Translations under genes and position numbers: made by a program | Sequence record: NC_029091.1 | Length of the DNA: 64,000 nt | Source of the DNA: Escherichia phage APCEc01 | Strand: one strand, 5' to 3' | In this document: positions 1 through 64,000 of the stretch, piece after piece | How positions within the stretch are numbered: the first letter of the stretch is position 1 | Layout of the letters: each line of letters starts with the position of its first letter | The notes under the pieces: generated by a model | Database searches by the model: none | Told to the model about the DNA's origin: nothing | What the model saw: only the letters and a program-made list of their open reading frames with translations

Positions 1-1023
1 ATGGCTGAATGGATAGATAATGAATTTGCTTATCGTGCGTTTTCTCACCTCCCTCGTTTTAGACAAATCAATAATTCAAGCACATTTAAATTAACGTTTC
101 GTTGTCCAGTTTGTGGCGACTCCCAGACAGATGCAATGAAAGCCCGCGGTTGGTATTACGGTGGTACTCCTGGTAATGTACATTGCTATAACTGTCAATA
201 CCACAATACAATTTCAGGATACTTAAAAGAGTACGATGAAGAGCTTTATCGCGAGTATCTAATGGAAGTTCGTAAAGAAAAAGCTAGAATGGAACCAAAG
301 ATTGAAAAGGTTCCTGAAGCTAAGCCGGAGCCAGAGAAAAAGACTATAAATTCTTTGCCGTCTTGTTCTCGTCTGGACAAGCTGCCTGAAGAGCATCCTA
401 TTGTGAAATATGTTAAGACTCGGTGTATTCCTAAAGAATCATGGAACAGATTATGGTTCACATTAGAATGGCCCAAATTGGTCAACAAGATTCAACCTGG
501 TACGTATAAGAAAGAGATTCCCGAACCACGTTTAGTTATTCCTATTTTTAATAAAGATGGGAAGGCCGAGTCATTCCAAGGACGTGCACTTCGTAAAGAT
601 GCTCCTCAGAAATATATCACTATTAAAGCGTTTGAGTCTGCAACAAAAATTTATGGTGTTGAACGTGTTAAGGAAGGGGACGTCTGGGTAATGGAAGGCC
701 CTATTGATAGTTTATTCATACCCAATGCAATCGCTATTACAGGCGGCTCGATAGATTTAGATGTGGTACCATTTAAAGAACGTCGGGTATGGGTAATGGA
801 TAATGAACCTAGGCATCCGGATACTATAGCTCGCATGAAGCGATTAGTTGATGCAGGCGAACGTGTCATGTTCTGGGACCGAGCTCCATGGAGATCAAAG
901 GATGTGAATGATATGGTAATGAAAGAAAATGCAACACCACAAGAAATTTTAGAATATATGAAACAGAATATTTCAAGTGGGTTGCATGCTAAAATGAGAT
1001 TATCTCGTTATTCGAAGATTTAA
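1..1023 (+). CDS. 61: DNA primase gp61
   Basis: 340 aa; N-terminal zinc ribbon CPVCGDS...CYNC; TOPRIM-like MEGPIDSLF and DNEPRH; near-colinear with T4 gp61 (342 aa) as I recall it. Confidence 0.9.
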   Translation: MAEWIDNEFAYRAFSHLPRFRQINNSSTFKLTFRCPVCGDSQTDAMKARGWYYGGTPGNVHCYNCQYHNTISGYLKEYDEELYREYLMEVRKEKARMEPKIEKVPEAKPEPEKKTINSLPSCSRLDKLPEEHPIVKYVKTRCIPKESWNRLWFTLEWPKLVNKIQPGTYKKEIPEPRLVIPIFNKDGKAESFQGRALRKDAPQKYITIKAFESATKIYGVERVKEGDVWVMEGPIDSLFIPNAIAITGGSIDLDVVPFKERRVWVMDNEPRHPDTIARMKRLVDAGERVMFWDRAPWRSKDVNDMVMKENATPQEILEYMKQNISSGLHAKMRLSRYSKI

Positions 1024-1217
1024 ACAAGCCCTATAATAGCAAAGGCCAAATCAACTACAGTATCCAATGGAACAGAAGGAACTATAATACCATGGGCAAC
1101 TAACAATGGTGCAATCCCGAAGTTCCATGAAATAATGCCACCTACAACTATTGCAGCGATAGCAGTTTTCTTTTTATTGCCTTTAATAGCGTTGATTAAC
1201 GATGGAAGTTTAAACAT
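1020..1217 (-). CDS. small hydrophobic membrane protein, antisense to the early genes
   Basis: 65 aa; strong SD (TAAGGAGAT) 5 nt before ATG; hydrophobic segments AIAAIVVGGII and LLVAHGIIV; late-promoter-like ATAAATA upstream on the minus strand. Confidence 0.4.
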   Translation of the reverse strand: MFKLPSLINAIKGNKKKTAIAAIVVGGIISWNFGIAPLLVAHGIIVPSVPLDTVVDLAFAIIGLV

Positions 1218-1305
1218 AATATCTCCTTAGTTACCTATTATTTATTACGCTTTATAAAATTAATGTTAGAATTAACTCTCTTATACTGAATTGAAAGGAA
1301 AAATA

Positions 1306-1827
1306 ATGGCACACTTTAACGAATGTTCACAACTTATTTCTGGTGTTGATAAAGCGGAAGAAGCTTATTTTAATGCTCTGATTCACGAAGATAAAGACCC
1401 ACTGCAGGTAATGCTTGATATGCAGAAATCTTTACAGGTTCGTCTGGCAAATGACAAGCCTGAACATAACAAACATCCTGATGAATTGGCCACTGCTGGT
1501 GATGTTGTTGATTGGCTGCGTAATCAGAAAGATTATATTGATGATGAATTCCGTGAACTGCTGACTTCACTTGGCGGTATGAGCAATGGTGAAAAAGCCG
1601 CCAGCAGTGTATGGAAGCCGTGGAAGGCACAACATGCTGAATATCGAAATCGTCGTATCGATGAACTGTCTCCTGAAGACCAGCTTGAAATTAAATTTGA
1701 AATGATTGATATTCTGCATTTCGTTCTAAATATGTTCCAAGGTCTAGGTCTTTCGGCTGAAGAAATCTTTAAACTTTACTACTTGAAAAACCAACACAAC
1801 TTTGAACGTCAGGATAATGGTTACTGA
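1306..1827 (+). CDS. 56: dCTP pyrophosphatase gp56 (MazG-like)
   Basis: Start MAHFNEC at ATG 1306 with RBS AAAGGA (track start 1291 is TTG); about 173 aa; matches T4 gp56 by recollection. Confidence 0.85.
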   Translation: MAHFNECSQLISGVDKAEEAYFNALIHEDKDPLQVMLDMQKSLQVRLANDKPEHNKHPDELATAGDVVDWLRNQKDYIDDEFRELLTSLGGMSNGEKAASSVWKPWKAQHAEYRNRRIDELSPEDQLEIKFEMIDILHFVLNMFQGLGLSAEEIFKLYYLKNQHNFERQDNGY

Positions 1828-1872
1828 TTAAGTTATAAATACACCTGTAATTAAACAACAAAGGAGTTAATT

Positions 1873-2109
1873 ATGGGTGGTTACGTTAATATCAAAACCT
1901 TTACACGTCCGGCTGGTGAAGGTAAAGAAGTTAAAGGTATGGAAGTTTCTGTACCGTTTGAAATTTATTCAAACGAACATCGGATTGCAGATTCTCATTA
2001 TCAGACCTTTCCTTCTGAAAAGGCGGCATATTCTACTGTAGTTTCTGATGCAGCTGACTGGAAAACTAAGAATGCTGCAATGTTTACGCCTACACAAATA
2101 GGTGGTTAA
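1873..2109 (+). CDS. soc: small outer capsid protein Soc
   Basis: 78 aa; GYVNIKTF and HYQTFPSEKAAYSTV match T4 Soc. Confidence 0.85.
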   Translation: MGGYVNIKTFTRPAGEGKEVKGMEVSVPFEIYSNEHRIADSHYQTFPSEKAAYSTVVSDAADWKTKNAAMFTPTQIGG

Positions 2110-2117
2110 TAATTCAA

Positions 2118-2145
2118 GGAATCCTTCGGGATTCCTTTTTTTTTG
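2118..2145 (+). terminator. rho-independent terminator after soc
   Basis: Hairpin AGGAATCCTTCGGGATTCCT followed by a T-run. Confidence 0.7.
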
Positions 2146-2211
2146 TTTCTACAGTTTACAACCACTAAAAACTGTGTTAAGATATTCTTACTTACTCAAG
2201 AGGAGAACAAT

Positions 2212-2439
2212 ATGTTAAATCGTTGGATTAAACCTAATAACACATTAGGTGCTTTGATTGCTCAAGAAGTTTCGTTGAAATACGGTCTTGGATATTACGA
2301 TGATGTAGTCGTACACTCATTCATGATGGATGGTGAAGACGTCAAATTTAATGCCGAAATCCGCTGGGATGACGGTGGTGTTCGTTTTGTTCGAGGAACA
2401 ATTAATGCTTACGATACTGAAGAAGTTGTTTGCTGTTAA
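2212..2439 (+). CDS. hypothetical small protein
   Basis: 75 aa from ATG 2212 with RBS GAGGAG; track start 2143 is TTG. Confidence 0.5.
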   Translation: MLNRWIKPNNTLGALIAQEVSLKYGLGYYDDVVVHSFMMDGEDVKFNAEIRWDDGGVRFVRGTINAYDTEEVVCC

Positions 2440-2452
2440 ACCAGGCGAAGGT

Positions 2453-2653
2453 ATGATGCCTATTCCTGATACACACGAAAAAAGTTGGGAATATATCGGT
2501 GACGGAATGATGGAAGAAGTTGTTCGTCCAAAAACAAAACAGGTTAATGCTTCAAGCTCTTCAAGTTATAATCATTCATACGTATCGTCTTGGCCTGGTG
2601 ATTCTGGGTCAAGTTATTCTGATTGTGGTTCAAGCTCAGGGAGCTGCGAATGA
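2453..2653 (+). CDS. hypothetical small protein with Ser-rich C-terminus
   Basis: 66 aa from ATG 2453; C-terminal SSSSSYNHSYVSSWPGDSGSSYSDCGSSSGSCE. Confidence 0.4.
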   Translation: MMPIPDTHEKSWEYIGDGMMEEVVRPKTKQVNASSSSSYNHSYVSSWPGDSGSSYSDCGSSSGSCE

Positions 2654-2829
2654 ACAAGATAGTTAAATGGTTTAAAAGCTGGGACGATGGTGTCGGTCCA
2701 GAAGATTGGCTGGATGTTCTTGAAGAGAATATGGCTAAAGAATTCAAGAAACATGAAGAAAAGCTCGTCGAAGATGAAGGCGGACGTATTGTAAAACTTT
2801 ATATGGGTGAACCATCGAGGAAATTATAA
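2650..2829 (+). CDS. hypothetical small protein
   Basis: 59 aa; ATG overlaps upstream stop (ATGA). Confidence 0.45.
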   Translation: MNKIVKWFKSWDDGVGPEDWLDVLEENMAKEFKKHEEKLVEDEGGRIVKLYMGEPSRKL

Positions 2830-3293
2830 TGGATGCTATGCTATTTAAAATGTATTTGCTTGAAGCCAAGTCATTTAAACATATACCAGTGGAAGATAAG
2901 ACTCCACTAGAAATAGCTATTCTCATTAACAAAAGTCTAAATAATCCGCAATATATCATAGAAGAATTCTGCAAATTGCAGATTCCTAAAGGTTACAAAA
3001 TTCGTGTAGAGCGAGTTGGAGCTATTACTCATTCTAAAAATTCTCCGTTTAGTCTTGAAGAAGGCATAAAGGACTTAGGTTATGAATCTACGGAAAATGC
3101 CGTTTATGTGAATCCAGAAAAGCGTTTAGATTTGTTTGAAAAGCGAGACCATAAGTATTTTGCCAAAAAATACTTTATTACATCATTAGCAGATTTAATC
3201 CATTTGCAACGAGCTATTTGGAAATTTTTTAAGACAAAAGGTGTAGCGCTAGAAACATTCTCTGAGCAGCCTAGTTTTTATTTAGGTGAATAA
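2829..3293 (+). CDS. hypothetical protein
   Basis: 154 aa; ATG overlaps upstream stop; no motif recognised. Confidence 0.5.
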   Translation: MDAMLFKMYLLEAKSFKHIPVEDKTPLEIAILINKSLNNPQYIIEEFCKLQIPKGYKIRVERVGAITHSKNSPFSLEEGIKDLGYESTENAVYVNPEKRLDLFEKRDHKYFAKKYFITSLADLIHLQRAIWKFFKTKGVALETFSEQPSFYLGE

Positions 3294-3294
3294 T

Positions 3295-3474
3295 ATGGAC
3301 CTTATGAGTATGTTTGACGAGCCTGAAGTTGAGGCTCCTAAAGTGCATCGTAGTGAACTTGTTGATGAACTAGATAGTATTATACAACGACATGGCTTTA
3401 GTTTACCTGTCGAAGCTCTGAAAGACCTTGCCTCTTATTATGACGACCCTCCACCATGGAGTCCTTGGAAATGA
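3295..3474 (+). CDS. hypothetical small protein
   Basis: 59 aa from ATG 3295 (track start 3286 is GTG). Confidence 0.4.
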   Translation: MDLMSMFDEPEVEAPKVHRSELVDELDSIIQRHGFSLPVEALKDLASYYDDPPPWSPWK

Positions 3475-3635
3475 AAGAGAAATTTAAAGAGAAATTCTTA
3501 CTAGAAATCAAGGAAAAAGACTTTGAGACATGGTATCGAATGGTGAAAGGGTTGACATTGCTTTTTAAAGCATCCTTATTCATGTTAAAACAACCTGGTC
3601 CTGATGGTCCTTTAGTAGGAAAGCTTAAAAAGTAG
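3471..3635 (+). CDS. hypothetical small protein
   Basis: 54 aa; ATGA overlap with upstream ORF; below the ORF-track length cut-off. Confidence 0.35.
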   Translation: MKEKFKEKFLLEIKEKDFETWYRMVKGLTLLFKASLFMLKQPGPDGPLVGKLKK

Positions 3636-3663
3636 TTTACATTCCCTCCTCTCGTGTTATGAT
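3635..3663 (+). promoter_or_regulatory. T4-type early promoter
   Basis: GTTTAC, 17-nt spacer, TATGAT; upstream of the modB-like gene. Confidence 0.55.
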
Positions 3664-3690
3664 AGGCTTATCTTTAAATGGAGGTCTATC

Positions 3691-4272
3691 ATGACATGTC
3701 AATCTGAACTTCAAGAACGTGAATACCTAACAAATCTGATTGATAGCAAATTCACCCGCCAAGAACAAAACATTCTCTGGGCTTGCACCGATTCTAAGGA
3801 AGACCCGGATTTCCACTATGAATTAGACCATCTTGTTCGTAAGCATATGACTTCTACAGCACCAGTAGAACTCTACCGTGGTGTAACTCCAGAAGAAGTA
3901 GAACGTCTTTCCCTTCTTTCTGTTGGATGCCATTGGTCTCCTGGACGAGTAACGTCGTTCACAACTGATTTCAGTACAGCTCGTCAATTCTCCGGGAGAT
4001 GGGAATATCAGACGTACACTATTCTTAGTCTCAGGAATGCTCCATTCATTTTTGATTACTACCAAAATATGGTTAACATTGTACTCGCCGGAAAGAACCC
4101 TAAGCATGTTATGGAAGAAACTCGTATCGATGTCCTAGATATGATTGAATCTGAACAAGAGTACATGGTCTCAGGCATCTCTCGATTTGAGATTGTGGAA
4201 ATTGAAGACTTAGAATATGACCCTTTATCTCGATTATACAAAATCATTCATTTGAAAATGTTGAATTTTTAG
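3691..4272 (+). CDS. modB: ADP-ribosyltransferase, ModA/ModB family
   Basis: 193 aa; R-S-E triad elements: LYRG, STS-like FTTDFSTA, E-Q-E (EQEYMVSG); position matches T4 modB. Confidence 0.6.
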   Translation: MTCQSELQEREYLTNLIDSKFTRQEQNILWACTDSKEDPDFHYELDHLVRKHMTSTAPVELYRGVTPEEVERLSLLSVGCHWSPGRVTSFTTDFSTARQFSGRWEYQTYTILSLRNAPFIFDYYQNMVNIVLAGKNPKHVMEETRIDVLDMIESEQEYMVSGISRFEIVEIEDLEYDPLSRLYKIIHLKMLNF

Positions 4273-4329
4273 TGTACAAACTCTTCCGATGATGATATTA
4301 TACCTTTATCAACCACAGGAGAAACCTAA

Positions 4330-4938
4330 ATGTTTATGCCGTATAACGAGTGTGAAATTGAAGAAATGGTTCGTCGTGCTCAAAACCCCGAATATCAAGA
4401 TGTATTGCAGTACGAAATTGATAGTCAATTCAACGATAATGAACAAAGCATCCTTTGGCAGTGTATGGAAAACAAGCCAGACTGTATTCAACAGGAGTTA
4501 AGTTCAATCGTTCGTAGAAATTGGACGTCTTCTGTTCCTGAGACAATGTATCGTGGAATCTCTAAGAAAACTATGGCCACACTTGATGATAAAGGCATTG
4601 GTAGTATTATTAAATTTGACAGAGTAATGAGCTTCAGCCCAGTGTTCGGTGTAGCACGTAACTTTGCTTCGTATAATTTTTACGGAACATTTAATATGTT
4701 CTGCATCAAAGATGCACCATTTGCTTTCAACTTCCGTGAACATATGCTTAACATGATTCTGGCTGCGCCATCTTGTGAGTTCAATGGAGCTTTCCCTGAA
4801 GCGACAAGACGGTCTAATGCTAGACTTATATCCGACGAATGTGAATTTATGCTCCCTATAGGGACTACACTGCGTGTAGATTCTATTATTCAAGATGGAC
4901 GTTATACAATCTGGAATCTGTCTATTGTCAGTTACTGA
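4330..4938 (+). CDS. modA: ADP-ribosyltransferase, ModA/ModB family
   Basis: 202 aa; MYRG, SFS, E-C-E-F motif; tandem to the preceding paralog. Confidence 0.6.
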   Translation: MFMPYNECEIEEMVRRAQNPEYQDVLQYEIDSQFNDNEQSILWQCMENKPDCIQQELSSIVRRNWTSSVPETMYRGISKKTMATLDDKGIGSIIKFDRVMSFSPVFGVARNFASYNFYGTFNMFCIKDAPFAFNFREHMLNMILAAPSCEFNGAFPEATRRSNARLISDECEFMLPIGTTLRVDSIIQDGRYTIWNLSIVSY

Positions 4939-5091
4939 CTGAATTGGAATAACCGGATGGAACTCAGAACCATTATAACACATAAAAAATTAAAGCATTT
5001 TACGAAAAAAGAGTGTACACTACCTGAGGGCATGATATTATAAGCTTATCAGCTAAATGACCTTAACGTCCGTAAGACAGAGGAAAATATT

Positions 5092-5838
5092 ATGTTATCA
5101 AATAATAAAATTAACAAAATCAATCGTCGTCTTGACCACACCAGAGCTTCTGCGAAGAGACGCTCTAAGGATTTTAACTTAGACTTTAATTACCTTAAAA
5201 ACATTCTTGATCAAAAGGTCTGCGCTTACTCAGGTGAATCTTTCAATAACTCTGTTGAAGGTGAGAAATTATCCTTAGAACGTTTTAATAACGATATCGG
5301 CTACATTAAAGGTAATGTTATCCCGGTTAAGAAAAAATATAACACGGCTCGTTCTGATTTAACATTAGAAGAACTTATTGAGAAACGTGACGCTGTTGCA
5401 AGACGTATCGCTAATCCTTCTGCCCGTAAAGTAGAGAAACTTAATCTCGACGAGAAGAAATGGGCCCAAATTAAAAAGGTTTATGATACTATTTTAAAAA
5501 TCCGAGCAAAACGTGAAAATCGTGTTAAGCATATGGCGAACATGATGAAAAATCAACCTTTATCTAACGAATCTAAACTTAGAATTGTTGCTTTGAAAGC
5601 ACGCATTAATGGCTCACATCAAGCAGAAGGCCATGAACTTACTAAACTCAACGTTCTTCTTAAAGGCTCTGACTGGAAAACTAAAACTAAATTAACTGAC
5701 GCTGAATCGCTTTTCGATACATATGATAAAGTTATCCAAGGTCTGCAACGTTTTGAAAAGATTGGTTTCATTGGTAAATTAAAATTGAAACGTGGCTTAC
5801 CACTTAGCGCATCATTATTCCAACTGATTAAAGGTTAA
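5092..5838 (+). CDS. Srd-like protein (assigned by position and size)
   Basis: 248 aa, basic; lies between modA and dda as T4 srd does; no sequence confirmation. Confidence 0.4.
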   Translation: MLSNNKINKINRRLDHTRASAKRRSKDFNLDFNYLKNILDQKVCAYSGESFNNSVEGEKLSLERFNNDIGYIKGNVIPVKKKYNTARSDLTLEELIEKRDAVARRIANPSARKVEKLNLDEKKWAQIKKVYDTILKIRAKRENRVKHMANMMKNQPLSNESKLRIVALKARINGSHQAEGHELTKLNVLLKGSDWKTKTKLTDAESLFDTYDKVIQGLQRFEKIGFIGKLKLKRGLPLSASLFQLIKG

Positions 5839-5840
5839 TT

Positions 5841-6152
5841 ATGGTTTATGTATATGCAATAGTTTATCGAGATATGGAAGGATTTACTGTCCCAGTTCCA
5901 CTTGATGAACATCGTCCTGCAGTATTTTTTAGAAAGGATATTGCAGATAAAGTTTTCGATACTTTGAAAACACAGTATAAAACAGATTTAAAAATGGGAG
6001 TTCTAAGAATGGTCGAAACTCCGCGTAAGTTCTGGTTTAATAAGCTTGAAATGAAACACGTTAAACTAGATGCGGAGACGCAAAGATTGTATCAACGAAT
6101 TCTGGACACAGGCCATATTGTTAGTATTCCAATTGCAGGGACTTTACGATGA
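5841..6152 (+). CDS. hypothetical protein (dda.1 position)
   Basis: 103 aa, immediately upstream of and overlapping dda. Confidence 0.5.
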   Translation: MVYVYAIVYRDMEGFTVPVPLDEHRPAVFFRKDIADKVFDTLKTQYKTDLKMGVLRMVETPRKFWFNKLEMKHVKLDAETQRLYQRILDTGHIVSIPIAGTLR

Positions 6153-7462
6153 CATTTGATGATTTGACTGAAGGCCAGAAAAACGCCTTCAACGTTGTTA
6201 TGAACGCTATTAAAGAAAAGAAACATCATGTAACTATTAATGGGCCTGCTGGTACAGGTAAAACAACCCTTACTAGATTCATCGTTGAAGCTCTTATTTC
6301 TGCCGGAGAATCAGGTATTATTTTAGCAGCCCCTACACATGCTGCTAAAAAGGTTCTAAGCAAACTTGCAGGTCAAGAAGCATCGACTATTCATAGCATT
6401 CTTAAAATCAACCCAACTACATACGAAGAAAACGTATTGTTTGAACAGAAAAAGGTTCCCGACTTAGCCTTGTGTCGTGTACTGTTATTTGATGAAGCGT
6501 CAATGTGCGACCGTTCTCTGTTTAAAATAATGTTAGCTAGTATCCCTAAATGGTGCACAGTAATTGGAATCGGCGACCGATGCCAGATTCGACCGGTAGA
6601 CCCAGGCGAATCAACTGCATATCTAAGTCCTTTCTTCACTCACAAAGACTTCGTGCAATGCAACCTTACAGAAGTTAAACGTAGCAATGCACCAATTATT
6701 GATGTTGCGACTGATATTCGTAATGGCAAATGGATTTACGATAAAGTAGTTGATGGACACGGTGTTCACGGATATACAGACCTTAAATCGTATATGATGA
6801 ACTATTTTAACGTCGTTAAAACTCCTGAAGACCTTTTCGAAAATCGAATGATGGCATTCACAAATAAGTCGGTGGACAAGTTAAATTCAATTATTCGCCG
6901 AAAACTTCTTGAAACAGAAAAACCATTTATTAAAGACGAAGTCATTGTTCTACAAGAGCCGTTTACTAAGACGTACAAGCTAGATGGCAAAAATATGACT
7001 GAAATGCTTTTCAATAATGGGCAATTCGTTCGTATTCGAGATGCTGTAGAAACGTCTACATTCGTTAAAGCACGTGGTGTTTCAGGCGAATATATGATAC
7101 GATACTGGAATCTTACAGTAGAAACATATGGGGATGATGAAGAATACATCCGCGAAGATATAAAGGTTATTTCTTCTGAAGAAGAGCTTTATAAATTCAA
7201 TTTGTTTTTGGCTAAGACCGCAGAAACATACAAATTCTGGAATAAAGGCGGTAAAGCTCCATGGAGCGAATTCTGGGATGCTAAACGTATGTTCACTAAG
7301 GTGAAGGCACTACCAGTATCAACCTTCCATAAGGCCCAGGGTATGTCTGTTGACACGGCCTTTGTTTATACACCGTGTATCCATTATGCTGATTCAGAAT
7401 TAGCTAAACAGTTATTGTATGTCGGCACAACTCGTGGTCGTTTTGACGTCCATTTTATTTGA
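6149..7462 (+). CDS. dda: Dda DNA helicase (SF1)
   Basis: 437 aa; Walker A GPAGTGKTT; matches T4 Dda (439 aa). Confidence 0.9.
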   Translation: MTFDDLTEGQKNAFNVVMNAIKEKKHHVTINGPAGTGKTTLTRFIVEALISAGESGIILAAPTHAAKKVLSKLAGQEASTIHSILKINPTTYEENVLFEQKKVPDLALCRVLLFDEASMCDRSLFKIMLASIPKWCTVIGIGDRCQIRPVDPGESTAYLSPFFTHKDFVQCNLTEVKRSNAPIIDVATDIRNGKWIYDKVVDGHGVHGYTDLKSYMMNYFNVVKTPEDLFENRMMAFTNKSVDKLNSIIRRKLLETEKPFIKDEVIVLQEPFTKTYKLDGKNMTEMLFNNGQFVRIRDAVETSTFVKARGVSGEYMIRYWNLTVETYGDDEEYIREDIKVISSEEELYKFNLFLAKTAETYKFWNKGGKAPWSEFWDAKRMFTKVKALPVSTFHKAQGMSVDTAFVYTPCIHYADSELAKQLLYVGTTRGRFDVHFI

Positions 7463-7471
7463 GAGAAAATT

Positions 7472-8149
7472 ATGAGCACTGATGTTATTATAGATTTTGA
7501 AACATTCGGCAATACATCAAAAGCGGCTGTTATTGACCTTGCGGTTATTGCATATAATTCCGACCCTGAAGTTGTTGAATCATTTGAAGAACTTGTTCAA
7601 CGAGGTAAGCGAATTAAATTTAATTTAGCTTCTCAGAAAGGGAAGCGAGTTTTCGCTAAATCCACTATGAAATGGTGGAAAGAACAATCGGCTGAAGCGC
7701 GTAAAAACTTGGCTCCGTCTGAAGACGATGTCACTACGCTTGAAGGCATTAAAATCTTTTTAGACTATTGCCGAGCTAATAAAGTTGACCAATGGAAATC
7801 ACAGATGTGGTGCCGTGGTATGAGCTTTGACTTCCCGATCTTGGTCGATTTGATTCGTGACCTCTATCGTGATGAAGGTGTTCTTGAACCAGAGATTGAT
7901 ACTGATAAATTAGAACCGGTTAAATTCTGGGCTCAACGTGATATTCGTACGGCAATCGAAGCTTACTCGTTGACACGAGGATTAAGTATGTGTCCATTAC
8001 CGATGGGTACGCTAAAAGGATTCGTTGCCCATGATAGTATTCATGATTGTGCTAAAGATATTTTGATGTTAAAATATGCTCAGCGTTATGCGCTTGGCCT
8101 TGAAGATGTCCCTGAGAATCCTGACCCGTTAAGTGTAAAACAGCGATAA
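7472..8149 (+). CDS. dexA: exonuclease A
   Basis: 225 aa; DEDD-type motif IIDFETFG; matches T4 DexA in size and position. Confidence 0.8.
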   Translation: MSTDVIIDFETFGNTSKAAVIDLAVIAYNSDPEVVESFEELVQRGKRIKFNLASQKGKRVFAKSTMKWWKEQSAEARKNLAPSEDDVTTLEGIKIFLDYCRANKVDQWKSQMWCRGMSFDFPILVDLIRDLYRDEGVLEPEIDTDKLEPVKFWAQRDIRTAIEAYSLTRGLSMCPLPMGTLKGFVAHDSIHDCAKDILMLKYAQRYALGLEDVPENPDPLSVKQR

Positions 8150-8154
8150 AACCA

Positions 8155-8184
8155 GTTTACAACCAAGGATGGTTGGAGTATAAT
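8155..8184 (+). promoter_or_regulatory. T4-type early promoter
   Basis: GTTTAC, 18-nt spacer, TATAAT. Confidence 0.6.
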
Positions 8185-8215
8185 CTTTCTATCTTAACCA
8201 AACAGGAAAAACATT

Positions 8216-8710
8216 ATGAATATCAATACTACGGCTACTTACATCCTGAAAGACGAAAAACAAATCAACTGGTACGGTGCTTCAGTGCGAGCTTATGAAA
8301 AGTTTTGTGAAATTTTAGGTGCCACTCAAGGTAATAGTTTCACTATTGTTAACTTCATCAAACAAGCTGAAGGCCCTTGGTTATTCTTAGAAATTAAAAA
8401 TTCACACGGTACAATTTCTACTACCGCCCTTCCAAGCACTGACTTTGAATTGTTGATTGAAGAAGTAGAACCCGTTAAAGACATCTGTATTGATATGGAT
8501 ATCGCTTGTATGTACGGTACTCTGATTAAGCCTATTGAGCCTACTGATTTGTTGTGTAAAGCTGTTTCAATTCGACGTCCGTTCGCAGGTCCAGTGAGTG
8601 GATGGGTAACTGATCAGTGGATTGAAGACGGTGTCGAACTTCTGAACGTTGTTCATGCAGGTGATTTTAGTGTAGTTCCACGTAGTGCTGTGGTTAATAT
8701 TCTAAATTAA
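8216..8710 (+). CDS. hypothetical protein, member A of a tandem paralog family
   Basis: 164 aa; C-terminal GWVTDQWIEDGVELLNVVHAGDFSVVP shared with the next two ORFs. Confidence 0.6.
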   Translation: MNINTTATYILKDEKQINWYGASVRAYEKFCEILGATQGNSFTIVNFIKQAEGPWLFLEIKNSHGTISTTALPSTDFELLIEEVEPVKDICIDMDIACMYGTLIKPIEPTDLLCKAVSIRRPFAGPVSGWVTDQWIEDGVELLNVVHAGDFSVVPRSAVVNILN

Positions 8711-8770
8711 TGTTGTACATCCAAGGATGGATGGAGTATAGTGAATTCAATTTAAACAAAGAGAGAAATT

Positions 8771-9235
8771 ATGATTACTATTGGTGAAATTAAGCGTGTA
8801 TCGACAGCGTCTCGTTCTAAAGCTGCAGGAAAGCTGGTTGAAGTAGTAGGACTTCGTACTAATGGCATGGGCCGTATTAAAGAAGTTAAAGTTCGAATCA
8901 TTCCTAGTTCTGGAAAAACTGAAACTCAGTTCGCCTATGTAAGTCCTAAATTCTTGGAAACTCGTGTAAGTGCCCACTTTGCTTCAAGCGATATCGTTGA
9001 GCCTACTACACAGTTCAAATGGGCCTTGTGTAAAGGTGTTGAATTCCAGACTGATAAAGAATTTGACTTCATCGATGAATACGGTTATCCAAGCAAAACT
9101 GATACTATGTGTGGCTTCATTAGCGACCAATGGGTTGAAGATGGTGAAAAGTTATACAATATCGTATTCTTAGGTGACTTCCGAGTTGTTAAAGAATCTG
9201 AAATCACTCGCTATGTGTCTCCTCGTAAAGCTTAA
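8771..9235 (+). CDS. hypothetical protein, member B of a tandem paralog family
   Basis: 154 aa; ASRSKAAGKLVEV, FKWALC and GFISDQWVEDGEKLYNIVFLGDF shared with member C. Confidence 0.6.
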   Translation: MITIGEIKRVSTASRSKAAGKLVEVVGLRTNGMGRIKEVKVRIIPSSGKTETQFAYVSPKFLETRVSAHFASSDIVEPTTQFKWALCKGVEFQTDKEFDFIDEYGYPSKTDTMCGFISDQWVEDGEKLYNIVFLGDFRVVKESEITRYVSPRKA

Positions 9236-9244
9236 GGAATTATT

Positions 9245-9664
9245 ATGAATATTGTAAATCTCTCTACAGGTGATTACGTATATGTATCTGTTGCTTCTCG
9301 CTCTAAAGTTGCCGGGAAGTTGGTTGAAGTTCTTTCTGTGAGTGATCCGGTTTTTGGACGTAACGAAGTTAAAGTTCGAGATGTTAATGGTAACATTGGT
9401 TACGTCTCAAGTCAGTTTATTGAACCAGAAGAAAAAGCGTTCAAATGGAAACTGTGCAGGTCAGTTTTAGTTGTAAAAGACCATGAATTTACTATTGCTG
9501 CCGCAACTGATGGGTCTCCATGGACAACGAATCAAGTCGCTGGTTTTATTTCAGACCAATGGGTTGAAGATGGTGTTAAGCTTTATAACATCGTTTTCGC
9601 CGGACAGTTCATGGTAGTTCCTGAATTCCAAATCAAAGGATATAGCCAAGCATCTTTTGCATAA
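9245..9664 (+). CDS. hypothetical protein, member C of a tandem paralog family
   Basis: 139 aa; ASRSKVAGKLVEV, FKWKLC and GFISDQWVEDGVKLYNIVFAGQF. Confidence 0.6.
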   Translation: MNIVNLSTGDYVYVSVASRSKVAGKLVEVLSVSDPVFGRNEVKVRDVNGNIGYVSSQFIEPEEKAFKWKLCRSVLVVKDHEFTIAAATDGSPWTTNQVAGFISDQWVEDGVKLYNIVFAGQFMVVPEFQIKGYSQASFA

Positions 9665-9723
9665 AGTAGTTTACTTCTCCTCCGGTTTTGATATTATAAC
9701 CATATCAACCAGAGGAGAATAAT

Positions 9724-10248
9724 ATGTTAGTTTACCGCGTAGAACGTAGTTTTTGTACTCAACGTGAATCATTACCAGGAATTGCTATCGAAGACGGTAA
9801 AGCCGTCAGAATTTGGGAAACCTCTTGGAATAAAGAACCTCGCTCGCCATACGGTTGGTCGGGCACCGACAACTCTGAAGAAACATGGGAGTTCCTTAAT
9901 AAGCATGGAATACTCTCAGGTAACTTCTACCATCACGGCGACAACTATAATGTCCCTAATCGTCCTACAGTAAATGAAGACAAACTCCTTGAACAAAATA
10001 TCTTAAGATACTATAGAATTGAGCACACATTTGAATTGAACGAAGATTGGGCTCAAGGGTTCTATTTTGGATTTGAAAGTGTTGACGCGGTTTATGCATG
10101 GTTTGATGACCAGGTGGATGTTGAACTCTTGAAAGCTAAAGGATACTACATCGCGGTCTATGAAGCACCTGATTTCATCCTCGGAAGTTGTCAATTAATG
10201 TTTAGACGTTCATTGGCAGAACAAGTTGATTTTATTTTGCTAAAATGA
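9724..10248 (+). CDS. hypothetical protein
   Basis: 174 aa; own early promoter and RBS GAGGAG. Confidence 0.55.
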   Translation: MLVYRVERSFCTQRESLPGIAIEDGKAVRIWETSWNKEPRSPYGWSGTDNSEETWEFLNKHGILSGNFYHHGDNYNVPNRPTVNEDKLLEQNILRYYRIEHTFELNEDWAQGFYFGFESVDAVYAWFDDQVDVELLKAKGYYIAVYEAPDFILGSCQLMFRRSLAEQVDFILLK

Positions 10249-10305
10249 TGTACAACAACTATGGTCTATGATACTATAGACCTATCAAAACAAGAGGAGA
10301 ATATT

Positions 10306-10533
10306 ATGAAACGTCAAATCATTAAAAACGTAACTACTGATTCAAACATCGATGAGTTTGAAGATGTTCTGTTTAATCCTGATTTAGTTGTTGTACAGAA
10401 AAACTGGACCGAATTTTTATGCTACACTGAAGTGGTTTACGTTTACGAAAAACTCGGTGATGAAATGCCTATCTATGGTATCTTCCGTGAAATCACTGAA
10501 AACGGTACAACTTATTGGAAGGAAACTTACTAA
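10306..10533 (+). CDS. hypothetical small protein
   Basis: 75 aa from ATG 10306 with RBS GAGGAG; the track ATG at 10261 lies inside the promoter. Confidence 0.5.
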
Positions 10534-10943
10534 TGGCTAATAAATTCCGCGTTAACTCATGGTACCAATTTAAAGATAAACGTGCCCAAGAAGAGTTTAT
10601 TAAAGACCATACTGATAATGGGATTTACGCACGACGTCTTGGCATGGAACCATTTAAAGTATTAGATGTTGACCATCTTGGGCGTCCTACTAAAATTGTG
10701 ACATCTACTGGCATGGTTGGATACGCAACAGGCGGTGATATTCTTGATGAAAACTTTATCTGGCTCTCTACTAGTGAAGCAGAGTTTTTTGATGAAGTGG
10801 GAAATCCATATCAAGCGTCCGAAGAGCAAGATTCTGGTGAACTTGACGAATTGTCTGAATTTCCGGTGATGACAATTACTATCGAAAATAACGACCAGGC
10901 ATGGTCTTTGTATCAAATGTTGAAAGCACATTTTAAGGAATAA
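10533..10943 (+). CDS. hypothetical protein
   Basis: 136 aa from ATG 10533 (track start 10515 is TTG); acidic C-terminus. Confidence 0.5.
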
Positions 10944-10945
10944 TA

Positions 10946-11125
10946 ATGCCGTTATACGACTATAAATGCCAATCTGAAGATTGCGGACATGAATATGAAA
11001 AAATTAAAAGGATTTCTGAACGAGAAAACGATGTTTGCCCTGAATGTCATCGTCTGTCTACTCGTCGGGTTTCTGCTCCTAAACATGTGAACGGTGGTTT
11101 TTACGACTTACTTAAGAAGGGTTAA
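10946..11125 (+). CDS. zinc-ribbon small protein (FmdB-like CxxC...CPxC)
   Basis: 59 aa MPLYDYKCQSEDCGHEYE...CPECH; below the track cut-off. Confidence 0.5.
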   Translation: MPLYDYKCQSEDCGHEYEKIKRISERENDVCPECHRLSTRRVSAPKHVNGGFYDLLKKG

Positions 11126-11127
11126 TT

Positions 11128-11553
11128 ATGGCTTTTAAAGGTTTTGAAGTTGGTAAGAAATATCGTATTATCAAAGGACAGGAAGATAATTTCTTGAGAA
11201 TTCTTAATACGACGGGTAAACATCTTAATACTAATCTGCATACTACTTTATTGTCCAAAGATTTTATTGTGGAAGAGATGATTGGTTATGGTGTTTCGGT
11301 TATTGCTGTAGAAGCCGTAGGCGATTATGGCCGAACTATTCATAGTATGCAAGGTGATATTCTGCTTTATGGTGCAGAATTTAAATTCTTTGAAGAAGTT
11401 CAGGAACCAGATACAGCTGTCGATTTCAAAAAAGGCTCTATAGAATTTGTTGATGGTTCGGTGATCGTATCAGGCGATGTGGTCATTACAGTTAAAAGTG
11501 AACAAGGGCGTTTGGCTGCAATTGATGCACTTCAGAAAATTAAATTTAAATAA
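11128..11553 (+). CDS. hypothetical protein (goF position)
   Basis: 141 aa immediately upstream of gene 39; size and position match T4 goF; no sequence confirmation. Confidence 0.4.
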   Translation: MAFKGFEVGKKYRIIKGQEDNFLRILNTTGKHLNTNLHTTLLSKDFIVEEMIGYGVSVIAVEAVGDYGRTIHSMQGDILLYGAEFKFFEEVQEPDTAVDFKKGSIEFVDGSVIVSGDVVITVKSEQGRLAAIDALQKIKFK

Positions 11554-11570
11554 GGGCTTCGGCCCTTTTT
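11554..11570 (+). terminator. rho-independent terminator
   Basis: GGGCTTCGGCCC hairpin plus TTTTT. Confidence 0.7.
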
Positions 11571-11594
11571 GCTTTAGATTTCGGATGATAGAAT
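11570..11594 (+). promoter_or_regulatory. MotA-dependent middle promoter candidate for gene 39
   Basis: Mot-box TGCTTTA, 12-nt spacer, TAGAAT; matches the T4 middle-promoter architecture. Confidence 0.5.
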
Positions 11595-11616
11595 ACCTTC
11601 ATAACGAGGAGACAAC

Positions 11617-13434
11617 ATGATTAAAAATGAAATTAAGGTATTGTCAGATGTAGAACATATTAAGAAACGTAGTGGTATGTATATTGGTTCTTCTGCTAAA
11701 GAAGCACATGAGCGTTTTTTGTTTGGTAAATATCAACAAGTTGAATATGTTCCTGGTCTGGTTAAATTAATCGATGAGATTATTGACAACTCGGTTGATG
11801 AAGCTATTCGTACATCATTTAAGTTTGCAAATAAAATTGATGTGCAAATTAAAAATAATCAAGTTTCGGTGGAAGATAACGGACGTGGTATTCCTCAAGG
11901 TTTAGTTACCGACCAAACAGGTGAACAAATTCCTGGGCCTGTAGCAGCCTGGACTATTCCAAAGGCTGGTGGTAACTTTGGTGATGACTCTGAACGCAAG
12001 ACTGGTGGTATGAACGGCGTCGGGAGTAGTTTAACTAATATCTTCTCTACGTTGTTTACAGGCATCACGTCAGATGGCGAAAATGAAATCACTGTTAACT
12101 GTTCAAACGGAATGGAAAACAAATCATGGTCTTCTAAGAAATCTAAAGGTAAAGGCACTAAAGTAATCTTCACTCCTGATTTCTCTTCATTTGAAGAGCA
12201 TAATTTATCTCAAATTTATTTAGATATTACTTTAGACCGACTTCAAACATTGGCAGTCGTTTATCCTGATATCAAGTTCACATTTAATGGTAAAAAGGTT
12301 GATGGTAATTTTAAACGATTTGCTAAACAATTTGGTGAAGATAACATCATTCAAGAAAATGATAAAGTCTCTATAGCATTCACAACATCACCAGATGGCT
12401 TCCGTCATTTAACTTATGTGAATAACATCCATACTAAAAATGGTGGTCATCATGTTGAATGTGTAATGGATGATATCTGCGAACATCTTTTGCCGGGTAT
12501 TAAAAAGAAATATAAGGGTATTGAAGTCACTAAAGCTCGTGTTAAAGAATGTCTCACAATGTTGATGTTTATTAGAGACATGAGCAACATGCGTTTTGAT
12601 TCTCAGACTAAAGAACGTTTAACGTCAACGTATGGTGATATTCGTAATCATATCCAATTAGATGCTAAGAAAATTGCTCAGGCACTTCTTAAAAACGAAG
12701 CCTTGATTATGCCTATTGTTGAAGCAGCATTAGCTCGTAAATTGGCAGCAGAAAAGGCTGCAGAAACTAAAGCAGCTAAAAAGGCAACTAAAGCTAAGGT
12801 TCATAAGCATATTAAAGCTAACCAATGTGGTAAAGATGCAGATACGACATTGTTTTTAACAGAAGGTGATTCGGCAATTGGTTATCTCATTGATGTTCGT
12901 GACCGTGAACTACACGGCGGATTCCCATTACGTGGTAAGGTGATGAATAGCTGGGGTATGTCATATGCTGATATGATGAAGAACAAAGAGCTCTTTGATA
13001 TCTGTGCTATCACGGGTCTTATTCTTGGTGAAAAGGCAGAGAATACGAACTATCGTAATATTGCAATTATGACCGATGCCGATCATGACGGTCTTGGAAG
13101 TATCTATCCGGCTTTGCTTGCTTTCTTTAGTAATTGGCCTGAATTGTTTGAACAAGGACGTATTCGCTTTGTTAAAACACCTGTAATTATTGCACAAATT
13201 GGCAAAGCTCAAAAATGGTTTTATACTGTAGCTGAGTATGAAGAAGTTAAAGATACACTGCCTAAGCATAGTATTCGATACATCAAGGGATTAGGCTCCC
13301 TTGAAAAGTCAGAATATCGTGAAATGATTCAGAACCCTGTGTACGACGTAGTTAAACTTCCTGAAAATTGGAAAGAACTCTTTGAAATGTTGATGGGTGA
13401 TGATTCAGAACTTCGTAAAGAATGGATGTCCTAA
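11617..13434 (+). CDS. 39: DNA topoisomerase II large subunit (GyrB-like ATPase), unsplit 39/60
   Basis: 605 aa; IIDNSVDEA GHKL motif; one continuous ORF covering what T4 splits into genes 39 and 60. Confidence 0.9.
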   Translation: MIKNEIKVLSDVEHIKKRSGMYIGSSAKEAHERFLFGKYQQVEYVPGLVKLIDEIIDNSVDEAIRTSFKFANKIDVQIKNNQVSVEDNGRGIPQGLVTDQTGEQIPGPVAAWTIPKAGGNFGDDSERKTGGMNGVGSSLTNIFSTLFTGITSDGENEITVNCSNGMENKSWSSKKSKGKGTKVIFTPDFSSFEEHNLSQIYLDITLDRLQTLAVVYPDIKFTFNGKKVDGNFKRFAKQFGEDNIIQENDKVSIAFTTSPDGFRHLTYVNNIHTKNGGHHVECVMDDICEHLLPGIKKKYKGIEVTKARVKECLTMLMFIRDMSNMRFDSQTKERLTSTYGDIRNHIQLDAKKIAQALLKNEALIMPIVEAALARKLAAEKAAETKAAKKATKAKVHKHIKANQCGKDADTTLFLTEGDSAIGYLIDVRDRELHGGFPLRGKVMNSWGMSYADMMKNKELFDICAITGLILGEKAENTNYRNIAIMTDADHDGLGSIYPALLAFFSNWPELFEQGRIRFVKTPVIIAQIGKAQKWFYTVAEYEEVKDTLPKHSIRYIKGLGSLEKSEYREMIQNPVYDVVKLPENWKELFEMLMGDDSELRKEWMS

Positions 13435-13449
13435 GCTCCTTCGGGAGCT
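13434..13449 (+). terminator. hairpin after gene 39
   Basis: AGCTCCTTCGGGAGCT hairpin followed by a U-rich tract. Confidence 0.5.
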
Positions 13450-13476
13450 TCATTTTAATTTTAATAAGGCTTAATT

Positions 13477-14577
13477 ATGAAAGTTATGTTTATCCCATCT
13501 CGTGCAGTCCCATTTAACCCAGAACGTGTACAAGGTGGTCTTGAAGCAGTACATTTAAATGTGTTGAAATATCTTGTGTCCATCGGTGCCGATATTGATT
13601 ATATTGGTTTTGATAATGACACATTTGGTGATTGGAAAGTTAATCATCATCCTGTTGGTCATCTGACTAAATTCAGTCTAGGTATGAGTTATACTATGGC
13701 TCGTAAGATTGTTGAACTAGCCGGCATCCATGAATACGATTTTGTTGTTACTATGGAACCGACTAAACTAACCGTTCAGGCAATTAAAGACGCAGGTCTC
13801 TCTAAAGTTCATAAGAATTTTATGGCAACACCATTTGAACCGGTATCTCGTGGCATTGTTCAAATTTGGGACCAGACTATTCAAATTCATAAGAATGGTG
13901 GTAAGAGTTATGCTCCTACTAAAGCCTTCCGTGAATTTGAACGTAAATATTGTTATATGACTTCAGGTCTGACTGACAAAATTGATTATGATTATTGGCG
14001 AGCAAATCCTTTGTTTGAAGCCGAAGATTATCCGGTTATTTGTTTGACTGAAAAGCCAGAAGTTCTTCCGGCGACGGATCTGATTATTAGTGCACAACGT
14101 TATGACACTAAAATGCGTCGTACTGATGTTGCTCTTGAAGCGATTAAAGCACTAGGCGAAAATGGTGCAGGATACTGTCCAAGCAAATGGGCGCCACCGG
14201 CTAAATATCCTGTTATTATTGATGCTCCACACAGTGAAATTATGGAACGTCTTAAAACAGCTAAAGCACTTATTAATACGTGTCCTGACACAGGTACGGT
14301 AGAGAATAGTTCTATTGAAGCCATCTCTAAAGGTGTCCCTGTAATCCAGTTAGTTTTTAAGGATTATCCTCATGCGACATTTGAATACGACCCAGATACT
14401 GTGCGTGTAGAAATTGATTCCTCTACTCCTAAGAAAGAAGTAGTTGCGCTTTACACAAAAGCTGTATTAGAATTCACTGACACATACGAAGCTCGAGTTA
14501 AACGTGCTGAAGCAGTATGGAAGAAGTATAACCGAGATGCAGTTGTTGCGATGTGGGATAAAATCTTCACAGCGTAA
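13477..14577 (+). CDS. putative glycosyltransferase (GT-B-like), candidate DNA hmC sugar transferase
   Basis: 366 aa; GT4-like N-terminus MKVMFIPS...GGLEAV; C-terminal ENSSIEAISKGVPVIQ resembles the GT-B donor-binding EAMAxGxPVV motif; lies between gene 39 and rIIA.1. Confidence 0.5.
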   Translation: MKVMFIPSRAVPFNPERVQGGLEAVHLNVLKYLVSIGADIDYIGFDNDTFGDWKVNHHPVGHLTKFSLGMSYTMARKIVELAGIHEYDFVVTMEPTKLTVQAIKDAGLSKVHKNFMATPFEPVSRGIVQIWDQTIQIHKNGGKSYAPTKAFREFERKYCYMTSGLTDKIDYDYWRANPLFEAEDYPVICLTEKPEVLPATDLIISAQRYDTKMRRTDVALEAIKALGENGAGYCPSKWAPPAKYPVIIDAPHSEIMERLKTAKALINTCPDTGTVENSSIEAISKGVPVIQLVFKDYPHATFEYDPDTVRVEIDSSTPKKEVVALYTKAVLEFTDTYEARVKRAEAVWKKYNRDAVVAMWDKIFTA

Positions 14578-14669
14578 ATCCTGAATAGCCTGAGGCACTA
14601 TTACACATAAGATGATAGATTATATGGTCTTTAGTAATAGTGCCCTAGGAATCTACTGAAGAGAATATT

Positions 14670-14870
14670 ATGAGAACATATAACGTGGACTTGGAACTTT
14701 TTGATAAAGCAGTGCTCCGGGAATTCCGGCTTATCCAAAGATTTTTTGATATCGAATCAGCAGAGTCCTTTAAAGAACGCTTTAAAGAAATTCGATATAA
14801 AATACAAACCGATACAGCTACTAAAGAAGAACTTCTTGAAGTAGCAGAAATTTTTAAACGTAACTTGTGA
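14670..14870 (+). CDS. rIIA.1-like small protein
   Basis: 66 aa immediately upstream of rIIA. Confidence 0.5.
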   Translation: MRTYNVDLELFDKAVLREFRLIQRFFDIESAESFKERFKEIRYKIQTDTATKEELLEVAEIFKRNL

Positions 14871-14882
14871 TGAGAGAAAAAT

Positions 14883-17096
14883 ATGATTATTGAAACGGCT
14901 AAAGAAACGATTATTGGTTCAGGCGGTAAGAGCACAGCATTCACTATTCAAGGCAATAGCAAAGTTTATAAGATTTTGTCTAATGACCTTTATACAAACA
15001 AAGAATTGGCTTGTGTACGTGAATTAATCACAAACTGTATCGATGGACAAATTCTTAATGGTTGCACTGATAAGTTTATTGTTCAGGCTCCAGGTCGTTT
15101 AGACCCACGTTTTGTAGTTCGAGACTTTGGTCCTGGTATGAGTGATTTCACCATTCGAGGTAATGACGAAGAGCCAGGAATCTATAACTCATATTTTGCT
15201 TCAACTAAAACATCGAGTAACGATTTCATTGGTGGATTCGGACTCGGCTCTAAAGCTCCATTAGCATATACCGATACGTTTAACCTTACGTCTTATCACA
15301 ACGGTGAAGTTCGTGGTTACGTAATCTACCAAGATGACACGGGTCCACAGATTAAGCCAACCTTCGTAGATAAGATGGGTCCTGATGACCGTACGGGTGT
15401 AGAAGTAGTTGTACCGGTTAACCCGGAAGATTTTGAAAAGTTCGCATCCGAAATTGCTTATGTTATGCGTCCTCTAGGTGATATTGCAGAAGTTCGTGGT
15501 GTTAAAGATATTAAATACTTTCCTGAATTTGATGATGTGTATTTGGCCAAGGAAGCTCCATGGGGTGAACGTGGTAATATCATGGCTGTTTATGGTGGTA
15601 TTGTATATCCAATCGGAAGTGTTATTAAAGAACAAACATGGATGATGACGCGATGCACTACAGCTTATATTAAATTCCCTATGGGTGAACTAGATGTAGC
15701 CCCGTCTCGTGAAGCATTGTCATTTGATAAACGTACAGTAGCAAATATCCATAAACGCGTTGCAGAAATCGATGCTAAATTGTTCGCTGAAGATTCTAAG
15801 AAATGGATTGATTGTAAATACCCACGTCATGTGTTCCGTGAAATTGATTCTCTTGGCTATACCGCTCGTAAATACATGGAAAAGGCTGGGTCTAATATTG
15901 AATCACTGAAATACTCTAAAGAACAACTAACTTATTCCGAGTTGTACAAACGTTTTAAAATGGGACCCGAATGGTGCAACCTTGGTGTTGTATATGATAT
16001 CGTTTCAGACCCACGACTTCGTCGTATTCGTGAAAGTGGTAGCTCATCGGCAACTATTTCAATTAACAGTCTGATTGGTATTAACATTAAAAACGTTGAA
16101 ATTGTTATTGACGACGTTAAGGGACGCGTTCCATTAATGCGAGCTCTTAATTCAATTGAAATGACTAAAGACGAGGTTAAATTAACCGGTAAAGTTCCAC
16201 GCGGTTTTGGTAAAAGCGTACTATTCGTTGACCCTACAGACGAAGATGCAATGAAACTTCTGGAACGCCTTAAAGTTATCTTTGATGGCGACAACATTAA
16301 CATGTACAAGACTTCAGAGCTTTTACAAATCGTTAAGCCATGGATTGAAGTCAAGACTCGTTCTAATGGGCCTCGTCCTAAATCCCCAAGTGCTCATCGG
16401 TTCTTTAAGAATGAAAACGATGTTTGGGTATCAGAAGATCTCTTTATTCCGGCAAGTGAAGCAGATGAAATCCAAGGTTATGCTATAGTTCGTAATCGTT
16501 CTAATGCTGAATGTCTTGACGCAGATAAAGGTTGGTTGAACTATGACTCCAATTTCTTGACCCGTATTGCTGATTTGTCAGGTATTAAAGAGTTCACTGT
16601 AGTCCGTCCACAGATTGCTAAGAAAGTTCGTAAACTTGGTGAAGTAGAATGCTTGTTCGAAAAATCAATTAACGACTATATTACGCTAATCGATAAAGTA
16701 GATTATGATGAGTATGTATCACCAAGTCGTAGAGCACAGCCCTATCTAAACCATATTACTCGTAACGAAGAGCTTAACTTCCTTAGTAAGTATTTTAGCT
16801 CTAAGAACAAAGAAATCAGTAAAGACTTTGCAAAACTCTCCACAGTAAATAATCGCTGGGGATGGAATCGATTCGCAGGTGCTACTAATACAGACCTGAA
16901 TAAGAAGTTAGAATTGTGTGCTAAAATTTTCGATAAGCTTAAAGATAATGCTTACGATAATGATGATAAAATGGTTATTGAATTCGAAACCAATTATCAT
17001 ATTGTGACAGAATACATGGGACGACGTGGTACTCTTTCCAAAGAACAGGTCGCTCAAATCGTTAAATTCATGAAGGCCGTGGAAGCGGCCAAATAA
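14883..17096 (+). CDS. rIIA: rIIA protein
   Basis: 737 aa; size and position match T4 rIIA (725 aa). Confidence 0.85.
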   Translation: MIIETAKETIIGSGGKSTAFTIQGNSKVYKILSNDLYTNKELACVRELITNCIDGQILNGCTDKFIVQAPGRLDPRFVVRDFGPGMSDFTIRGNDEEPGIYNSYFASTKTSSNDFIGGFGLGSKAPLAYTDTFNLTSYHNGEVRGYVIYQDDTGPQIKPTFVDKMGPDDRTGVEVVVPVNPEDFEKFASEIAYVMRPLGDIAEVRGVKDIKYFPEFDDVYLAKEAPWGERGNIMAVYGGIVYPIGSVIKEQTWMMTRCTTAYIKFPMGELDVAPSREALSFDKRTVANIHKRVAEIDAKLFAEDSKKWIDCKYPRHVFREIDSLGYTARKYMEKAGSNIESLKYSKEQLTYSELYKRFKMGPEWCNLGVVYDIVSDPRLRRIRESGSSSATISINSLIGINIKNVEIVIDDVKGRVPLMRALNSIEMTKDEVKLTGKVPRGFGKSVLFVDPTDEDAMKLLERLKVIFDGDNINMYKTSELLQIVKPWIEVKTRSNGPRPKSPSAHRFFKNENDVWVSEDLFIPASEADEIQGYAIVRNRSNAECLDADKGWLNYDSNFLTRIADLSGIKEFTVVRPQIAKKVRKLGEVECLFEKSINDYITLIDKVDYDEYVSPSRRAQPYLNHITRNEELNFLSKYFSSKNKEISKDFAKLSTVNNRWGWNRFAGATNTDLNKKLELCAKIFDKLKDNAYDNDDKMVIEFETNYHIVTEYMGRRGTLSKEQVAQIVKFMKAVEAAK

Positions 17097-17105
17097 GGAA
17101 ACATT

Positions 17106-18053
17106 ATGTACAATATCAAATGCTTGTCCCAAGAAGAACAGTTAGAAGCTTACGGCCTGGTTGAATCAGGCAAATGGACTCGTAAAGAAATTGCCGATTA
17201 CTTCGACATTTCAACAGATACTCTTCGTAAGATTGTTAAGAATTTTAAAGCAGAAGGCGTTGCCCCTGAAGCAAACGATGCCTCTTATGTAATCGAAGAA
17301 GTTCCAGAAAATGATGAACCTATTATCGGCGGACATCGTCCTGAAATCGTATGGAACGCGTCATCTAAATTTATTTCAATTATTGAAGGACGCGTAGCAT
17401 ACAATGCGACTCCATCAAGTCATGCAAATTTTGAAGAAATTAAAGCTAATCTGGTCGCAGGAAACCTTAGTAAAGCTGTCGAACTTATTAACATCAAGAA
17501 AGCTATTACTAAGTTTGTTGATGGTAATGTTACTATTGAAGGTGGTAGTTTATTTTATCAAGGTATAGAGATTCGTTCAGGGCTGGTTAACCGTATTATT
17601 GATTCTATGGAAAAAGGTGAAGACTTTAAATTCTATCTGCCATTCCTTGAAAACCTGTTAGAAAACCCAAGCGAAAAAGCTGTACAACGTTTATTCGACT
17701 TCTTGGTTGCAAACGATATTGAAATCACTGAAGATGGTCATTTCTATGCGTGGAAAGTAGTTCGTAAGGACTATTTAGACTGCTATAGTGGTACATTTGA
17801 TAACTCCCCAGGTAAAGTTGTTTCAATGCCTCGTACTCGAGTTAACGACGATGATACTCAAACCTGTTCTCGCGGTCTCCATGTTTGTGCTAAATCTTAT
17901 ATTCGCCACTTTGGTTCAAGCTCAGATAAAGTTGTGAAAGTTAAAGTTCATCCACGTGATGTTGTATCCATCCCAGTTGACTATGGTGATGCTAAGATGC
18001 GTACTTGTCGTTACGAAGTAATTTCAGACGTTACTGAATTATTTGCAGAATAA
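17106..18053 (+). CDS. rIIB: rIIB protein
   Basis: 315 aa directly after rIIA; matches T4 rIIB (312 aa). Confidence 0.85.
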   Translation: MYNIKCLSQEEQLEAYGLVESGKWTRKEIADYFDISTDTLRKIVKNFKAEGVAPEANDASYVIEEVPENDEPIIGGHRPEIVWNASSKFISIIEGRVAYNATPSSHANFEEIKANLVAGNLSKAVELINIKKAITKFVDGNVTIEGGSLFYQGIEIRSGLVNRIIDSMEKGEDFKFYLPFLENLLENPSEKAVQRLFDFLVANDIEITEDGHFYAWKVVRKDYLDCYSGTFDNSPGKVVSMPRTRVNDDDTQTCSRGLHVCAKSYIRHFGSSSDKVVKVKVHPRDVVSIPVDYGDAKMRTCRYEVISDVTELFAE

Positions 18054-18058
18054 TAATT

Positions 18059-18082
18059 GGGGACTTCGGTCCCCTTTTTTTC
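18059..18082 (+). terminator. rho-independent terminator after rIIB
   Basis: GGGGACTTCGGTCCCC plus T-run. Confidence 0.75.
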
Positions 18083-18095
18083 TTTAGGGGTAAAC

Positions 18096-18383
18096 ATGAT
18101 TCATCCATTTGACGTATCAGAATCCAAAATCGCTAATCTTCGTGGCCATCATAAATGTAAATCAGTGTATTGCGCTAAATTGGTAAAACACCCGGGCGAT
18201 GCACACTACGGCTGGTTAGAATGCGACGAAGTTGTTATTGAAATTCCGCCGGTAGATGCAGAATATCTTGAAGAAGGTGACCGCATTTATTTTGGCGAAC
18301 TACACATCAGAGGTATCTATGGTAAAGACGAACTTGGGACTGTTGAGGCTGAAGAGTCTTCCGACATTTATCCTGTCGAATGA
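18096..18383 (+). CDS. hypothetical Cys-rich small protein
   Basis: 95 aa from ATG 18096 (track start 18057 is TTG, inside the terminator); HHKCKSVYC...CDE. Confidence 0.45.
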   Translation: MIHPFDVSESKIANLRGHHKCKSVYCAKLVKHPGDAHYGWLECDEVVIEIPPVDAEYLEEGDRIYFGELHIRGIYGKDELGTVEAEESSDIYPVE

Positions 18384-18876
18384 GTTTTTGACTAGCGAAA
18401 TGAAAGTGAAGATTGCTGACACCGCTCGGTATTCCCTGAGCCAAAATCCAGACCAAAACAAAGAAGATGTAGTTCGACGTTGTAAGGTTGCAGTCTTTGC
18501 AGAGTATGTAGTAGCAAATTGGCTAGACGGATATGTTAATAAAGGTATTGAAGATGTAGAAGACCCGTACACGTATGCATGGGACGTGTTAGCCCATCCC
18601 AAATATTGTGGAATTCGTGTAGAAGTCAAGACACATCAGATGGATTCTAAATGGATTTCTGTTACCACAGGATACAGTGGTGATTATCCGGGTGGTAATG
18701 GAATCAATATAGGGCCCTTCTTGAATCATCGAGTCGCAGATTGTATTATTATATTAGATGTCAAAGAAACCTCACCTGACGTCTTCTCTTATTCTATAAA
18801 GTTCGTGGGAGACCATGAAGACCTAAAGAAAATCGTCCGCAAGAGCAACTACAACGGGTGGTATCTTCATCTTTAA
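18319..18876 (+). CDS. PD-(D/E)xK-like nuclease, candidate endonuclease IV (denB)
   Basis: 185 aa from ATG 18319 with SD AGAGGT (alternative ATG 18400 gives 158 aa); WDVL...GIRVEVK resembles a PD-(D/E)xK core; position after rIIB as T4 denB. Confidence 0.4.
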   Translation: MVKTNLGLLRLKSLPTFILSNEFLTSEMKVKIADTARYSLSQNPDQNKEDVVRRCKVAVFAEYVVANWLDGYVNKGIEDVEDPYTYAWDVLAHPKYCGIRVEVKTHQMDSKWISVTTGYSGDYPGGNGINIGPFLNHRVADCIIILDVKETSPDVFSYSIKFVGDHEDLKKIVRKSNYNGWYLHL

Positions 18877-18888
18877 TTTCATAAAAGT

Positions 18889-18918
18889 GTTTACAACTAA
18901 GTAGGACTATGATATAGT
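18889..18918 (+). promoter_or_regulatory. T4-type early promoter with inverted repeat over the -10
   Basis: GTTTAC ... TATAGT; inverted repeat TAGGACTA / TAGTCCTA flanks the -10. Confidence 0.6.
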
Positions 18919-18944
18919 AGTCCTATCTAAAAGAGGATAACATC

Positions 18945-19208
18945 ATGAAATTTAAATTTTTCTACGCAAAACATAAAGTAACAGGCGAATTTGTTTCAAT
19001 GTACAACACTGCAGATGACGAAGGGATGATTTATACCCATTTGGGACTATCTCATTGGGACTCGGACATGCCTTATATGTCATCTGAAGCCGAAATAACT
19101 CGTTTAGTTAACGGACATATGAACGACCATTTTGGTGTTATTCTTTCTAAAGACCTTAAAGAGGTTATCAACAAAGGATATATGGAACTAGCGGAAGTTG
19201 AGATATGA
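18945..19208 (+). CDS. hypothetical protein
   Basis: 87 aa; RBS AAGAGGA. Confidence 0.55.
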   Translation: MKFKFFYAKHKVTGEFVSMYNTADDEGMIYTHLGLSHWDSDMPYMSSEAEITRLVNGHMNDHFGVILSKDLKEVINKGYMELAEVEI

Positions 19209-19291
19209 GCTCTAAAATGTGGATCGGAATATGGTTGCTTAGTATCCCAATGATTTGTATAATATTTTCAATTGTGTTGAGGTACTTATGA
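19205..19291 (+). CDS. small hydrophobic peptide
   Basis: 28 aa MSSKMWIGIWLLSIPMICIIFSIVLRYL; ATGA coupling to the upstream ORF. Confidence 0.3.
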   Translation: MSSKMWIGIWLLSIPMICIIFSIVLRYL

Positions 19292-19398
19292 AAATTGCAC
19301 TTCTTATTGTACTAAGAACAATTTGTGATACGGGTTTTTACATTGCATGTTCGTTCACTGGAACATGGTTGGCTTTAACATATTTTAATGTAATTTAA
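19288..19398 (+). CDS. small hydrophobic peptide
   Basis: 36 aa MKIALLIVLRTICDTGFYIACSFTGTWLALTYFNVI; ATGA coupling. Confidence 0.3.
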   Translation: MKIALLIVLRTICDTGFYIACSFTGTWLALTYFNVI

Positions 19399-19400
19399 TT

Positions 19401-19430
19401 GTTTACAACAAGGTAGGATTATGGTATAGT
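19401..19430 (+). promoter_or_regulatory. T4-type early promoter with inverted repeat over the -10
   Basis: GTTTAC ... TATAGT; inverted repeat GTAGGATTA / TAGTCCTAC. Confidence 0.6.
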
Positions 19431-19458
19431 AGTCCTACTGAAACATGAGGAACACAAA

Positions 19459-19659
19459 ATGGCTAAGCTTTTTAAAGATGTTGAAATTGATGAAAAATTT
19501 GTTCTGAATAATGGTCAGCAGCTTATTCGTGTAGCTTCTATCGCCGGACAAACTCATAACTGTATCGCCCCAACGTGTTGGACTCGATTCTTTATTGAAG
19601 ATGACACTGAATGTTTAACTGTTGAAGAGCTTTTTGAACGTTCTGATATGGCCGAATAA
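19459..19659 (+). CDS. hypothetical protein
   Basis: 66 aa; RBS GAGGAA. Confidence 0.5.
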   Translation: MAKLFKDVEIDEKFVLNNGQQLIRVASIAGQTHNCIAPTCWTRFFIEDDTECLTVEELFERSDMAE

Positions 19660-19661
19660 AA

Positions 19662-19691
19662 TTGTACAAACTCTTGAGAGCAGAGTATAAT
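19662..19691 (+). promoter_or_regulatory. T4-type early promoter with inverted repeat over the -10 (ndd)
   Basis: TTGTAC ... TATAAT; inverted repeat GAGAGCA / TGCTCTC; near-identical cassette recurs at 47823. Confidence 0.6.
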
Positions 19692-19735
19692 GCTCTCATG
19701 GATTACAAAAACATTAATCAATTGAGGAAATTAGC

Positions 19736-20182
19736 ATGTCCAAATATTTAACTCGTAAAGACCTTCTGGCAGTTGGCGGTGAAGTTGTTGCAGTAGTTCG
19801 TAATGGCGAATACGGTTCCGAAGTTTCTAAAGAGTTTCGTTCTCGTGAAGGTTTTTACTTCTTTGTTAAAGGTTCATCTGATTGGCGACAAGTAGCAGCA
19901 CGATTCTTTGTAGGACGTCAACGTTCTAAACAAGGGTTGGATGCAATTCTTTCTCACATTCGTCAAGGCCGTTCGCAACTAGCCCGTACCATGGGCACTA
20001 ACAATATTGAATATGATGTAATCTTTGTTGCAGCTAAGAACATGAAACCACTGACCACTGGTTATGGTAAAGGTCAATTGGCTCTGGCATTCACTCGCAA
20101 CCATACATCAGAATATCAAACACTCACTGAAATGAACCGTCTTCTGGCTGATAATTTCAAATTCATTCTGCAGAGTTACTAA
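19736..20182 (+). CDS. ndd: nucleoid disruption protein Ndd
   Basis: 148 aa; QRSKQG..LSHIRQ.RSQLART and [36 protein letters not shown] match T4 Ndd. Confidence 0.85.
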
Positions 20183-20234
20183 TTTATACAGGCCTATTAA
20201 GTTAGGCCTTTAATTTATTTTTGAGGTAATTAAA

Positions 20235-20381
20235 ATGGTAGCATGGATTATTGCATTGCTGTGTTGGTCGTTTTTATTCGTTAACACTTTAGTTACAGGC
20301 GAAACAACAGTATTTCAACAGGCCGTATCACAAGGTACCTTAGCGGTCTTAGCTCTTCTTAACGTGTTAAAAGGCGAGTAA
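20235..20381 (+). CDS. small membrane protein (ac-like position)
   Basis: 48 aa hydrophobic; RBS GAGG. Confidence 0.4.
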   Translation: MVAWIIALLCWSFLFVNTLVTGETTVFQQAVSQGTLAVLALLNVLKGE

Positions 20382-20521
20382 TGATTAAGAAAATCTTAGC
20401 AGGAGCCTTCGGGCTCTTGTTGTTGCTTACGGTTCTGTACTACGGTGTGATGTTTGGACTAATCCAAGTAGTGCTTTTCATTTCAGATGTTATAATGGTT
20501 ATTCGTTCATTAATATGGTGA
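20381..20521 (+). CDS. small membrane protein
   Basis: 46 aa hydrophobic; TAATG overlap with the upstream ORF. Confidence 0.4.
   Translation: MIKKILAGAFGLLLLLTVLYYGVMFGLIQVVLFISDVIMVIRSLIW
20472..20496 (+). promoter_or_regulatory. MotA-dependent middle promoter candidate for gene 52
   Basis: TGCTTTT, 12-nt spacer, TATAAT; about 30 nt upstream of the gene 52 ATG. Confidence 0.4.
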
Positions 20522-20525
20522 AAAT

Positions 20526-21851
20526 ATGCAATTGAATTCTCGTAATCTAAAAAGTATTATTGATAACGAAGCCTTAGCATATGCGATGTACACCGTTGAA
20601 AACCGTGCAATCCCAAACATGATTGATGGATTTAAGCCGGTTCAACGTTTTGTGGTTCATCGTGCGTTAGATTTGGCTCGTGGTAATAAAGAAAAATTTC
20701 ATAAACTTGCGTCAATTGCAGGCGGTGTTGCAGATTTAGGTTATCACCATGGTGAATCTTCTGCACAAGATGCAGGTGCATTAATGGCTAACACATGGAA
20801 CAACAACTATCCACTGTTAGATGGCCAAGGCAACTTTGGTTCTAGAACAGTCCAAAAAGCTGCAGCATCTCGTTATATTTTTGCTCGTGTAAGTAAAAAT
20901 TTCTATAACGTATATAAAGATACTGAATATGCTCCAGCTCATGAAGATAAAGAACACATTCCACCAAAATTTTATCTTCCTATTATTCCGACAGTTCTTT
21001 TAAATGGCGTCTCTGGTATTGCAACCGGTTACGCAACAAATATTCTGCCTCATAGTTTTAAATCAGTCAAAAAGGCTGTATTACAAGCTCTTCAAGGTAA
21101 AAATGTCACTAAGCCAAAAGTTGAATTCCCGGAATTCCGTGGTGAAGTACATGAAGTTGATGGGCGTTATGAGATTCACGGAACATATAAGTTCACATCT
21201 CGCACTCAAATGCAGATAACTGAAATCCCATATAAATTCGACCGTGAAACGTATGTGAGTAAGGTTCTTGACCCGTTGGAAGACAAAGGTCTAATCTCAT
21301 GGGAAGATGATTGTGGTGAACACGGCTTTGGGTTTAAGGTGAAGTTCCGTAAAGAGTACTCGCTTCCTGATGATGAAGAGCTACGTCATGAAAAAATCAT
21401 GAAAGATTTTAGTCTCATCGAACGTCGTTCACAAAACATCACAGTGATTAATGAAAAGGGTAAATTAGCGGTCTACGATAACGTAGTGGACTTAATCAAA
21501 GATTTTGTTGAAGTCCGTAAGACTTACGTTCAGAAACGTATTGACAACAAAATCCTTGAATCTGAAAAAGCATTTAAACTTGCTTTTGCTAAGGCACACT
21601 TCATCAAAAAAGTTATCAACGGTGAAATTGTGATTCAGGGCAAGACTCGTAAAGCTTTGTCTGAAGAGCTAGCACAAATCGAAATGTATAAAGAACATGT
21701 CGATAAACTGGTAGGTCTTAACATCTTCCATATCACTTCCGACGAAGCACGTAAACTAGCAGAAGAAGCTAAAGCTAAGAAAGAAGAAAATGAGTATTGG
21801 AAGTCTACTGATGTTGTGACAGAGTACACTAAAGACTTGGAGGCACTTTGA
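20526..21851 (+). CDS. 52: DNA topoisomerase II medium subunit
   Basis: 441 aa; size and position match T4 gp52 (442 aa). Confidence 0.85.
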   Translation: MQLNSRNLKSIIDNEALAYAMYTVENRAIPNMIDGFKPVQRFVVHRALDLARGNKEKFHKLASIAGGVADLGYHHGESSAQDAGALMANTWNNNYPLLDGQGNFGSRTVQKAAASRYIFARVSKNFYNVYKDTEYAPAHEDKEHIPPKFYLPIIPTVLLNGVSGIATGYATNILPHSFKSVKKAVLQALQGKNVTKPKVEFPEFRGEVHEVDGRYEIHGTYKFTSRTQMQITEIPYKFDRETYVSKVLDPLEDKGLISWEDDCGEHGFGFKVKFRKEYSLPDDEELRHEKIMKDFSLIERRSQNITVINEKGKLAVYDNVVDLIKDFVEVRKTYVQKRIDNKILESEKAFKLAFAKAHFIKKVINGEIVIQGKTRKALSEELAQIEMYKEHVDKLVGLNIFHITSDEARKLAEEAKAKKEENEYWKSTDVVTEYTKDLEAL

Positions 21852-21927
21852 GTGCCCTAGCCTTAGGATTTCTCGGTGCAATAGCTGCACTAGTGATTTG
21901 GCTGTATTGGTTGGACAAACATGATTA

Positions 21928-21947
21928 GGGAGCTTCGGCTCCCTTTT
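21928..21947 (+). terminator. rho-independent terminator after gene 52
   Basis: GGGAGCTTCGGCTCCC plus TTTT. Confidence 0.7.
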
Positions 21948-21971
21948 GTGCATTTTTTTTCTCACAAAACA

Positions 21972-22000
21972 GTTTACTTTTGCTTCAAACATGATAGTAT
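21972..22000 (+). promoter_or_regulatory. T4-type early promoter (cassette copy 1)
   Basis: AGTTTACTTTTGCTTCAAACATGATAGTATAAACCTATCAAAACAAA; nearly identical to the copy at 22293. Confidence 0.55.
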
Positions 22001-22039
22001 AAACCTATCAAAACAAAACAACCAAATTGGAGAAATAAA

Positions 22040-22255
22040 ATGTCTAAAATGAAATTAACTCAAAACACAACTACTCGTTTCGGTAAAGTTAAACCTGGTA
22101 TGAATGCTCCCCGTAAAGCACTTGTTGAAGAATTAAATTTCTTAGAAGTTGAAATCAATTCTTTAGTGGTTCGCGGTTCAAATGGACATCATTTAGAAAA
22201 GCTTCGTTCTAAAAAGGCAAAACTTATTGGCCTTATTAAAGAAATGAGTTTGTAA
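22040..22255 (+). CDS. hypothetical basic small protein
   Basis: 71 aa; begins MSK like MotA and shares its upstream cassette. Confidence 0.5.
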   Translation: MSKMKLTQNTTTRFGKVKPGMNAPRKALVEELNFLEVEINSLVVRGSNGHHLEKLRSKKAKLIGLIKEMSL

Positions 22256-22292
22256 ATTTTACCAGGGCTTTTGAAAAAGAGCCCAAAATAAA

Positions 22293-22321
22293 GTTTACTT
22301 TTGCTTCAAACATGTTATTAT
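22293..22321 (+). promoter_or_regulatory. T4-type early promoter (cassette copy 2, motA)
   Basis: AGTTTACTTTTGCTTCAAACATGTTATTATAGACCTATCAAAACAAA. Confidence 0.55.
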
Positions 22322-22358
22322 AGACCTATCAAAACAAATACTAATTTGGAGAAATAAA

Positions 22359-22991
22359 ATGTCTAAAGTTACTTACATCATCAAAGCTTCTGAAAACGCT
22401 CTGAATGAAAAAACTGCTGCAATAATGGTTTATATCATTAAGAACAACTTCACCACTGCTGCCAATGTCCGTGAAGCTCTGGAAGCAGAATACAATGCAT
22501 CGGTTGTTAACTCTAACATTGGCGTATTGATTAAGAAAGGTTTAGTCGAAAAATCTGGTGATGGACTTATAGCAACAGGCGAAGCAATGGATATTATCCA
22601 AAAAGCTGCAGACCTCTTTGCCCAAGAAAATGCTCCAGAACTTCTTCAGAAACGTAACACTAGAAAAGCACGTGGAGTTACTCCTGAAATGCATGAATTA
22701 GCAAACTTTGTTTTTGAAAATATTAAAGATAAAGTTGAAGTTAAAGAAATTGGCGAAAACCGTAGTAACTTGGAAGTTCGATTTGCAAAACGAGTTCTAG
22801 GTATTCGTCAGATCGAAATTCGTCGAAATGGTTCTCTTAGAATCTTTGCATACAACATGTCAGAAACTGAATCAAAGCTGTTTACTTCTCTTGAAAATGA
22901 TGTTAAGATTAAGATCGGTGGTAAATATACTTACATTGACTTCCCTAATGTGTCCAAAGAAATCATTACCCTTGTAACTAACGTACTGTGA
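22359..22991 (+). CDS. motA: middle-transcription activator MotA
   Basis: 210 aa; MSKVTYIIKAS and VVNSNIGVLIKKGLVEKSGDGLI match T4 MotA. Confidence 0.9.
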   Translation: MSKVTYIIKASENALNEKTAAIMVYIIKNNFTTAANVREALEAEYNASVVNSNIGVLIKKGLVEKSGDGLIATGEAMDIIQKAADLFAQENAPELLQKRNTRKARGVTPEMHELANFVFENIKDKVEVKEIGENRSNLEVRFAKRVLGIRQIEIRRNGSLRIFAYNMSETESKLFTSLENDVKIKIGGKYTYIDFPNVSKEIITLVTNVL

Positions 22992-23001
22992 GGAATACAT
23001 A

Positions 23002-23331
23002 ATGAATAAGCTGAATATTATTAACGAACTTCGTAAATGTGCAGAACCTACTCAGGAAGGATGGGATATTTGGTACCACGGGGCTTATTTAGGGACAATT
23101 GTAAAGATTAAAGCAGGCCAATATACGGTTATTCGTGAAAATAATGACGCGCCATTTGGCCTTCGTAAAAACTACATGGCAGCGATCAGTTCATTTGTTG
23201 ATGCAGCTTACGAAATCTATAAAGAAGATTATAAAGAATACCAGCAGTCACAACCGGTTATTCGTTCGATTGGTGTAAATAAACAAGCACAAAAATCTAT
23301 TTGGCAACGTATTAAAGGATGGTTTAAATGA
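23002..23331 (+). CDS. hypothetical protein
   Basis: 109 aa; RBS GAGGAA. Confidence 0.5.
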
Positions 23332-23789
23332 AAACTTTTAAAGAACGTTTAGCTCTGTTAGATAAAGCTTTGTCGCGTGAGACTCCGGAAAGTCTGGCTG
23401 CTAAATTAGCTTCTTACGGCGGTGAATATACAGAACAAAATGTTTTAGATGAAGTTCCTGAAATCTGTTGGCAGACTGTGTATTGGGATGAAAACCAAAA
23501 GTATCAACGACGAATTGTCTGTGCAGCCAACCGTTTTAAATTAAAAGATGGACGAACTCTTATTATTCCAGGTGCTCGTCATTATTCTAAAGATATGGCA
23601 GAAGTTTTAGATGTAGTTAAACCTCAATTAGTTACTCAACAAGTTTGTGATGATGACCAAGGGTTTATTGACCAATATAGTAATTATTGGACACGTGAAG
23701 AAGCAATGATTATTGCAACTTACGCTGGACAAGTACGTATTGAACGTGGTGGTAATGAAAAAGAACTTTATTCTGAGGACCTTTACTAA
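23328..23789 (+). CDS. hypothetical protein
   Basis: 153 aa; ATGA coupled. Confidence 0.5.
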
Positions 23790-24070
23790 TGAATCTTAAA
23801 CAACTCCAGATTGATGCTATTGAAGCCCACATTAATCATATCAAACGCCTGAATGCTATGATGGAAGAAAATTATGGTATGTATGCTAATCAGCCTGGTT
23901 GGGATGCTTTAGACCATCCTTATTTGGTTAATTTATGTAAAGGTGATACGTTAGCAATTATTCGTGATGGGTTAAAACCTTTCTTGCGCGACATGTATAT
24001 TAAAATGAACGAAGAAATTATTAGCTCGTTTCAATATCAATTAAGGAAATTAGACGATGAGAATAATTGA
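23789..24070 (+). CDS. hypothetical protein (Arn-like position and size)
   Basis: 93 aa between motA and asiA; T4 Arn is 92 aa; not confirmed by sequence. Confidence 0.35.
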   Translation: MNLKQLQIDAIEAHINHIKRLNAMMEENYGMYANQPGWDALDHPYLVNLCKGDTLAIIRDGLKPFLRDMYIKMNEEIISSFQYQLRKLDDENN

Positions 24071-24272
24071 TTCTAAAGCAGATTATTTTAATTCTGTTAA
24101 TGATAAGAATAAAGCTTTAATTCGTCACTTTATTACTGAGATGGGATATACTGACTCTAAAGATTTGAAAGAGCACATTATCGAATGTTCTGTGGCTAAA
24201 AAGTTTTCTTTCACAGACAAATGTTTAAATGAGGTTATAAATCATTATGAACAATCTTGTAGCAAAACATGA
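24057..24272 (+). CDS. hypothetical protein
   Basis: 71 aa, overlapping its neighbours. Confidence 0.4.
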   Translation: MRIIDSKADYFNSVNDKNKALIRHFITEMGYTDSKDLKEHIIECSVAKKFSFTDKCLNEVINHYEQSCSKT

Positions 24273-24655
24273 TTTCAATAAGGCTTCCGTCCATAAGGAC
24301 AAGAAGAAATCAGAACTTCAATCTAAACGTAAACAAAAACATAAGGGTAAAGACTATGCTTACTAAAATCAAAGAAAATCCTGCCACTGAACTTGTTATT
24401 CGATGCGAAGAACTTGCAGAGCTTTATCAGGTTAACAGAGAAGTGTGTCGTAGTGTTATCGTAGATATGGAAGACGAAGTATGTTCTCGTATTCCTTTTA
24501 GTGTTGATTTCAATCACATGAAGCCTGGTGAAATCACTATCGTCTTTGGTTCTGACTATACTGAAGAACGGGCTCTTAATGCCCTAGAATATGAAATGTC
24601 ATTCTTTGACATACAGGACTACATTGATAGTTATAAGGAACAATATGAGTCATAA
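24269..24655 (+). CDS. hypothetical protein
   Basis: 128 aa from the coupled ATG at 24269; alternative start 24356 gives 99 aa. Confidence 0.4.
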   Translation: MISIRLPSIRTRRNQNFNLNVNKNIRVKTMLTKIKENPATELVIRCEELAELYQVNREVCRSVIVDMEDEVCSRIPFSVDFNHMKPGEITIVFGSDYTEERALNALEYEMSFFDIQDYIDSYKEQYES

Positions 24656-24806
24656 TCTTCAGAACGTAGTAGAGGCCGAACGTGAGCGTGAGGCTTTAGT
24701 CTATAATGAACTATTAGTTCAATTCTTGGTCTTACACTCGTACGAACAGGAAGACTATACCAATTACGTTAAAAGCGTAGAAAAAGCCGTTTACAATCAA
24801 CACTGA
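24645..24806 (+). CDS. hypothetical small protein
   Basis: 53 aa; RBS AAGGA. Confidence 0.35.
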   Translation: MSHNLQNVVEAEREREALVYNELLVQFLVLHSYEQEDYTNYVKSVEKAVYNQH

Positions 24807-24818
24807 TAATGGTACTAT
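24789..24818 (+). promoter_or_regulatory. T4-type early promoter for asiA
   Basis: GTTTAC, 18-nt spacer, TACTAT. Confidence 0.5.
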
Positions 24819-24852
24819 ACTCCTATCAATTAAGTGGAATGAATAAAACGTT

Positions 24853-25125
24853 ATGAATAAAGACATTGAAATCGTACGTGAAATTATTACTATTGCTTCT
24901 ATTTTGATTAAATTCTCTAGGGAAGATATTGTTGAAGACCGAGCAAGTTTCATCGGATTCTTGAATGAGATTGGAATTAAAAAAGATGGTCGGCAGCTAA
25001 ATCAGAATTCGTTCAGAAAACTAATTACAAATTTAACTGCCGAAGAAAAGAAAACACTGATTAGTGAATTCAATGAAGGTTTTGAAAATATTTATCGTCA
25101 TTTAGCGATGTATTCTAACAACTAA
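24853..25125 (+). CDS. asiA: anti-sigma-70 factor AsiA
   Basis: 90 aa; REIITIASILIKFSREDIVE and NEGFENIYRHL match T4 AsiA almost throughout. Confidence 0.95.
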   Translation: MNKDIEIVREIITIASILIKFSREDIVEDRASFIGFLNEIGIKKDGRQLNQNSFRKLITNLTAEEKKTLISEFNEGFENIYRHLAMYSNN

Positions 25126-25785
25126 TTATTTAGCCCTTCCTAGTATTCGGACCGCTTGGTTGCATATAGCCGCTAAGCGATCTTCCTCAAGTATATTATT
25201 CCCCTTATACCAATACATCGTCACAGTTCCAGCATAGATGTTATCCAAATTAAAGTATGGACAACTATACATATAAGAAAGTTCGGCAGTCTTAGATTTT
25301 GTAGGCAAAAATGCAAATTCTGATTTAGATGAGAAATGACGGCCACTTAAATGAATTATATATTCATTAGCCGTTTTATCCACCGGGAATCCACCAAGGG
25401 ACTTTTCAGAAATTGTGCTAGGTAGTTTGCCTTCATAAGCTATAAGGTCGACAAAATAATTTAAGTTTTTAGGTCTGAAAGAATACACAGCACTAAAATC
25501 TGCACCAGATGAGATATGAACTATTTGCAGTTGTTCTAGAGCCGCAGATTCAAAACGTAAAGCTCGTTCTTTTTGGATTATTTCAGTATAAGTATCATAC
25601 TTAGCTCTTACATAATAATCCAGCAAAATACTTCCTTTGTACCATATTAGTGCCATTAGGAACAAAAGAATAATTACCGCTACTCGGGACATTAAAACCT
25701 TTCCAGTAGCGTTATCTTTGAAAATACGATCTAGCAACCCAAATAGAATATCACTAAGCGAAAATGACACTTTTGGTGTTGCCAT
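25126..25785 (-). CDS. t: holin T
   Basis: 219 aa; N-terminal TM then large periplasmic domain; matches T4 holin (218 aa). Confidence 0.9.
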   Translation of the reverse strand: MATPKVSFSLSDILFGLLDRIFKDNATGKVLMSRVAVIILLFLMALIWYKGSILLDYYVRAKYDTYTEIIQKERALRFESAALEQLQIVHISSGADFSAVYSFRPKNLNYFVDLIAYEGKLPSTISEKSLGGFPVDKTANEYIIHLSGRHFSSKSEFAFLPTKSKTAELSYMYSCPYFNLDNIYAGTVTMYWYKGNNILEEDRLAAICNQAVRILGRAK

Positions 25786-25794
25786 AATACCTCC

Positions 25795-26346
25795 TTACTT
25801 AAAGATATTTATAATCGCTTTGATAATAGATTTGTTTTCAAGGTCAGGGAATTTAGGTAATTCGCCGCCAAGATGTTCATGTTTTTCTAAAAGGGCAAAG
25901 AATTTTTTGAGCTCTTTAAATTTTCGTTTTTCTTCTCTATTAGCAACCTCTGCGTCAATAAGAGAACTTAAAACACTGAATAATTTATAGAGTTCATGAA
26001 TTTTCTTATCACGTTGAACTACGCGTTTATATGCTTCATCTTCCTTCCACCCGTCGTCAGTCCAAAGGTCAAATTCACCTGGTTCTTCTGTAGTGACATT
26101 TTGAAGAGCACCTGGAGTGTCAATAACAATTTTTTGCTTATCATAAGTCCATACTGTTTTTCCGCGATGGTCTTCAACATATACCCATTCTTGCTCGCGT
26201 TCATCAAATATAACAGCATAGCCTTCTTTAGGGTCTAAAGGTTTTTTTGGTGTCGAATGAGCCGGAAATCCTACGCCTTTTAATGGTTTATAATTTTCTT
26301 CTTTGTAAAATTCTTTAGTGTCAAAATAATAGTGATAGAGTTTCAT
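25795..26346 (-). CDS. 38: gp38, distal long tail fiber assembly chaperone (T4-type)
   Basis: 183 aa; MKLYHYYFDTKEFYKEENYKP and FALLEKHEHLGGE match T4 gp38. Confidence 0.9.
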   Translation of the reverse strand: MKLYHYYFDTKEFYKEENYKPLKGVGFPAHSTPKKPLDPKEGYAVIFDEREQEWVYVEDHRGKTVWTYDKQKIVIDTPGALQNVTTEEPGEFDLWTDDGWKEDEAYKRVVQRDKKIHELYKLFSVLSSLIDAEVANREEKRKFKELKKFFALLEKHEHLGGELPKFPDLENKSIIKAIINIFK

Positions 26347-26356
26347 ATTATAAAAA

Positions 26357-26370
26357 GGGACCGAAGTCCC
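26357..26370 (-). terminator. hairpin between genes 37 and 38
   Basis: GGGACTTCGGTCCC on the minus strand, followed by a T-run. Confidence 0.5.
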
Positions 26371-26376
26371 TTCTCC

Positions 26377-29300
26377 TTATGCTAAACGAACGATATAGTT
26401 AAAAGCAACGTTTTTAACTGTGTTTTCTGTATTTCCTGTGGCATTTACAGTTATTGTATGTCCATGGGAACCAATTGCAACAGTATGAGAATGAGCACCA
26501 ATACCTACCGAATGGGTATGAGCACCAATACCCACAGTATGAGCATGGTTACCAGTAGCGCTAGTAGTTCCTGACCAACTATGAGTGTGGGCACCGTCTG
26601 AAGAAGTTTTGGCTATATTCGACCGTGCAGTAGCACCGTTCACGGTTCCAGTGAATTTAGCGTCGGCGTTTGCACCTACACTATTATATCCGTCATAGAA
26701 TATGTTATTGGATATGTCGGCTCGTATCTGAGGACCTGAACGCGCGTGTTGGTGCGCACCAGCGGAACTAGTATTACCACTCACTGTATGGTTATGGTTA
26801 CCAGTGGTATTACTGGTCTTAGTACCATAATCAAAGCTTGAAGTCGTTTTGCTACCATAATCAAAACTTGACGTATTTTTAGTACCCAAATCTGTGCTTG
26901 ATGCACTTGCACTATGGCTATGAGCCTTAACACCGTCTGCTTCTGTACTCAATACAGCACGCCCAGATGGTTTACCCTTGATAGTTTGACCACGCATATC
27001 AGGCAGAGTGCCGGAAGGATACACCGCAGCTAACTTAGGATACAAGTCAGCATCAAATGTTTGACCTTCCATTATGGCATAACCTTCAGGAGGTGTATCA
27101 GTAGGCCAAGGAATCGGAGCACCAATTGGGTAACTCGAGACAATATCCGTCTTAAGGTTATTTATTGTTGTATTCAAGTTAGCAAAATTACCAGAACCAC
27201 CAGTGATATTACCATCAGTACCGAATTGAGCATTTCCGACTTTAAGAGGTTTAGTAATATCGACAGAATCAGAGTTTAATGCAATACCATGTGAATATGT
27301 GTAGCTGTGCATACGAACGACGTTGCCGCCATCGCCAATACCTAAATACCATTTCGGAACATCTGCTTTACGTCCTTGAATGAAGTTAGAAGACTTTTGT
27401 GTTGGAGCATTTATTCTAATAGCATCTGATGCCATATTTACTGTTATGCGTTGACCAGCCGTAGTTCCAGCCGCTTCTACTTTAAATCTACCGCCGCCGA
27501 TATCTACATCATGATCCATGGAAACTTTACCATTACTTAATGTAATATAGAACGGACGTAAATTAGAAATACCACCTGATTCACCAGCATTCTGCGGAGT
27601 TGGAATAATATAAAACTTATCTTCAGAACGACGGAAAATAGCACCATATTCAGCATCGTAAATACGGAAAGCATCAGCAGTCCCGCCAATTTTAACCTGT
27701 CCGGTAATTGAGGCACCACCTTGAACAAACAATCCATTATTCATTGTAACGTTGCCAACTAGAGTGCTTAATCCGTTAACTCTAAGACTTCCGTCGGTTA
27801 TTAAGCTTCCTCTAGCATTAACCTGTCCATTGAACTGAGTTACAACAGGGCCTGTAGTTTCAGAACCGGTCGGAGCTACACGCTGCGCATAAAAATAATA
27901 ACCTTGCCCATCTGATACTTCAAAAACTGATTCACGAGATTTATCACCTGAAGCGTTAAAGGCATTACCCCACGCTTTAATAGATACATAACTTTTATTC
28001 TGGCCCGCGCGAGTACCGCCAGCCCACAGTATAGTTTTAGTGCCATCTATTGCTGTAGGAGCGTCAAGTTGAATACCATCGGGTCTAGCACCAGTAAGAA
28101 CTAACCCGTTATCAAATTTAATTCTTTGTATTGAAGATACTGTGCCGTCTGCTCTAAGATTTAATTCGTTAACCCCGGTCTTAATATTTAAAATACCGGG
28201 TTCAACAATAAGACCTTCACCCATTGAAATAGCTACTCGGCCAGTACCACGAAAATAGTGATAAAGTTTACCGTTACTGTTATAGCCAAGATGTGTTTGT
28301 CCATCGCCAGAGTTATTACCATCTATTTCGGTTCTGATAGAAACCATTGCAGAGTTTTGACCTGGTAAAATCCATGTGGCACCTTGGTCGGTACTGCGTC
28401 CAAATATGGTTTTGCTTGTGCCACGGAAACCATCGGAAGTAACAGAAGCAACAGAATAACCTCCGCCTACTAAATCAAAATTACCTTGTTTAATATATTT
28501 CAGACCAGTTACAGTGTCGCCGAGAACAAGATACTTATCGCCCATTACACCGACGTTACCATAATCACTAGACGGGAAATCTGTAGTGAATGTACCTAAT
28601 GCAAGGCTATTACGGCCAGCCATTCGGCCATCGTTACGAATACCATACTGTTTTGACTGTGGAGTATTACCTGTCCACCAAGACATTTCATCGGCTTGGC
28701 CTAATTGAGCAGTACAAAGCTCATGCCACATAGTGCCACCGGATTTGGCACGAACTCTACGAAGATAGTTTACACCATTCGTTTCACCGGTGCCCGGGTA
28801 TACATACTTAACTAATGAATCCGTATCATATACACCAAATGCTTTGCCATCGTGAATAACAGTATCAACCCCAATGCGTTTAGTTAATAACGAATCTGAT
28901 GCTAAAATACGGTTGGCTTGAAATTCACCGCCGTTTATAGAACGGAAATAGAATTCACTATTGGTAGTACTTCCTGTTCCTTGTCTAACCCTAAGACGTA
29001 TTTCACCATCAGTTGTAGTTTGAGGACGAGCATATATAACGCCACGTTCAGTGCCATCGGCATTTTCAAACCAAAGATGGGCATTTGCTGTTTCACCGGT
29101 TGAAGCTCTTGAATAAAACGAACCTTGCAATGCTCTAAAAACTTGAGCTGAAATACTACTACCAGCGGTAATCTGGCCACTTGTGGAAAAATTTCCAAAA
29201 TTGTTTATTGGTCCATTGACGCGTAAAGTTCCATCAATAGTTACATTTCCACTGATATTACCGCCAGCGGAAATGCTTAAATCGATGATATTTCCTGAAT

Positions 29301-29427
29301 CATCTTTAGTAAAAAGAGTTCTATCTTTTAAGTTTATAGCCAATTCACCTTCGGCTAATACTGAAGCAGCAGGACGTGCACCTGCGGTTTTGCTTCTTTT
29401 AAATTGTATTTGTTTTAAAGTAGCCAT
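26377..29427 (-). CDS. 37: gp37, long tail fiber distal subunit
   Basis: 1016 aa; C-terminal His boxes ([34 protein letters not shown]) typical of the T4 gp37 tip. Confidence 0.9.
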
Positions 29428-29435
29428 AAGTCCTC

Positions 29436-30101
29436 TTAATAATAGCCGAAATCTTGAACAGAATCCTTAATTACGATTTGGTCGAAACGAGGAACATGAT
29501 TAGCCTCAGACGCCGGATTCTGTGAGAAAAAGTTTGGTGCTGTTAAAGTACCAGTCATGGTATCGCCTTTACGCAATACACGGGAATTTGCGTTATCCGT
29601 AACAATATTTATTCGTCCATCAACATAATCTTTTCTTGTGAGATCATTTGCTGCAACCGGAGCAGTCATATCGCTTCTTACTTGTCCTGAAGCAGATACA
29701 ACGCCCTTTGTATTAATATCGCCATTACGTGTATTGATTACTACAGTTCTACCCGCTGTTCCTTGTGATGATTTAAAACCAATACCATACCACGAAACAA
29801 TATCAATATTTGCTGTAACAAAAGTAGCTGCATCTCCATTACCAGGATAAATACCAGATTGATTTGTATTGTTTATAGCATATGGTATTTGAACACCGCT
29901 GTTAAATGTTACCTTTGATGCATAAGTACCACCATTAGCTTTAGAAACGAAATCGTTATCAGCAGCTTGTGGTTTATTATATTCTGAATAGAGTTTAAAC
30001 GTTTTATACAGGACGTCATCACCTGCTGGCATTAAAGGGAAATTACCTTGATGCCATATAACGGCACCGCCAGTTGTACTACCAGCTTTTAAATCGGCCA
30101 T
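29436..30101 (-). CDS. 36: gp36, long tail fiber hinge
   Basis: 221 aa, same size and position as T4 gp36. Confidence 0.85.
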
Positions 30102-30125
30102 AGTTGTCTCCTTATATGTATACCA

Positions 30126-30133
30126 TATTTATA
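30126..30133 (-). promoter_or_regulatory. late promoter (TATAAATA) for gene 36
   Basis: TATAAATA on the minus strand about 25 nt upstream of the gp36 ATG. Confidence 0.65.
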
Positions 30134-30140
30134 CAAAAAT

Positions 30141-30158
30141 GGGAGACCGAAGTCTCCC
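30141..30158 (-). terminator. hairpin terminator after gene 35
   Basis: GGGAGACTTCGGTCTCCC on the minus strand followed by U-rich sequence. Confidence 0.6.
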
Positions 30159-30163
30159 TAAAT

Positions 30164-31291
30164 TTATTCTGATGCTTCTTCAAATTCTTGTCCAAATACC
30201 TTACCGGTATAAGTTGAAGATTGAGTAGGTAATGTCATTATGTCTGGAGCACTTAAAGATTCTGAAACATAATTTACACGAATACCATTTATACCAAACT
30301 CAGCAGGTTTTGAAACGCTTCCATTGCATGATACTTCAGTTAATATAACGTTTCTTAATCCACCTTGCCCTACTGGAGCTGTACGATAACAATAAATCGT
30401 GAACCCGTCAGCACCAGCAGGAATTTCTATGTAGTCTTCATATATCTTCCATTCACCTGCGCCCCCATCAAAGTTTATATCCTTAAATGAAATAGGTGAA
30501 GTAGAAAGAGATTTAAAGAAACGAATAGAAAGTCGTGTCGTCCCTTGTGCTAACAAATCAGCATCGGCCATTAGTTGGAATTTCATATAAAGGAAATCTC
30601 CAGGCTTCAATTTATACCCAGCGAGAGGTGTAATAATGGACGTTGTAGGCATCCTTTTAATTTCATTATTAGTACCTCCAACAGCAGATAAAAATGTGTC
30701 TGTCGATTCGTACGTACGACTAGGGAAGCCGGTAGCACCAATATCATCGATCGTGTCGTACACAACATCAAGTGGTGTACTATAGTCGGTTGAAGTTTTC
30801 TTATTACTATACTTAATATGTTCTAGTGCTATAGCATTCTTACCAGAAATATAAAATGCCGAATAAGAAATGTCCACTATATTTAAAACTTGTTGAGCTA
30901 ATGGAATAGCAGAACTTCCGGCTTTATTAAACCATGCAAGAACTTCTAGCGGAAAGTTTGTTTTAGCGTTAGTAACAAGAGCAAATATAAAATTTGAAGA
31001 ATATGTGTCCATGAAAGTAACAAATGCACTTGACGTGGCGTCGTTTTCAGTAGAGAAATTATATGTCTTAGATTCAACTACTGCACCCGTTGTAGGATTT
31101 ATTACACGAACGTTTAATCCAACGGAAAAAACCTGGGACCCAAGTGGATTATCCTGGAACTTAATATAAGCAGGAGATGTTGATAGCGGGCAAGAGCCCG
31201 CTATGCTTAATTTAAATCGTACTGAATTGCTTTCCGATAAAAATGGCGTTTGGACGTATCCTTGTCCAAACTTAGCCATAAATTTTTCCAT
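30164..31291 (-). CDS. 35: gp35, long tail fiber hinge connector
   Basis: 375 aa; position and size as T4 gp35 (372 aa). Confidence 0.85.
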   Translation of the reverse strand: MEKFMAKFGQGYVQTPFLSESNSVRFKLSIAGSCPLSTSPAYIKFQDNPLGSQVFSVGLNVRVINPTTGAVVESKTYNFSTENDATSSAFVTFMDTYSSNFIFALVTNAKTNFPLEVLAWFNKAGSSAIPLAQQVLNIVDISYSAFYISGKNAIALEHIKYSNKKTSTDYSTPLDVVYDTIDDIGATGFPSRTYESTDTFLSAVGGTNNEIKRMPTTSIITPLAGYKLKPGDFLYMKFQLMADADLLAQGTTRLSIRFFKSLSTSPISFKDINFDGGAGEWKIYEDYIEIPAGADGFTIYCYRTAPVGQGGLRNVILTEVSCNGSVSKPAEFGINGIRVNYVSESLSAPDIMTLPTQSSTYTGKVFGQEFEEASE

Positions 31292-31299
31292 AATACCTC

Positions 31300-34200
31300 T
31301 TATTCAATCCACTCGAATTTAACAGATTTATTCACAGGGTCTGGAATAATGCGGACATTACCAATCCTTAAGAAATCCCTTATTGTCAAGTTTCCGATTG
31401 TTGCATTATCAGAAGGTAAAGCACCAATATCAGAAGGTTGAGGAGGGTTTCCACCATCAAATACCTGAACAAAACTTGACCAAGAATTTTTAGTTTTCTG
31501 CCATGTACGTGTCCAACGGGTTGTACGTGCTTCTGGAGTTGTTGGATAAGTAATCCAATCTTGGTAAAGTGAATCAAGTGTATTACCAAACTGAGTCAAT
31601 GTACCAGGAGATTTAACTTCTTCGCCACGTTCTAAGTATGGAAGCCCAGTCACTTCATTAGTTTTTTCAACCATTTTAAAATAACCTGGGAACTGGTTAT
31701 AAGTGGCTGAATCGTTAATATCGATTGACCAGAATCCTACAGTATCAGATGTTGGTGCACGGGTATATAAATCAGACGTTTTAGTACCCTGAGAACGAAT
31801 TCTCGAGTTAACAGTCAAACCATCTGAATTTATAGTAGCACCTTTGGCAATGATTAAGCCTTCACCAATTGTAATCTGACCGGATTGGTTATTAATTGAT
31901 AATGGACGTAATCCATTAAATCCACCAGTCTGATCACCTGATGCAGTAAGCATAAAATATGTGCTGCCTCCATCATTGCGAATAAAGAATCCGTAATCAC
32001 CACTAATTGCTCTGAAAGCATTTGCAGACTTGCTAATGAATTCACCATTGGCTGTAACTGAACGACCAAATGTTGCAACACCATTCGCATTTAACGTGCC
32101 TGAAGCGTTAACATTTATTGGCATCACAGTACCATTAATGCTAAACGCTATATTCCCATCTTTATTACGTTGAGAATAAAAATGATTAGACGTTTCATCA
32201 CCAACTTCAAATACAGTAGAACGTGTTGTATCTGATCCGCCACCAAACTGATTTCCCCAAACTCTGATAGTCATCGTCTGTGCTGGGTTAGTTCCAGTCT
32301 GAGGTCCTTTTTCAAAAATCAGTCGAGTAGCTGTTCCCGTATTAGAAATAGTCAGTGTACTATTAGCAGATACCGAACCACCAAACGTAGCAGTACTAGA
32401 TGATACAAGAGGGGCACTCAGATTCGTTTGTTGGGTTAAGGTTAGTGAACCATTAACCGTCTGTGCAATGTCCCTACGAATGAACTGAGATGAATCTAGT
32501 CCATCTAATAAATTACTATCTACGGCTTTAGCTTTCAATGGCAAATAATTTGCTAATACACGGTTTAATTCATATGGGGATATAGCATAGCTATTTTTTT
32601 CATATGATTCTAAAGGTTGTGTTGAACCAACTGTATCATTACCAACGAATGTAATTGAACCAGATGAAGTTTTAACAAATCCACGAATTGCTGTAGTAGC
32701 AGCCCATGTTGGTTCATTCTGGACAATCCATTTTAAATTCTTAGGAGATACAGCAGTATTAGCAGAAGTTCCTGTTATAGTTTCAGCCTGAGTAGCAACC
32801 TTAATTACGCCTTCAGACGTTTCAGTGGACTTAGTCCCTAAAAGCTTTTTAGGAGTAATAAGAACATCATCTAAAGTTCCTGCATTAGATTCTGCCTGAG
32901 TCGCTACGCGAAGTGTACCACGTTGTGTTTCATTTGCTTTAGAAATATCAAGAGTATAATGGTTCCACAAGGTTCCTTCTTCAATAAGTCCAGAATCAGA
33001 ATTAACACTGGTACGGTCAGAAGAATCAAAATGAGTTTTAATTTTCAGTGGAGTCGAGATACGAGTATCATCAGTTCCAGTATCAAATTCAACTTGCGTA
33101 GCAAGTTCGGCTATGCCGGATAATCCTTCCGTAGCTTTCCTATCATTTAACGTCTTAGGCGTTACTGCACGTGTATAATCAGTCCCAGCATTAGTTTCTG
33201 TTTGCGTAGCAATTTCAATTAAACCAATACGTCCATCAGTAGAAGTTTTCTTATGTAGTGTTTCAGGAGTTACTACAGCGTGAGAATAACCTGCTTGTGA
33301 TTGACCAGCAATTACTTCACTATCAACAGCTAAAATTACTGCACCTTGTTGAGCATAAGTTGCTTTATATTGGTCAAGGGCTTTAGGAGAAATAGTTAAA
33401 TTATTTACGGTTTTATTATAAACGTTAGTGCCTGCAGCACCACGAGTTTCAGCAGGAGTAGCAGAAGTAGTTGATACATATTTAACTATACCTGATAGTG
33501 TTTCAGAACCCTGACGTGCCTGCAATTTCTTAGGTGTAATAATCGTTGTGTCATCAAGACCAGCATCGGTTTCAGTCTGAGTAGCAATTTCAGCAAGACC
33601 GCGACGAGTTTCAGTTGCTGTACGCTCATTTAGTTTTTTAGGCGTAACAATAGTATCGTCCACAAATGATGCTGTGGAATTCTGGTTAACTTGTGCTGTT
33701 GTAGCAATTTTAGCGATACCACGTCGAGCTTCAGTTGCTGTACGATTTGCCAACGTTTCAGGAGTAATAGCCACTTCTTTAGCTGGAGTATTCTCTAAAT
33801 CAACATTTGCTTGCGCTTGAGTAGCAAGAGCAATAACACCTAAACGAGCTCGTGTAGCATCAGTTCCAGCATCAACACGTTCTACAGTTGGGACGTTTTG
33901 TTGAACAACCCAATAACGTGTACCAGCAACGGTGTCTTCGATATACGCTAATTCTAATACAGGAACATATGAAGTAGTGCCATTGAATTCTAGTTCAGTA
34001 ACAGAGACCCATTGAGCATCAGGTGGATATTCAGAACGTTTAGGGAACTGAAGCAATGCAACAGAAGAAGCAATTGTATCACCTTCGGCAGCTTTAATTT
34101 TTACTGTTTGGCCTTTACGCATGTAGTTCATTGAAATTTTAACAGTGTCACCACTCAAAATTCCGGAAGGCAGCGTAAGATTAATAGTTCCGGCTGTAGC

Positions 34201-35175
34201 GTTATTTGTGCCAAAAATAAGAACTTCTTCATTTGGACGAATATTTGAATCCGCACGGATAATACGAAGACGCGATTTCTGGTCGCCTTCCCATATACGC
34301 CATAAACTATTTGCAGCATCAAAAACAAAAAACGCGTCAGAGTCATTTCTGCCTTCGGCAATATGAGTCCCGACTTCACCAATAGACGTTGTATCATCAA
34401 ATGTTTTAACAATTGTATGATACAGTGGGTTTAATCTATCTAAATCGACTAGGCTGATTATATCACCATTGTTAGCATTACGTGGAAGTGTAATGTTGAT
34501 TGGTGCTGCACTAGTAAAACGACGAACGATAAAATCATTTGCTTGTGCTTGATATGGTGACGCAGGTGTAACAGTGATTGATTCTTTACCATAATCGGTA
34601 ATATACATCTGCCACAAACGATTACTAAACACAAACAATAGTTGTGAACGTGGGCGCGTCATTAAAACTGTACGAACTTGTTCACCTCTAAAGTTTAAAA
34701 TACTCTGCACAGACGCGTTAATCTGTACTTTAACTGTCCCGGTTCTTCCACCAATATCAGCCAAAACAACAGTATCACCATCAACCGGCGCATTTGGCAA
34801 CGTGAAAACCATATCATTGCCGGCACCAGTGTTAACCGAAATCGATTCACCTGAAGAAAGTTGATAAGTCCCAGAAGCGACAGTTATCCATTGTGCATCA
34901 GTACGAACTGCACGCCATTGTAAAAGGTTAAATGCCCCGGAAGGAGACACGATATCATTTATTGCTTGATATAAACGGTTGTCATAAAGAACAACAAATC
35001 CTTTATTATATCCACGCGTAGAATCATATACTTGAACGGTGTTTTCTTGTACCAGGAAGTCAACGTTTACGCCATCAGTACCTACTGTACGGTCGGCTAA
35101 TGCTACGTTAACAATCTTGTCGCCACCGGCGTCCAGACCGTCTTCGGCTCTGAACTTACGTTTGATGTCGGCCAT
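31300..35175 (-). CDS. 34: gp34, long tail fiber proximal subunit
   Basis: 1291 aa (T4 1289 aa); internal repeats of the form ETRRGLAEIATQTETDAGLDDTTIITPKKL. Confidence 0.9.
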   Translation of the reverse strand: MADIKRKFRAEDGLDAGGDKIVNVALADRTVGTDGVNVDFLVQENTVQVYDSTRGYNKGFVVLYDNRLYQAINDIVSPSGAFNLLQWRAVRTDAQWITVASGTYQLSSGESISVNTGAGNDMVFTLPNAPVDGDTVVLADIGGRTGTVKVQINASVQSILNFRGEQVRTVLMTRPRSQLLFVFSNRLWQMYITDYGKESITVTPASPYQAQANDFIVRRFTSAAPINITLPRNANNGDIISLVDLDRLNPLYHTIVKTFDDTTSIGEVGTHIAEGRNDSDAFFVFDAANSLWRIWEGDQKSRLRIIRADSNIRPNEEVLIFGTNNATAGTINLTLPSGILSGDTVKISMNYMRKGQTVKIKAAEGDTIASSVALLQFPKRSEYPPDAQWVSVTELEFNGTTSYVPVLELAYIEDTVAGTRYWVVQQNVPTVERVDAGTDATRARLGVIALATQAQANVDLENTPAKEVAITPETLANRTATEARRGIAKIATTAQVNQNSTASFVDDTIVTPKKLNERTATETRRGLAEIATQTETDAGLDDTTIITPKKLQARQGSETLSGIVKYVSTTSATPAETRGAAGTNVYNKTVNNLTISPKALDQYKATYAQQGAVILAVDSEVIAGQSQAGYSHAVVTPETLHKKTSTDGRIGLIEIATQTETNAGTDYTRAVTPKTLNDRKATEGLSGIAELATQVEFDTGTDDTRISTPLKIKTHFDSSDRTSVNSDSGLIEEGTLWNHYTLDISKANETQRGTLRVATQAESNAGTLDDVLITPKKLLGTKSTETSEGVIKVATQAETITGTSANTAVSPKNLKWIVQNEPTWAATTAIRGFVKTSSGSITFVGNDTVGSTQPLESYEKNSYAISPYELNRVLANYLPLKAKAVDSNLLDGLDSSQFIRRDIAQTVNGSLTLTQQTNLSAPLVSSSTATFGGSVSANSTLTISNTGTATRLIFEKGPQTGTNPAQTMTIRVWGNQFGGGSDTTRSTVFEVGDETSNHFYSQRNKDGNIAFSINGTVMPINVNASGTLNANGVATFGRSVTANGEFISKSANAFRAISGDYGFFIRNDGGSTYFMLTASGDQTGGFNGLRPLSINNQSGQITIGEGLIIAKGATINSDGLTVNSRIRSQGTKTSDLYTRAPTSDTVGFWSIDINDSATYNQFPGYFKMVEKTNEVTGLPYLERGEEVKSPGTLTQFGNTLDSLYQDWITYPTTPEARTTRWTRTWQKTKNSWSSFVQVFDGGNPPQPSDIGALPSDNATIGNLTIRDFLRIGNVRIIPDPVNKSVKFEWIE

Positions 35176-35205
35176 TCGTTTTTCCTTTATTGTTTCAATA
35201 ATACT

Positions 35206-35213
35206 TATTTATA
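35206..35213 (-). promoter_or_regulatory. late promoter (TATAAATA) for gene 34
   Basis: TATAAATA on the minus strand about 30 nt upstream of the gp34 ATG. Confidence 0.65.
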
Positions 35214-35278
35214 CCAGTTTACGCTTTCAAATGAGTGTGTTACTATAGACAAGTTGACTAACTGAACAAGAGGTTCAT

Positions 35279-36196
35279 ATGGATTTAGAAATGATGTTGG
35301 ATGAAGATTACAAAGAAGGTATTGCACTTGCCGACTTTAGTAACATTGCATTGGCAGCCGCATTAAACAACTTTGAAGACGGCGATAAAATTACTGTTCC
35401 GATGGTTCGCCATGTAATCTTGAATTCAATTCGTAAAAACGTAGTGATGTTCCGTAAGCAAGGCTATACAAAATTTGTATTGTGTATGGATAATGCTACT
35501 TCAGGTTATTGGCGTCGTGACTTTGCTTACTATTACAAGAAAAATCGTAAAACCGATCGTGAAGCTTCAAAGTGGGATTGGGAAGGATATTTTACTGCAC
35601 TCCATCAAGTTGTTGATGAGATTAAGAAATACATGCCATACGTTGTAATGGATATTGACAAGTATGAAGCGGATGACCATATCGGTGTATTAACTAAATA
35701 TTTGTCATTAGCCGGTCATAAGGTATGTATTGTTGCATCAGATGGTGACTTTACACAATTACACAAATATCCTAACGTTAAACAGTGGTCGCCACCACAG
35801 AAAAAATGGGTTAAAATTAAGAACGGTTCTGCTGAAATTGATTGCATGACTAAAATCCTTAAAGGTGACCGTAAGGATGGTGTTGCATCTGTTCGAGTTC
35901 GTGGTGACTTCTGGTTTACTCGAGTTGAAGGTGAACGAACTCCGAGCATGAAAACAACGATTATTGAAGCAATTGCCAATGACCGTTCTCAAGCTGAAGT
36001 ATTATTAAGTGCAGAAGAATATAAACGGTATCAAGAAAATTTGGTTCTCATTGATTTTGATTATATCCCTGATAATATTGCTTCAACCATTATAGAGTAT
36101 TATAACTCATATAAACCACAACCTAAAGGCAAGATTTATTCATACTTTGTAAAATCTGGTCTTTCTAAATTAACAAGTGTAATTAATGAATTCTGA
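35279..36196 (+). CDS. rnh: RNase H (5'-3' exonuclease / flap endonuclease)
   Basis: 305 aa, same as T4 Rnh; position next to dsbA and 34. Confidence 0.85.
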   Translation: MDLEMMLDEDYKEGIALADFSNIALAAALNNFEDGDKITVPMVRHVILNSIRKNVVMFRKQGYTKFVLCMDNATSGYWRRDFAYYYKKNRKTDREASKWDWEGYFTALHQVVDEIKKYMPYVVMDIDKYEADDHIGVLTKYLSLAGHKVCIVASDGDFTQLHKYPNVKQWSPPQKKWVKIKNGSAEIDCMTKILKGDRKDGVASVRVRGDFWFTRVEGERTPSMKTTIIEAIANDRSQAEVLLSAEEYKRYQENLVLIDFDYIPDNIASTIIEYYNSYKPQPKGKIYSYFVKSGLSKLTSVINEF

Positions 36197-36203
36197 GGTA
36201 AAC

Positions 36204-36473
36204 ATGGCTAAGAAAGAAGCAGTTGAATTTAATCAAGATGTGCATGGTGAAGAACTGGCTAAACTAGTCAAGGAAGCTTCCGATAACAAACTTAAAATTT
36301 CTGGTTATAATGAACTGATTAAAGACATTCGTACTCGTGCTAAAGAAGAGCTTGGTGTCGATGGAAAAATGTTTAATCGTTTGTTAGCTCTTTATCATAA
36401 AGACGCTCGTGATCAATTTGAAGCTGAAAACGAAGAGGTAGTCGAGCTTTATGACACAGTTTTCACTAAGTGA
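36204..36473 (+). CDS. dsbA: dsDNA-binding protein DsbA
   Basis: 89 aa from ATG 36204 with SD GAGGT (T4 DsbA is 89 aa). Confidence 0.75.
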   Translation: MAKKEAVEFNQDVHGEELAKLVKEASDNKLKISGYNELIKDIRTRAKEELGVDGKMFNRLLALYHKDARDQFEAENEEVVELYDTVFTK

Positions 36474-36789
36474 TATTAAACCGGTTGATGAGGCCGGTTT
36501 ATCTGAACAAGAATTAGCAGTAAAACACGATAAAGATGATATCGCTAAATTGCTTGACCGGCAAGAAAACGGATTCATTATCGAATCCATGGTTGAACAA
36601 TTTGGTATGTCTTATTTAGAAGCAACAACTGCTTTCTTGGAAGAAAATTCTATTCCAGAAACACAATTTGCTAAATTTATTCCTACAGGAATTGTTGAAA
36701 AAATTACAAGCGAAGCAATTGACGAAAACATGCTTCGCCCATCAGTTGCTCGTGGCGAAAAAACTAATACGTTAGATTTCTTATTATGA
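36451..36789 (+). CDS. 33: gp33 late transcription co-activator
   Basis: 112 aa, identical length and position to T4 gp33. Confidence 0.8.
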   Translation: MTQFSLSDIKPVDEAGLSEQELAVKHDKDDIAKLLDRQENGFIIESMVEQFGMSYLEATTAFLEENSIPETQFAKFIPTGIVEKITSEAIDENMLRPSVARGEKTNTLDFLL

Positions 36790-37439
36790 TTAAAATACGC
36801 ATGCCTCCTGATGGAGAACGTTATATTAACGGAAAATCGGTATACAAACTATACTTGATGTGCAAACAACATTTTAATGGTCGGTATGACGTAATCAAAT
36901 ATAACTGGTGCATGCGTGTTTCGGATAATGCGTATCAAAAACGCCGAGATAAATATTTCTTTGAAAAACTAGCAGAGAAATATAAATTGAAGGAACTCAC
37001 CTTGATATTCATAAGCAACTTAGTTGCTAACCAAGACGCATGGATTGGTGAGATATCAGACGCTGATGCATTAGTTTTCTATAGGGAATATATTGGACGT
37101 CTCAAACAAGCCAAGGAGACGTTTGCTGAAGACGTACGTAACATCTACTATTTCAGTAAGAAAGTTGAAGTTAGTGCGCTTCAAGAGATATTTGATTATA
37201 ATAACAACGTTCAGTCGAGCTACATATTTAAATTGCTACAAAGCAATATAATTTCATTTGAAACTTTCTTATTGTTGGACTCGTTTTTGAATATTATAGA
37301 TAAGCACGACGAACTCACCGATAACTTAGTCTGGCAAAATTATTCTACCAAATTAAAGGCATATCGAAAAATACTTCAAATCGATGGAAATGTTGCTAAG
37401 AAATTGTTCATAGAAACAATCAAATCATGTAAGTATTAA
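36786..37439 (+). CDS. 59: gp59 helicase loader
   Basis: 217 aa, identical length and position to T4 gp59. Confidence 0.8.
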   Translation: MIKIRMPPDGERYINGKSVYKLYLMCKQHFNGRYDVIKYNWCMRVSDNAYQKRRDKYFFEKLAEKYKLKELTLIFISNLVANQDAWIGEISDADALVFYREYIGRLKQAKETFAEDVRNIYYFSKKVEVSALQEIFDYNNNVQSSYIFKLLQSNIISFETFLLLDSFLNIIDKHDELTDNLVWQNYSTKLKAYRKILQIDGNVAKKLFIETIKSCKY

Positions 37440-37468
37440 GCTTTATTTCTTGTGTGTTAAAATTACTT

Positions 37469-37557
37469 TATAAATAAATCATACCAGCTACGAGGTATAA
37501 GTGTCGTAGCAACCAACTGTAAATAAATTAAATAATCTAAATAAAAGGTAATAATCC
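37469..37557 (+). promoter_or_regulatory. gene 32 leader: TATAAATA, hairpin and A/U-rich translational operator
   Basis: TATAAATA at 37469-37476; 7-bp inverted repeat GCTACGA / TCGTAGC; then an unstructured A/U-rich tract up to the ATG, as in T4 gene 32 autoregulation. Confidence 0.55.
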
Positions 37558-38460
37558 ATGTTTAAACGTAAATCTACTGCTGACCTCGCTGCTCAAATGG
37601 CTAAACTGAATGGTAACAAAGGTTTCTCTTCAGAAGATAAAGGCGAATGGAAGCTGAAGCTAGATGCATCCGGTAATGGTCAAGCGGTAATTCGTTTCTT
37701 GCCAGCAAAAACTGATGATGCACTACCATTTGCAATTCTTGTTAACCACGGTTTCAAGAAAAATGGTAAATGGTATATTGAAAATTGCTCTTCTACACAT
37801 GGTGATTATGACTCTTGTCCTGTATGTCAGTACATTAGTAAAAATGACCTGTACAATACCAACAAAAATGAATATTCTCAACTGAAACGTAAAACTTCTT
37901 ATTGGGCTAATATTCTGGTTGTTAAAGACCCTCAAGCTCCAGATAACGAAGGTAAAGTATTTAAATATCGTTTCGGTAAAAAGATTTGGGACAAAATCAA
38001 TGCAATGATTGCTGTTGATACCGAAATGGGTGAAACTCCAGTTGATGTTACTTGTCCGTTTGAAGGTGCCAACTTCGTTCTGAAAGCTAAGCAGGTTTCC
38101 GGTTTTAGCAACTATGACGAATCTAAATTCTTGGGTCAATCTGAAATTCCTCGTATTAATGATGAAGCATTCCAGAAAGAACTATATGACCAGATGGTAG
38201 ACCTTACTACTTTGACGGCTAAAGACCAGTTCAAATCCTTTGAAAAATTAAATGAATCTTTCGCTAAGGTTCTTGGTACTGCCGCTCTTGGTGGTGCAGC
38301 AGCCGCAGCAGCTTCTGTTGCAGATAAAGTTGCTTCTGACCTTGACGATTTTGATAAAGACATGGAAGCCTTTAGTTCTGCAAAAACTGAAGATGACTTC
38401 ATGAGCTCTACCTCATCCTCTGATGATGGCGACCTCGATGACCTGTTAGCTGGTTTATAA
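37558..38460 (+). CDS. 32: gp32 single-stranded DNA-binding protein
   Basis: 300 aa; [19 protein letters not shown], Zn-ligand region and acidic C-terminus match T4 gp32. Confidence 0.95.
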
Positions 38461-38466
38461 TAAATT

Positions 38467-38488
38467 GGGAGACTTCGGTCTCCCTTTT
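38467..38488 (+). terminator. rho-independent terminator after gene 32
   Basis: GGGAGACTTCGGTCTCCC plus TTTT. Confidence 0.75.
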
Positions 38489-38515
38489 GAGTATCTGTAA
38501 ATTGCCGAAAAAGTT

Positions 38516-38546
38516 GTTTACTTCTTCCCTGGATGTGTTAGTATAG
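38516..38546 (+). promoter_or_regulatory. T4-type early promoter
   Basis: GTTTAC ... TAGTAT/TATAGA followed by CCTATCAACAACATGAGGAAA. Confidence 0.55.
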
Positions 38547-38573
38547 ACCTATCAACAACATGAGGAAATCAAA

Positions 38574-38966
38574 ATGGAAATCGGAAAATCTTATATCATT
38601 AACCCTTTATTTAAAGATGACTTTGTTCAAGAAGCACCACACAATAATGCTAAGATGTTAAAATTGATTGAACTCCACGGGCCTAGTTTTGTTGTAAACG
38701 GAATGGAACCTGATTATGATAGCGATACGTCAAACGTAGTAAGTGTAACTATGGAAGATGGTACTGTATGTTCTGCCGGTGGTGAAATTGAAACTTATTT
38801 TGAGATTTATCCTGACGAGTTCAAATACTTTACTGAGGTAGATATAGTAAAGCCTCAACCTACTAACGAAGGTATAGCTTTAGGTGTAACAAAAATCCAT
38901 TGTATCGTAGATGAAACCAACGTCGACGAAATCATCGAACTTTTGCAAAAAACTTTTAAAAAGTAG
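38574..38966 (+). CDS. hypothetical protein (frd.3 position)
   Basis: 130 aa. Confidence 0.5.
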   Translation: MEIGKSYIINPLFKDDFVQEAPHNNAKMLKLIELHGPSFVVNGMEPDYDSDTSNVVSVTMEDGTVCSAGGEIETYFEIYPDEFKYFTEVDIVKPQPTNEGIALGVTKIHCIVDETNVDEIIELLQKTFKK

Positions 38967-39028
38967 TGTACAATCAGATAGGGTTATGTTATAGTAGCCC
39001 TATCAAATCAAAAGTGAAGGAGAATAAA

Positions 39029-39277
39029 ATGAGATTGCAACGTCAGAGCATCAAAGATTCTGAAGTTAGAGGTAAATGGTACTTCAACATCGTTGGTAAA
39101 GATGCTGAACTCCTTGAACAAGCTGAAGAAGCTTTACGCGAAATGGGTTGGAACGAAGAATGTGATGGATGTCCACTCTACGAAGATGGTGAAAGTGCAG
39201 GATTCTGGATTTGCCACTCTGATGTTGAAATGTTCAAAGCCGATTGGAAAGTTGTTAAGAAAAATCTGAGGAAATAA
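39029..39277 (+). CDS. hypothetical protein (frd.2 position)
   Basis: 82 aa from ATG 39029 with RBS GAAGGAG (track start 38966 is GTG inside the promoter). Confidence 0.5.
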   Translation: MRLQRQSIKDSEVRGKWYFNIVGKDAELLEQAEEALREMGWNEECDGCPLYEDGESAGFWICHSDVEMFKADWKVVKKNLRK

Positions 39278-39279
39278 TT

Positions 39280-40965
<1,686 letters not shown>

Positions 40966-40966
40966 A

Positions 40967-41221
40967 ATGATTTTACGTTTTATTAATTCATATGGCACCA
41001 CAATTTTTGAAATGAAAAATCCAAGTGAACTGGATATCCCTTCACCGAATAGTGAAATCACAGTTAAAGGTGAACGATTCATTTGTTATTCACATGAACG
41101 AATTTATGAATATCGTGAATTCTGTGGTGGATTCGGTATAGAAAAAGAACCGTTGGTTTATTTCAATATCACAGTCTTGACACCTAAAGAATACGAAGAA
41201 ATTATTGCTGAGGATAATTAA
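40967..41221 (+). CDS. hypothetical protein (nrdA.1 position)
   Basis: 84 aa. Confidence 0.45.
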   Translation: MILRFINSYGTTIFEMKNPSELDIPSPNSEITVKGERFICYSHERIYEYREFCGGFGIEKEPLVYFNITVLTPKEYEEIIAEDN

Positions 41222-41308
41222 CGCTTCAGTTTAAAAGTGTATAATAAATTAACGGGATAAATACTATCCCGTTTGGAGTAATGTCTATCAACCTATACTG
41301 AGGAATAT

Positions 41309-43564
41309 ATGCAAGTAACTAAGAGCAGTGGTGTATCCCAAAATTTTGATGCACAGAAAATTATTCAAGTCTTAACTTGGCAATGTGAAGGAACACAAAT
41401 TGACCCATATGAATTGTACGAAGAAATTAAGACCCATCTTGTCGACGGGATGAGCACCAAAGATATCCAGAAGATTTGTATTAAAGTTGCAGCTAACTCG
41501 ATTTCTGTCGAAGAACCTGATTATCAGTATGTCGCCGCCAAAGGGCTAATGTTTGCACTTCGTAAAGATGTATATGGGCAGTTTGAACCGCCTGCTTTTA
41601 TCGACCATATTTCTTACTGTGTTAATGAAGGCAAATATGACCCTGAGCTGTTGTCTCAATATTCAGCAGAAGAAATCATTTATCTCGATTCACAGATTAA
41701 ACATGAACGAGACTTTGACCTGACTTATGCTGGTGCTATGCAGCTTAAAGAAAAATATCTAGTTAAAGATAAAACAACTGGGAAGATTTATGAAACTCCA
41801 CAGTTTGCTATCATGGCTATTGGCATGGCCTTACACCAAGACGAAACTCATGACCGTTTGAAACATATTATTCGTTTTTATGATGCCGTTTCTACTCATC
41901 AAGTTTCATTGCCAACCCCAATTATGGCAGGTGCTCGTACTCCGACTCGCCAGTTCTCTAGTTGTGTAGTTATTGAAGCCGGTGATTCGTTAAAATCTAT
42001 TAACAAAACTTCAGCATCAATTATTGAATATATTTCTAAACGAGCTGGTATCGGTATCAACGTTGGTATGCTTCGTGCAGAAGGTTCTAAGATCGGTATG
42101 GGTGAAGTTCGACATACGGGTGTTATTCCATTCTGGAAACATTTCCAAACTGCAGTAAAATCTTGTTCTCAAGGTGGTATTCGTGGTGGTGCTGCTACAG
42201 CGTATTATCCGATGTGGCACTTAGAAGTAGAGAACCTATTAGTTCTGAAAAATAACAAAGGCGTGGATGAAAACCGTATTCGACATATGGACTACGGAAT
42301 TCAGATTAATGACCTTATGATGGAACGCCTTGGTAAAAATGATTATATTACTTTATTTAGCCCTCACGAAATGTCAGGCGAACTATACTACTCGTTCTTT
42401 GAAGATCAAGATAAATTCCGTGAGCTTTATGAGAAAGCTGAAAAAGACCCAACAATCAGAAAGAAAAGAATCAAAGCACTAGAACTCTTTGAATTGTTCA
42501 TGACTGAACGTTCTGGCACCGCTCGAATTTATCCGCAATTCGTTGATAACACGAACAACTACACTCCATTTATTCGTGAAAAAGCTCCAATTCGTCAGAG
42601 TAACTTATGTTGTGAAATCGCTATTCCAACTAATGATGTGAATGGTCCTGATGCTGAAATTGGTTTATGCACATTATCTGCTTTTGTATTAGATAAATTT
42701 GATTGGCAAGACCAAGATAAAATTAATGAACTTGCTGAAGTACAAGTACGTGCACTTGATAACCTGCTAGACTATCAAGATTATCCGGTTCCGGAAGCTT
42801 TAAAAGCTAAAAAGCGTCGAAACCTCGGTGTTGGTGTGACGAACTATGCAGCATGGTTAGCTTCTAACTTTGCTTCATATGAAGACGCTAACGATTTGAC
42901 TCATGAATTGTTTGAGAGATTGCAATATGGCCTTATCAAAGCATCAATCAAACTCGCCAAAGAAAAAGGATGTTGCGAGTATTATTCAGACACTAAATGG
43001 TCTAGAGGCGAATTACCTATCGACTGGTACAATAAAAAGATTGACCAAATCGCAGCCCCGAACTACGTCTGTGACTGGGAAGAACTTCGAGCTGAACTCA
43101 AAGAACATGGAATTCGTAACTCAACGTTGTCTGCACTCATGCCTTGTGAGTCAAGCAGTCAAGTATCAAACTCTACAAACGGGATTGAGCCACCACGTGG
43201 TCCAGTAAGTATTAAAGAATCTAAAGAAGGCAACTTCCGACAGGTTGTTCCTAATATCGAACATAACATGAGTCTTTACGACTATGCGTGGAAACTTGCT
43301 AAGAAAGGTAATAAACCTTATTTGACCCAAGTTGCTATCATGTTGAAATGGGTGTGCCAATCTGCTTCTGCTAATACTTACTATGACCCTGCAGTATTTG
43401 AGAAAGGTAAAGTGCCAATGTCAGTAATGCTTGACGATCTGCTTTACTTCTGGTACTTTGGCGGAAAAAACCTCTACTATCATAACACTCGTGATGGGTC
43501 TGGTACAGACGACTATGAATTAGAAACACCTAAAGCAGAAGATTGTTCTGCTTGTAAGCTTTAA
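41309..43564 (+). CDS. nrdA: aerobic ribonucleotide reductase large subunit
   Basis: 751 aa; class Ia RNR; matches T4 NrdA (754 aa). Confidence 0.9.
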   Translation: MQVTKSSGVSQNFDAQKIIQVLTWQCEGTQIDPYELYEEIKTHLVDGMSTKDIQKICIKVAANSISVEEPDYQYVAAKGLMFALRKDVYGQFEPPAFIDHISYCVNEGKYDPELLSQYSAEEIIYLDSQIKHERDFDLTYAGAMQLKEKYLVKDKTTGKIYETPQFAIMAIGMALHQDETHDRLKHIIRFYDAVSTHQVSLPTPIMAGARTPTRQFSSCVVIEAGDSLKSINKTSASIIEYISKRAGIGINVGMLRAEGSKIGMGEVRHTGVIPFWKHFQTAVKSCSQGGIRGGAATAYYPMWHLEVENLLVLKNNKGVDENRIRHMDYGIQINDLMMERLGKNDYITLFSPHEMSGELYYSFFEDQDKFRELYEKAEKDPTIRKKRIKALELFELFMTERSGTARIYPQFVDNTNNYTPFIREKAPIRQSNLCCEIAIPTNDVNGPDAEIGLCTLSAFVLDKFDWQDQDKINELAEVQVRALDNLLDYQDYPVPEALKAKKRRNLGVGVTNYAAWLASNFASYEDANDLTHELFERLQYGLIKASIKLAKEKGCCEYYSDTKWSRGELPIDWYNKKIDQIAAPNYVCDWEELRAELKEHGIRNSTLSALMPCESSSQVSNSTNGIEPPRGPVSIKESKEGNFRQVVPNIEHNMSLYDYAWKLAKKGNKPYLTQVAIMLKWVCQSASANTYYDPAVFEKGKVPMSVMLDDLLYFWYFGGKNLYYHNTRDGSGTDDYELETPKAEDCSACKL

Positions 43565-43618
43565 GACTTTTTATTATAATTTACTCATGGATGAGTTAAT
43601 AACTAAGTGAGAAATATA

Positions 43619-44797
43619 ATGAGTACAGTTTTTAACACACAACAAGTCGATGTTTTGAATGAACCGATGTTCTTTGGTTCTGGTCTTGGCCTCGCACGGT
43701 ATGATATTCAGCGTCATAAAGTTTTTGAAGAGCTTATCGAAAAGCAGCTCTCGTTCTTTTGGCGTCCCGAGGAAGTAAACTTGATGTTGGATTCGGCCCA
43801 GTTTAATAAGCTTCCACAGTTCCAACAGGACATCTTTACCAACAACCTTAAGTATCAATCATTATTAGATTCTATCCAAGGTAGAGCACCATCTGCGGTA
43901 CTTATGTCATTGCTTTCAGACCCTTCATTAGATACATGGGTTGCTACATGGACTTTCAGTGAAACTATTCACTCTCGTTCATATACTCATATTATGCGAA
44001 ATCTTTATACAGATCCATCGAAGGTGTTTGATGAGATTGTATTAGATGAAGCTATTATGAAGCGTGCCGAATCTATCGGACGATATTATGATGATGTTCT
44101 GGTTAAAGCTCGTTATTGGGAAAACGCTAAAGCTGATATCGAATACCAAAAAGAAATTAATGCAGACGAAGACGTTATTGAAGATGCTATTGAGCATGAG
44201 ACATATTGGAAGCGTGAGCTAATGAAATCTCTTTACCTCTGTTTGCATGTTATTAATGCCTTAGAAGCTATTCGTTTTTATGTATCTTTCGCATGCACCT
44301 TTAACTTCCACAAGAATATGGAAATCATGGAAGGTAATGCCAAGATTATGAAGTTCATTGCTCGTGATGAACAGCTCCACCTCAAGGGCACTCAATATAT
44401 TATTCGTGCTTTACAAGATGGCGAAGACGGTGATGAATGGGTCAAAATTGCTCAAGAGTGTGAACAAGAAGCAGTTGATATTTTCATGGAAGTTAACGCT
44501 CAAGAAAAAGAATGGGCTGAACACTTGTTTAAAGATGGTGCTCTTCCAGGTCTAAATGTTAAAATCCTAAGTGAATTTGTGGATTATCTTACCGTGTCTC
44601 GTATGCGTAGTTGTGGTCTGCCATGTCCTCTTAAAGACGTATCAACTCGTCATCCTATTCCATGGATTCGTGAGTATTTGAACTCTGATTTGGTTCAAGC
44701 AGCCCCACAAGAAGTTGAAATCAGTTCTTATCTTGTCGCACAAATTGATAATGATGTAGACCAAAATGTAATCAATTCATACAAAAAATATTTCTAA
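43619..44797 (+). CDS. nrdB: aerobic ribonucleotide reductase small subunit (intron-less)
   Basis: 392 aa from ATG 43619 (track start 43607 is GTG); continuous ORF. Confidence 0.9.
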   Translation: MSTVFNTQQVDVLNEPMFFGSGLGLARYDIQRHKVFEELIEKQLSFFWRPEEVNLMLDSAQFNKLPQFQQDIFTNNLKYQSLLDSIQGRAPSAVLMSLLSDPSLDTWVATWTFSETIHSRSYTHIMRNLYTDPSKVFDEIVLDEAIMKRAESIGRYYDDVLVKARYWENAKADIEYQKEINADEDVIEDAIEHETYWKRELMKSLYLCLHVINALEAIRFYVSFACTFNFHKNMEIMEGNAKIMKFIARDEQLHLKGTQYIIRALQDGEDGDEWVKIAQECEQEAVDIFMEVNAQEKEWAEHLFKDGALPGLNVKILSEFVDYLTVSRMRSCGLPCPLKDVSTRHPIPWIREYLNSDLVQAAPQEVEISSYLVAQIDNDVDQNVINSYKKYF

Positions 44798-44801
44798 GGA
44801 C

Positions 44802-44820
44802 GGGACTTCGGTCCCACTTT
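44802..44820 (+). terminator. hairpin after nrdB
   Basis: GGGACTTCGGTCCC followed by ACTTTATT. Confidence 0.5.
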
Positions 44821-44823
44821 ATT

Positions 44824-45234
44824 ATGAAAGATATCGCCGCCGAATATTCCTTTATTAAATATACAGAATTGGAGCTATTAGAAGATGCAACAATTAAAAC
44901 AGTTGATGTCCCTAATAAGAAAAATGTCATATATGCTATTGCTATAGATGACGAACTTGTGTATATTGGTAAAACCAAGAATTTAAAGAAACGCATTAAC
45001 TATTATCGAACAGCCATAAATCGAAAAGACCAGACTTCAGATTCAAGAAAATCACTTATGATTTTGGATGCCTTAATGCAAGGCAAAAAGGTTGAATTCT
45101 GGGCCCGCCAATGTTTTGACCTTTCAGTCACCAACGAACTTGGTTCAATGACCATCGCAACAATGGACCTTGAAGAACCGCTTTTTATCAAAAAGTTCAA
45201 CCCGCCTTGGAATATCCAACATAAGAAAAAGTAG
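44824..45234 (+). CDS. denA: endonuclease II (GIY-YIG family)
   Basis: 136 aa as T4 DenA; GIY-YIG-like VYIGKTKNLKKRINYY. Confidence 0.8.
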   Translation: MKDIAAEYSFIKYTELELLEDATIKTVDVPNKKNVIYAIAIDDELVYIGKTKNLKKRINYYRTAINRKDQTSDSRKSLMILDALMQGKKVEFWARQCFDLSVTNELGSMTIATMDLEEPLFIKKFNPPWNIQHKKK

Positions 45235-45281
45235 TTTACACACCACAAGGATTGTGGTACAATTTAAAAAAAACTAACTGA

Positions 45282-46415
<1,134 letters not shown>

Positions 46416-46476
46416 CGGTTTACAAACACCAAGGATGGTGATACTATGGGTTTATCAACAACACGAGGAGAAAATT

Positions 46477-46977
46477 ATGAATATGCAATTGATTACTAAC
46501 GATATGGTCGTAAACGCTTTTGGAGACACAACTGACGGAATCCGGGTCTTTAAGAAAGGACGTCCAGTTGGTTATCTTACTGACCTACGTGTTACACTGG
46601 CCAAAAATCTTAAAAAGAAAGTAAAACAAAAAGAGTATTCAACCCGATACGCTGAAGAGAAACGCGAAGCGATGCCGGAAGCAGTTAATGCCATGGTAGA
46701 ATTTCTTCAAAACAATTTGACTAAATATGATGCTAATGTGTTCATTAATATTAGTCAACCAAACGTACATATCGCAGGTATAAAATTCTACATTATTTGC
46801 GACCCTCTTACCGACAAATTCAACCGCCTCGGAATTTCAAGTCCATATCATACAGCAGAAGAGTTGTGTGTATTGTTTGAATCATACAAAATCCAGTGTG
46901 ATGGTTTGAAAACCGTTCTTATCAATGGATTATCCCGAGATGAAATCATTGAGATTATTAAAACATGCTTAAAGTAA
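46477..46977 (+). CDS. Alc-like protein (assigned by position and size)
   Basis: 166 aa from ATG 46477 with RBS GAGGAG; T4 Alc is 167 aa and lies between 63 and pseT.3. Confidence 0.4.
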   Translation: MNMQLITNDMVVNAFGDTTDGIRVFKKGRPVGYLTDLRVTLAKNLKKKVKQKEYSTRYAEEKREAMPEAVNAMVEFLQNNLTKYDANVFINISQPNVHIAGIKFYIICDPLTDKFNRLGISSPYHTAEELCVLFESYKIQCDGLKTVLINGLSRDEIIEIIKTCLK

Positions 46978-47321
46978 ATCCTATTTACGCTATAGTAGCA
47001 GCTTTTGCTCTAGTTTCTACGGTAACAATAGTTGTCTTAAACAACAAAGTTGATTCGTTGAATACTGAATTAGCTTCTGTCAAAGAGACTGCTAAAAACA
47101 ATGCTAAAGTATTAGACGACTTCAAGGTTCAATATCAGTCAATCGAAGAAATGACTTATAAGAACCGTGTTTTAGTTGACCAACTTAAGGCCGAAAATGA
47201 AAAGCTCCGTAAGGATTCGAAGAAGAAGAACGTGGTGGCAAGTAAGCCAGGATTGGTCGAAAAACAAATCAACAGGTCCTTCGATTCCTTTGCAGAAGAC
47301 CTCAGGAAGCTCTCAGAATGA
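46965..47321 (+). CDS. i-spanin (inner-membrane spanin, pseT.3-like)
   Basis: 118 aa; N-terminal TM IYAIVAAFALVSTVTIVVL then a charged coiled-coil region. Confidence 0.65.
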   Translation: MLKVNPIYAIVAAFALVSTVTIVVLNNKVDSLNTELASVKETAKNNAKVLDDFKVQYQSIEEMTYKNRVLVDQLKAENEKLRKDSKKKNVVASKPGLVEKQINRSFDSFAEDLRKLSE

Positions 47322-47608
47322 TTAAATTAACTGTGGCTGTATTATCTATTGGTCTCCTAGTTGGATGTACTCAGGATGTGCCAGTAAGCCCTAAAGAAAC
47401 TTTACATCCTTCATGGCCTACGCCTATTTCCGAATATAACCAGAAATGGCAAGTAAAGGTTATTGATGGTAATCCATGGGTTGGAATGCCGTTTGAAGAC
47501 TCTCAAGAATTTCGTATCTGGTTAAACGACGTAAAAAGATATATACATGACCAGAAGACTATGTTATGTTATTATCGTAGTGGTTTAAAAGAGGAAAAAT
47601 GCCAATGA
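47318..47608 (+). CDS. o-spanin lipoprotein (pseT.2-like)
   Basis: 96 aa; signal peptide with lipobox LLVGC; ATGA coupled to the i-spanin. Confidence 0.65.
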   Translation: MIKLTVAVLSIGLLVGCTQDVPVSPKETLHPSWPTPISEYNQKWQVKVIDGNPWVGMPFEDSQEFRIWLNDVKRYIHDQKTMLCYYRSGLKEEKCQ

Positions 47609-47823
47609 CTAAAGAACAGCATGAATACATTAAAGGGCTTATCTATGAATCTGAAATGGCGGCTATGATTTATGGACGCCAGATTCAACGATTAGAATCT
47701 TTGCCTCCGACTAATGACCGCTTGTTAGTTCAGTCTCGTGCTAATCTGAAAAATGAATATCAGAATAAGTGGGCAGTAGCGACTAAAGCTCTTCATGAGT
47801 ATATTGAATCTTTAGTAAAATAG
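47599..47823 (+). CDS. hypothetical protein
   Basis: 74 aa; RBS AGAGGAAA. Confidence 0.45.
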   Translation: MPMTKEQHEYIKGLIYESEMAAMIYGRQIQRLESLPPTNDRLLVQSRANLKNEYQNKWAVATKALHEYIESLVK

Positions 47824-47852
47824 TTTACAAACTCTCGGGAGCAGAGTATAAT
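47823..47852 (+). promoter_or_regulatory. T4-type early promoter with inverted repeat over the -10
   Basis: GTTTAC ... TATAAT; inverted repeat GGGAGCA / TGCTCC; close copy of the ndd promoter cassette. Confidence 0.6.
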
Positions 47853-47880
47853 GCTCCTATGGATAATTGAGGAAATCTAA

Positions 47881-48179
47881 ATGAAAACATTACTAGAGAA
47901 TTACATCAAACGGTCTGATGAGTATATTGATATCTGCCGTGGAATGACACTTGTAGATTATGACAAAGATGCAGCAAAGGCACTAGATGAAGCAGGTAAA
48001 GCTCTTCGTAAAGCTGCTAAAGAAAAAGGGTTGGATTTGCAACAACTCAAAAGTCATATGATTAAATTTATTTCTTCAAACGTTAGAAGTACGTCAATTA
48101 ATAAAAACGTTGCTGAAATTAATAAAGACCGGCGCGAACTCAACATTCGTATTCTTGAAGCTTTCTTAGGAATCAAATA

Positions 48180-48180
<1 letters not shown>
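47881..48180 (+). CDS. hypothetical protein
   Basis: 99 aa. Confidence 0.5.
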
Positions 48181-49266
<1,086 letters not shown>

Positions 49267-49267
<1 letters not shown>

Positions 49268-49458
49268 TGAAACGATTATATGAAGTGATTGAGGCCATCG
49301 AACATCATAAAGAATATTTGTTTGTAGCATGGCCTTTAGTAAATGGACAGTTCGGTATTGATGTGCTGGACTATGAGCATGAAGAACGTTTGGATGGCGG
49401 TATATTTGATAACGTCGACCAGGCAATTGAATGGTTAAATGAAAACTATGTACGATAA
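49267..49458 (+). CDS. hypothetical protein
   Basis: 63 aa. Confidence 0.45.
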
Positions 49459-49663
49459 ACATCATGAAATCGAAGATGAAGCATACAAAATGCTTCGTAA
49501 ACTAGTGGGACTTAATATGAGTCCTACATTAATCAACAAACTCGCAGGAATTCGTAATGATCTGAATACTCGTTACAAAGGCGAATATCATGTAGAGTTT
49601 GTTCCTGTAGGTGAACCGACCGAGCGATTTGTTGTTCGAGTTAAAGTAAATACTGTACACTGA
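49439..49663 (+). CDS. hypothetical protein
   Basis: 74 aa. Confidence 0.45.
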   Translation: MKTMYDKHHEIEDEAYKMLRKLVGLNMSPTLINKLAGIRNDLNTRYKGEYHVEFVPVGEPTERFVVRVKVNTVH

Positions 49664-49670
49664 GGTAATT

Positions 49671-49946
49671 ATGTTCCCAACTTATTCTGAAATTGTAAAG
49701 GTAGTCTTCAGTCAGATTATTGCTAATAATATGTTTGAAGTGCTTGATAATGCAGCCGAACTCAGAGTTCATGCTCAACTAACTCATGTACTCAATGCTT
49801 TGCTCCCAGACCAAGTAGATTCTATTGCTATTACTCTTCTCCCTGGGTCTGCACACGTCATAGTGGTATTTGATCTTGACGGCGATTTAGTTATCCAATG
49901 TGATATCAATTTCGGTACACAAAAAATTGAATGCAAAGCAATTTAA
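49671..49946 (+). CDS. hypothetical protein
   Basis: 91 aa. Confidence 0.45.
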   Translation: MFPTYSEIVKVVFSQIIANNMFEVLDNAAELRVHAQLTHVLNALLPDQVDSIAITLLPGSAHVIVVFDLDGDLVIQCDINFGTQKIECKAI

Positions 49947-50006
49947 TGGTTTACAACATGGTGGAGTTGTGATACTATAACTCTACCAACAAATGAGGAA
50001 ATAGAA

Positions 50007-50243
50007 ATGCTAAGTGAAAACCCAATTACAGTACACGAATTTCAGATTAAAGTAAAAGAATTTGCTCAAGCACTCATCAATAAAGTGTCTGAACGTTTCC
50101 AAGATGCAACATTACGAGTTATTCAAGAATCTCCACGTTCTTTTCTCATAATCGTTAATCCTAAAGATGGTGACCAAATTACTAATCTTAAATTAGGCAG
50201 TGATGGTCTTGTTGAAGCAACTCGAGTATATGGAACACTATAA
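50007..50243 (+). CDS. hypothetical protein
   Basis: 78 aa; own early promoter. Confidence 0.5.
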   Translation: MLSENPITVHEFQIKVKEFAQALINKVSERFQDATLRVIQESPRSFLIIVNPKDGDQITNLKLGSDGLVEATRVYGTL

Positions 50244-50363
50244 TGAGAGCTATCTCATTACTATCGAGAATGGTCATAAATCTGAGCACTACCAACTTAG
50301 CCTGTCTAATCCGGTTAAAGGTATTGTTGAATCAGAATCTGTTTATATCTCCTAAGGATTGTT

Positions 50364-51356
50364 ATGTTACCTGTCGTCGGAAAACTTATTTCTCCAAAAG
50401 AACTGGCTGAGATTATTCCTTTGTCGGAAGCTTACGCGTCACAAGTGGTTTCTCATCGCGAACAAGTTAATTCGATTATGAACGGTGAAGACCCACGCAA
50501 ACTTATTGTTGTAGGTCCTTGTTCAATTCATGACCCTATTGCTGCTGTTGAATACGGCAAACGTCTGGCTGAACTTCAAACTCGTCTTCCTAATGTTCTG
50601 TTAGTGATGCGCGTTTATTTTGAAAAGCCTCGAACTACCGTAGGTTGGAAAGGTCTTGTAAATGATCCATATCTTGACGGAAGTTTTGATATGAACCACG
50701 GTCTTATAGTTGCACGAACATTGTGTCGTAAACTTCTACGTATGGGACTTCCATTAGCAACTGAAGTATTAGACCCATTCACGATTAAGTATCTTTCTGG
50801 TATTTTCTCATGGGTTGCTATTGGCGCCCGTACGACTGAAAGTCAGACACATCGTGAAATTGCTTCAGGTCTACCGATGTGCGTAGGCTTCAAGAACGCA
50901 ACCAATGGTTCTATTAAAGTAGCTACAGACGCGATGTATAGTGCCGCCTGGCCTCATCGGTATATGGGTATGGACGTCGATGGTACTGTAGGCATTGTTG
51001 AAGCTGAAGGTAATCAGAATACGCATATCGTATTGCGTGGTGGGACCAACGGTCCGAACTATCATTCTTCTGATATTCAAGAAGCTTCTAACAAAGCAAG
51101 GGCAGTAGGTCTGAATCATTATGTAATGGTTGACTGTAGCCATGCAAACGCTGATGGGCATTATAGCAATCAAATTGGTATTGGTAAAAATTTAGCAGCT
51201 AATGATTTGGTCAAAGGAATTATGATAGAATCGTTCCTACATGAAGGAAATCAAAAAATTTCTGATAATATGTCCTATGGCGTTTCCGTTACCGATGCGT
51301 GCATCAGTTGGGAACAAACTAAAGAGCTGTTAACTTATATTAATAAGGTTCAATAA
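50364..51356 (+). CDS. 3-deoxy-D-arabino-heptulosonate-7-phosphate (DAHP) synthase, class I (AroG/AroF/AroH-like)
   Basis: 330 aa; GPCSIHD, YFEKPRTTVGWKGL, GARTTESQ.HRE.ASGL, CSHAN, HEGNQ and TDACI.WE align with E. coli AroG, including the metal-ligand Cys/His/Glu/Asp positions. Confidence 0.85.
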   Translation: MLPVVGKLISPKELAEIIPLSEAYASQVVSHREQVNSIMNGEDPRKLIVVGPCSIHDPIAAVEYGKRLAELQTRLPNVLLVMRVYFEKPRTTVGWKGLVNDPYLDGSFDMNHGLIVARTLCRKLLRMGLPLATEVLDPFTIKYLSGIFSWVAIGARTTESQTHREIASGLPMCVGFKNATNGSIKVATDAMYSAAWPHRYMGMDVDGTVGIVEAEGNQNTHIVLRGGTNGPNYHSSDIQEASNKARAVGLNHYVMVDCSHANADGHYSNQIGIGKNLAANDLVKGIMIESFLHEGNQKISDNMSYGVSVTDACISWEQTKELLTYINKVQ

Positions 51357-51937
51357 TGAAAGCTAGCACATACCTTCAGATTGCATATCTGATTTCTCAA
51401 GAATCAAAATGTTGTTCATGGAAAGTTGGCGCCGTCATTGAAAAAGATGGACGCATTATTTCTACAGGTTATAATGGCTCTCCTTCAGGTGGTACAAACT
51501 GTTGCGAACATGCATCCGAAAACGGTTGGTTGAAGAATAAACCAAGCCCGGTCATCGTTGCTGGTCATAAAGAAGGCACTACAGCATTTGGACGGGCAGA
51601 TAATTTTGTTTTGGCTAAAGAACATCGGGCCGCTCATAGTGCATGGTCTGCTAATAACGAAATCCATGCTGAATTGAATGCCATTTTGTTTGCTGCTCGC
51701 AAAGGTAATTCTATTGAAGGTGCTACGTTGTATACGACACTTTCTCCGTGTCCTGATTGCACTAAAGCTATTACACAGTCAGGTATTAAAAAGGTTGTAT
51801 ATGCAGAATTATATGACCGATCTCCTGAAAATTGGGCAGACATTCTTAAACAAGCTGGTATTGAAGTAATTCAGTACTCTCGTAATAATCTTCGTTCTCT
51901 GAATTGGGAACAAATTCGAAACTTTTGTGGTGAATAA
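51356..51937 (+). CDS. cd: dCMP deaminase
   Basis: 193 aa; zinc motifs HAELNAI and SPCPDC; near-colinear with T4 Cd. Confidence 0.95.
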   Translation: MKASTYLQIAYLISQESKCCSWKVGAVIEKDGRIISTGYNGSPSGGTNCCEHASENGWLKNKPSPVIVAGHKEGTTAFGRADNFVLAKEHRAAHSAWSANNEIHAELNAILFAARKGNSIEGATLYTTLSPCPDCTKAITQSGIKKVVYAELYDRSPENWADILKQAGIEVIQYSRNNLRSLNWEQIRNFCGE

Positions 51938-51938
51938 T

Positions 51939-52235
51939 ATGATTTTAACTGAACAAGAAACTATGGTTCTTCGTGAACGTATTAAAACTATTCTGTCTGT
52001 AGGCGTTCATTGTGTTGTATTTGAAAAGGCTAACGGTGATGTTCGTACGATGTTTGCCTCCCGCGATGAACTTGAAGTCAAATATGAAAATAACAATCCG
52101 GCAACAGAAGTTCGTTATGAACCTCGTGAATCAGTTCGAGCATTCGATACCAAGTTAGGTCAGTGGCGTTCTTTCCGCCTTGATAAAGTAATTTCGGTTG
52201 ATGGTACTCCGGTAGAACGTTTGCTTCTTATGTAA
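51939..52235 (+). CDS. hypothetical protein
   Basis: 98 aa from ATG 51939 (track start 51927 is GTG). Confidence 0.45.
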   Translation: MILTEQETMVLRERIKTILSVGVHCVVFEKANGDVRTMFASRDELEVKYENNNPATEVRYEPRESVRAFDTKLGQWRSFRLDKVISVDGTPVERLLLM

Positions 52236-52292
52236 TATGCTTTACGACTAGTATGATATTATTAATCTATCGTCAAACAACAAGGAAATAAG

Positions 52293-52625
52293 ATGTCTGA
52301 AGTACAACTCCCAATTCGTGCTGTTGGTGAATATGTCATTCTGGTTTCTGAACCCGCTCAAGCAGGTGATGAAGAAGTTACAGAATCAGGACTTGTGATT
52401 GGTAAACGTGTTCAAGGTGAAGTTCCTGAACTATGTGTAGTTCATTCTGTAGGTCCTGATGTTCCTGAAGGTTTTGTTGAAGTCGGTGATTTGACTCCAC
52501 TACCAGTTGGACAAATTCGAAATGTTCCACATCCATTTGTGGCTTTGGGACTTAAACAACCTAAAGAAATTAAACAGAAATTCGTAACATGCCACTATAA
52601 AGCTATTCCGTGTCTTTATAAGTGA
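52293..52625 (+). CDS. 31: gp31 co-chaperonin (GroES-like)
   Basis: 110 aa; nearly identical to T4 gp31 as recalled ([28 protein letters not shown]). Confidence 0.95.
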
Positions 52626-52632
52626 TATAAAT
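52625..52632 (+). promoter_or_regulatory. late-promoter-like TATAAATA upstream of rIII
   Basis: TATAAATA directly after the gp31 stop. Confidence 0.4.
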
Positions 52633-52749
52633 AACTATATGAAGAGAACACTCTTCTAAGCGGTAGCCTACAACTGAGAGACTTGTCGAAAGAAGGTGAA
52701 ATTCAGACGAACGTGGCTACTAAATATTATCTCGAATTGAGAATTTAAA

Positions 52750-52998
52750 ATGATTAAACAATTACAACACGCTCTTGAACTGCAACGAAACGCATGGAAT
52801 AACGGTCACGAAAACTACGGCGCGTCGATTGATGTTGAAGCCGAAGCACTGGAAATCCTGCATTATTTCAAACATCTGAACCCGGTACAGGCAGCTTTGG
52901 CTTCTGAACTGGAAGCAAAAGATGAACTGAAATATGCTAAGCCTTTGGCTTCTGCAGCTCGTAAAGCAGTACGTCATTTTGTTATTACCCTTAAATAA
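52750..52998 (+). CDS. rIII: rIII lysis-inhibition accessory protein
   Basis: 82 aa, same as T4 RIII; position after gene 31. Confidence 0.8.
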   Translation: MIKQLQHALELQRNAWNNGHENYGASIDVEAEALEILHYFKHLNPVQAALASELEAKDELKYAKPLASAARKAVRHFVITLK

Positions 52999-53295
52999 GT
53001 TTTAGGTGATTCGCTACCTTAAGTGCGGCTAGAAAATCGAGGAGCCGTCGAACTGTCTGATTAATGATTTGCGAATCATTATAGTTTTAAGGCCCCGGCA
53101 GTTTTACGGTGTACCTCTTGAATGTATTTTGTACTATCACGCGTCAGAAAAAGGTTATCTGTCTAAGTCGTGGTTGGTATGATGACGGGTTTATGGTTAT
53201 CCTGTCGGTAAATATTCAAAACCTAAGTACCCCTTTGAGGGCTTTCGCAGGCAATGCCAATAAGTCCTGCATTTTCATTTAAAAGAGAATTTATA

Positions 53296-53472
53296 ATGGC
53301 AAAACAAGTTAAAGCAAAGAAAGCAGTTGAAAAGAAAGTTGGTGATTCTAAACGCGCTGGCTACAAGCGTGGGTCGAACTCTCGTATCAATCAAACTGTT
53401 GAGAAGATCATGCGCCGAGCACGTGCGGTTCTTCGAGATGATGCTTCTCGTTTTGGAAAGGTTGTTGCATAA
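53296..53472 (+). CDS. hypothetical basic small protein
   Basis: 58 aa from ATG 53296 (the track ATG at 53254 has no RBS); Lys/Arg-rich. Confidence 0.4.
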   Translation: MAKQVKAKKAVEKKVGDSKRAGYKRGSNSRINQTVEKIMRRARAVLRDDASRFGKVVA

Positions 53473-53477
53473 TTTTA

Positions 53478-53499
53478 GGGAGACTTCGGTCTCCCTTTT
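53478..53499 (+). terminator. rho-independent terminator
   Basis: GGGAGACTTCGGTCTCCC plus TTTT; identical to the hairpin at 38467. Confidence 0.75.
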
Positions 53500-53602
53500 G
53501 TGCGTTTAGGGCGGAAAAAGTTTAAAAAGATGTTTACTCTCCTGTAGGATGTGTTACTATAGACTTGTACCACCTAATCAATAAAACAACCTGGAGAACA
53601 AA

Positions 53603-53971
53603 ATGAAAATCAATCTGAACTCATACATCAAATGTAAAGACCATGATGGTTATAAAGCTATCGAAATTAAAGAATTCCAGTGGATGTTATACAAAGAGCA
53701 ATTTGAGTTCGTAGGTTGTATGACCCCTGAAGGTCCTTCTGATGATTTCTCTTGGAAAATTGTGTTAGCAAACTTTTTCACAGGTGACACATACGAATTA
53801 AAAACTATTATTACCGGTAAAATTCGTTCAGAAACATATGTTGACGAAGAAACTGGTTACTCTGAAGATGTTACATGGTATCAAAATGGACGCATTACCG
53901 CAGATAACCTGATCGAAAAAATGAAAGCCAAAGGTGTTTTAAATTTAGACAATTGGATTAAAGTTGCATAA
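53603..53971 (+). CDS. hypothetical protein
   Basis: 122 aa. Confidence 0.5.
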   Translation: MKINLNSYIKCKDHDGYKAIEIKEFQWMLYKEQFEFVGCMTPEGPSDDFSWKIVLANFFTGDTYELKTIITGKIRSETYVDEETGYSEDVTWYQNGRITADNLIEKMKAKGVLNLDNWIKVA

Positions 53972-54045
53972 AACAGTTTACTTTGGTACAGGTTATGTTA
54001 TTATAGACCTGTACCAACAAACAACTTAAACATCTGGAGAATAAA

Positions 54046-54411
54046 ATGAACTACACCAACTTCGAACGTAAATATGTTTCTAACGGTATTGCTGGTTCTT
54101 CTGAAGTTATTTGCTTATGGAAACACGAAAACGGTACAGTTTGTGAAATCGAACAGTGCATGACTCCTAATTACGTTTATATGCGATTTGAAAATGGTAT
54201 CACGGTTTCAATCACGATGGAAGGTTCAAATTTTAAAATTGCATTAGATGATGATTTCCGTCAGCGTGATTTAGGTACTCATCCTTGCTGGAATGGTGTT
54301 AATCGTAAACTTCTGGTTAAAACTTGGATTCGTCATATCCTGAGTAACCGAGCTAAACCTGAACATCTTGAAGCAATCTTTGATGTAGTTCTTAACGAAT
54401 TTGATATCTAA
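54046..54411 (+). CDS. hypothetical protein
   Basis: 121 aa. Confidence 0.5.
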   Translation: MNYTNFERKYVSNGIAGSSEVICLWKHENGTVCEIEQCMTPNYVYMRFENGITVSITMEGSNFKIALDDDFRQRDLGTHPCWNGVNRKLLVKTWIRHILSNRAKPEHLEAIFDVVLNEFDI

Positions 54412-54446
54412 ATTAATTGGGAGCCGAAGCTCCCACTGAGGAAATT

Positions 54447-55061
54447 ATGTTTAAAGTTAATACTTTTTATAAAATGAATTTTAAAAATGGGGATATTACT
54501 CCACACCTTAAAAACATGTTCTCATATGACCTTATTGAGCCTTTTGAAGTTTTAGAAGTTACTGATGCCGGCTCAGTTTGTGAAATTAGAACTTCTGAAG
54601 GTAAAATTTATCAGGCCGGTGTTGGTAAATTCAGTAATTGTTTTACTTTAATATTCTCGACCGATTTAGATGAGCATTTTATTGAATGTCCTAACCCTAA
54701 GGTCTATGAAGTTCCACATCAAGAAACTAAGAAAAATGGACCGCACGAATATACGAAGGTTGAAACTCCTCACGGCGTGATGTGGCGACATAACTCTCCT
54801 TTTGGAAGTAAAGGAACATTTGCTCAACTGGCTAAGCCCTACGACGATGAAAAATATGTAGTAGTCCTTTTATCTGAACAGGGTACTCAAGACCGTGGAT
54901 GCCAGCGTTCTGGTTTATTGAGTGAACTCGAAGCTCATAACCTAGCACGTGAATTCGTTGAGAAAAATCCTGGTTCTGAAGCTCTAGTCATGAAAGCAAT
55001 TACTCAATATATCACTGCTCAACCTGTTGTTCATCCGGTAGAAATTAATTTCATTAAGTAG
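54447..55061 (+). CDS. hypothetical protein
   Basis: 204 aa from ATG 54447 (track start 54417 is TTG inside a hairpin). Confidence 0.5.
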   Translation: MFKVNTFYKMNFKNGDITPHLKNMFSYDLIEPFEVLEVTDAGSVCEIRTSEGKIYQAGVGKFSNCFTLIFSTDLDEHFIECPNPKVYEVPHQETKKNGPHEYTKVETPHGVMWRHNSPFGSKGTFAQLAKPYDDEKYVVVLLSEQGTQDRGCQRSGLLSELEAHNLAREFVEKNPGSEALVMKAITQYITAQPVVHPVEINFIK

Positions 55062-55115
55062 TGTACATCCAAGGACGGATTAGAGTATAATGATTTCTTT
55101 AGTAAGTGGAAAAAT

Positions 55116-55313
55116 ATGAAATTTTTAATAGCACAAACAGTCCAATTAAAAGGTGTTGGAATCCCTGGGATGATTTTTAAAGTTCTCAACGAATTTAAAA
55201 CTGCCGCTGGAATTATCAATGAAGCGTATGCTGTTCAATGGGTTGATGGGACTTCTGACATACGTATGGGTAAAGAGTTATCTCCTATTAAAGGGTTGAA
55301 ACATGTTGAATAA
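55116..55313 (+). CDS. hypothetical protein
   Basis: 65 aa. Confidence 0.45.
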   Translation: MKFLIAQTVQLKGVGIPGMIFKVLNEFKTAAGIINEAYAVQWVDGTSDIRMGKELSPIKGLKHVE

Positions 55314-55521
55314 ATTAATCCAGAAATTGTTTGGTACGGAAATGATTGAAGTTACTTATCGTGTAACCGACGTTTTTCCATATTACGCGGAAAACCGTTT
55401 AGAACCATACGTTACGTCAATTAAAATGCCTAAAAATGACAGAAATTTATCTATCGAAGACCGTATACCTGGATACGGACATTGGGCTGATGTTGAAATT
55501 ATAAGTGTTAAAGATGTCTGA
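55303..55521 (+). CDS. hypothetical protein
   Basis: 72 aa. Confidence 0.45.
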   Translation: MLNKLIQKLFGTEMIEVTYRVTDVFPYYAENRLEPYVTSIKMPKNDRNLSIEDRIPGYGHWADVEIISVKDV

Positions 55522-55972
55522 ATTAGAAATAAGAAGTAATTTCAAATGGCCGTCATGTGCATTAAGTAACTTTGCTCAATGGCCTTTTGTTATGGATGGT
55601 ATTCAATTCGGAGGTCTTGAAGGATTTCTCCAAGGATGTAAGGTGAAAAATGTTGAACAACAAAGACGTATATTTGGGTTGTCTGGATTGGCTGCACAGC
55701 AAGCTGGAAGGTCTTACGCAAGAGCTCAGGACCGTGGGACTCTCTTCTGGTTAGGAGTTCCATTTTCAAGATACTCCGAAGCGTGGAAAGAATTATACAC
55801 AAATGCATATTTTGAAGCCGCGATCCAAAACAAGGGGTTTCGTGATGCCTTACAAGCCTCTAAAGGAAAAATTTTGAAGCACAGCATGGCCAGCCACCTA
55901 ACAAAAGATGATACAATACTAACTGAAGATGAATTTATTGACGTGTTAAACCTATTAAGAGACTCTTTATGA
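55514..55972 (+). CDS. NADAR-domain protein (YbiA-like)
   Basis: 152 aa; LSNFAQWPFVMDGIQFGGLEGFLQGCKV aligns with E. coli YbiA FSNFAAWPIKVDGKTWPTSEHYFQAQKF. Confidence 0.6.
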   Translation: MSELEIRSNFKWPSCALSNFAQWPFVMDGIQFGGLEGFLQGCKVKNVEQQRRIFGLSGLAAQQAGRSYARAQDRGTLFWLGVPFSRYSEAWKELYTNAYFEAAIQNKGFRDALQASKGKILKHSMASHLTKDDTILTEDEFIDVLNLLRDSL

Positions 55973-56793
55973 AGCCTACTATTTTGACTGATATTGATGG
56001 TGTATGTTTAAGCTGGCAATCTGGACTTCCTTATTTTGCCCAAAAATATAACCTTCCATTAGAACATATTTTAAAAATGATTCAGGACGAAAAATTTATT
56101 TCTCCTGGTAAACTGTTCAATACCGACGATAACCTTGGTAAACAATTAATAGAAAAATATAATAGCTCTGATTTTATTCGTTACTTAGCGCCTTATTCTG
56201 ATGCTCTTCGAGTTATCAATAAACTAAAAGAAGACTATAATTTTGTAGCCGTGACGGCGCTAGGTGATTCAATTGATGCTCGATTGAATAGACAATTTAA
56301 TTTGAATGCTTTGTTCCCAGGCGCTTTCTCTGAAGTAATGATGTGTGGTCATGATTCTTCAAAGGAACAATTATTCGAACTAGCTAAAACAAAATATAAC
56401 GTAATTTGTTACGTTGACGATTTAGCTCATCATTGTGACCATGCGGCAGAAATTCTTAATGTACCGATTTATTGGTTGGCTCGTGGTGAACGTGATGCCA
56501 TTCCTCGTACTGCACAACGTGTACACACGTGGGATGATATTGAATCTCGTTTGGTTCTGCCTAAGAATAATTCAGATTCAGATCGTGAAGACCTTTTAAA
56601 ACGATTGGCGGATTTGCTTAAAGAATCTGGTGCAACAAGTCCAGGTGCATGGCCCAATCAAATTGGTGGCCCCTCGACAACACGTACTCCATATACCTGG
56701 CGAACCCAAGGACCAACTGATATGCAGCCGTGGTGGACGATTCAAAACTTTCCTTTAGATTCGTCTAAATGGACTTGGTCTATAAATTGTTAA
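55969..56793 (+). CDS. HAD-superfamily phosphatase, 5'(3')-deoxyribonucleotidase-like, with unusual C-terminal extension
   Basis: 274 aa; motif I ILTDIDGV and motif IV YVDD; C-terminal roughly 85 aa are Trp/Pro/Thr-rich; ATGA coupled to the NADAR gene. Confidence 0.55.
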   Translation: MKPTILTDIDGVCLSWQSGLPYFAQKYNLPLEHILKMIQDEKFISPGKLFNTDDNLGKQLIEKYNSSDFIRYLAPYSDALRVINKLKEDYNFVAVTALGDSIDARLNRQFNLNALFPGAFSEVMMCGHDSSKEQLFELAKTKYNVICYVDDLAHHCDHAAEILNVPIYWLARGERDAIPRTAQRVHTWDDIESRLVLPKNNSDSDREDLLKRLADLLKESGATSPGAWPNQIGGPSTTRTPYTWRTQGPTDMQPWWTIQNFPLDSSKWTWSINC

Positions 56794-56802
56794 GGGTTAA
56801 TT

Positions 56803-57072
56803 ATGTTTGTAGTTCATGATATTACAGATGGCAAAAATACCACACGTGACTACGGTCACGTTAACATGTTCTTTCGAGACTGGCCATTGTTTCGTTCAGT
56901 AAAAGACGCAGAAATATTTAAAGAGTGTGTTGAACAAGGGTTCATCTACATTTCAGAATACTATGTTGAAGGACTCGGTAAATGGATTACAACTTATCAG
57001 AAAACGCTGAAATCGCTTCTAGATGAAGTGGCTTATAATAGAACCGTAACCAAAATCGAGGACATCAAATGA
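56803..57072 (+). CDS. hypothetical protein
   Basis: 89 aa. Confidence 0.45.
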   Translation: MFVVHDITDGKNTTRDYGHVNMFFRDWPLFRSVKDAEIFKECVEQGFIYISEYYVEGLGKWITTYQKTLKSLLDEVAYNRTVTKIEDIK

Positions 57073-58562
57073 TTTTAGATATTTTAAACCAAATAGCTGC
57101 GATCGGTTCTACTAAAACAAAACAGGAAATCCTTAAGAAAAATAAGGACAACAAATTACTTGAACGTGTGTATCGTTTAACATATGCACGTGGTATCCAG
57201 TATTATATTAAGAAATGGCCAGGACCAGGTGAAAGGTCTCAAGCGTATGGTCTTCTTGAATTAGATGACATGTTGGATTTTATTGAGTTCACATTAGCCA
57301 CTCGTAAACTCACTGGTAATGCTGCAATTAAAGAGCTCATGGGTTATATCGCTGATGGTAAACCTGATGATGTAGAAGTCCTTCGTCGTGTAATGATGCG
57401 CGACCTTGAAGTAGGTGCTTCAGTGTCTATCGCGAATAAGGTGTGGCCTGGACTTATTCAATTGCAACCACAGATGTTAGCATCTGCATATGACGAGAAA
57501 TTGATTACTAAAAATATTAAATGGCCCGCATTTGCCCAATTAAAAGCAGATGGTGCTCGTTGTTTCGCTGAAGTTCGCGATGATGGTGTTCAATTCTTTT
57601 CTCGTGCCGGCAATGAATATCATGGTCTTACTCTATTAGCGGATGAACTAATGGAAATGACTAAAGAAGCTCGTGAAAGACACCCTAATGGGGTTTTAAT
57701 CGACGGTGAATTAGTTTACCATTCATTTGATATTAAAAAGGCTGTGAGCTCAGGAAATGACCTGTCGTTCTTATTTGGTGATAATGAAGAATCCGAAGAA
57801 GTACAAGTTGCGGACCGTAGCACTTCAAACGGTTTAGCAAATAAATCTCTTCAAGGGACTATTTCTCCTAAAGAAGCTGAAGGTATGGTTCTTCAAGCCT
57901 GGGACTATGTTCCTTTAGATGAAGTCTATTCTGATGGCAAAATTAAAGGTCAGAAATACGATGTTCGTTTTGCTGCTCTTGAAAATATGGCTGAAGGCTT
58001 TAAACGAATTGAGCCAATTGAAAATCAGTTAGTTCGTAATCTTGACGAAGCTAAAGTGGTTTATAAAAAATATGTTGACCAAGGTCTTGAAGGTATTATC
58101 CTTAAAAACCGTGATTCGTATTGGGAAAACAAACGTTCTAAGAACCTAATTAAATTTAAAGAAGTTATTGATATCGCTTTAGAAGTTGTAGGATACTATG
58201 AACACTCTAAAGACCCTAACAAATTAGGTGGTGTCGAACTCGTATCACGTTGTCGTCGTATTACAACCGATTGCGGTTCAGGTTTTAAAGATACAACTCA
58301 TAAAACAGTTGACGGTGTAAAGGTTCTTATTCCTTTAGACGAGCGTCATGATTTAGACCGTGAACGATTAATGACCGAAGCTCGTGAAGGTAAATTAATT
58401 GGACGTATCGCTGATTGTGAATGTAATGGTTGGGTTCATTCTAAAGGCCGTGAAGGCACTGTAGGTATTTTCCTCCCAATTATTAAAGGGTTCCGTTTTG
58501 ATAAAACAGAAGCGGATTCGTTTGAAGACGTATTTGGACCGTGGTCCCAGACAGGTTTATAA
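57069..58562 (+). CDS. 30: ATP-dependent DNA ligase
   Basis: 497 aa; size and position match T4 gp30 (487 aa); contains a ligase motif-I-like KADGAR (motif identity is my reading, not checked). Confidence 0.85.
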   Translation: MILDILNQIAAIGSTKTKQEILKKNKDNKLLERVYRLTYARGIQYYIKKWPGPGERSQAYGLLELDDMLDFIEFTLATRKLTGNAAIKELMGYIADGKPDDVEVLRRVMMRDLEVGASVSIANKVWPGLIQLQPQMLASAYDEKLITKNIKWPAFAQLKADGARCFAEVRDDGVQFFSRAGNEYHGLTLLADELMEMTKEARERHPNGVLIDGELVYHSFDIKKAVSSGNDLSFLFGDNEESEEVQVADRSTSNGLANKSLQGTISPKEAEGMVLQAWDYVPLDEVYSDGKIKGQKYDVRFAALENMAEGFKRIEPIENQLVRNLDEAKVVYKKYVDQGLEGIILKNRDSYWENKRSKNLIKFKEVIDIALEVVGYYEHSKDPNKLGGVELVSRCRRITTDCGSGFKDTTHKTVDGVKVLIPLDERHDLDRERLMTEAREGKLIGRIADCECNGWVHSKGREGTVGIFLPIIKGFRFDKTEADSFEDVFGPWSQTGL

Positions 58563-58750
58563 TGAAAGCTTATTTAGAAACAGTTATTGTAGCTAAGAAG
58601 GATGGTGGAGATGTTTCCACCTCTTGCTCTCAGATTATATTAGATTTTCCTAATAACGATTCCTATCATATTTTTATGGACAATTTCGATAAGTACGAAA
58701 AAGGCTCTAATTTTGAAGTTTATCGTACTTTGCTTCCGATTGTGGATTAA
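58562..58750 (+). CDS. hypothetical protein
   Basis: 62 aa; TAATG overlap with the ligase stop. Confidence 0.4.
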   Translation: MKAYLETVIVAKKDGGDVSTSCSQIILDFPNNDSYHIFMDNFDKYEKGSNFEVYRTLLPIVD

Positions 58751-58769
58751 GAGCCTTCGGGCTCTTTTT
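58751..58769 (+). terminator. rho-independent terminator
   Basis: GAGCCTTCGGGCTC plus TTTTT. Confidence 0.7.
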
Positions 58770-58805
58770 GGCATAAATATAAATTATTACTAAAAGGAAA
58801 ACACT

Positions 58806-60893
58806 ATGTCTGAACAATTAAATGAAGTGTTTGAATCTGAAGGCAGTCTTCCTGTCGTCAATTTGAACCCTAAAGCTAAAGTTCCACAAGTCTGGAAAAT
58901 TGGTGATATCGATACAAATATTGTAGTTCGTTTATTCTCTTACCTTTCCGAAGGCGACGCTGTAAAACAAGTTAAACTTGGCGACAAATACGCTCATGTT
59001 GTTATTATGAGTCTGTCTGAAAAGGGTAATCTCGCTGAATTGAAAAATGGCCTTGGTCCTGCTCCTATTGATGCAATCAACACCATTTTCAATACAGTAT
59101 ATGAACAAGTTAAAGCTCTTCGTATGGATGCAGTTCTGTTCCGATTCCCTACCAAGAAATTGAAAGGACGTGGACAACAGCTTCAAACTCTTCTTGCTCG
59201 TTTAGTTTCTACTAAAACCGGTGGTCGTTTTAAAGTATTGTCGGCAATGTATCAATTCACAGGTAAACACACCTATGTGATGATGGTTCGTAAAAATGCC
59301 AACATTGAAGATATTAAAGGCATCCCTAACATTAACACAGAGTTGTACACGAAAGTAGATTCTGATGTTGGCGAAGTTTATGTGAGTAAAAAGACCGGCG
59401 AAAAAGTCACCAAAGAAACGGCTATCGCTGGTTCTATTGCTGCTGTAGAAGAAAAACGTAAAGATAAGCCTGTTATTGCTCGTACTAAAATTTCTCGTCG
59501 TGCTATTGCCGCAAGCCAATCTTTAGAAGCTGACCGCCAAGAAGGTGAGTTATTCCAGAAATACGAAAATTCTGCTAAAGAAGTTAGTGGCCCGGCTACA
59601 GCCGAATTACTTCCTGAAGCATATGAAATCGTACTAGCCCAAGCATCATCCACAGCAAAAGGCACTTTAGTTGCTGATATCGAAAATAAGATTTATAATC
59701 GTATTGATGAATCCTTTAGATTTGCTGATGAAGTTTCTTATGGTAGTGTTATTAAGCCAACTTTAGAAAAGTTTGCTAAGAAAATTAAAACTGAAAAAAC
59801 AACATCTGTTAAAGCATTAGCTGCTTTTGTTGAAGCTGCAAACGAAATTGCGGACTCTATTAAAGACGAATGGTTTGAAGATTTTAGACGTGATAATTTC
59901 CAACTGGCCGACGATGTTTTAGCTGAAGTATCTGAAAAAACTTGGAAACAACGTAAATCAGCGTTCTTGTCTAATGTGATGTATACTTATGCACGAGAAT
60001 CGGCTAGAGGCACCTTTAATATAACAATGAATCGGGACCCTAAACAATACTCTGTTGCTGAAAAACGAGCTATTCGCGAATATGCCTCTTCTGCGTATAC
60101 CGATATCAATAATATGTTGTTAGGCCGTTATAAACCGGATTTTTATGATGTTGCAGATGAAGATGAAGTTAAACGCGCTATTGATGGTCTTGATTCGGCG
60201 TTTTTAAATGGAGACCGTTTACCTGAAGGACTAACGTTGTATAGAGCCCAGTCTATCAGAATGCCTATTTACGAAGCAATGGTTAAAAATAAGGTATTCT
60301 ACTTCAGAAACTATGTTTCTACTTCATTAGCTCCTATTATTTTTGGTGGGTTTAAAGAGAACGTTGCCCTTGGACTTGCTCCTGAAGAAGTTCGCAAAGA
60401 GCTTAACATTGACAATAATGACGAAGGTGTTACTATTTCTCCTAGCCTGGCACGTACCGCTATGCATGCGCCAGAACAAATTCGTGTTAATGTTGGATGG
60501 GCCATTGATGGCGCTCATAAAGTTAACGTGATTTATCCCGGACAGTTGAGTAATCACCCTAATGAGCAAGAAATTATTTTGCCTAGAGGCATTCTCTTGC
60601 AGATAAATAAAATTACAGATGCGTCATCTGACACTGGTGCAGGTTTAGAATCCAACCTTAAATTTATTCAAGCTGAAGTCATGTCCTCGGACCAGTTGGA
60701 CGAAGCTGTCATTTACGATGGTGATGTTCTCATGGAAACAGGCGAGGTAGTTGCTATGACGGGTGAAATCGAATCAGATGAGCCGGTATCTTTTGCCTCA
60801 TTTGTAGAAAAAACTAGTGCACCTAAAGGTTTGAAATTGTTAGCATCTTTAATGGATTTAGAATCAGTTCCGTTTAAATTTATCCAAGGATAG
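58806..60893 (+). CDS. alt: Alt ADP-ribosyltransferase (virion-packaged)
   Basis: 695 aa (T4 682 aa); R-S-E elements LYRAQS, YVSTSL, NEQEIILPRG; position next to gene 30. Confidence 0.8.
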   Translation: MSEQLNEVFESEGSLPVVNLNPKAKVPQVWKIGDIDTNIVVRLFSYLSEGDAVKQVKLGDKYAHVVIMSLSEKGNLAELKNGLGPAPIDAINTIFNTVYEQVKALRMDAVLFRFPTKKLKGRGQQLQTLLARLVSTKTGGRFKVLSAMYQFTGKHTYVMMVRKNANIEDIKGIPNINTELYTKVDSDVGEVYVSKKTGEKVTKETAIAGSIAAVEEKRKDKPVIARTKISRRAIAASQSLEADRQEGELFQKYENSAKEVSGPATAELLPEAYEIVLAQASSTAKGTLVADIENKIYNRIDESFRFADEVSYGSVIKPTLEKFAKKIKTEKTTSVKALAAFVEAANEIADSIKDEWFEDFRRDNFQLADDVLAEVSEKTWKQRKSAFLSNVMYTYARESARGTFNITMNRDPKQYSVAEKRAIREYASSAYTDINNMLLGRYKPDFYDVADEDEVKRAIDGLDSAFLNGDRLPEGLTLYRAQSIRMPIYEAMVKNKVFYFRNYVSTSLAPIIFGGFKENVALGLAPEEVRKELNIDNNDEGVTISPSLARTAMHAPEQIRVNVGWAIDGAHKVNVIYPGQLSNHPNEQEIILPRGILLQINKITDASSDTGAGLESNLKFIQAEVMSSDQLDEAVIYDGDVLMETGEVVAMTGEIESDEPVSFASFVEKTSAPKGLKLLASLMDLESVPFKFIQG

Positions 60894-60951
60894 TTTACAA
60901 ACACATGGATGTGTGATACTATCATCCCATCAACAACATGAGGAAAACGTT

Positions 60952-61245
60952 ATGAAATCTATGCTTCGCTTTAATGGTCAAGAACTAGTAGTTGAAGATG
61001 CTATCCCAGCGGATGATGTTTTTAACGAAGCTGTGATTGACGAATTGAATCGAGTATTCCCAGGTGCATTCCATATTGCTATGGAACCTCTTAAAAACTT
61101 TCGTGACCCTGAGCACACTGATCAAATTTTTATCGGTGTGGTGACAGGTCATTTAGAAACAGAGGTACCAATGGTCGTATTAGTTAAATACTCTAAAGAT
61201 GATACTCCATTCCGAGCACCAGCATTCCTTTCATTCCGTAAATAA
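60952..61245 (+). CDS. hypothetical protein
   Basis: 97 aa from ATG 60952 (track start 60913 is GTG in the promoter). Confidence 0.45.
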   Translation: MKSMLRFNGQELVVEDAIPADDVFNEAVIDELNRVFPGAFHIAMEPLKNFRDPEHTDQIFIGVVTGHLETEVPMVVLVKYSKDDTPFRAPAFLSFRK

Positions 61246-61254
61246 ACCCCTAAA

Positions 61255-61276
61255 GGGAGACAACGTCTCCCTTTTT
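61255..61276 (+). terminator. rho-independent terminator at the convergence of early and late units
   Basis: GGGAGACAACGTCTCCC plus TTTTT, between the alt-side ORF and the end of gene 54. Confidence 0.65.
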
Positions 61277-61277
61277 C

Positions 61278-62240
61278 TTATAGTCCTAAAACTCTTGACG
61301 CAGAATTCACCACACCTGTCAATGTGTTTATATTAGACACACCACCAGCAGTCCCACCTAATCTAGAAAGTCTTGATACTGCACTTCCTAGACCAGAATC
61401 ATTCTGATTATTTCCAAACATTCCTGAAACACTACTAATAAGTCCTGATTCCAGCCATTCTAAAGCGGCCTGTCTATTTACAGCACCTGATTGCATAACG
61501 CGATAAGCAAATGTTACATCAAAAACTGTTATCTGATTATCACCATCATACGTTAACTCAGGAGAAGAGACACTAACAGGAATACATCCTGTGAACATGA
61601 CAGCGGTATGTGGTAAACCATTTCGTGCGTGTAAATTAACCTGAATATCTGCTTCGACGTCTTGTGGTAAAGCACGAAGACCTGTTACAGGGTCTTGGAC
61701 TGAGTTTACCCAGTCTTGCATTGCTCTAAAGTTAGATGCTTCAGAATCCATTCTAAAGCTTATTACTAACGGGTCCATTTCACGGCCGGTAATTCGGATG
61801 TTCGGGGAGTTATAGTTGAAATCCGTTTCATAAGATAATCGGTTCTCAGGCATTTTTACAGAATAAATCATTAAACCTGTATTATTATATGCCATATTGA
61901 AGAAGTCTATCAGATAAGCTCCTACTGTGAACTCACCTAACAAGCTTTGTACCGTACGTTGACTCATTGCTCCAATCAGGTATTTACTTATACCTGATTT
62001 TCGAATTAATTTCTGTGTTCCTGCTGTAATCAGGGTTGTTACGCCCTGATTGATATCACCTTGAGACAATCCTAGCCAATCTGAATCCAACCCTAAGTTA
62101 TTATAAGCAAAACTACCAATTGACGAAATTAGTGAAGACGATTTGGTTGATGGTGTAGTAGCAAATACACAACTAAACATATTGTTTCGTTGGAAATCTG
62201 CATTTATAGCTTGGTTATTAAATTCTTCTAAAGAATACAT
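61278..62240 (-). CDS. 54: gp54 baseplate tail-tube initiator
   Basis: 320 aa, same as T4 gp54; position. Confidence 0.85.
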   Translation of the reverse strand: MYSLEEFNNQAINADFQRNNMFSCVFATTPSTKSSSLISSIGSFAYNNLGLDSDWLGLSQGDINQGVTTLITAGTQKLIRKSGISKYLIGAMSQRTVQSLLGEFTVGAYLIDFFNMAYNNTGLMIYSVKMPENRLSYETDFNYNSPNIRITGREMDPLVISFRMDSEASNFRAMQDWVNSVQDPVTGLRALPQDVEADIQVNLHARNGLPHTAVMFTGCIPVSVSSPELTYDGDNQITVFDVTFAYRVMQSGAVNRQAALEWLESGLISSVSGMFGNNQNDSGLGSAVSRLSRLGGTAGGVSNINTLTGVVNSASRVLGL

Positions 62241-63349
62241 TAGAAAGTCCCCGCATAAAGTGAAGAACGGTTTAATGTAATAATTTCTCGCATTGTTATC
62301 TCTAACGTAAATGTTGATGGTAAGTTAGGAGCAACAGCGAGACCATTAAATTGTCCATTTGGAGTTTTATCAAAACGTACGCTTTGAATTTGACATGGAC
62401 CAAATACGTCAGTTAATCCATCAAATTTAGACGTATAACCAAAGTTTTTAACCATCCAAATTGTAGGGTTGCTTACAACTAATACATTTGTTAATGACGC
62501 AGTAATCTTTTCAAACAATGTCTTATTTTTTACTGCATCATCTGGCGTCATAGGCTCAATAAACGTTGAACGGTACCATTCGTCTAAATAACTTTTAATC
62601 TCTTGGGCGTACTGTGATTTACCGGTCTCACCATATGAGAAATAGTTAAAATACTGGTAAATGTTTATAATAGCCATAAGGTCTTCAGTTGAACGCGGAG
62701 TTAAATCCCATGTAAAGACTTTGGTACGGTTCTCAGCACCACCGTACATACTACGAGAAGTCGTATAAATCTGTTCGTTATTATCGGCCATAAGCCCTTG
62801 AGTAATAGAATCTAATGCACCAAAAACTGCAGTAGAAGCAATGTTACTTAAAACACCCGTAGCAGTACCTCCACCTTTAGTAATAAGGCTATCACCGATA
62901 TCATTAAAACGATGTGAAGTTGTATCAACATCAGATTTGGAACGTGGCAAAAGTATATTAGCAACAGGAGTTTTGTTTATAGTGGACTTATTAGCTCCGG
63001 CAGGAAGCAAGCCATTTGAGAATTTAGTCACTGCATCTTTCACGTTGTCAGTTAAATCTGATATGATACCATTAGATGAAGTCCCGGCATACGCCGGACG
63101 TAAATTCCTGAGGGATCCTGAATCGCGTGCAGACATATTGTACGCGGTAAATAATAATCCATTCTTATAAAGGTCTGTTACCTGGAAGTCTCCTGTGGAG
63201 TCATTTCCGGCTGCTCTTCCTGTAGGAAATTGAGCAACATAAGTTTTAGTAGTTGTTTCGGTTTTAGTGCTTTGCCCGGCACTTTCTGAGACTGGGATTG
63301 CTTTATTTAAATCCTTTGCATCTACTACTATTTCTTTTACACTAATCAT
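62240..63349 (-). CDS. 48: gp48 baseplate tail-tube cap
   Basis: 369 aa (T4 364 aa); position. Confidence 0.85.
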   Translation of the reverse strand: MISVKEIVVDAKDLNKAIPVSESAGQSTKTETTTKTYVAQFPTGRAAGNDSTGDFQVTDLYKNGLLFTAYNMSARDSGSLRNLRPAYAGTSSNGIISDLTDNVKDAVTKFSNGLLPAGANKSTINKTPVANILLPRSKSDVDTTSHRFNDIGDSLITKGGGTATGVLSNIASTAVFGALDSITQGLMADNNEQIYTTSRSMYGGAENRTKVFTWDLTPRSTEDLMAIINIYQYFNYFSYGETGKSQYAQEIKSYLDEWYRSTFIEPMTPDDAVKNKTLFEKITASLTNVLVVSNPTIWMVKNFGYTSKFDGLTDVFGPCQIQSVRFDKTPNGQFNGLAVAPNLPSTFTLEITMREIITLNRSSLYAGTF

Positions 63350-63357
63350 AATAATCC

Positions 63358-64000
63358 TTAATTAACACCGGTGGCATGGAAAATTCCAGGAGCCGTTGTA
63401 CTTGTTACAGGGGTCATATTCTGGACTACGGTATTCTTTTTGACGACATTATTTGTGTTACTAATCGCCGCTACCGGTTGCTGTTGTTTAGATTCAGAAG
63501 CACGTCCTTTCTCTATTGACTGAACTTGTTTTGCTTCCGGAGATTTAGACGAAGATTCAGGCTTAACTGTTGTCTGAGCCTTTTTGGCTTCAGCCATTTT
63601 ATTATTTAGCTTTTCAAATCTAGCATCTAGTTCCTTTTTAACAACAGGAGTTTTATTAAGTTCAGGGTCTTTAATAAGTTTACTTAAATCAGCATAAGAC
63701 TTCTCGACGTTTTTAGCATTTTCCGGATTAGTCATATCGATTTTATCGATATAATCCTCAAATCTAACCAGTGCCGCACGAGTTTCATTAGCTTTTATAT
63801 ACGCCTCTTTACGCTCCTCTTCAGGTAACTCTTTTAATTTTGCTGATTCCGCAGCACGCTCATCGCTTGTACTAAACTCTTCTTTATTGTCATTACCACG
63901 AACCCAGTTAGTAACGAATGTTTTGCCGCGTTGTAACATATCAAGACCTTTAGAAACGGTTCCTAATTCCCCATCGTCACGTTTCATTTGATATTTAGCG
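63358..64000 (-). CDS. 29: gp29 tail-length tape measure / baseplate hub protein, 3' portion (5' end beyond window)
   Basis: ORF open to the window edge; Lys/Glu-rich coiled-coil C-terminal region; position upstream of 48. Confidence 0.7.
   Translation of the reverse strand, partial: AKYQMKRDDGELGTVSKGLDMLQRGKTFVTNWVRGNDNKEEFSTSDERAAESAKLKELPEEERKEAYIKANETRAALVRFEDYIDKIDMTNPENAKNVEKSYADLSKLIKDPELNKTPVVKKELDARFEKLNNKMAEAKKAQTTVKPESSSKSPEAKQVQSIEKGRASESKQQQPVAAISNTNNVVKKNTVVQNMTPVTSTTAPGIFHATGVN

Follow-up and report, generated by a model that had tools for sequence, protein, structure and literature searches.

The region analysed here lies at the start of a 64,000-nucleotide stretch of the Escherichia phage APCEc01 genome (NC_029091.1), referred to below as the window. 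Gene 61 (DNA primase) occupies positions 1..1023 and gene 56 (dCTPase) positions 1306..1827, both on the (+) strand. Between them, an open reading frame on the (-) strand at 1020..1217 (ATG at 1215-1217, stop at 1020-1022) encodes the 65-aa protein MFKLPSLINAIKGNKKKTAIAAIVVGGIISWNFGIAPLLVAHGIIVPSVPLDTVVDLAFAIIGLV, convergent with gene 61 and divergent from gene 56. A first-pass annotation had described a 65-aa hydrophobic ORF on the opposite strand of the 61-56 intergenic region. Such an ORF is present and does lie between the two genes, but it is not wholly intergenic: its stop codon overlaps that of the primase (1021-1023), the letters TTAA being common to both. On the basis of the ORF list, a profile match to phrog_2024, dN/dS and tblastn, it was assigned as the coding sequence of a small membrane protein of the RB69ORF029w / T4 'dam.1' type.

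The near-perfect Shine-Dalgarno sequence noticed at first pass was found as TAAGGAG at 1223..1229 (-), with a 5-nt spacer to the ATG. The upstream ATAAATA, likened to a late promoter, is part of the octamer AATAAATA at 1239..1246 (-), 21 nt before the ATG, which equals the late-promoter sequence TATAAATA with A at -13. From these positions we infer a transcription start for the small ORF near 1232-1234 (-), which would make its leader about 16 nt long. Back to back with this element, a middle-promoter-like element for gene 56 was identified on the (+) strand at 1249..1272 (GCTT at 1249-1252, a 14-nt spacer and TAGAAT at 1267-1272); the identical gene 56 element is annotated as a T4-type middle promoter in the record of phage SA79RD. 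The 88-bp spacer therefore holds two divergent promoters. A 'Type B remnant' in the window was also considered and was set aside because this spacer is too short.

The length of the ORF and the promoter-like octamer, each taken alone, are not significant. The ORF list holds many frames of at least 60 aa in wrong frames of the window; the window has 3 copies of AATAAATA where 9 would be expected, and 6 of TATAAATA where 6.9 would be. It is because of the combination of elements and their conservation that the small ORF is more than chance. Of the window's 16 ATAAATA sites, only four have a Shine-Dalgarno sequence and an ATG within about 25 nt downstream, and two of the others are perfect late promoters, those of the T holin and gp36.

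The small protein matched the phrog_2024 profile over its full length (E 1.9e-27, residues 1-65 on positions 1-65 of 65), as did all 23 diverse relatives. This family of unknown function includes RB69ORF029w, and RB69ORF029w, 'dam.1' and phrog_2024 all refer to the same gene as the window ORF, with no structural difference. The ORF is thus not unrecognised: it is already published as RB69ORF029w (PMC1524935) and is annotated in nearly all relatives, among them about 150 Mosigvirus genomes in which it appears as 'hypothetical protein', with products 95-100% identical to that of the window. The gene is unannotated in the T4 RefSeq, T2 and JS10 records. The first-pass annotation gave no T4 counterpart, and in this it was mistaken, since T4 carries a 66-aa homologue of 54% identity at NC_000866 17738-17938(+), matching in position and strand. 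The 66-aa homologue is encoded on the same strand, adjoining the 3′ end of gene 61, in T4, in T2 and in over 500 Tequatrovirus records, and the RB10 record names the T-even copy dam.1.

Homologues were detected by tblastn in 691 phage records, and relatives across the Tevenvirinae span at least 8 genera at 25-55% identity. The primase-adjoining position is kept in all T4-like genera examined. The family splits into three subtypes. Some phages carry paralogues in tandem (in ESCO47 and TH41 these are translationally coupled), and there are relatives beyond the T4-like phages. The word-index protein search covered close relatives only, and an IMG/VR search for relatives gave 7 loci. Scanning bacterial genomes with a degenerate DNA pattern gave 13 matches, of which 4 were true relatives, all in Enterobacterales. 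The labels 'dCTP pyrophosphatase', 'DNA packaging ATPase' and 'holin' carried by some family members are unsupported. What is new here is the gap in the T4 reference, the family-wide (N)ATAAATA late-promoter element, and the three subtypes together with the tandem paralogues and the relatives outside the T4-like phages.

Selection on the reading frame was estimated from pairwise comparisons. Against the ESCO47 homologue, dN was 0.139 and dS 1.43 (dN/dS 0.10), and differences at codon positions 1/2/3 numbered 15/3/32. Most other homologue pairs gave dN/dS values of 0.10-0.36, and other frames gave higher values. The conservation that the first-pass annotation had proposed as a check is borne out, about 689 of the 691 records carrying an intact copy. 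Frameshifted copies were seen only twice, both in doubtful records, and the relatives P0004 and P0032 carry in-frame 3-codon deletions, not frameshifts. Sequence comparison therefore confirms the small ORF as a real, conserved protein-coding gene under purifying selection.

The upstream signals are conserved with it. GGAG or GGAGG before the ATG is kept in 16 of the 16 relatives compared. Of 16 diverse loci, 14 have an exact ATAAATA at a distance of 13-22 nt upstream of the ATG, and the remaining 2 have ATTAAATA; the background frequency of ATAAATA is 2.1e-4 per position, so that its chance presence in a 10-nt slot has p=0.002 per locus. The Shine-Dalgarno sequence and (N)ATAAATA are conserved upstream even in lineages whose flanks are past alignment. 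Among natural variants of the T4 late promoter, the one with A at -13 is the most frequent, found in 9 of 50 (PMC2988020), and the late promoters of relatives have A or T at this position (PMC1524935). A late promoter for the RB69 copy was not predicted by Nolan et al. 2006.

Strand points in the same direction. Early and middle transcription of the T4 type has a single polarity, on the strand opposite the small ORF (PMC2988020). The ORF is encoded on the other strand from genes 61 and 56, and shares its strand with the window's t and gene 36. An element of the TATAAATA type at about -13 to -6, shortly upstream of the gene, no -35 element and a strand that early and middle transcription do not reach are the features of a T4-type late gene, and all were found here. 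For an internal comparison outside the locus, the T holin gene (25126-25785, (-) strand; 25126..25813 with its promoter) has TATAAATA at 25806-25813, followed by TAAGGAGG, and its ATG comes 20 nt after the octamer; strand and architecture are the same as for the small ORF. By these sequence features the small ORF looks late-expressed. In the literature searched, including the text of a T4 dRNA-seq preprint that reports 150 phage TSSs, 22 of them antisense, no transcript, ribosome-profiling, proteomic or genetic evidence on the small ORF was found.

The product is predicted to be a small inner-membrane protein of T-even-type phages. It has one strongly hydrophobic segment, with a charge of +5 N-terminal and -2 C-terminal to it, and the AF2 model (pLDDT 84) places helices at 3-13, 15-41 and 51-62. 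A TM segment at 21-41 and no signal peptide had been predicted for RB69ORF029w (PMC1524935 Additional file 2). Charge and hydropathy, the AF2 model and this 2006 prediction agree on one strong TM helix, in line with the membrane peptide proposed at first pass. The C-terminal helix forms a second stretch that is marginally hydrophobic and amphipathic and contains two acidic residues; these are the only acidic residues among the C-terminal 24, which include no basic residue and end in AFAIIGLV. W31, N32, P37, G43, P47 and D52 are invariant or nearly so across the family alignments, position 52 being acidic in the family, and the window protein thus carries the phrog_2024 core W-N-x4-P-x5-G-x3-P-x4-(D/E) within and after its single TM helix. 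Sequence searches of Pfam (at E<=10), NCBIfam and PDB gave no match for the window protein, and a fold search against viral models returned family members only.

The protein may insert N-in/C-out, with the Lys-rich N-terminus (+5) in the cytoplasm, one TM helix at about 18-41, and a Pro-rich turn followed by the acidic amphipathic helix (51-62) at the periplasmic face. The Trp-Asn pair conserved inside the TM helix suggests helix-helix contacts, either between copies of the protein or to a partner.

Similarity beyond the T4-like phages leads to proteins found near lysozymes. Comparison of the T4-like profile with enterobacterial prophage proteins of about 96 aa by hhalign gave 96.6% (E 5.6e-10), and each of these prophage relatives has a T4-type lysozyme no further than about 1.5 kb away. 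Their best Pfam match is PF11351 GTA_holin_3TM (E 6.7e-4, 20.6 bits for a 95-aa protein, below the cut-off). The prophage profile in turn aligned with the Rhodobacter phage RC1 holin-position protein at 91.5% (E 8.4e-7), and the whole family with the RC1 protein at 78% and the R5C protein at 76%. The RC1 cassette runs lysozyme, PF11351-like protein, TM/coiled-coil protein, and the RC1 protein itself scores 24.2 bits; the relative P0084 scores 15.3 bits. Every PF11351 score found is below the gathering threshold of 24.8 bits. The PF11351 matches are co-linear, with positions ~66-117 of the 123-position model, and distant members also match phrog_3427 and phrog_11161, both holin families, weakly and co-linearly. 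Short hydrophobic helices are, however, prone to misleading similarity. On this evidence the family's link to the ~96-aa enterobacterial prophage proteins is firm and that to PF11351-type holins weak.

PF11351-type holins and the family appear to share a C-terminal module in which a W-N-bearing TM helix is followed by LPPxPx(D/E) and a short helix. The window protein differs in being about half as long, in lacking both the W-R-P/Q-G motif and the amphipathic and charged helices at the N-terminus, in having no Pfam match of its own and no adjoining endolysin, and in occurring alongside a T holin. A 'classical lysis cassette' at the distant loci was considered and downgraded: between membrane protein and lysozyme stand two uncharacterised soluble proteins and, at some loci, a SegE-like homing endonuclease; one locus (L031) is without lysozyme, and another (L033) sits beside a RelA/SpoT gene.

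Filing the small protein as a holin was likewise rejected. Holins open lethal membrane lesions at a set time and release or activate the endolysin. Like a holin, the protein is small, phage-encoded and predicted to span the inner membrane at least once, but it lacks a hydrophilic, highly charged C-terminal tail; its neighbours are the primase and dCTPase genes, not an endolysin or spanin, and it is not the sole holin candidate. A normal T holin is encoded in the window, so that the small protein can at most be an accessory factor in lysis or at the membrane. Classical t mutants of T4 do not lyse, which speaks against an autonomous holin role for the small protein. Compared with the T4 holin T (class III), the small protein is encoded on the same strand, both appear to be late genes with the same promoter-SD-ATG spacing, and both are predicted N-in single-TM inner-membrane proteins, without sequence relationship. 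T has 219 aa and a large periplasmic domain through which the antiholin RI signals, whereas the small protein extends only about 24 residues past the membrane. In size and in having two hydrophobic stretches it resembles class II holins and pinholins (65-95 aa with two TM helices; S21 has 68), which is probably why a few records label it 'holin' or 'putative holin'; in contrast to these, its second stretch is marginal, acidic and amphipathic, and it has no charged tail and no dual-start motif. Like T4 Imm and Sp it would be a small T-even envelope protein, but no similarity to them was found in Pfam, NCBIfam and PHROG scans. Imm and Sp are expressed early, from the early strand, and the small gene lies on the late strand. 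Among the functions guessed at first pass, lysis timing thus gains some support from the remote holin-family similarity, and superinfection exclusion gains none from similarity to Imm or Sp.

Taken together, we favour, with about even confidence, the explanation that this real, conserved gene encodes a late small inner-membrane protein that is most likely a holin-derived accessory factor acting late in infection. Transcription would take place only late, by gp55-RNA polymerase starting about 6 nt downstream of AATAAATA; late transcripts of the T4 type arise once DNA replication has begun and require gp55, gp33 and gp45. The role is the weakest step: a holin-family-derived membrane factor might, as infection ends, influence the timing of lysis or the permeabilisation or energisation of the membrane, and it would not be the main holin, as the phage has a normal T holin.

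Other explanations were weighed against this one. That the frame is a chance ORF or a decaying, unexpressed remnant is very improbable. Its absence from the curated T4 RefSeq, T2 and JS10 annotations, the two frameshifted records and the ease with which such lengths arise by chance in AT-rich DNA would fit, but purifying selection is confined to the correct frame, intact copies run through at least 8 genera that retain only 25-55% identity, and Shine-Dalgarno and promoter are conserved while deletions are in frame; by these comparative data the chance reading is contradicted. The late promoter could instead serve mainly to make antisense RNA over the primase gene (in T4, away from oriA), shutting off gene 61 expression or replication priming late, with the ORF a passenger at the RNA's 5′ end. 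The ORF does end inside the primase stop codon, no minus-strand terminator-like site was predicted in 1-1020, and several T4 sites are transcribed from both strands at different times (PMC2988020). Just upstream of the primase start, a hairpin GGCCTTA...TAAGGCC is common to a Mosigvirus and Citrobacter phage Moon, whose annotation gives it as a terminator for the small-ORF strand. However, an antisense role would leave the dN/dS of ~0.1, the invariant residues, the strong conserved Shine-Dalgarno sequence and the tandem paralogues unexplained; moreover, the overlap is not conserved, the ORF of Gaprivervirus CJ20 ending 119 bp short of the primase gene, and no primase adjoins the homologues of other phages and of prophages. 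We consider it unlikely as the main function. Late transcription of the small ORF would nevertheless continue antisense into gene 61, and an effect of this kind is compatible with the accessory-factor explanation as an extra.

The closest competitor accepts a real, late small membrane protein and gives it a role unrelated to lysis, such as blocking the entry of superinfecting DNA, countering a membrane-associated host defence, or membrane-bound assembly at the portal or prohead initiation site; the holin resemblance would then reflect shared ancestry or convergence of TM helices. The evidence on gene, timing and topology is equally compatible with such a role, all holin-family scores are sub-threshold, and in all T4-like genera examined the neighbourhood is that of the primase, not of e, t or the spanins. 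The lack of a holin-type charged C-terminus in a phage already provided with a T holin also fits. On the other hand, known exclusion functions of this kind (Imm, Sp) are early, and superinfection exclusion late in the lytic cycle is of little benefit. The Pfam, NCBIfam and PDB searches gave no match to a defence, anti-defence or other named family, and the sole recurrent similarities and gene neighbourhoods were lysozyme and holin. A role outside lysis is thus possible, though on the less probable side.

Returning to the holin-derived accessory factor, a more far-reaching form of it can be put forward, which we regard as speculative and rather doubtful. T-even phages, T4 included, may have a second, overlooked holin-family protein, a one-helix GTA/PF11351-type remnant that is made only late and tunes the lysis clock or the membrane potential alongside T, RI and RIII, perhaps by depolarising the membrane as pinholins do or by modulating the triggering of T; the late transcript might in addition cross the primase gene in antisense.

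As to annotation, a CDS at 17738-17938(+) ought to be added to NC_000866. The lysis machinery of T4 (T, E, RI, RIII and the spanins) is a textbook case whose list of parts is regarded as complete. Missing from the T4 reference annotation, and therefore from the gene-by-gene screens built on it, is a conserved, apparently late membrane-protein gene with a weak link to holins. If its deletion has no effect, the gene would be one more small T4-like membrane protein of unknown role; if its deletion shifts lysis timing or lysis inhibition, it would be a new component of a classical pathway.

The 65-codon ORF lies at 1020-1217 on the minus strand, between gene 61 (primase, 1-1023, +), whose ATG opens the window, and gene 56 (dCTPase, +), which starts at 1306 and is followed by soc. 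The window belongs to a Mosigvirus (RB69-like) and is 100% identical to Escherichia phage AV110 in the small-ORF region. The stop codons of the small ORF and the primase overlap in a common tetranucleotide, TTAA. A Shine-Dalgarno sequence, TAAGGAG (1223-1229, -), stands 5 bases 5' of the small-ORF ATG, and a late-promoter-type octamer, AATAAATA (1239-1246, -), 21 nt 5' of it, so that the ORF, ribosome-binding site and promoter-like element reported by the first-pass annotation are all present within 1020-1246(-). The octamer is directly adjoined by a middle-promoter-like element for gene 56 (1249-1272, +; GCTT 1249-1252, N14, TAGAAT 1267-1272), which is annotated as such in the near-identical phage SA79RD; the 88-bp spacer would therefore hold two back-to-back divergent promoters. 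The gene 56 transcript in T4 is annotated as oriA primer RNA, and the small-ORF start therefore adjoins the position of the T4 origin region. On the plus ('early') strand, soc (1873-2109) has a TATAAATA of its own upstream (1834-1841) and a strong terminator hairpin at its end (2116-2137); putative late promoters are therefore found on both strands of the 61-56-soc stretch.

Neither the length of the ORF nor the octamer is beyond chance alone: wrong-frame ORFs of such length are plentiful in the window, and the octamer count there is at or below the expected number. Once the features were combined and compared across phages, the small ORF did exceed chance. Homologues were found in 691 phage records by tblastn. 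Against the ESCO47 homologue (82% identical), 18.5 non-synonymous and 31.5 synonymous changes were counted (dN 0.139, dS 1.43, ratio 0.10), and codon positions 1/2/3 differed at 15/3/32 sites. Most other homologue pairs gave dN/dS of 0.10-0.36, with higher ratios in shifted frames. Natural length variants are in-frame deletions of 3 codons. Only two frameshifted copies were seen (L035 and L036, the frameshift loci): one nucleotide is missing from an A6 run of the lab-evolved T4 assembly T4_ev240, and the UNVERIFIED record ERS-1 has a 2-nt insertion. Sequencing errors could account for these, or they may signal that the gene is dispensable in the laboratory. The small ORF is a real gene, already annotated in relatives.

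Although the first-pass annotation named no T4 counterpart, T4 does encode a homologue of 66 aa (54% identity) between dam and gene 61, at NC_000866 17738-17938(+) (L003, the T4 locus, 2739-2939), with GATAAATA and AAGGAGG upstream. NC_000866.4 has no feature or CDS at this position, and the T2 (LC348380) and JS10 (EU863409) records also leave the homologue unannotated; newer records annotate it, that of RB10 as dam.1. The RB69 gene, RB69ORF029w, was published among 'novel ORFs' lacking a T4 orthologue; a single TM helix (21-41) was predicted for it and a signal peptide was not (PMC1524935). The protein belongs to PHROG 2024, a family with no assigned function, and a literature search for the small gene found no paper on it. 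The omission of the gene from the T4 reference annotation is new here.

Three subtypes, all matching phrog_2024, were distinguished. Type A occurs in Mosigvirus, Tequatrovirus and Gaprivervirus; type B (MGT-FYQIWKL...) in Dhakavirus, Gaprivervirus and the T4-like phages of Klebsiella, Enterobacter, Pectobacterium and Salmonella; and type C (MSE... with a K-rich N-terminus) in Jiaodavirus/Slopekvirus-like Klebsiella phages, S16-like Salmonella phages and Citrobacter phage Moon. Some Gaprivervirus records hold type B only as fragments. Wherever it was examined in T4-like phages, the gene adjoins the primase gene's 3' end and runs on the other strand. Tandem paralogues were found in Mosigvirus ESCO47 (L006 1805-2198; B then A, stop and start overlapping) and Gaprivervirus TH41 (L005 2001-2407; A then B), so these pairs make up small operons; ATAAATA precedes only the first gene of each. 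W31, N32, P37, G43 and P47 vary hardly or not at all in the family alignments, and position 52 is nearly always acidic. Several members carry unsupported product names, among them L021 1201-1425: 'dCTP pyrophosphatase' (Salmonella phage CGG4-1), 'DNA packaging ATPase' (Klebsiella phage SAKp28), 'Holin' (OE5505, UniRef) and 'putative holin' (KP1079).

An exact ATAAATA, preceded by T, A, G or C, ends 13-22 nt 5' of the first gene's ATG in 14 of 16 diverse loci, and the remaining two carry ATTAAATA instead. With a background of 2.1e-4 per position in the material compared, the chance of a match in a 10-nt slot is p=0.002, for loci that are related to one another. The motif is kept though the flanks of related loci no longer align, so it is maintained; the family-wide conservation of this putative late-promoter element is likewise new. 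Geiduschek and Kassavetis (PMC2988020) describe 50 T4 late promoters: 32 match perfectly, A stands at -13 in nine, and in one, exceptionally, TA is changed to AT. In relatives, -13 is A or T (Nolan et al., PMC1524935). Given the published account of T4 transcription (PMC2988020), the small-ORF strand would be reachable by late transcription only, and we infer that the gene is expressed late. The list of Nolan et al. for RB69 has no late promoter for ORF029w (PMC1524935), so the assignment is new and putative. The T holin gene (25126-25785, -) served as an internal control. It matches the small ORF in strand and arrangement: a perfect TATAAATA at 25806-25813 is followed by TAAGGAGG, and its ATG lies 20 nt past the octamer. 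Gene 36 (29436-30101, -) shows the same octamer-SD-ATG unit, with its TATAAATA at 30126-30133.

No minus-strand terminator was predicted inside gene 61, so late RNA may run antisense through the primase gene. A hairpin, GGCCTTA-loop-TAAGGCC, occurs shortly 5' of the primase start, outside the window, in both a Mosigvirus phage and Citrobacter phage Moon (L002 569-598 and L024 2396-2415, two comparison loci); in Moon it is an annotated terminator on the small-ORF strand, followed by ATTTTAT. This hairpin could be the end of a late antisense RNA spanning the entire primase gene.

The membrane-protein claim held up in TM prediction, with a single strongly hydrophobic stretch at residues ~18-41. 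The AlphaFold2 model (26-sequence alignment, pLDDT 84) has helices at 3-13, 15-41 and 51-62. The N-terminal 22 residues carry a charge of +5 and the last 24, which are marginally hydrophobic and amphipathic, -2. The positive-inside rule makes an N-in/C-out topology likely: the protein would cross the membrane once, turn at a Pro-rich segment and place a short acidic helix against the periplasmic face. The alternative is a two-helix hairpin. The predicted span includes a conserved Trp-Asn, which points to specific contacts between helices.

Eighteen relatives, some from outside the T4-like phages, came out of a profile search across 1.8 billion proteins. Two contigs of uncultured phages each carry an endonuclease VII gene followed by the relative, a 180-aa protein and a 105-109-aa protein, and in one of them a T4-type lysozyme comes next. 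Scanning bacterial genomes with a sequence pattern brought up relatives of ~96 aa on the chromosomes of Serratia, Scandinavium, Pseudescherichia and Pectobacterium, with the same gene set and a T4-type lysozyme within about 1.5 kb. The set recurring outside T4-like phages (L028 3237-5918, L031 3260-5082, L040 2773-5177, L046 808-3233) comprises a phrog_2024-like membrane protein, a basic ~180-200-aa protein, a ~105-112-aa protein, a T4-type lysozyme and a ~90-aa TM plus coiled-coil protein, often with an endonuclease VII or SegE-like GIY-YIG gene. The ~180-200-aa and ~105-112-aa proteins are soluble and have no assigned family. In metagenomic contig L033 (129-1383), the gene for a family member of 59 aa stands immediately 5' of that for a RelA/SpoT-domain protein of 352 aa.

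The T4-like profile matched the ~96-aa proteins at 96.6% (hhalign; E 5.6e-10, 43 columns, 40% identity). Their best Pfam match was PF11351 GTA_holin_3TM, co-linear and sub-threshold (best 20.6 bits; threshold 24.8 bits), and shorter family members weakly matched the same part of PF11351 and two PHROG holin families. The best non-T4-like phage match of the 96-aa protein was a Rhodobacter phage RC1 protein, which is flanked by a lysozyme and a TM/coiled-coil protein; its PF11351 score is 24.2 bits. In hhalign, RC1 was matched at 91.5% by the prophage relatives and at 78% by the whole family, with W-N...LPPxPx(D/E) as the common motif. These results suggest, short of proof, that the T4-like protein is related, in shortened form, to a holin family, a tentative link that is also new here.

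Several features speak against function as a holin proper. Unlike holins proper, the protein has an uncharged C-terminus and its gene is distant from the lysis genes; the phage already has a T holin, and T4 t mutants fail to lyse. An accessory late membrane role is therefore favoured over a holin proper. A membrane role unrelated to lysis ranks next, and an added antisense effect on the primase is a possibility compatible with either. Our leading, still tentative reading, held at somewhat less than even confidence, is that the small protein may have an accessory late membrane role tied to lysis or membrane energisation.

What the first reader, a model, noticed from the sequence alone, without database searches (positions are those of the whole stretch)
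8216..9664. Tandem triplet of paralogous small proteins sharing a C-terminal DQW(I/V)EDG...VV module
Three consecutive early ORFs (164, 154 and 139 aa) end with the same roughly 30-aa module (G(W/F)(V/I)(T/S)DQW(I/V)EDG..L.N(V/I)V..G.F.VV). Members B and C also share N-terminal ASRSK(A/V)AGKLVEV and FKW.LC blocks. Local gene amplification with N-terminal divergence is typical of rapidly evolving host-interaction or anti-defence families. I cannot match the module to a characterised T4 protein.
Basis: seen in the sequence. Interest (0 to 1): 0.5.

Follow-up and report, generated by a model that had tools for sequence, protein, structure and literature searches.

The report
Known phage motB.1–motB–motB-like gene cluster
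The three neighbouring small genes are the already described motB.1, motB and second motB-like early genes of an RB69-type (T4-like) phage, which share a C-terminal domain; that is ordinary for these phages, though the domain models as a Tudor/SH3-like barrel rather than the OB-fold proposed earlier.

Summary
Three adjacent + strand ORFs, A (8216-8710), B (8771-9235) and C (9245-9664), end in the same ~30-aa module (A/B E=3e-11, A/C 1e-11, B/C 6e-32). It is not unmatched: all three pass the Pfam gathering score for PF17613 (motB). The window is a Mosigvirus (RB69-like), and the genes lie where T4 has motB.1 and motB, between dexA and cef/goF/gene 39. A is the MotB.1 orthologue, B is MotB, and C is the second MotB-like gene (RB69ORF010c).

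Patterson-West et al. 2021 (PMC7827196) already reported that MotB and MotB.1 share a C-terminal domain behind different N-terminal domains, and that RB69 has two motB genes plus motB.1. All three genes are under purifying selection (dN/dS 0.04-0.33) and the duplications are old, so this is not a fast-evolving amplification.

New here, and modest:
- The shared domain models confidently (pLDDT 93.5) as a Tudor/SH3-like barrel, not an OB-fold.
- It is acidic, while MotB's N-terminal domain is strongly basic.
- The T4 reference motB.1 (119 aa) is truncated by one extra G that 13 other T4-lineage records lack.
- RB69's "29-aa peptide" is the split-off tail of motB.1.

Verdict: already known, low interest.

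The parts
8156..8184 (+). T4-early-type sigma-70 promoter-like site (TTTACA-17-TATAAT) upstream of gene A
   Evidence: Matches 11 of 12 consensus positions. The sequence GTTTACAaccaaggatggttggagTATAAT is shown. The region as a whole is not enriched for promoter-like sites (16 found against 18 expected), so this rests on position and match quality only.
8216..8710 (+). Gene A: intact MotB.1 orthologue, 164 aa. MotB.1-type N-terminal domain (about residues 1-82), linker with the DMDIACMYGTLIKPIE motif, then a MotB-type C-terminal barrel.
   Evidence: phrog_2333, E=2.7e-82 over the full length. PF17613 scores 35.9 bits on residues 84-159, above the cut-off of 25. 37% identity to T4 MotB.1, E=1e-27. 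Annotated 'similar to MotB.1' in PhAPEC2. dN/dS 0.04-0.06.
8492..8539 (+). Conserved linker motif DMDIACMYGTLIKPIE in A (residues 93-108). It is absent from T4 MotB.1 and sits at other positions in relatives.
   Evidence: The same motif is N-terminal in P0127, P0128 and P0136, internal in P0134, and in the linker of KOW-type relatives P0132, P0138, P0139 and P0142.
8600..8677 (+). Shared module in A: GWVTDQWIEDGVELLNVVHAGDFSVV (residues 129-154)
8714..8742 (+). Weaker promoter-like site (TGTACA-17-TATAGT) upstream of gene B, paralogous to the one upstream of A
   Evidence: Matches 9 of 12 positions. The two upstream regions share CCAAGGATGG(T/A)TGGAGTATA. Some relatives annotate this stretch as an N-terminal extension of MotB. 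In this window it is out of frame with the ATG at 8771.
8771..9235 (+). Gene B: MotB orthologue, 154 aa. Basic KOW-like N-terminal barrel (1-62), disordered linker (67-79), C-terminal barrel (82-154).
   Evidence: PF17613 scores 136.6 bits over the full length. phrog_1671, E=1.1e-65. 48% identity to T4 MotB, E=2e-45. AF2 model with pLDDT 80.4. N-terminal domain net charge +8, pI 10.7.
9113..9190 (+). Shared module in B: GFISDQWVEDGEKLYNIVFLGDFRVV (residues 115-140). It forms the end of beta2, the turn, beta3 and beta4 of the barrel.
9245..9664 (+). Gene C: second MotB-like paralogue (RB69ORF010c type), 139 aa. Uncharged KOW-like N-terminal domain with a shortened hairpin, almost no linker, and the same C-terminal barrel. 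It starts 9 nt after the stop of B, so it is probably co-transcribed with B.
   Evidence: PF17613 scores 81.6 bits. phrog_1671, E=9.2e-51. 44% identity to B and 39% to T4 MotB. Annotated as MotB-like in RB69, PhAPEC2 and ime09. dN/dS 0.09-0.21. Junction sequence.
9542..9619 (+). Shared module in C: GFISDQWVEDGVKLYNIVFAGQFMVV (residues 100-125)

Best explanation
Identity (high confidence): this is the motB.1 - motB - motB-like early-gene cluster of a Mosigvirus (RB69-like T4-type phage). It lies between dexA and the motB.2-like/cef/goF/gene 39 block.

Architecture: all three proteins are built from two small beta-barrels. They share a C-terminal barrel, modelled here as Tudor/SH3-like. The N-terminal barrels differ. 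B has a strongly basic KOW-like barrel, C has an uncharged, shortened KOW-like barrel, and A has a MotB.1-type barrel, reported as LSm-like by others.

Shown by others for T4 MotB: it binds DNA tightly without sequence specificity, co-purifies with the host nucleoid proteins H-NS and StpA, changes the H-NS footprint on DNA, de-represses part of the H-NS regulon, is toxic when overproduced, and doubles burst size.

Inferred here: B does the same job in this phage. The basic N-terminal barrel is the more likely DNA-binding part. The acidic shared C-terminal barrel is more likely a common docking or oligomerisation module, through which the three paralogues act on one partner or on each other. 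A (pI 4.6) and C (pI 5.4) are therefore unlikely to be plain DNA coaters like MotB.
For: Family and orthology:
- PF17613 is above the gathering score for all three proteins, and the PHROG families agree.
- Identity to T4 proteins is 48% for B against MotB, 37% for A against MotB.1 and 39% for C against MotB.
- The gene order matches T4, RB69, PhAPEC2 and ime09 annotations.
- The window is 96-98% identical to Mosigvirus genomes.

Published statements:
- The shared C-terminal domain and RB69's two motB genes plus motB.1: PMC7827196, section 3.2.
- MotB biochemistry: abstracts of PMC6070864 and PMC7827196.
- LSm-like N-terminal domain of MotB.1: PMC12152347.

Structure:
- The full-length B model has pLDDT 80 with two beta domains and a disordered linker.
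- The C-terminal domain alone has pLDDT 93.5 and pTM 0.77, with five strands and a short helical turn between beta4 and beta5.

Charge: B N-terminal domain +8 (pI 10.7). Shared C-terminal domains -4, -2 and -1. Whole A has pI 4.6 and whole C pI 5.4.

All three genes are maintained:
- dN/dS is 0.04-0.33.
- The module occurs in 777 phage records at 1670 places.
- The best match to the C query is at least 60% identical in 283 records, which I read as presence of a C-type copy. Sampled Mosigvirus and some Tequatrovirus records have three places each.
Against: - No experiment exists for any Mosigvirus copy or for the C-type paralogue.
- Which MotB domain binds DNA has never been mapped. T4 MotB's own C-terminal domain is nearly neutral (+1), so a DNA-binding role for it is not excluded. 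The authors of PMC7827196 consider either domain possible.
- Co-purification with H-NS may be indirect, through DNA.
- T4 motB.1 deletion has no phenotype in the laboratory (PMC12152347).
- The docking-module idea rests only on charge and fold. No multimer prediction could be run.
- The alignments behind the models are shallow (20 and 12 sequences).
Confidence: 0.8

Rival explanations
1. The shared C-terminal barrel is itself the nucleic-acid-binding domain, as proposed when it was predicted to be a cold-shock-type OB-fold. On this view all three paralogues are nucleoid-coating DNA or RNA binders that differ only in their accessory N-terminal domains.
Confidence: 0.25
2. One reading: a recently amplified, rapidly diversifying anti-defence or host-interaction family engaged in an arms race.
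For: The genes are early and lie in a dispensable region. Copy number varies between one and three places per genome. N-terminal domains are swapped among relatives, and B/C chimeras exist in metagenomes. MotB does act on a host xenogeneic silencer, H-NS.
Against: dN/dS is 0.04-0.33 for all three genes. Paralogues are saturated at synonymous sites, so the duplication is old. The C-type copy is kept at about 85% protein identity between Mosigvirus and some Tequatrovirus genomes. No named anti-defence match was found. PADLOC, which covers defence proteins only, gave nothing. The family comprises only about 30 clusters at 50% identity among 1.84 billion representative proteins.
Confidence: 0.12
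3. C, or A, is a decaying duplicate with no function of its own.
For: C has lost part of the N-terminal hairpin and the whole linker relative to B. The motB.1 genes of reference T4 and reference RB69 carry frameshifts.
Against: Both ORFs are intact here. C has dN/dS 0.09-0.21 and A 0.04-0.06. A C-type copy is inferred in about 283 phage records. The T4 frameshift is absent from 13 other T4-lineage records, and the RB69 frameshifts are absent from this window, moskry and PhAPEC2.
Confidence: 0.03
4. The similarity is chance or low-complexity.
For: None found.
Against: Pairwise E-values are 1e-11 to 6e-32. All three proteins exceed the Pfam gathering score. The module is the structured core of a confidently modelled barrel.
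Confidence: 0.01

Closest known systems
T4 MotB (modifier of transcription; Pfam PF17613; Patterson-West et al. 2018 and 2021)
   Same: B is a full-length orthologue: 48% identity, the same two-domain layout, and the same position downstream of motB.1. C is a second full-length paralogue of the same family.
   Different: B has a shorter linker. C lacks the linker and part of the N-terminal hairpin, and its N-terminal domain is uncharged rather than basic. T4 has one motB; this phage has two. The C-terminal domain modelled here resembles Tudor/SH3-like barrels, not the OB-fold predicted by HHpred in 2021.
T4 MotB.1 (phrog_2333; 'Category 2' of Patterson-West 2021; LSm-like-fold family of Kim et al. 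2025)
   Same: A is the orthologue: 37% identity over the N-terminal domain and the start of the C-terminal domain, and the same position immediately upstream of motB.
   Different: A is 164 aa, with a 20-aa linker insertion that includes most of the DMDIACMYGTLIKPIE motif, and a complete C-terminal barrel. The reference T4 annotation (119 aa) stops inside the barrel because of a 1-nt insertion. Other T4 records encode 143 aa.
RB69 ORF010c, motB, motB.1 and ORF012c
   Same: Same genus, same gene order and the same three paralogues. This window is essentially the RB69 arrangement.
   Different: In the RB69 reference, motB.1 is split into a 132-aa ORF and a 29-aa ORF by two single-T insertions. 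Here it is one intact 164-aa ORF.
Tudor / chromo / PWWP / KOW SH3-like small beta-barrels (for example 53BP1 Tudor, PHF19 Tudor, Spt5 KOW)
   Different: There is no detectable sequence relationship (6-20% identity). No methyl-lysine aromatic cage was tested. The resemblance is one of fold, not evidence of family membership or shared function.

Membership tests
Pfam PF17613 (motB, modifier of transcription) | Whole-protein score above the curated gathering score (25 bits) | tested here: met
   A scores 35.9 bits (C-terminal part only), B 136.6 bits (full length) and C 81.6 bits. All 120 listed homologues also carry PF17613.
MotB proper ('Category 1' of PMC7827196) | KOW-like N-terminal domain (SRSKAAGKLVEV block) together with the conserved C-terminal domain | tested here: met
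   Met for B and C. Not met for A, whose N-terminal domain is of MotB.1 type.
MotB proper | Position among the early genes between dexA and cef/goF/gene 39 | tested here: met
   The only difference from T4 is the position of the motB.2-like gene, which follows C here and follows dexA in T4 and ime09.
MotB proper | Non-specific DNA binding, co-purification with H-NS/StpA, and toxicity on overexpression | not testable with these tools
   Known only for T4 MotB (PMC6070864, PMC7827196). It is inferred for B by orthology and is open for C.
MotB.1 (phrog_2333) | Full-length profile match and similarity to T4 MotB.1 across the N-terminal domain | tested here: met
   A matches phrog_2333 with E=2.7e-82 over residues 1-164. 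BLASTP to T4 MotB.1 gives E=1e-27.
MotB.1 / GoF / Frd.2 LSm-like-fold family (PMC12152347) | N-terminal five-stranded bent beta-sheet (LSm-like fold) | not tested
A is orthologous to T4 MotB.1. The ORF at 11128-11553 gives a weak phrog_2333 match (E=6.6e-4). Pairwise BLAST of A's N-terminal domain against that ORF finds nothing significant.
OB-fold, cold-shock DNA-binding type (prediction of PMC7827196 for the C-terminal domain) | OB topology and structural neighbours that are OB-fold proteins | tested here: not met
Tudor / 'Royal family' domains | SH3-like barrel fold | tested here: met
Tudor / 'Royal family' domains | Sequence homology, or an aromatic cage that binds methylated lysine or arginine | not tested
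   Identity to the hits is 6-20%. A profile search of PDB sequences found nothing. Cage geometry could not be inspected. I therefore do not file the domain as a Tudor family member.

The most novel reading that the evidence does not exclude
The shared barrel is not MotB's DNA-binding domain. It is an acidic Tudor-like docking or heteromerisation module. Through it, three paralogues carrying different N-terminal barrels (basic KOW-like, uncharged KOW-like, and LSm-like) are brought to one common partner, such as H-NS/StpA filaments or RNA polymerase, or assemble with each other. On this view motB.1, motB and motB-like act as one modular nucleoid-remodelling system rather than as independent genes. 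A consequence would be that published negative results for T4 MotB.1 came from a truncated, barrel-less synthetic protein.
Probability: 0.2. Interest if true: 0.45.

Novelty: already known. Interest (0 to 1): 0.15.

Why it matters
The finding itself adds little. The family, its shared C-terminal domain and the extra copy in RB69-type phages were published in 2021. Four practical points came out of the check.
1. The shared domain is better described as a Tudor/SH3-like barrel than as an OB-fold, and it is acidic. That shifts the likely DNA-binding activity of MotB to its basic KOW-like N-terminal domain.
2. The reference T4 genome carries a one-base insertion that truncates motB.1 inside this barrel. 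A 2025 study synthesised genes from that reference, and its 13.8-kDa MotB.1 matches the 119-aa form.
3. The "29-aa peptide category" of the 2021 phylogeny is the split-off tail of motB.1 in the RB69 reference, produced by frameshifts there.
4. The family is tiny and confined to T4-like phages, about 30 clusters among 1.84 billion representative proteins.

Tried and rejected
- **Fourth copy of the module.** A six-frame tblastn with whole proteins and C-terminal tails, plus a regex scan of the 64-kb window, found none. The best extra hits had E>0.04.
- **Internal duplication.** There was one weak match between the tail of B and the junction region of C (9398-9493, E=0.005). It aligns non-equivalent strands, so I treat it as chance.
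- **Defence, NCBIfam and PDB sequence searches.** None gave a usable match.
- **Pairwise BLAST among N-terminal-domain relatives.** I compared A's N-terminal domain with the ORF at 11128-11553, and GoF with that ORF. Nothing was significant. Only profile-level links exist.
- **BFVD viral fold search.** It returned only MotB/MotB.1 relatives at significant E-values, followed by weak uncharacterised hits.
- **Promoter and terminator scan.** The region is not enriched for promoter-like sites (16 found against 18 expected). Only the site upstream of A is a strong match. The terminator-like hairpin at 8678-8693 lies inside gene A and is weak.
- **Rejected readings.** Chance similarity, pseudogenes and a recent amplification are rejected on the evidence given under the rival explanations.

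Full report
**Observation.** The three ORFs exist exactly as described: A 8216-8710 (164 aa), B 8771-9235 (154 aa) and C 9245-9664 (139 aa), all on the + strand. BLASTP gives A/B E=3e-11 and A/C E=1e-11, the latter with 62% identity over 29 residues. B/C gives E=6e-32 with 44% identity over the full length, including the ASRSK(A/V)AGKLVEV and FKW.LC blocks. A six-frame search of the whole window finds no fourth copy.

**What the genes are.** The window is a Mosigvirus, an RB69-like T4-type phage. The segment 7400-11700 is 96-98% identical to KAW3E185, MM02, mar005P1, moskry, PhAPEC2 and others. The local gene order is:
- dda (6149-7462)
- dexA (7472-8149)
- A, B and C
- a MotB.2-like ORF (9724-10248)
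- cef and goF
- a zinc-ribbon ORF of the 39.2 type
- an RB69ORF005c-like ORF
- gene 39

All three proteins pass the Pfam gathering score for PF17613, 'motB, modifier of transcription'. A scores 35.9 bits over its C-terminal half, B 136.6 bits over the full length, and C 81.6 bits. PHROGs places B and C in phrog_1671 (MotB-like) and A in phrog_2333, with E=2.7e-82. Against T4 itself, B is 48% identical to MotB, C is 39% identical to MotB, and A is 37% identical to MotB.1. Deposited annotations say the same. PhAPEC2 labels the three genes 'similar to MotB.1', 'MotB' and 'MotB'. RB69 labels them motB.1, motB and ORF010c.

**Prior literature.** Patterson-West et al. 2021 (PMC7827196, section 3.2) aligned 102 phage homologues. 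[quoted passage not shown] Kim et al. 2025 (PMC12152347) assigned the MotB.1 N-terminal domain to an LSm-like fold family together with GoF and Frd.2. The core of the finding is therefore already published.

**Evolution.**
- *Selection:* Nei-Gojobori estimates against moskry, PhAPEC2, RB69 and ime09 give dN/dS of 0.04-0.06 for A, 0.15-0.33 for B and 0.09-0.21 for C. Between paralogues, synonymous sites are saturated. All three genes are thus maintained by purifying selection, and the duplications are old.
- *Copy number:* A tblastn of the C tail against 50,697 phage records finds the module in 777 records at 1670 places. In 283 records the best match is at least 60% identical, which I read as a C-type copy being present. 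Sampled records show three places in Mosigvirus and a subset of Tequatrovirus (ime09, RB10, PP01, HX01), mostly two in other Tequatrovirus records including T4 relatives, and one in the Klebsiella, Enterobacter and Yersinia MHG19 phage records sampled.
- *Family size:* A profile of the C-terminal domain, searched against 1.84 billion representative proteins, returns only 34 clusters with E<=1e-3. About 28 of these are genuine, and all are small proteins.
- *Modularity:* The barrel is combined with KOW-like domains, MotB.1-type domains or other N-terminal domains. Metagenomic proteins include B/C chimeras (P0024, P0025, P0062). Evolution here proceeds by module shuffling, not by rapid point divergence.

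**Structure.**
- *Full-length B:* AlphaFold2 on a 20-sequence alignment gives pLDDT 80.4. The model has an N-terminal beta domain (1-62), a disordered linker (67-79) and a C-terminal beta domain.
- *C-terminal domain alone:* The 75-residue domain gives pLDDT 93.5 and pTM 0.77. It has five strands and a short helical turn between beta4 and beta5.
- *Limits:* No relative has a solved structure. Fold resemblance is not membership: sequence identity to the hits is 6-20%, and no aromatic cage was examined.

**Mechanism.** For T4 MotB, others have shown the following (PMC6070864, PMC7827196):
- tight, non-specific binding to modified and unmodified DNA
- co-purification with H-NS and StpA
- an altered H-NS footprint on DNA
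- up-regulation of 75 host genes, about a third of them in the H-NS regulon
- toxicity on overexpression
- a two-fold gain in burst size

By orthology I assign this role to B. A charge analysis adds an inference. B's KOW-like N-terminal domain carries +8 (pI 10.7). The shared C-terminal barrels carry -4 (B), -2 (A) and -1 (C). Whole A has pI 4.6 and whole C pI 5.4. The basic N-terminal barrel is therefore the more likely DNA-binding element. The acidic shared barrel is more likely a common docking or oligomerisation module. The rival view, that the barrel is the nucleic-acid binder, is not excluded, because T4 MotB's C-terminal domain is +1. I put identity at about 0.9 and this mechanistic split at about 0.4.

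**Expression signals.**
- A strong T4-early-type promoter match (TTTACA-17-TATAAT, 11 of 12 positions) lies at 8156-8184, upstream of A.
- A weaker site lies at 8714-8742, upstream of B. The two upstream regions share CCAAGGATGG(T/A)TGGAGTATA, so the duplication seems to have included the promoter.
- Some relatives annotate this promoter region as an N-terminal extension of MotB (175 aa in moskry; P0001 and others). In this window that reading frame is out of phase with the ATG at 8771, which supports 8771 as the start.
- C starts 9 nt after B's stop and probably shares B's transcript.
- The match to T4 early promoters rests on my own knowledge of that consensus. The scan itself shows no enrichment of promoter-like sites in the region.

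**Side findings.**
1. *T4 reference frameshift.* In the T4 reference (NC_000866.4 and AF158101.6), motB.1 (119 aa) ends ...GWVTDQWIGRWR*. The remainder of the barrel (EDGVELLNVVHAGEYSVVPRSAVVAILN*) follows in another frame. The cause is one extra G: GGATTGGAAGATGG against GGATTGAAGATGG. Thirteen other T4, T4T, RB55 and RB59 records encode an uninterrupted 143-aa protein, and only the two reference entries need two alignment pieces. Kim et al. 2025 state that gene synthesis was done commercially unless otherwise indicated, cite NC_000866.4 coordinates for their amber constructs, and report MotB.1 as 13.8 kDa. That mass is the 119-aa form; the 143-aa form is 16.2 kDa. Their heterologous MotB.1 therefore probably lacked strands beta3-beta5 of the barrel.
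2. *RB69 29-aa peptide.* RB69's ORF012c, the 'Category 3' peptide of the 2021 paper, lies directly downstream of a 132-aa motB.1. Two single-T insertions relative to this window separate the two ORFs, so the peptide is the split-off tail of motB.1.
3. *Linker motif.* A carries the motif DMDIACMYGTLIKPIE (8492-8539), which T4 MotB.1 lacks. The motif recurs at different positions in relatives.

**Verdict.** However, the family is the known MotB/MotB.1 family, the arrangement is the known RB69 arrangement, and there is no sign of rapid evolution or anti-defence function. Novelty: already known. Interest: low. There are modest corrections to the literature on the fold of the shared domain, the T4 reference frameshift and the RB69 peptide.

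Noticed in passing
L003 (T4 NC_000866.4) 2215-2360, minus strand; compare window 8570-8713: The reference T4 motB.1 carries one extra G (GGATTGGAAGATGG against GGATTGAAGATGG). This truncates the protein to 119 aa inside the shared barrel. Thirteen other T4, T4T, RB55 and RB59 records encode an intact 143-aa protein. A 2025 study synthesised genes commercially, cites the reference sequence and reports MotB.1 as 13.8 kDa, which is the 119-aa form.
   Followed up: yes
L004 (RB69 NC_004928) 4877-5373; compare window 8216-8710: RB69's 29-aa ORF012c, treated as a separate 'Category 3' peptide in PMC7827196, is the C-terminal tail of motB.1. Two single-T insertions in the RB69 reference split it off. 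The gene is one intact 164-aa ORF in this window, in moskry and in PhAPEC2.
   Followed up: yes
window 8146-8221 and 8705-8776: The upstream regions of A and B are paralogous. They share CCAAGGATGG(T/A)TGGAGTATA across the -35 to -10 interval, so the duplication probably included the early promoter. Several database entries translate B's promoter region as an N-terminal extension (MLYIQGWMEYNEFNLNKER...), which is out of frame in this window.
   Followed up: partly
window 8492-8539 (A residues 93-108): A short conserved motif, DMDIACMYGTLIKPIE, sits in A's linker and is absent from T4 MotB.1. It is N-terminal in P0127, P0128 and P0136, internal in P0134, and in the linker of KOW-type relatives P0132, P0138, P0139 and P0142. 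It may be a mobile short interaction motif. Its function is unknown.
   Followed up: partly
P0024, P0025, P0062 (metagenomic homologues of window 8771-9664): These are chimeric proteins with a B-type or T4-MotB-type N-terminal part and a C-type C-terminal part. They point to recombination between the tandem paralogues, which would collapse two genes into one.
   Followed up: no
window 10515-10943 and 11128-11553: The goF orthologue and the RB69ORF005c-like ORF both match phrog_622. The second also matches phrog_2333, the family of A's N-terminal domain, weakly (E=6.6e-4). This fits the published GoF/MotB.1/Frd.2 LSm-like-fold family being present in several copies in this 3-kb stretch. Pairwise BLAST does not detect the relationship.
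   Followed up: partly
window 10261-10533 and 10515-10943: The mechanical ORF starts for cef (ATG 10261, 90 aa) and goF (TTG 10515) are probably too far upstream. The Pfam T4_Cef match begins at residue 16, and relatives annotate a 75-aa Cef and a 136/137-aa GoF. The GoF start would then be the ATG at about 10533, overlapping the cef stop.
   Followed up: no
window 9724-10248; L005 (ime09) 623-1123; L003 (T4) 2662-3162: The motB.2-like gene lies downstream of the motB paralogues in this Mosigvirus. In T4 and ime09 it lies between dexA and motB.1, so there has been a local rearrangement within the cluster.
   Followed up: no

Follow-up and report, generated by a model that had tools for sequence, protein, structure and literature searches.

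The 366-aa open reading frame between gene 39 and rIIA.1 of Escherichia phage APCEc01 probably encodes a DNA arabinofuranosyltransferase of the Mosigvirus gp3 type, an enzyme that would add the second arabinose to arabinosylated 5-hydroxycytosine. We give this reading a probability of about three in four. The gene is already known as an RB69 ORF003c/gp3-type sugar transferase, and nothing in its identification goes beyond the literature of 2018 to 2026. The argument rests on near-identical relatives, a predicted fold, published nucleoside chemistry, the activity of homologs and the distribution of two transferase families among phages.

Identity and setting of the gene

The reading frame is a real gene, as judged from the scarcity of non-synonymous codon changes relative to RB69 and JK45 together with a full-length match to PHROG 8302 (residues 1-366 of 366, E 3e-222). 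Twenty synonymous and three non-synonymous codon differences separate it from the RB69 and JK45 orthologs, and one synonymous site differs from the ortholog in phage moha; these comparisons point to strong purifying selection. The protein is 100% identical to moha gp182. RB69 ORF003c/gp3 (NP_861693), the relative to which a first-pass annotation of this DNA had linked it, differs by 3 amino acids (97.9% nucleotide identity), and the gene order rIIA-rIIA.1-ORF003c-39 is common to APCEc01 and RB69. The 'phage HY126 glycosyltransferase' of PDB entries 9IQZ and 9IR0 is identical at 357 of 364 residues (98%), and its seven substitutions leave the family-invariant residues untouched. From their titles we take these entries, released in 2025, to be the apo form (9IQZ) and the complex with UDP (9IR0). 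The RB69 and HY126 genes are thus the same gene as that of APCEc01, with no difference of substance, and the term 'uncharacterised' used in the first-pass annotation no longer fits a protein whose 98%-identical counterpart has been crystallised with and without UDP.

The locus is unlike that of T4, which carries mobA, 60.1, 60 and rIIA.1 between 39 and rIIA and, as had been stated, no transferase there; T4 b-gt adjoins gene 42 and a-gt adjoins gene 47. The features of the locus, and those elsewhere in the window (the whole 64-kb stretch of record NC_029091.1 that was analysed), are collected in the table. The hairpin at the gene-39 stop may be a terminator-like or mRNA-stabilising element separating that gene from the transferase.

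Table. Features of the APCEc01 window that bear on the transferase gene
Feature	Position	Strand	Remarks
Gene 56 dCTPase	1306..1827	+	97% identical to moha_157
Gene 39 topoisomerase subunit, 605 aa	11617..13434		Stop 42 nt before transferase ORF
UUCG-tetraloop hairpin AAGCTCC-TTCG-GGAGCTT, then CATTTTAATT	13433..13450	+	Overlaps gene-39 stop codon; from terminator-like scan
Shine-Dalgarno-like AAGG	13467..13470	+	6 nt 5' of transferase ATG; read from sequence
366-aa CDS	13477..14577	+	ATG-to-TAA ORF; ortholog of RB69 ORF003c/gp3 and HY126 glycosyltransferase; GT-B, predicted UDP-binding DNA arabinofuranosyltransferase
GGLEAV, codons G20-G21	13534..13539	+	Gly-rich loop after beta-1, N-terminal Rossmann domain; invariant in 8-member alignment
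R208-x5-R214 (QRYDTKMR)	14098..14118	+	Position of GT4-type 'R...K' phosphate-binding pair, start of C-terminal domain
E276-NSSI-E281 (TGTVENSSIEAISKGVPV)	14302..14319	+	Putative donor-binding motif of C-terminal domain
rIIA.1	14670..14870		Starts 92 nt beyond transferase ORF
rIIA	14883..17096		Beyond rIIA.1
denB	18400..18873		Within window
denA	44824..45231		Within window
cd	51356..51934		Within window

The window is Mosigvirus (RB69-like phage) DNA, and its closest relative across the first 25 kb is NicPhage, at 97.7%. Gene 56 dCTPase clears dCTP, so that a modified dCTP analogue is incorporated, and it is the sole other member of the cytosine-replacement pathway in the window. RB69p028 is among the pathway members in Table 1 of PMC13326640. 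No 5hodCMP synthase, UDP-Araf pathway or first arabinosyltransferase lies within the 64-kb window. The window opens with the primase gene, which by the gene order of relatives lies about 7 kb downstream of the modification cluster. In moha, the 5hodCMP synthase, the arabinose-nucleotide pathway and the first arabinosyltransferase all lie between DNA polymerase and uvsX, and relatives 97-98% identical suggest that APCEc01 would carry the rest of the pathway as well.

Fold and donor-site motifs

Searches of the APCEc01 protein returned no Pfam family at a maximum E-value of 10, neither Glycos_transf_1 (PF00534) nor Glyco_trans_4 among them, and no NCBIfam family at a maximum E-value of 1. With these two collections blank, the glycosyltransferase nature of the protein is visible only through its fold or the near-identical PDB entry. 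A gp3-family profile run against all PDB sequences likewise found 9iqz and 9ir0 alone, with no remote glycosyltransferase matches, and when 1.84 billion representatives were searched by profile, 11 proteins emerged, every one a gp3-family member or fragment. GenBank records often call the gene 'hypothetical protein' or 'DNA alpha-glucosyltransferase'.

An AlphaFold2 model built from a 14-sequence alignment (pLDDT 91.7, pTM 0.88), used in place of a poorer one from 6 sequences (pLDDT 60.9), superposes on 9iqz with a TM-score of 0.97 and an rmsd of 1.3 Å, and on the UDP complex 9ir0 with a TM-score of 0.95. The next-best Foldseek matches are GT4-like GT-B enzymes, namely PimA (2gej), BshA (3mbo), MshA (3c4q), WaaG and a BH4 glucosyltransferase, and the GT4 protein BA1558 is also in the top matches. 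PimA, BshA, MshA, WaaG and BA1558 score E-values of 1e-11 to 1e-9 with TM-scores of about 0.6; for the first four the Foldseek probability is 1.0 and the TM-score 0.6-0.66, at 10-14% identity. The protein is accordingly modelled as a two-Rossmann-domain GT-B fold, and the first-pass call of a GT-B glycosyltransferase is borne out.

Three motifs are expected to form the donor site, and the strings originally quoted for the protein (MKVMFIPS..., GGLEAV and ENSSIEAISKGVPVIQ) are all present in the reading frame. In GT-B enzymes the Gly-rich loop after beta-1 usually touches the donor phosphates, and by analogy the GGLEAV loop would have the same role here. Thomas et al. (2018) aligned its Gly-20 with Gly-15 of T4 alpha-GT, a beta-phosphate contact. 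At the second motif, Q207, R208, D210 and R214 are invariant in the 8-member alignment; the model places a strand at 203-206 ahead of it and a helix at 216-229 behind. Judged from motif position, R208 and R214 are plausible equivalents of the GT4 phosphate-binding pair. Thomas et al. (2018) aligned 'Arg-207' with Arg-204 of T4 alpha-GT, another beta-phosphate contact; the invariant Arg here is R208. In the third motif and around it, G273, T274, E276, S279, E281, A282, I283, G286, P288 and V289 are invariant in the same alignment, and Thomas et al. (2018) equated E281 with Glu-311 of T4 alpha-GT, which binds ribose. E94, H299, E303 and D305 are further invariant residues of the family.

With PimA, BshA, MshA and WaaG the APCEc01 enzyme thus shares the GT-B fold, the N-terminal Gly-Gly loop, the R-x5-R/K pair and the C-terminal '...E-A-x-x-x-G-x-P-V' donor motif. 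It differs from GT4 enzymes in its predicted acceptor, a sugar on DNA, and in the spacing of its acidic pair, which in the gp3 family is E-x4-E and not the canonical GT4 E-x7-E; the residue eight positions ahead of E281 is the invariant G273. The earlier description of the protein as GT4-like is therefore sound for the fold, which is closest to GT4 structures, but finds no counterpart in Pfam or NCBIfam matches or in an E-x7-E motif.

DNA chemistry and the choice of substrate

Arabinose, not glucose, was found in RB69 DNA by Thomas et al. (2018), who proposed ORF003c as 'the' arabinosyltransferase. In the DNA of RB69 and of the Mosigvirus NicPhage this arabinose is ether-linked to 5-hydroxycytosine, not hmC (PMC13326640, PMC13390438), and the Mosigvirus modification is β-D-Araf-(1→3)-α-D-Araf-O-5-hydroxycytosine, not arabosyl-hmC. 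The ratio of 5-ara-dC to 5-ara-ara-dC measured in NicPhage DNA was about 1:4. RB69 DNA carries one alpha- and one beta-linked Araf; DLP3 DNA carries one alpha and two beta. The proposal that this DNA belongs to a non-glucose sugar pathway is thus upheld by the arabinose of RB69 and NicPhage, and the proposal that it is hmC-based is contradicted by their 5-hydroxycytosine. That second proposal had been drawn from dCTPase 56, cd, denA and a denB-like gene, all of which are indeed located in the window. It is the ThyA-like 5hodCMP synthase that tells 5hoC from hmC, not dCTPase, cd, denA or denB. This synthase, encoded outside the window, is just 25% identical to T4 gp42; the moha protein is 99% identical to RB69 gp48, an experimentally confirmed 5hodCMP synthase.

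The same chemistry bears on whether the protein could be a T4 alpha-GT-like enzyme that glucosylates hmC. HX01 and several Acinetobacter phage records annotate the gene as 'DNA alpha-glucosyltransferase', HHpred gave remote similarity to T4 alpha-GT (Thomas et al. 2018), and among the fold neighbours a cyanophage 'DNA alpha-GT' matches weakly, at rank 30 (TM-score about 0.5). The sugar in RB69 DNA, however, is arabinose, and the base in RB69 and NicPhage is 5hoC, with no glucosyl-hmC in the published chemistry of either phage; moreover, an arabinose-nucleotide pathway adjoins the ThyA-like gene in these genomes. Searches with T4 a-gt and b-gt (tblastn) matched neither the window nor the whole genome of moha, the closest complete genome (best E 0.04 to 10), which answers the proposed check for T4-type enzymes. 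The nucleoside chemistry already published in effect refutes a T4-like glucosyltransferase identity, and we attach almost no credence to it. The T4 alpha- and beta-glucosyltransferases (GT72 and GT63) nevertheless resemble the gp3 type as phage GT-B enzymes that decorate modified cytosine after replication, use a UDP-sugar and serve restriction evasion. They differ in sugar, base and acceptor: glucose, 5hmC and a base hydroxyl in T4, against arabinofuranose, 5hoC and a sugar hydroxyl for the gp3 type.

Functional evidence for the arabinose reading comes from the Acinetobacter phage DLP3, whose gp77 and gp76 align with the APCEc01 protein over their full length (43% identity, E 6e-109, and 41%, E 5e-99) and share its invariant motifs. 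In vitro, the two proteins together transfer a third arabinose from UDP-Araf onto RB69 virion DNA (PMC13326640). They extend an existing chain on arabinosylated 5hoC DNA, with no action on 5hoC-only DNA, and single DLP3 transferases are inactive alone. Because of that inactivity, a partner requirement may hold for the APCEc01 enzyme too. The DLP3 genes are tandem paralogs (58% mutually identical) within the modification cluster, whose products must act together to add the third sugar; Mosigvirus, in contrast, has a single gene of this family, at the rIIA locus, and its DNA carries no more than two sugars.

A further possibility is that the enzyme glycosylates something other than DNA, such as a nucleotide precursor, a host envelope glycan or a protein of phage or host, and that its link to DNA arabinosylation is only correlative. 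Lipids, small molecules and LPS are indeed the substrates of the enzymes with the closest solved folds, and in Mosigvirus some 22 kb separate the gene from the modification cluster. Set against this, the gp76/77 homologs work on purified virion DNA, and in Acinetobacter phages the gp3-family copies are embedded in the modification cluster, directly downstream of genes for A5P-isomerase, kinase/uridylyltransferase, HAD, ThyA-like, GT1 and kinase proteins. Every gp3-family group, one Tegunavirus record apart, also has the first transferase. We consider a non-DNA target quite improbable.

Which arabinose, and by what mechanism

Lee et al. (2026) name RB69 gp3 'beta-arabinosyltransferase 2'. In the published scheme, RB69 gp46:47 is assigned the alpha step that joins sugar to base, and gp3 is proposed for the second, beta-linked arabinose; the experimentally confirmed activities in Lee et al. 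(2026) are those of DLP3 gp76/77 and the ThyA homologs only. Our literature search, incomplete in coverage, turned up no experiment in which RB69 gp3 or the APCEc01 protein was assayed directly. The enzyme could instead be the base-proximal first transferase, placing alpha-D-arabinose on the modified cytosine, with gp46:47 as the chain extender; in essence this is the model of Thomas et al. (2018) and of the first-pass annotation, with 5hoC as the base. Its close structural neighbours in Foldseek are all retaining enzymes of GT4, GT5 or GT20 type, and a retaining enzyme supplied with UDP-alpha-D-Araf would give an alpha linkage, as is found beside the base. If retaining, the APCEc01 enzyme would therefore better fit the alpha step, and it was ORF003c that Thomas et al. 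(2018) proposed as the arabinosyltransferase.

The distribution of the two families argues for the opposite order. The gp46:47 family occurs in 347 phage records of many genera, in every arabinosylating lineage and always beside the 5hodCMP synthase. The gp3 family is missing from most of these lineages: its 210 phage records comprise Mosigvirus, Acinetobacter phages and one Tegunavirus record, with no Shewanella record among them. Shewanella phage Thanatos-1, which Lee et al. (2026) describe as mono-arabinosylated, has one transferase candidate from the two families, of the gp46:47 type. Copy number agrees: Mosigvirus, with di-arabinosyl DNA, has one gp3-family gene and the tri-arabinosyl Acinetobacter phages have two in tandem, while each has one first transferase, so that gp3-family copies follow the count of beta linkages and not the single alpha linkage. 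The gp76/77 homologs, as extenders inactive on 5hoC-only DNA, also speak against a base-proximal role, and the UDP-alpha-D-Araf anomer on which that role depends is an assumption. On balance we think it unlikely. The first-pass candidate for an arabinosyl-hmC enzyme is right as to the glycosyltransferase and its RB69 link, wrong as to the base, and probably wrong as to the base-attaching step, which is assigned to gp46:47.

The first transferase (RB69 gp46:47, moha_140, DLP3 gp79) belongs to the same pathway and presumably uses the same donor, and Lee et al. predict a GT-B-like fold for it. It is shorter, at 299 aa, than the APCEc01 enzyme. Homology between the two was considered and set aside, as BLASTP detected no similarity.

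For the preferred reading, a second-step transferase, we propose the following sequence. The ThyA-like flavoenzyme encoded outside the window would make 5hodCMP, and 5-hydroxy-dCTP would replace dCTP during phage DNA replication. The unrelated first transferase, an ortholog of RB69 gp46:47 also encoded outside the window, would then put alpha-D-arabinofuranose on the cytosine 5-oxygen. The APCEc01 enzyme, acting on polymerised DNA, would carry out the second (beta-1,3) step: binding its UDP-sugar in the cleft between its two Rossmann domains, it would move a second D-arabinofuranose from phage-made UDP-arabinofuranose to O3 of the first sugar. The product would be beta-D-Araf-(1->3)-alpha-D-Araf-O5-cytosine on most cytosines, a bulkier disaccharide that could shield the genome more broadly from restriction enzymes and CRISPR nucleases.

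To yield a beta product from UDP-alpha-D-Araf, the expected (assumed) donor, the enzyme would have to be inverting, and the beta product assigned to the APCEc01 enzyme misfits the retaining GT4 mechanism if that is the donor. The gp3 family might be an inverting beta-D-arabinofuranosyltransferase on an otherwise retaining GT4-like scaffold, with the non-canonical E-x4-E, a suggestion that we regard as tentative and rather doubtful; the HY126 structure work may already address it. If true, it would set the gp3 family apart by mechanism from other GT-B enzymes, as one devoted to lengthening sugar chains on DNA.

The annotation of this gene should read DNA arabinofuranosyltransferase (gp3/ORF003c family). 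As a practical marker, a gp3-family gene in a T4-like phage would lead one to expect DNA with di-arabosylated or longer 5-hydroxycytosine. Such DNA bears on sequencing, on restriction and CRISPR sensitivity, and on host range in phage therapy.

Identity and surroundings of the transferase gene

The transferase encoded between gene 39 and rIIA.1 is already known and not new: it is RB69 gp3, the HY126 glycosyltransferase. Megablast matches to its gene come from 162 phage records, all of them T4-like coliphages or Shigella phages, among them phage moha of the genus Mosigvirus (99.9% identity) and RB69, where positions 2520..3620 are RB69ORF003c (97.9%). RB69 also shares the gene order rIIA, rIIA.1, ORF003c, 39. 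Moha is collinear with the window at 96-99% identity except for a tail-fibre segment and one insertion, and NicPhage is the best match to the first 25 kb (97.7%). Given this identity, the shared order and the relatives of the window, the transferase gene is RB69 ORF003c itself, beyond the mere likeness to an RB69 rIIA-proximal candidate suggested in the first-pass annotation.

The reading frame is real and exact (see table). The gene is plainly functional: its differences from RB69 and Shigella phage JK45 (MK962757) comprise 20 synonymous and only 3 non-synonymous codons, and its one codon difference from moha is synonymous. T4 indeed has no transferase at this locus, carrying mobA, 60.1, 60 and rIIA.1 between 39 and rIIA. 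The transferase gene occupies the slot of mobA, 60.1 and 60. T4 has this gene split into 39 and 60, with mobA/60.1 inserted and a translational bypass in gene 60; the window has none of these, gene 39 being one undivided frame. The spacer from gene 39 to the transferase is 42 nt.

Features of the window
Feature	Position	Strand	Remarks
dCTPase 56	1306..1824
Gene 39 topoisomerase subunit	11617..13434		605 aa; upstream of transferase; ORF listing
UUCG-tetraloop hairpin	13433..13450		terminator-like; after gene 39; terminator-like scan
AAGG ribosome-binding site			6 nt 5' of transferase ATG
Transferase	13477..14577	+	366 aa, ATG..TAA; single long ORF; ORF listing
rIIA.1	14670..14870		downstream of transferase
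rIIA	14883..17096
rIIB	17106..18053
denB	18400..18873
denA	44824..45231
cd	51356..51934

Within the 92-nt spacer from the transferase stop to rIIA.1 lies an inverted repeat, AGGCACTATTAC ... GTAATAGTGCC (14593-14646, loop ~30 nt), which a simple terminator scan did not call. In JK45, the intact transferase gene is directly followed by a 503-bp tandem partial duplication (JK45 L012 1794-2204 corresponds to window 14185-14684). This creates a chimeric 136-aa frame joining the first five rIIA.1 codons (MRTYN) to transferase residues ~237-366, a model of which is held in BFVD. The duplication could be real or an assembly artefact. Only at 27134-29284 does megablast align the window poorly or not at all with moha (88% over 540 bases, then a gap). 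This stretch corresponds to moha_206, the moha gene for the long tail fibre, and its divergence is the usual host-range mosaicism.

Family and fold

Pfam and NCBIfam scans of the transferase detected no family, and PHROG 8302, to which the gp3 family corresponds, is listed as "unknown function". A word-indexed search of 5.8 billion proteins gave 5 clusters; run in full against 1.84 billion representatives, a HMMER profile retrieved only 11 proteins. Against all PDB sequences, the family profile had a single match, 9iqz/9ir0 (E 5e-196). Foldseek lists the two entries as "phage HY126 glycosyltransferase" and "...with UDP", with a release date of 2025-07-16. The HY126 chain is identical to the window transferase at 357 of 364 residues (98%), and an AF2 model built from 14 family sequences (pLDDT 91.7, pTM 0.88) superimposes on 9iqz with TM 0.97 (rmsd 1.3 Å) and on 9ir0 with TM 0.95. 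The glycosyltransferase call of the first-pass annotation is thus borne out, though the enzyme can no longer be termed uncharacterised, having both a crystal structure and a proposed role in 5-hydroxycytosine (5hoC) arabinosylation. He et al. 2026 (Nat Chem Biol) reportedly worked on phage HY126, and Mahler et al. 2025 (Cell Host Microbe) is said to include an Aat deletion in Bas46.

Residues invariant in a family alignment reaching down to 35% identity are G20-G21-L22, E94, T118-P119, R125 and G142, followed by Q207-R208-x-D210, R214, N267-T268-C269, G273-T274-x-E276, S279, E281-A282-I283, G286, P288-V289, Q291-L292 and H299-A300-T301-x-E303-x-D305-P306. By position they match the glycine loop of GT-B enzymes, the phosphate-binding basic pair and the donor-binding helix. 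The acidic pair is spaced E-x4-E, in contrast to E-x7-E in GT4, and we therefore did not file the transferase as GT4.

The next structural neighbours are GT4-like GT-B enzymes (10-14% identity, TM ~0.6), including BH4 glucosyltransferase, PimA 2gej, BshA 3mbo, LmbT, MshA and WaaG, in agreement with Table 1 of Lee et al. (PMC13326640). Among viral models, the nearest matches outside the family are Rhizobium and Sinorhizobium phage glycosyltransferases, with cyanophage "DNA alpha-GT" no higher than rank 30.

DNA chemistry and the modification pathway

The presence of dCTPase 56, cd, denA and a denB-like gene, all located in the window, had been taken to indicate hmC-based DNA. Any T4-like phage that replaces cytosine shares these genes; they are not hmC-specific markers. 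RB69 DNA contains arabinose, and ORF003c was nominated as an "ara-hmC" arabinosyltransferase by HMM/HHpred and Phyre2, without biochemistry (Thomas et al. 2018, PMC6024577). MS/MS and NMR later showed the cytosines of RB69 to be 5hoC bearing one or two arabinoses, the disaccharide being beta-D-Araf-(1->3)-alpha-D-Araf, ether-linked to C5; Acinetobacter phage DLP3 adds a third Araf, beta-(1->5) (Lee et al. 2026, NAR, PMC13326640). Mosigvirus NicPhage has 5-ara-dC and 5-ara-ara-dC at ~1:4, and the earlier hmC assignment has been called erroneous (Durham Collection paper, PMC13390438). The hmC claim is outdated.

In RB69, the ThyA-like flavoenzyme gp48 makes 5-hydroxy-dCMP; gp55, gp52:53 and gp51 make UDP-Araf; gp46:47 is the proposed first transferase, and gp3 the proposed "beta-arabinosyltransferase 2" (PMC13326640). 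The other modification genes are absent from the whole 64-kb window. Their moha counterparts occupy the interval from DNA polymerase to uvsX (moha_133 to moha_141), in a cluster that stops ~7 kb before the window begins, on its upstream side. With RB69 gp48, a confirmed 5hodCMP synthase, the ThyA-like protein of moha shares 99% identity, and with T4 gp42 only 25%. T4 alpha-gt and beta-gt, whose presence the first-pass annotation had proposed to check, have no homolog in the window or anywhere in moha.

Directly upstream of cd, at 50364-51356 (+), is a gene for a 330-aa AroG-like DAHP synthase (Pfam PF00793, E 5e-75), which is not in moha and turns up in 144 phage records, most of them from Mosigvirus. 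It is a known auxiliary metabolic gene. The DAHP synthase family includes KDO8P synthase, whose substrate is arabinose-5-phosphate, so it might be connected to the arabinose pathway.

Members of the gp3 family, orthologs or paralogs, are annotated 'DNA alpha-glucosyltransferase' in HX01 (NC_018855) and in Acinetobacter phages Apostate, Stupor, PhaR5, DLP1, DLP2, DLP3 and others. Since the published chemistry is arabinose on 5hoC, these labels are very probably mis-annotations that will propagate.

The arabinosylation step

Transferase activity has been shown only for DLP3 gp76 and gp77, which together, with UDP-Araf, add a third arabinose onto RB69 virion DNA and are inactive singly (PMC13326640). 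Both are full-length homologs of the window transferase (gp77, 43%, E 6e-109; gp76, 41%) and are 58% identical to each other. No sequence similarity was found between the transferase and the first transferase. By tblastn, 210 phage records have a gp3-family member: those of Mosigvirus, at a single place each; those of 55 Acinetobacter phages, at two places in each record listed; and one of Tegunavirus. The first transferase occurs in 347 records, from phages of Escherichia, Klebsiella, Serratia, Yersinia, Proteus, Edwardsiella, Pseudomonas, Acinetobacter and Shewanella (Thanatos-1). Thanatos is reported to be mono-arabinosylated, with a single transferase (PMC13326640). The first-transferase gene and the alpha linkage number one each everywhere, while RB69 has one gp3-family gene and one beta linkage, and DLP3 two of each. 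In DLP1 and DLP3, two gp3-family homologs directly follow the modification cluster (A5P-isomerase, kinase/uridylyltransferase, HAD, ThyA-like, first transferase, kinase). Homology to gp76 and gp77, phyletic spread, the match of copy number to linkage number and cluster position support gp3 as a putative chain-extending beta-arabinofuranosyltransferase.

The accessible literature reports no assay of the exact window transferase. Its close structural neighbours are all retaining enzymes, yet a beta product is assigned to it. With UDP-alpha-D-Araf as donor, an assumption drawn from what other sugar-1-phosphate uridylyltransferases make, the transferase would either have to invert or be a better fit for the alpha step. 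Against the evidence from DLP3 homology, spread and copy number, we consider it unlikely that the transferase performs the alpha step. The two transferases, gp3 and the first, are assigned opposite anomers and share no sequence similarity, which at least fits a pair of enzymes that differ in mechanism.

One Tegunavirus-classified record carries a gp3-family homolog, and in phage EP32B (OR544955) the match comes in two pieces, which may reflect a frameshift. Either phage could serve as a natural test case for arabinose number.

Follow-up and report, generated by a model that had tools for sequence, protein, structure and literature searches.

Tandem promoter and stem-loop modules bracket an accessory gene upstream of motA in Escherichia phage APCEc01 and probably mediate cargo exchange

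Upstream of motA in Escherichia phage APCEc01, two tandem modules of the PeSL type (promoter-early stem-loop cassettes of T4-type phages: Arbiol et al. 2010, PMC2839356; Comeau et al. 2014, PMC4122927) probably bracket an accessory gene of 71 amino acids, here called ORF71, and serve as portable homology for the loss, gain and swapping of cargo as well as for gene conversion. Comparison with related phages shows the modules as sites of cargo loss, gain and exchange, both within and between genera. The locus is an ordinary, if clear, case of a known mechanism: it extends the published model and leaves current understanding unchanged. All positions refer to the window, which is the whole stretch of 64,000 nt from sequence record NC_029091.1 that was analysed and which is that of a Mosigvirus, a T4-like coliphage of the RB69/JS09/HX01 type.

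With 95–99% identity and a coverage of at least 80%, 152 phage records match the 2.5-kb stretch from gp52 to motA, the closest record being vB_EcoM_SCS57, in which the coordinates are equal. All elements lie on the plus strand, in the order gp52, a possible motA.1-like ORF, a first hairpin (SL1), repeat copy A, ORF71, a second hairpin (SL2), repeat copy B and motA. The slot has two conserved borders: on the left gp52 (20526–21851), the medium subunit of topoisomerase II, taken from the ORF list and present as gp52 or DNA topoisomerase II in all matching records, and on the right motA (22359–22991), supported by Pfam (MotA_activ, 1e-39; MotCF, 5e-9), by phrog_1345 and by the annotations of relatives. 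MotA is the essential activator of middle transcription. The cargo gene ORF71 (22040–22255), also from the ORF list, falls into phrog_6200 (PHROGs, E = 4e-40), a family of unknown function. A possible hydrophobic ORF of 26 aa, of uncertain coding status, was read from the sequence at 21848–21928, with a TTG start overlapping the gp52 stop and a TAG stop (21926–21928) overlapping the start of SL1. Its position corresponds to that of T4 motA.1 (49 aa); JS98-type and HY126 records carry a 34-aa version with an ATG start, and in RB69 it is without annotation.

The sequence-only reading had described near-identical promoter, leader and start-codon copies in front of ORF71 and motA, and the likeness seen by eye held up in alignment. 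Copy A (21966–22048, recognised by alignment with copy B and by its early-promoter layout) and copy B (22287–22367, recognised by alignment with copy A and by a promoter scan that picked out a promoter-like site containing TG) agree in 73 of 83 columns, and the part that runs from the -35 hexamer through codon 3 agrees at 69 of 77 positions, with one 2-nt indel. Common to both are the entire -35 hexamer and spacer, the Shine-Dalgarno sequence and the ATG with two more codons, and both frames open with MSK, as had been proposed (ATG TCT AAA at 22040–22048 and at 22359–22367). The ends of the repeat are abrupt, the similarity amounting to 10/40 immediately upstream and 12/40 immediately downstream. 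The window contains two occurrences, and no more, of the 22-mer GTTTACTTTTGCTTCAAACATG, even when three mismatches are allowed, and none of 100 dinucleotide-preserving shuffles contains it. Over the 45-nt core, from the -35 element to about +10, copies A and B share 42 positions, against 23–34 for all other pairs among the eight early-promoter-like sites of the window; the 14-nt spacer is the same in A and B and unrelated at the other such sites. The likeness of the two copies goes beyond a generic early-promoter consensus.

Both copies have the complete layout of an early promoter. In copy A the -35 hexamer GTTTAC (21972–21977) is followed by a 17-nt spacer with TG at 21992–21993, the -10 hexamer TAGTAT (21995–22000) and GGAG at 22029–22032; the corresponding elements of copy B are GTTTAC at 22293–22298, TG at 22313–22314, TATTAT at 22316–22321 and GGAG at 22348–22351. 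Directly 5' of GTTTAC stands an A-rich tract (TTTTTTTTCTCACAAAACA in copy A, CCCAAAATAAA in copy B), and TG is located at -15/-14 in both. T4-type early promoters have GTTTAC at -36 to -31, an A-rich UP-like tract at about -40 to -44, TGn and a -10 element with A at -11 and T at -7, to which RB69 adds C at -3 to -1 (PMC1524935, PMC2988021); every one of these elements, the RB69 C residues included, is found in both copies. When set against the promoter consensus of the T4/PST class of PeSLs, TTTACW-N17-TAYWAT (PMC4122927), copy B (TTTACT-N17-TATTAT) is an exact fit and copy A (TTTACT-N17-TAGTAT) shows one deviation, a G at the Y position, both being matches of sequence only. We infer that A and B are T4-type early promoters, from which transcription would start at about 22007 and about 22328, with CC directly before each start.

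The leaders that follow are about 32 nt long, A-rich and predicted to be essentially unstructured (folding energies of -2.2 and -2.6 kcal/mol, z about 0). The early-mRNA target of RegB is a GGAG that is left unpaired in the translation initiation region and has A-rich sequence 3' of it, with GGAGRAYARAA as the consensus of strong sites (PMC3014915); both leaders contain GGAGAAATAAA, which by its letters agrees with 9 of these 11 positions. An Rfam search with leaders and hairpins returned no known structured RNA, the sole match being a sub-threshold one of 18 nt on SL1.

Each promoter is preceded by a hairpin. SL1 (AGGGAGC-UUCG-GCUCCCU at 21927–21944, 21927–21960 together with the T-rich tract behind it) was found by folding (-12.9 kcal/mol, z = -2.7), has a UUCG loop and forms the terminator-like part of the module of copy A; it carries a predicted terminator annotation in relatives. 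It is followed by UUUUGUGCAUUUUUUUU, a broken T-run, and because of this interruption a simple plus-strand terminator scan made no call. SL2 (GGGCUUUU-GAAA-AAGAGCCC, 22265–22284), the stem-loop part of the module of copy B, folds with -12.3 kcal/mol (z = -3.7; 0 of 200 shuffles equally stable) and is followed by AAAAUAAA, without a U-run, and is therefore not a canonical terminator. Across genera SL2 has a compensatory pair (G-C in Mosigvirus, A-T in JS98, with a G.T intermediate in VR5) as well as one U.G to C-G change, and it is kept beside different cargo ORFs; this covariation is compatible with a hairpin under selection on the plus strand. Module A thus extends from TAG (21926–21928) to GGAG (22029) and ATG (22040), and module B from TAA (22253–22255) to GGAG (22348) and ATG (22359).

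Relatives were checked for ORF71 at this locus, as the sequence-only reading had suggested, and the ORF proved not to be universal: in about half of the closest ones a single repeat unit, neither more nor less, is missing. ORF71 at ≥95% aa identity is present in 74 records and Mosigvirus-type MotA at ≥95% in 152, and about half of the genus therefore carries ORF71. Relatives with an empty slot match an 801-nt query in two pieces spanning 479–484 nt: exactly one repeat period of about 320 nt is absent, and a single promoter is fused to motA. An IMG/VR search with MotA gave two related loci, a number too small to study the population, and GenBank phage records were sampled for the population analysis; the detailed Mosigvirus sample comprised 18 loci (6 filled, 12 empty) out of about 153. 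Across the sampled loci copy B is constant, with a TTTT spacer and leader B (AAATACTAATTTGGAG), and copy A carries leader A (AAAACAACC(A/G)AATTGGAG). The spacer of copy A is ATGT or ACGT in four of the six filled loci, TTTT being confined to this window and JN02; a copy A with TTTT spacer occurs in at most 25 phage records, and for this reason the near-perfect identity of A and B in the window appears to be derived, through local homogenisation.

The empty slots show where the crossovers would have taken place. Eleven of the 12 sampled junctions have a copy-A-type promoter and leader A before motA, which places the junction inside the 22-nt block TTGGAGAAATAAAATGTCTAAA; RB69 combines a copy-A-type spacer with leader B, so that its junction lies inside the central identical block. 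The empty genome mar005P1 has exactly the copy-A haplotype of this window (TTTT/TAGTATAAACC) as well as the left flank of the window, and seems to have arisen by deletion from a genome that resembled it. The Mosigvirus empties fall into at least three types of junction, and the junctions give no reading of the direction of the event (insertion versus deletion).

The equivalent slot of Dhakavirus is built in the same manner. JS98 and VR5 possess an orthologous ORF (72–75% aa identity), an orthologous SL2 and two promoter copies; the JS98/VR5 leaders are unlike each other, and the ORF starts with MNK, not MSK. A search with the JS98 locus and inspection of representatives gave five states for this genus: empty (MX01); filled with an ORF253-type gene, the orthologue of ORF71; filled with an unrelated 75-aa ORF, with SL2, promoter B and leader B retained (IME281); filled with an unrelated 73-aa ORF (AnYang); and filled with two cassettes in tandem with three promoters (IME08). 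All of these states are bounded by common hairpin/promoter modules. The Dhakavirus empties differ in the leader that stands before motA: MX01 has leader A, L028 has leader B and L040 has a third one.

Of the outgroups, T4 has no such small ORF in the slot, and Marfa has two other ones. Three contigs with T4-type gp52, motA.1 and MotA, that is Tequatrovirus backbones (L031, L032 and L035), carry the IME281-type cargo, identical in 74 of 75 aa, with a hairpin and promoter of Dhakavirus type behind it. In UoN_LDJ77_1, a 111-kb record that could be a chimeric assembly, a homologue of ORF71 follows a motA promoter of T4 type. Taken together, the Mosigvirus, Dhakavirus and Tequatrovirus backbones show the association of PeSLs with insertion, deletion or replacement and with a chimeric module at the empty site. 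The promoter allele itself was found only at the motA slot in an IMG/VR pattern scan; the idea that it is a module of many loci was rejected, as beyond the motA slot there were only BLAST matches in the Tequatroviruses ime09 and SH-2. In ime09 the match precedes an unrelated ORF of 60 aa in the region of gene 61.

The position of some junctions raises another reading, namely that the slot is a dedicated site of cross-genus exchange with swaps from ATG to ATG, implying a specialised mechanism or a tie between cargo and MotA in takeover. The fusion of leader A to motA occurs at or near the ATG in both genera, and in Dhakavirus the homology there is only about 6 nt (AAAATG); junctions in such short homology would fit simple homologous recombination less well than those in long blocks. 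The fusion of this kind in MX01 and the MSK grafted onto ORF71 are the examples behind this reading, which we consider rather unlikely. If true, an incoming gene would take over the promoter, leader and first codons of the resident motA, and the clustering at start codons would point to a specialised mechanism instead of generic homologous recombination. Such a mechanism might prefer certain sites or be coupled to replication or transcription at the 3' ends of PeSLs.

The sequence-only reading had taken the repeat as the footprint of a cassette-mediated insertion or duplication that placed a new gene under a copy of the motA signals. Of this, the cassette part finds support in the cassette structure, the non-universal ORF, the swapped cargoes and at least one cargo that moved between genera, whilst a recent event is contradicted by the Dhakavirus slot with its ORF, hairpin and two promoters. 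A recent, one-off insertion of a foreign ORF cassette together with copied motA signals in this lineage would account for the absence of ORF71 from about half of the Mosigvirus records and from T4, RB69 and Marfa, and cassettes do move between genera at the motA slot; we nevertheless regard it as unlikely. Against it stands first the divergence of ORF71 between the window and JS98 (75% aa identity, dS 1.29), which is like that of motA (69%, dS 0.93), arn.4 (79%, dS 0.99) and gp52 (81%, dS 2.1): as ORF71 has diverged in step with its neighbours, the cassette would be about as old as the split of the genera. Secondly, the filled genomes are diverse, and in the sampled Mosigvirus loci no informative flanking SNP in gp52 or motA goes with the slot being filled or empty, all sites being shuffled, on which ground a single insertion event marked by a flanking SNP was rejected. 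Finally, the ancestral context of the motA promoter, a hairpin followed by TCACAAAAC(A/G)GTTTAC, is found at copy A, in T4 and in all empty relatives; in T4 it takes the form of a terminator hairpin followed by TTCACAAAACGGTTTAC, corresponding to the context of copy A. Since it is copy A, and not copy B, that occupies this context, ORF71 uses the original site and motA the SL2-linked copy.

The two copies within a genome have not evolved independently. In this window the paralogous leaders A and B are identical at 27 of 32 positions, against 17/34 and 18/30 for orthologous leaders between genera; in JS98 the paralogous leaders share 15 of 33 positions. Lineage-specific spacer substitutions affect the two copies jointly: JS98 has TTCT in each, and VR5 has TTAT. 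We read the promoter/leader copies as being in concerted evolution, presumably via recombination between them. ORF71 begins with MSK like MotA because the homologous tract in Mosigvirus runs via the leader into the first three codons, and this start is best read as the probable end of a conversion or crossover tract, since MotA begins with MSK in T4, JS98 and Mosigvirus alike. Selection alone, with a strong early promoter and leader needed twice and converged or conserved without recombination between the copies, appears very improbable to us, even though the consensus of T4-type early promoters is unusually long (PMC2988021, PMC1524935) and both leaders hold the GGAG and A-rich tract that agree with the RegB-site consensus at 9 of 11 positions (PMC3014915). 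It does not account for the -35/-10 spacer, which is the same in A and B but lacks conservation at the window's other early promoters, nor for the lineage-specific substitutions that JS98 and VR5 each show in both copies, nor for leaders that are some 50–60% identical between orthologues versus 84% between paralogues, nor for an identity that reaches codons 2–3 of an unrelated protein.

ORF71 itself is a real gene under purifying selection, as judged from its dN/dS of 0.18–0.22 (0.18 in the window versus JS98). Its orthologues in Dhakavirus-type phages have 72–77% aa identity, and a search of 5.8 billion proteins gave eight clusters, all of Mosigvirus or Dhakavirus type. In an AlphaFold2 model (mean pLDDT 76) helices 23–44 and 50–70 form a helical hairpin, and the N-terminal RFGKVKPGMN is conserved, basic and of low model confidence. 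Searches with the protein gave a sub-threshold match only in Pfam, no match with PADLOC and nothing but coiled-coil noise (E > 0.1) in a PDB sequence profile search, and a Foldseek search of the model against PDB and BFVD returned only generic helical hairpins and its own orthologue.

The MSK start and the upstream signals that ORF71 has in common with motA might point to a partial tandem duplication of the motA 5' region, in which ORF71 would be a diverged or de novo remnant of the duplicated motA. This is scarcely credible: BLASTP reveals no similarity between ORF71 and MotA past the first three residues (E values no better than about 1), on which basis a diverged MotA N-terminus was rejected as the origin of ORF71, nucleotide similarity is at background directly after codon 3 (12/40), the Dhakavirus orthologue starts with MNK behind a different leader, and unrelated cargo ORFs occupy the same slot. 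That the duplication is an assembly or sequencing artefact, short tandem duplications being a possible product of misassembly, has practically no probability, given that the arrangement recurs in 74 independently deposited genomes and in another genus.

The reading we prefer, tandem PeSL-type modules around an accessory gene, rests on a detailed likeness to the published systems. PeSLs have been described for RB49/phi1, T4/PST and KVP40/nt-1 (PMC2839356, PMC4122927), and in case of RB49/phi1 excision through mini-circles was shown (PMC2839356); within the text reached by a term search, PMC2839356 makes no mention of motA or RB69. The motA slot presents a stop codon, stem-loop, AT-rich tract, sigma-70 early promoter, Shine-Dalgarno sequence and ATG in the published order, with the stem-loop immediately upstream of the promoter as in the T4/PST class. 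As in the published cases, tandem modules surround small ORFs of unknown function, a close relative has one chimeric module, crossovers lie between the -10 element and the ATG or in the promoter, and cargo is replaced at one site. In contrast to published PeSLs, the module at the motA slot is shared with motA, an essential regulator gene that lies at the border of a conserved block; the Mosigvirus homology continues via the leader into the first three codons; and the slot offers about 150 genomes with a roughly 50:50 polymorphism and concerted evolution of two copies. A further difference lies in the kind of evidence, the motA slot being known here from sequence, and mini-circles and promoter/terminator activity from other loci.

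Other systems share parts of this organisation. Lambdoid morons (Hendrix et al. 2000, as outlined in PMC2839356) likewise consist of one accessory gene with its own promoter and terminator-like hairpin between conserved genes; unlike what that outline gives for morons, ORF71 is co-oriented with its neighbours, and the repeated modules themselves are the recombination substrate. The fixed slot that collects and exchanges small single-gene cassettes, tandem arrays included (two cassettes in IME08), resembles integrons, but the motA slot has no integrase and no attC/attI, and each cassette brings or shares its own promoter; unlike in integrons, homology is the simplest explanation for exchange at the motA slot. 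Deletions between short direct repeats are reportedly known from the classical T4 rII work. The likeness to these is that exactly one repeat period is lost together with the intervening DNA and that junctions lie in identical blocks of about 15–36 nt; the difference is that the repeats at the motA slot are expression modules, recur across genera and are involved in cargo gain and swapping as well.

On the preferred reading, ORF71 and motA would each be transcribed immediately after infection from their own sigma-70 promoter and translated from nearly identical, unstructured leaders, with SL1 insulating the slot by terminating or attenuating read-through from gp52. Recombination between the two modules of one genome would delete the cargo and leave one chimeric module before motA, whereas recombination between modules of co-infecting phages, or with those of an excised circle, would insert or swap cargo; gene conversion between the copies would keep them alike. 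Excision may pass through mini-circles, by analogy with RB49/phi1 (PMC2839356), and RegB may inactivate both mRNAs via the shared GGAG and A-rich leader.

The locus thus provides a well-populated natural example of how small early genes are gained, lost and swapped in T4-type phages, with empty, filled, alternative-cargo and tandem states across hundreds of genomes and at least three genera. As motA, too, is driven by the shared module, each exchange would rewire the promoter and leader of a key regulator. The slot offers a tractable system for PeSL recombination, in terms of junction spectra, circle formation and gene conversion, and ORF71, together with the 75-aa IME281-type and 73-aa AnYang-type ORFs, constitutes a set of candidates for roles in host takeover or anti-defence.

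HY126 (L003, 1640–1790) carries the end of gp52, a small ORF and SL1, the hairpin upstream of ORF71 (window 21927–21944), in their JS98-type form, followed by a downstream part of Mosigvirus type that comprises the promoter, leader A (the leader preceding ORF71 in the window) and motA. The two parts join within the T-rich tract 3' of SL1: HY126 is a mosaic, with its recombination junction located directly at the promoter-early stem-loop (PeSL) cassette. SL1 itself varies in its 4-nt loop (window 21934–21937), which reads TTCG in the window and most relatives and the reverse complement, CGAA, in RB69, LF82-3, phage 55 and JS09 (L005, L018, L019, L020); the orientation of this small inverted loop varies independently of whether the ORF71 cassette is present (filled) or absent (empty). 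Between gp52 and SL1, the window holds a possible hydrophobic ORF of 26 aa (21848–21928) that starts with TTG, overlaps the gp52 stop and matches T4 motA.1 (49 aa) in position: it may be a degenerating motA.1. A different version of 34 aa with an ATG start is found in JS98-type phages and in the mosaic HY126.

The motA slot, the interval between gp52 and motA, is occupied differently in other phages. In Klebsiella phage Marfa (L023, 1964–2207) it holds two other small ORFs, 49 and 30 aa long, which have an early-type promoter of their own, and the Marfa motA promoter exhibits the TTTT spacer of copy B (the cassette preceding motA in the window) together with a leader similar to leader B. In an IMG/VR contig of Tequatrovirus type (L031), the UP and -35 portion of the T4-type motA promoter is missing. 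At this site, ~340 nt 5' of the promoter in front of motA, AAAGCATACTGTGGTACTAT is directly fused to the terminator hairpin, and the 75-aa IME281-type ORF in this contig may therefore be without a complete promoter of its own. Outside the motA slot, a promoter allele almost identical to that of copy B, differing at 2 of 55 nt with the spacer included, was identified in the Tequatrovirus ime09 (L004, 1492–1570). It lies in the gene 61 region, where it precedes an unrelated ORF of 60 aa that is flanked by a goF-like gene and sp; this was the only such case among the contexts read, with a similar match in SH-2 (H137) besides. Downstream of motA, the arn.4 homologue (window 23002–23331) occurs as two Mosigvirus haplotypes of 330 nt versus 345 nt, which are distinguished by a 15-nt indel within a densely substituted block (window ~23080–23170) and are unlinked to the ORF71 state among the Mosigviruses compared.

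Further promoter-like modules recur in the window. Two distant sites (19658–19703 and 47819–47864) are 85% identical, both with a perfect TATAAT enclosed by the stem GAGAGCA...TGCTCTC. A pair of early-promoter-like modules at 18872–18925 and 19384–19437, 83% identical, flanks an 87-aa and a 47-aa ORF; both modules show GTTTACAAC...TATAGT, with the palindrome TAGGACTA...TAGTCCTA spanning the -10, and the two appear to form another PeSL tandem, one belonging to the class in which the stem-loop overlaps the -10.
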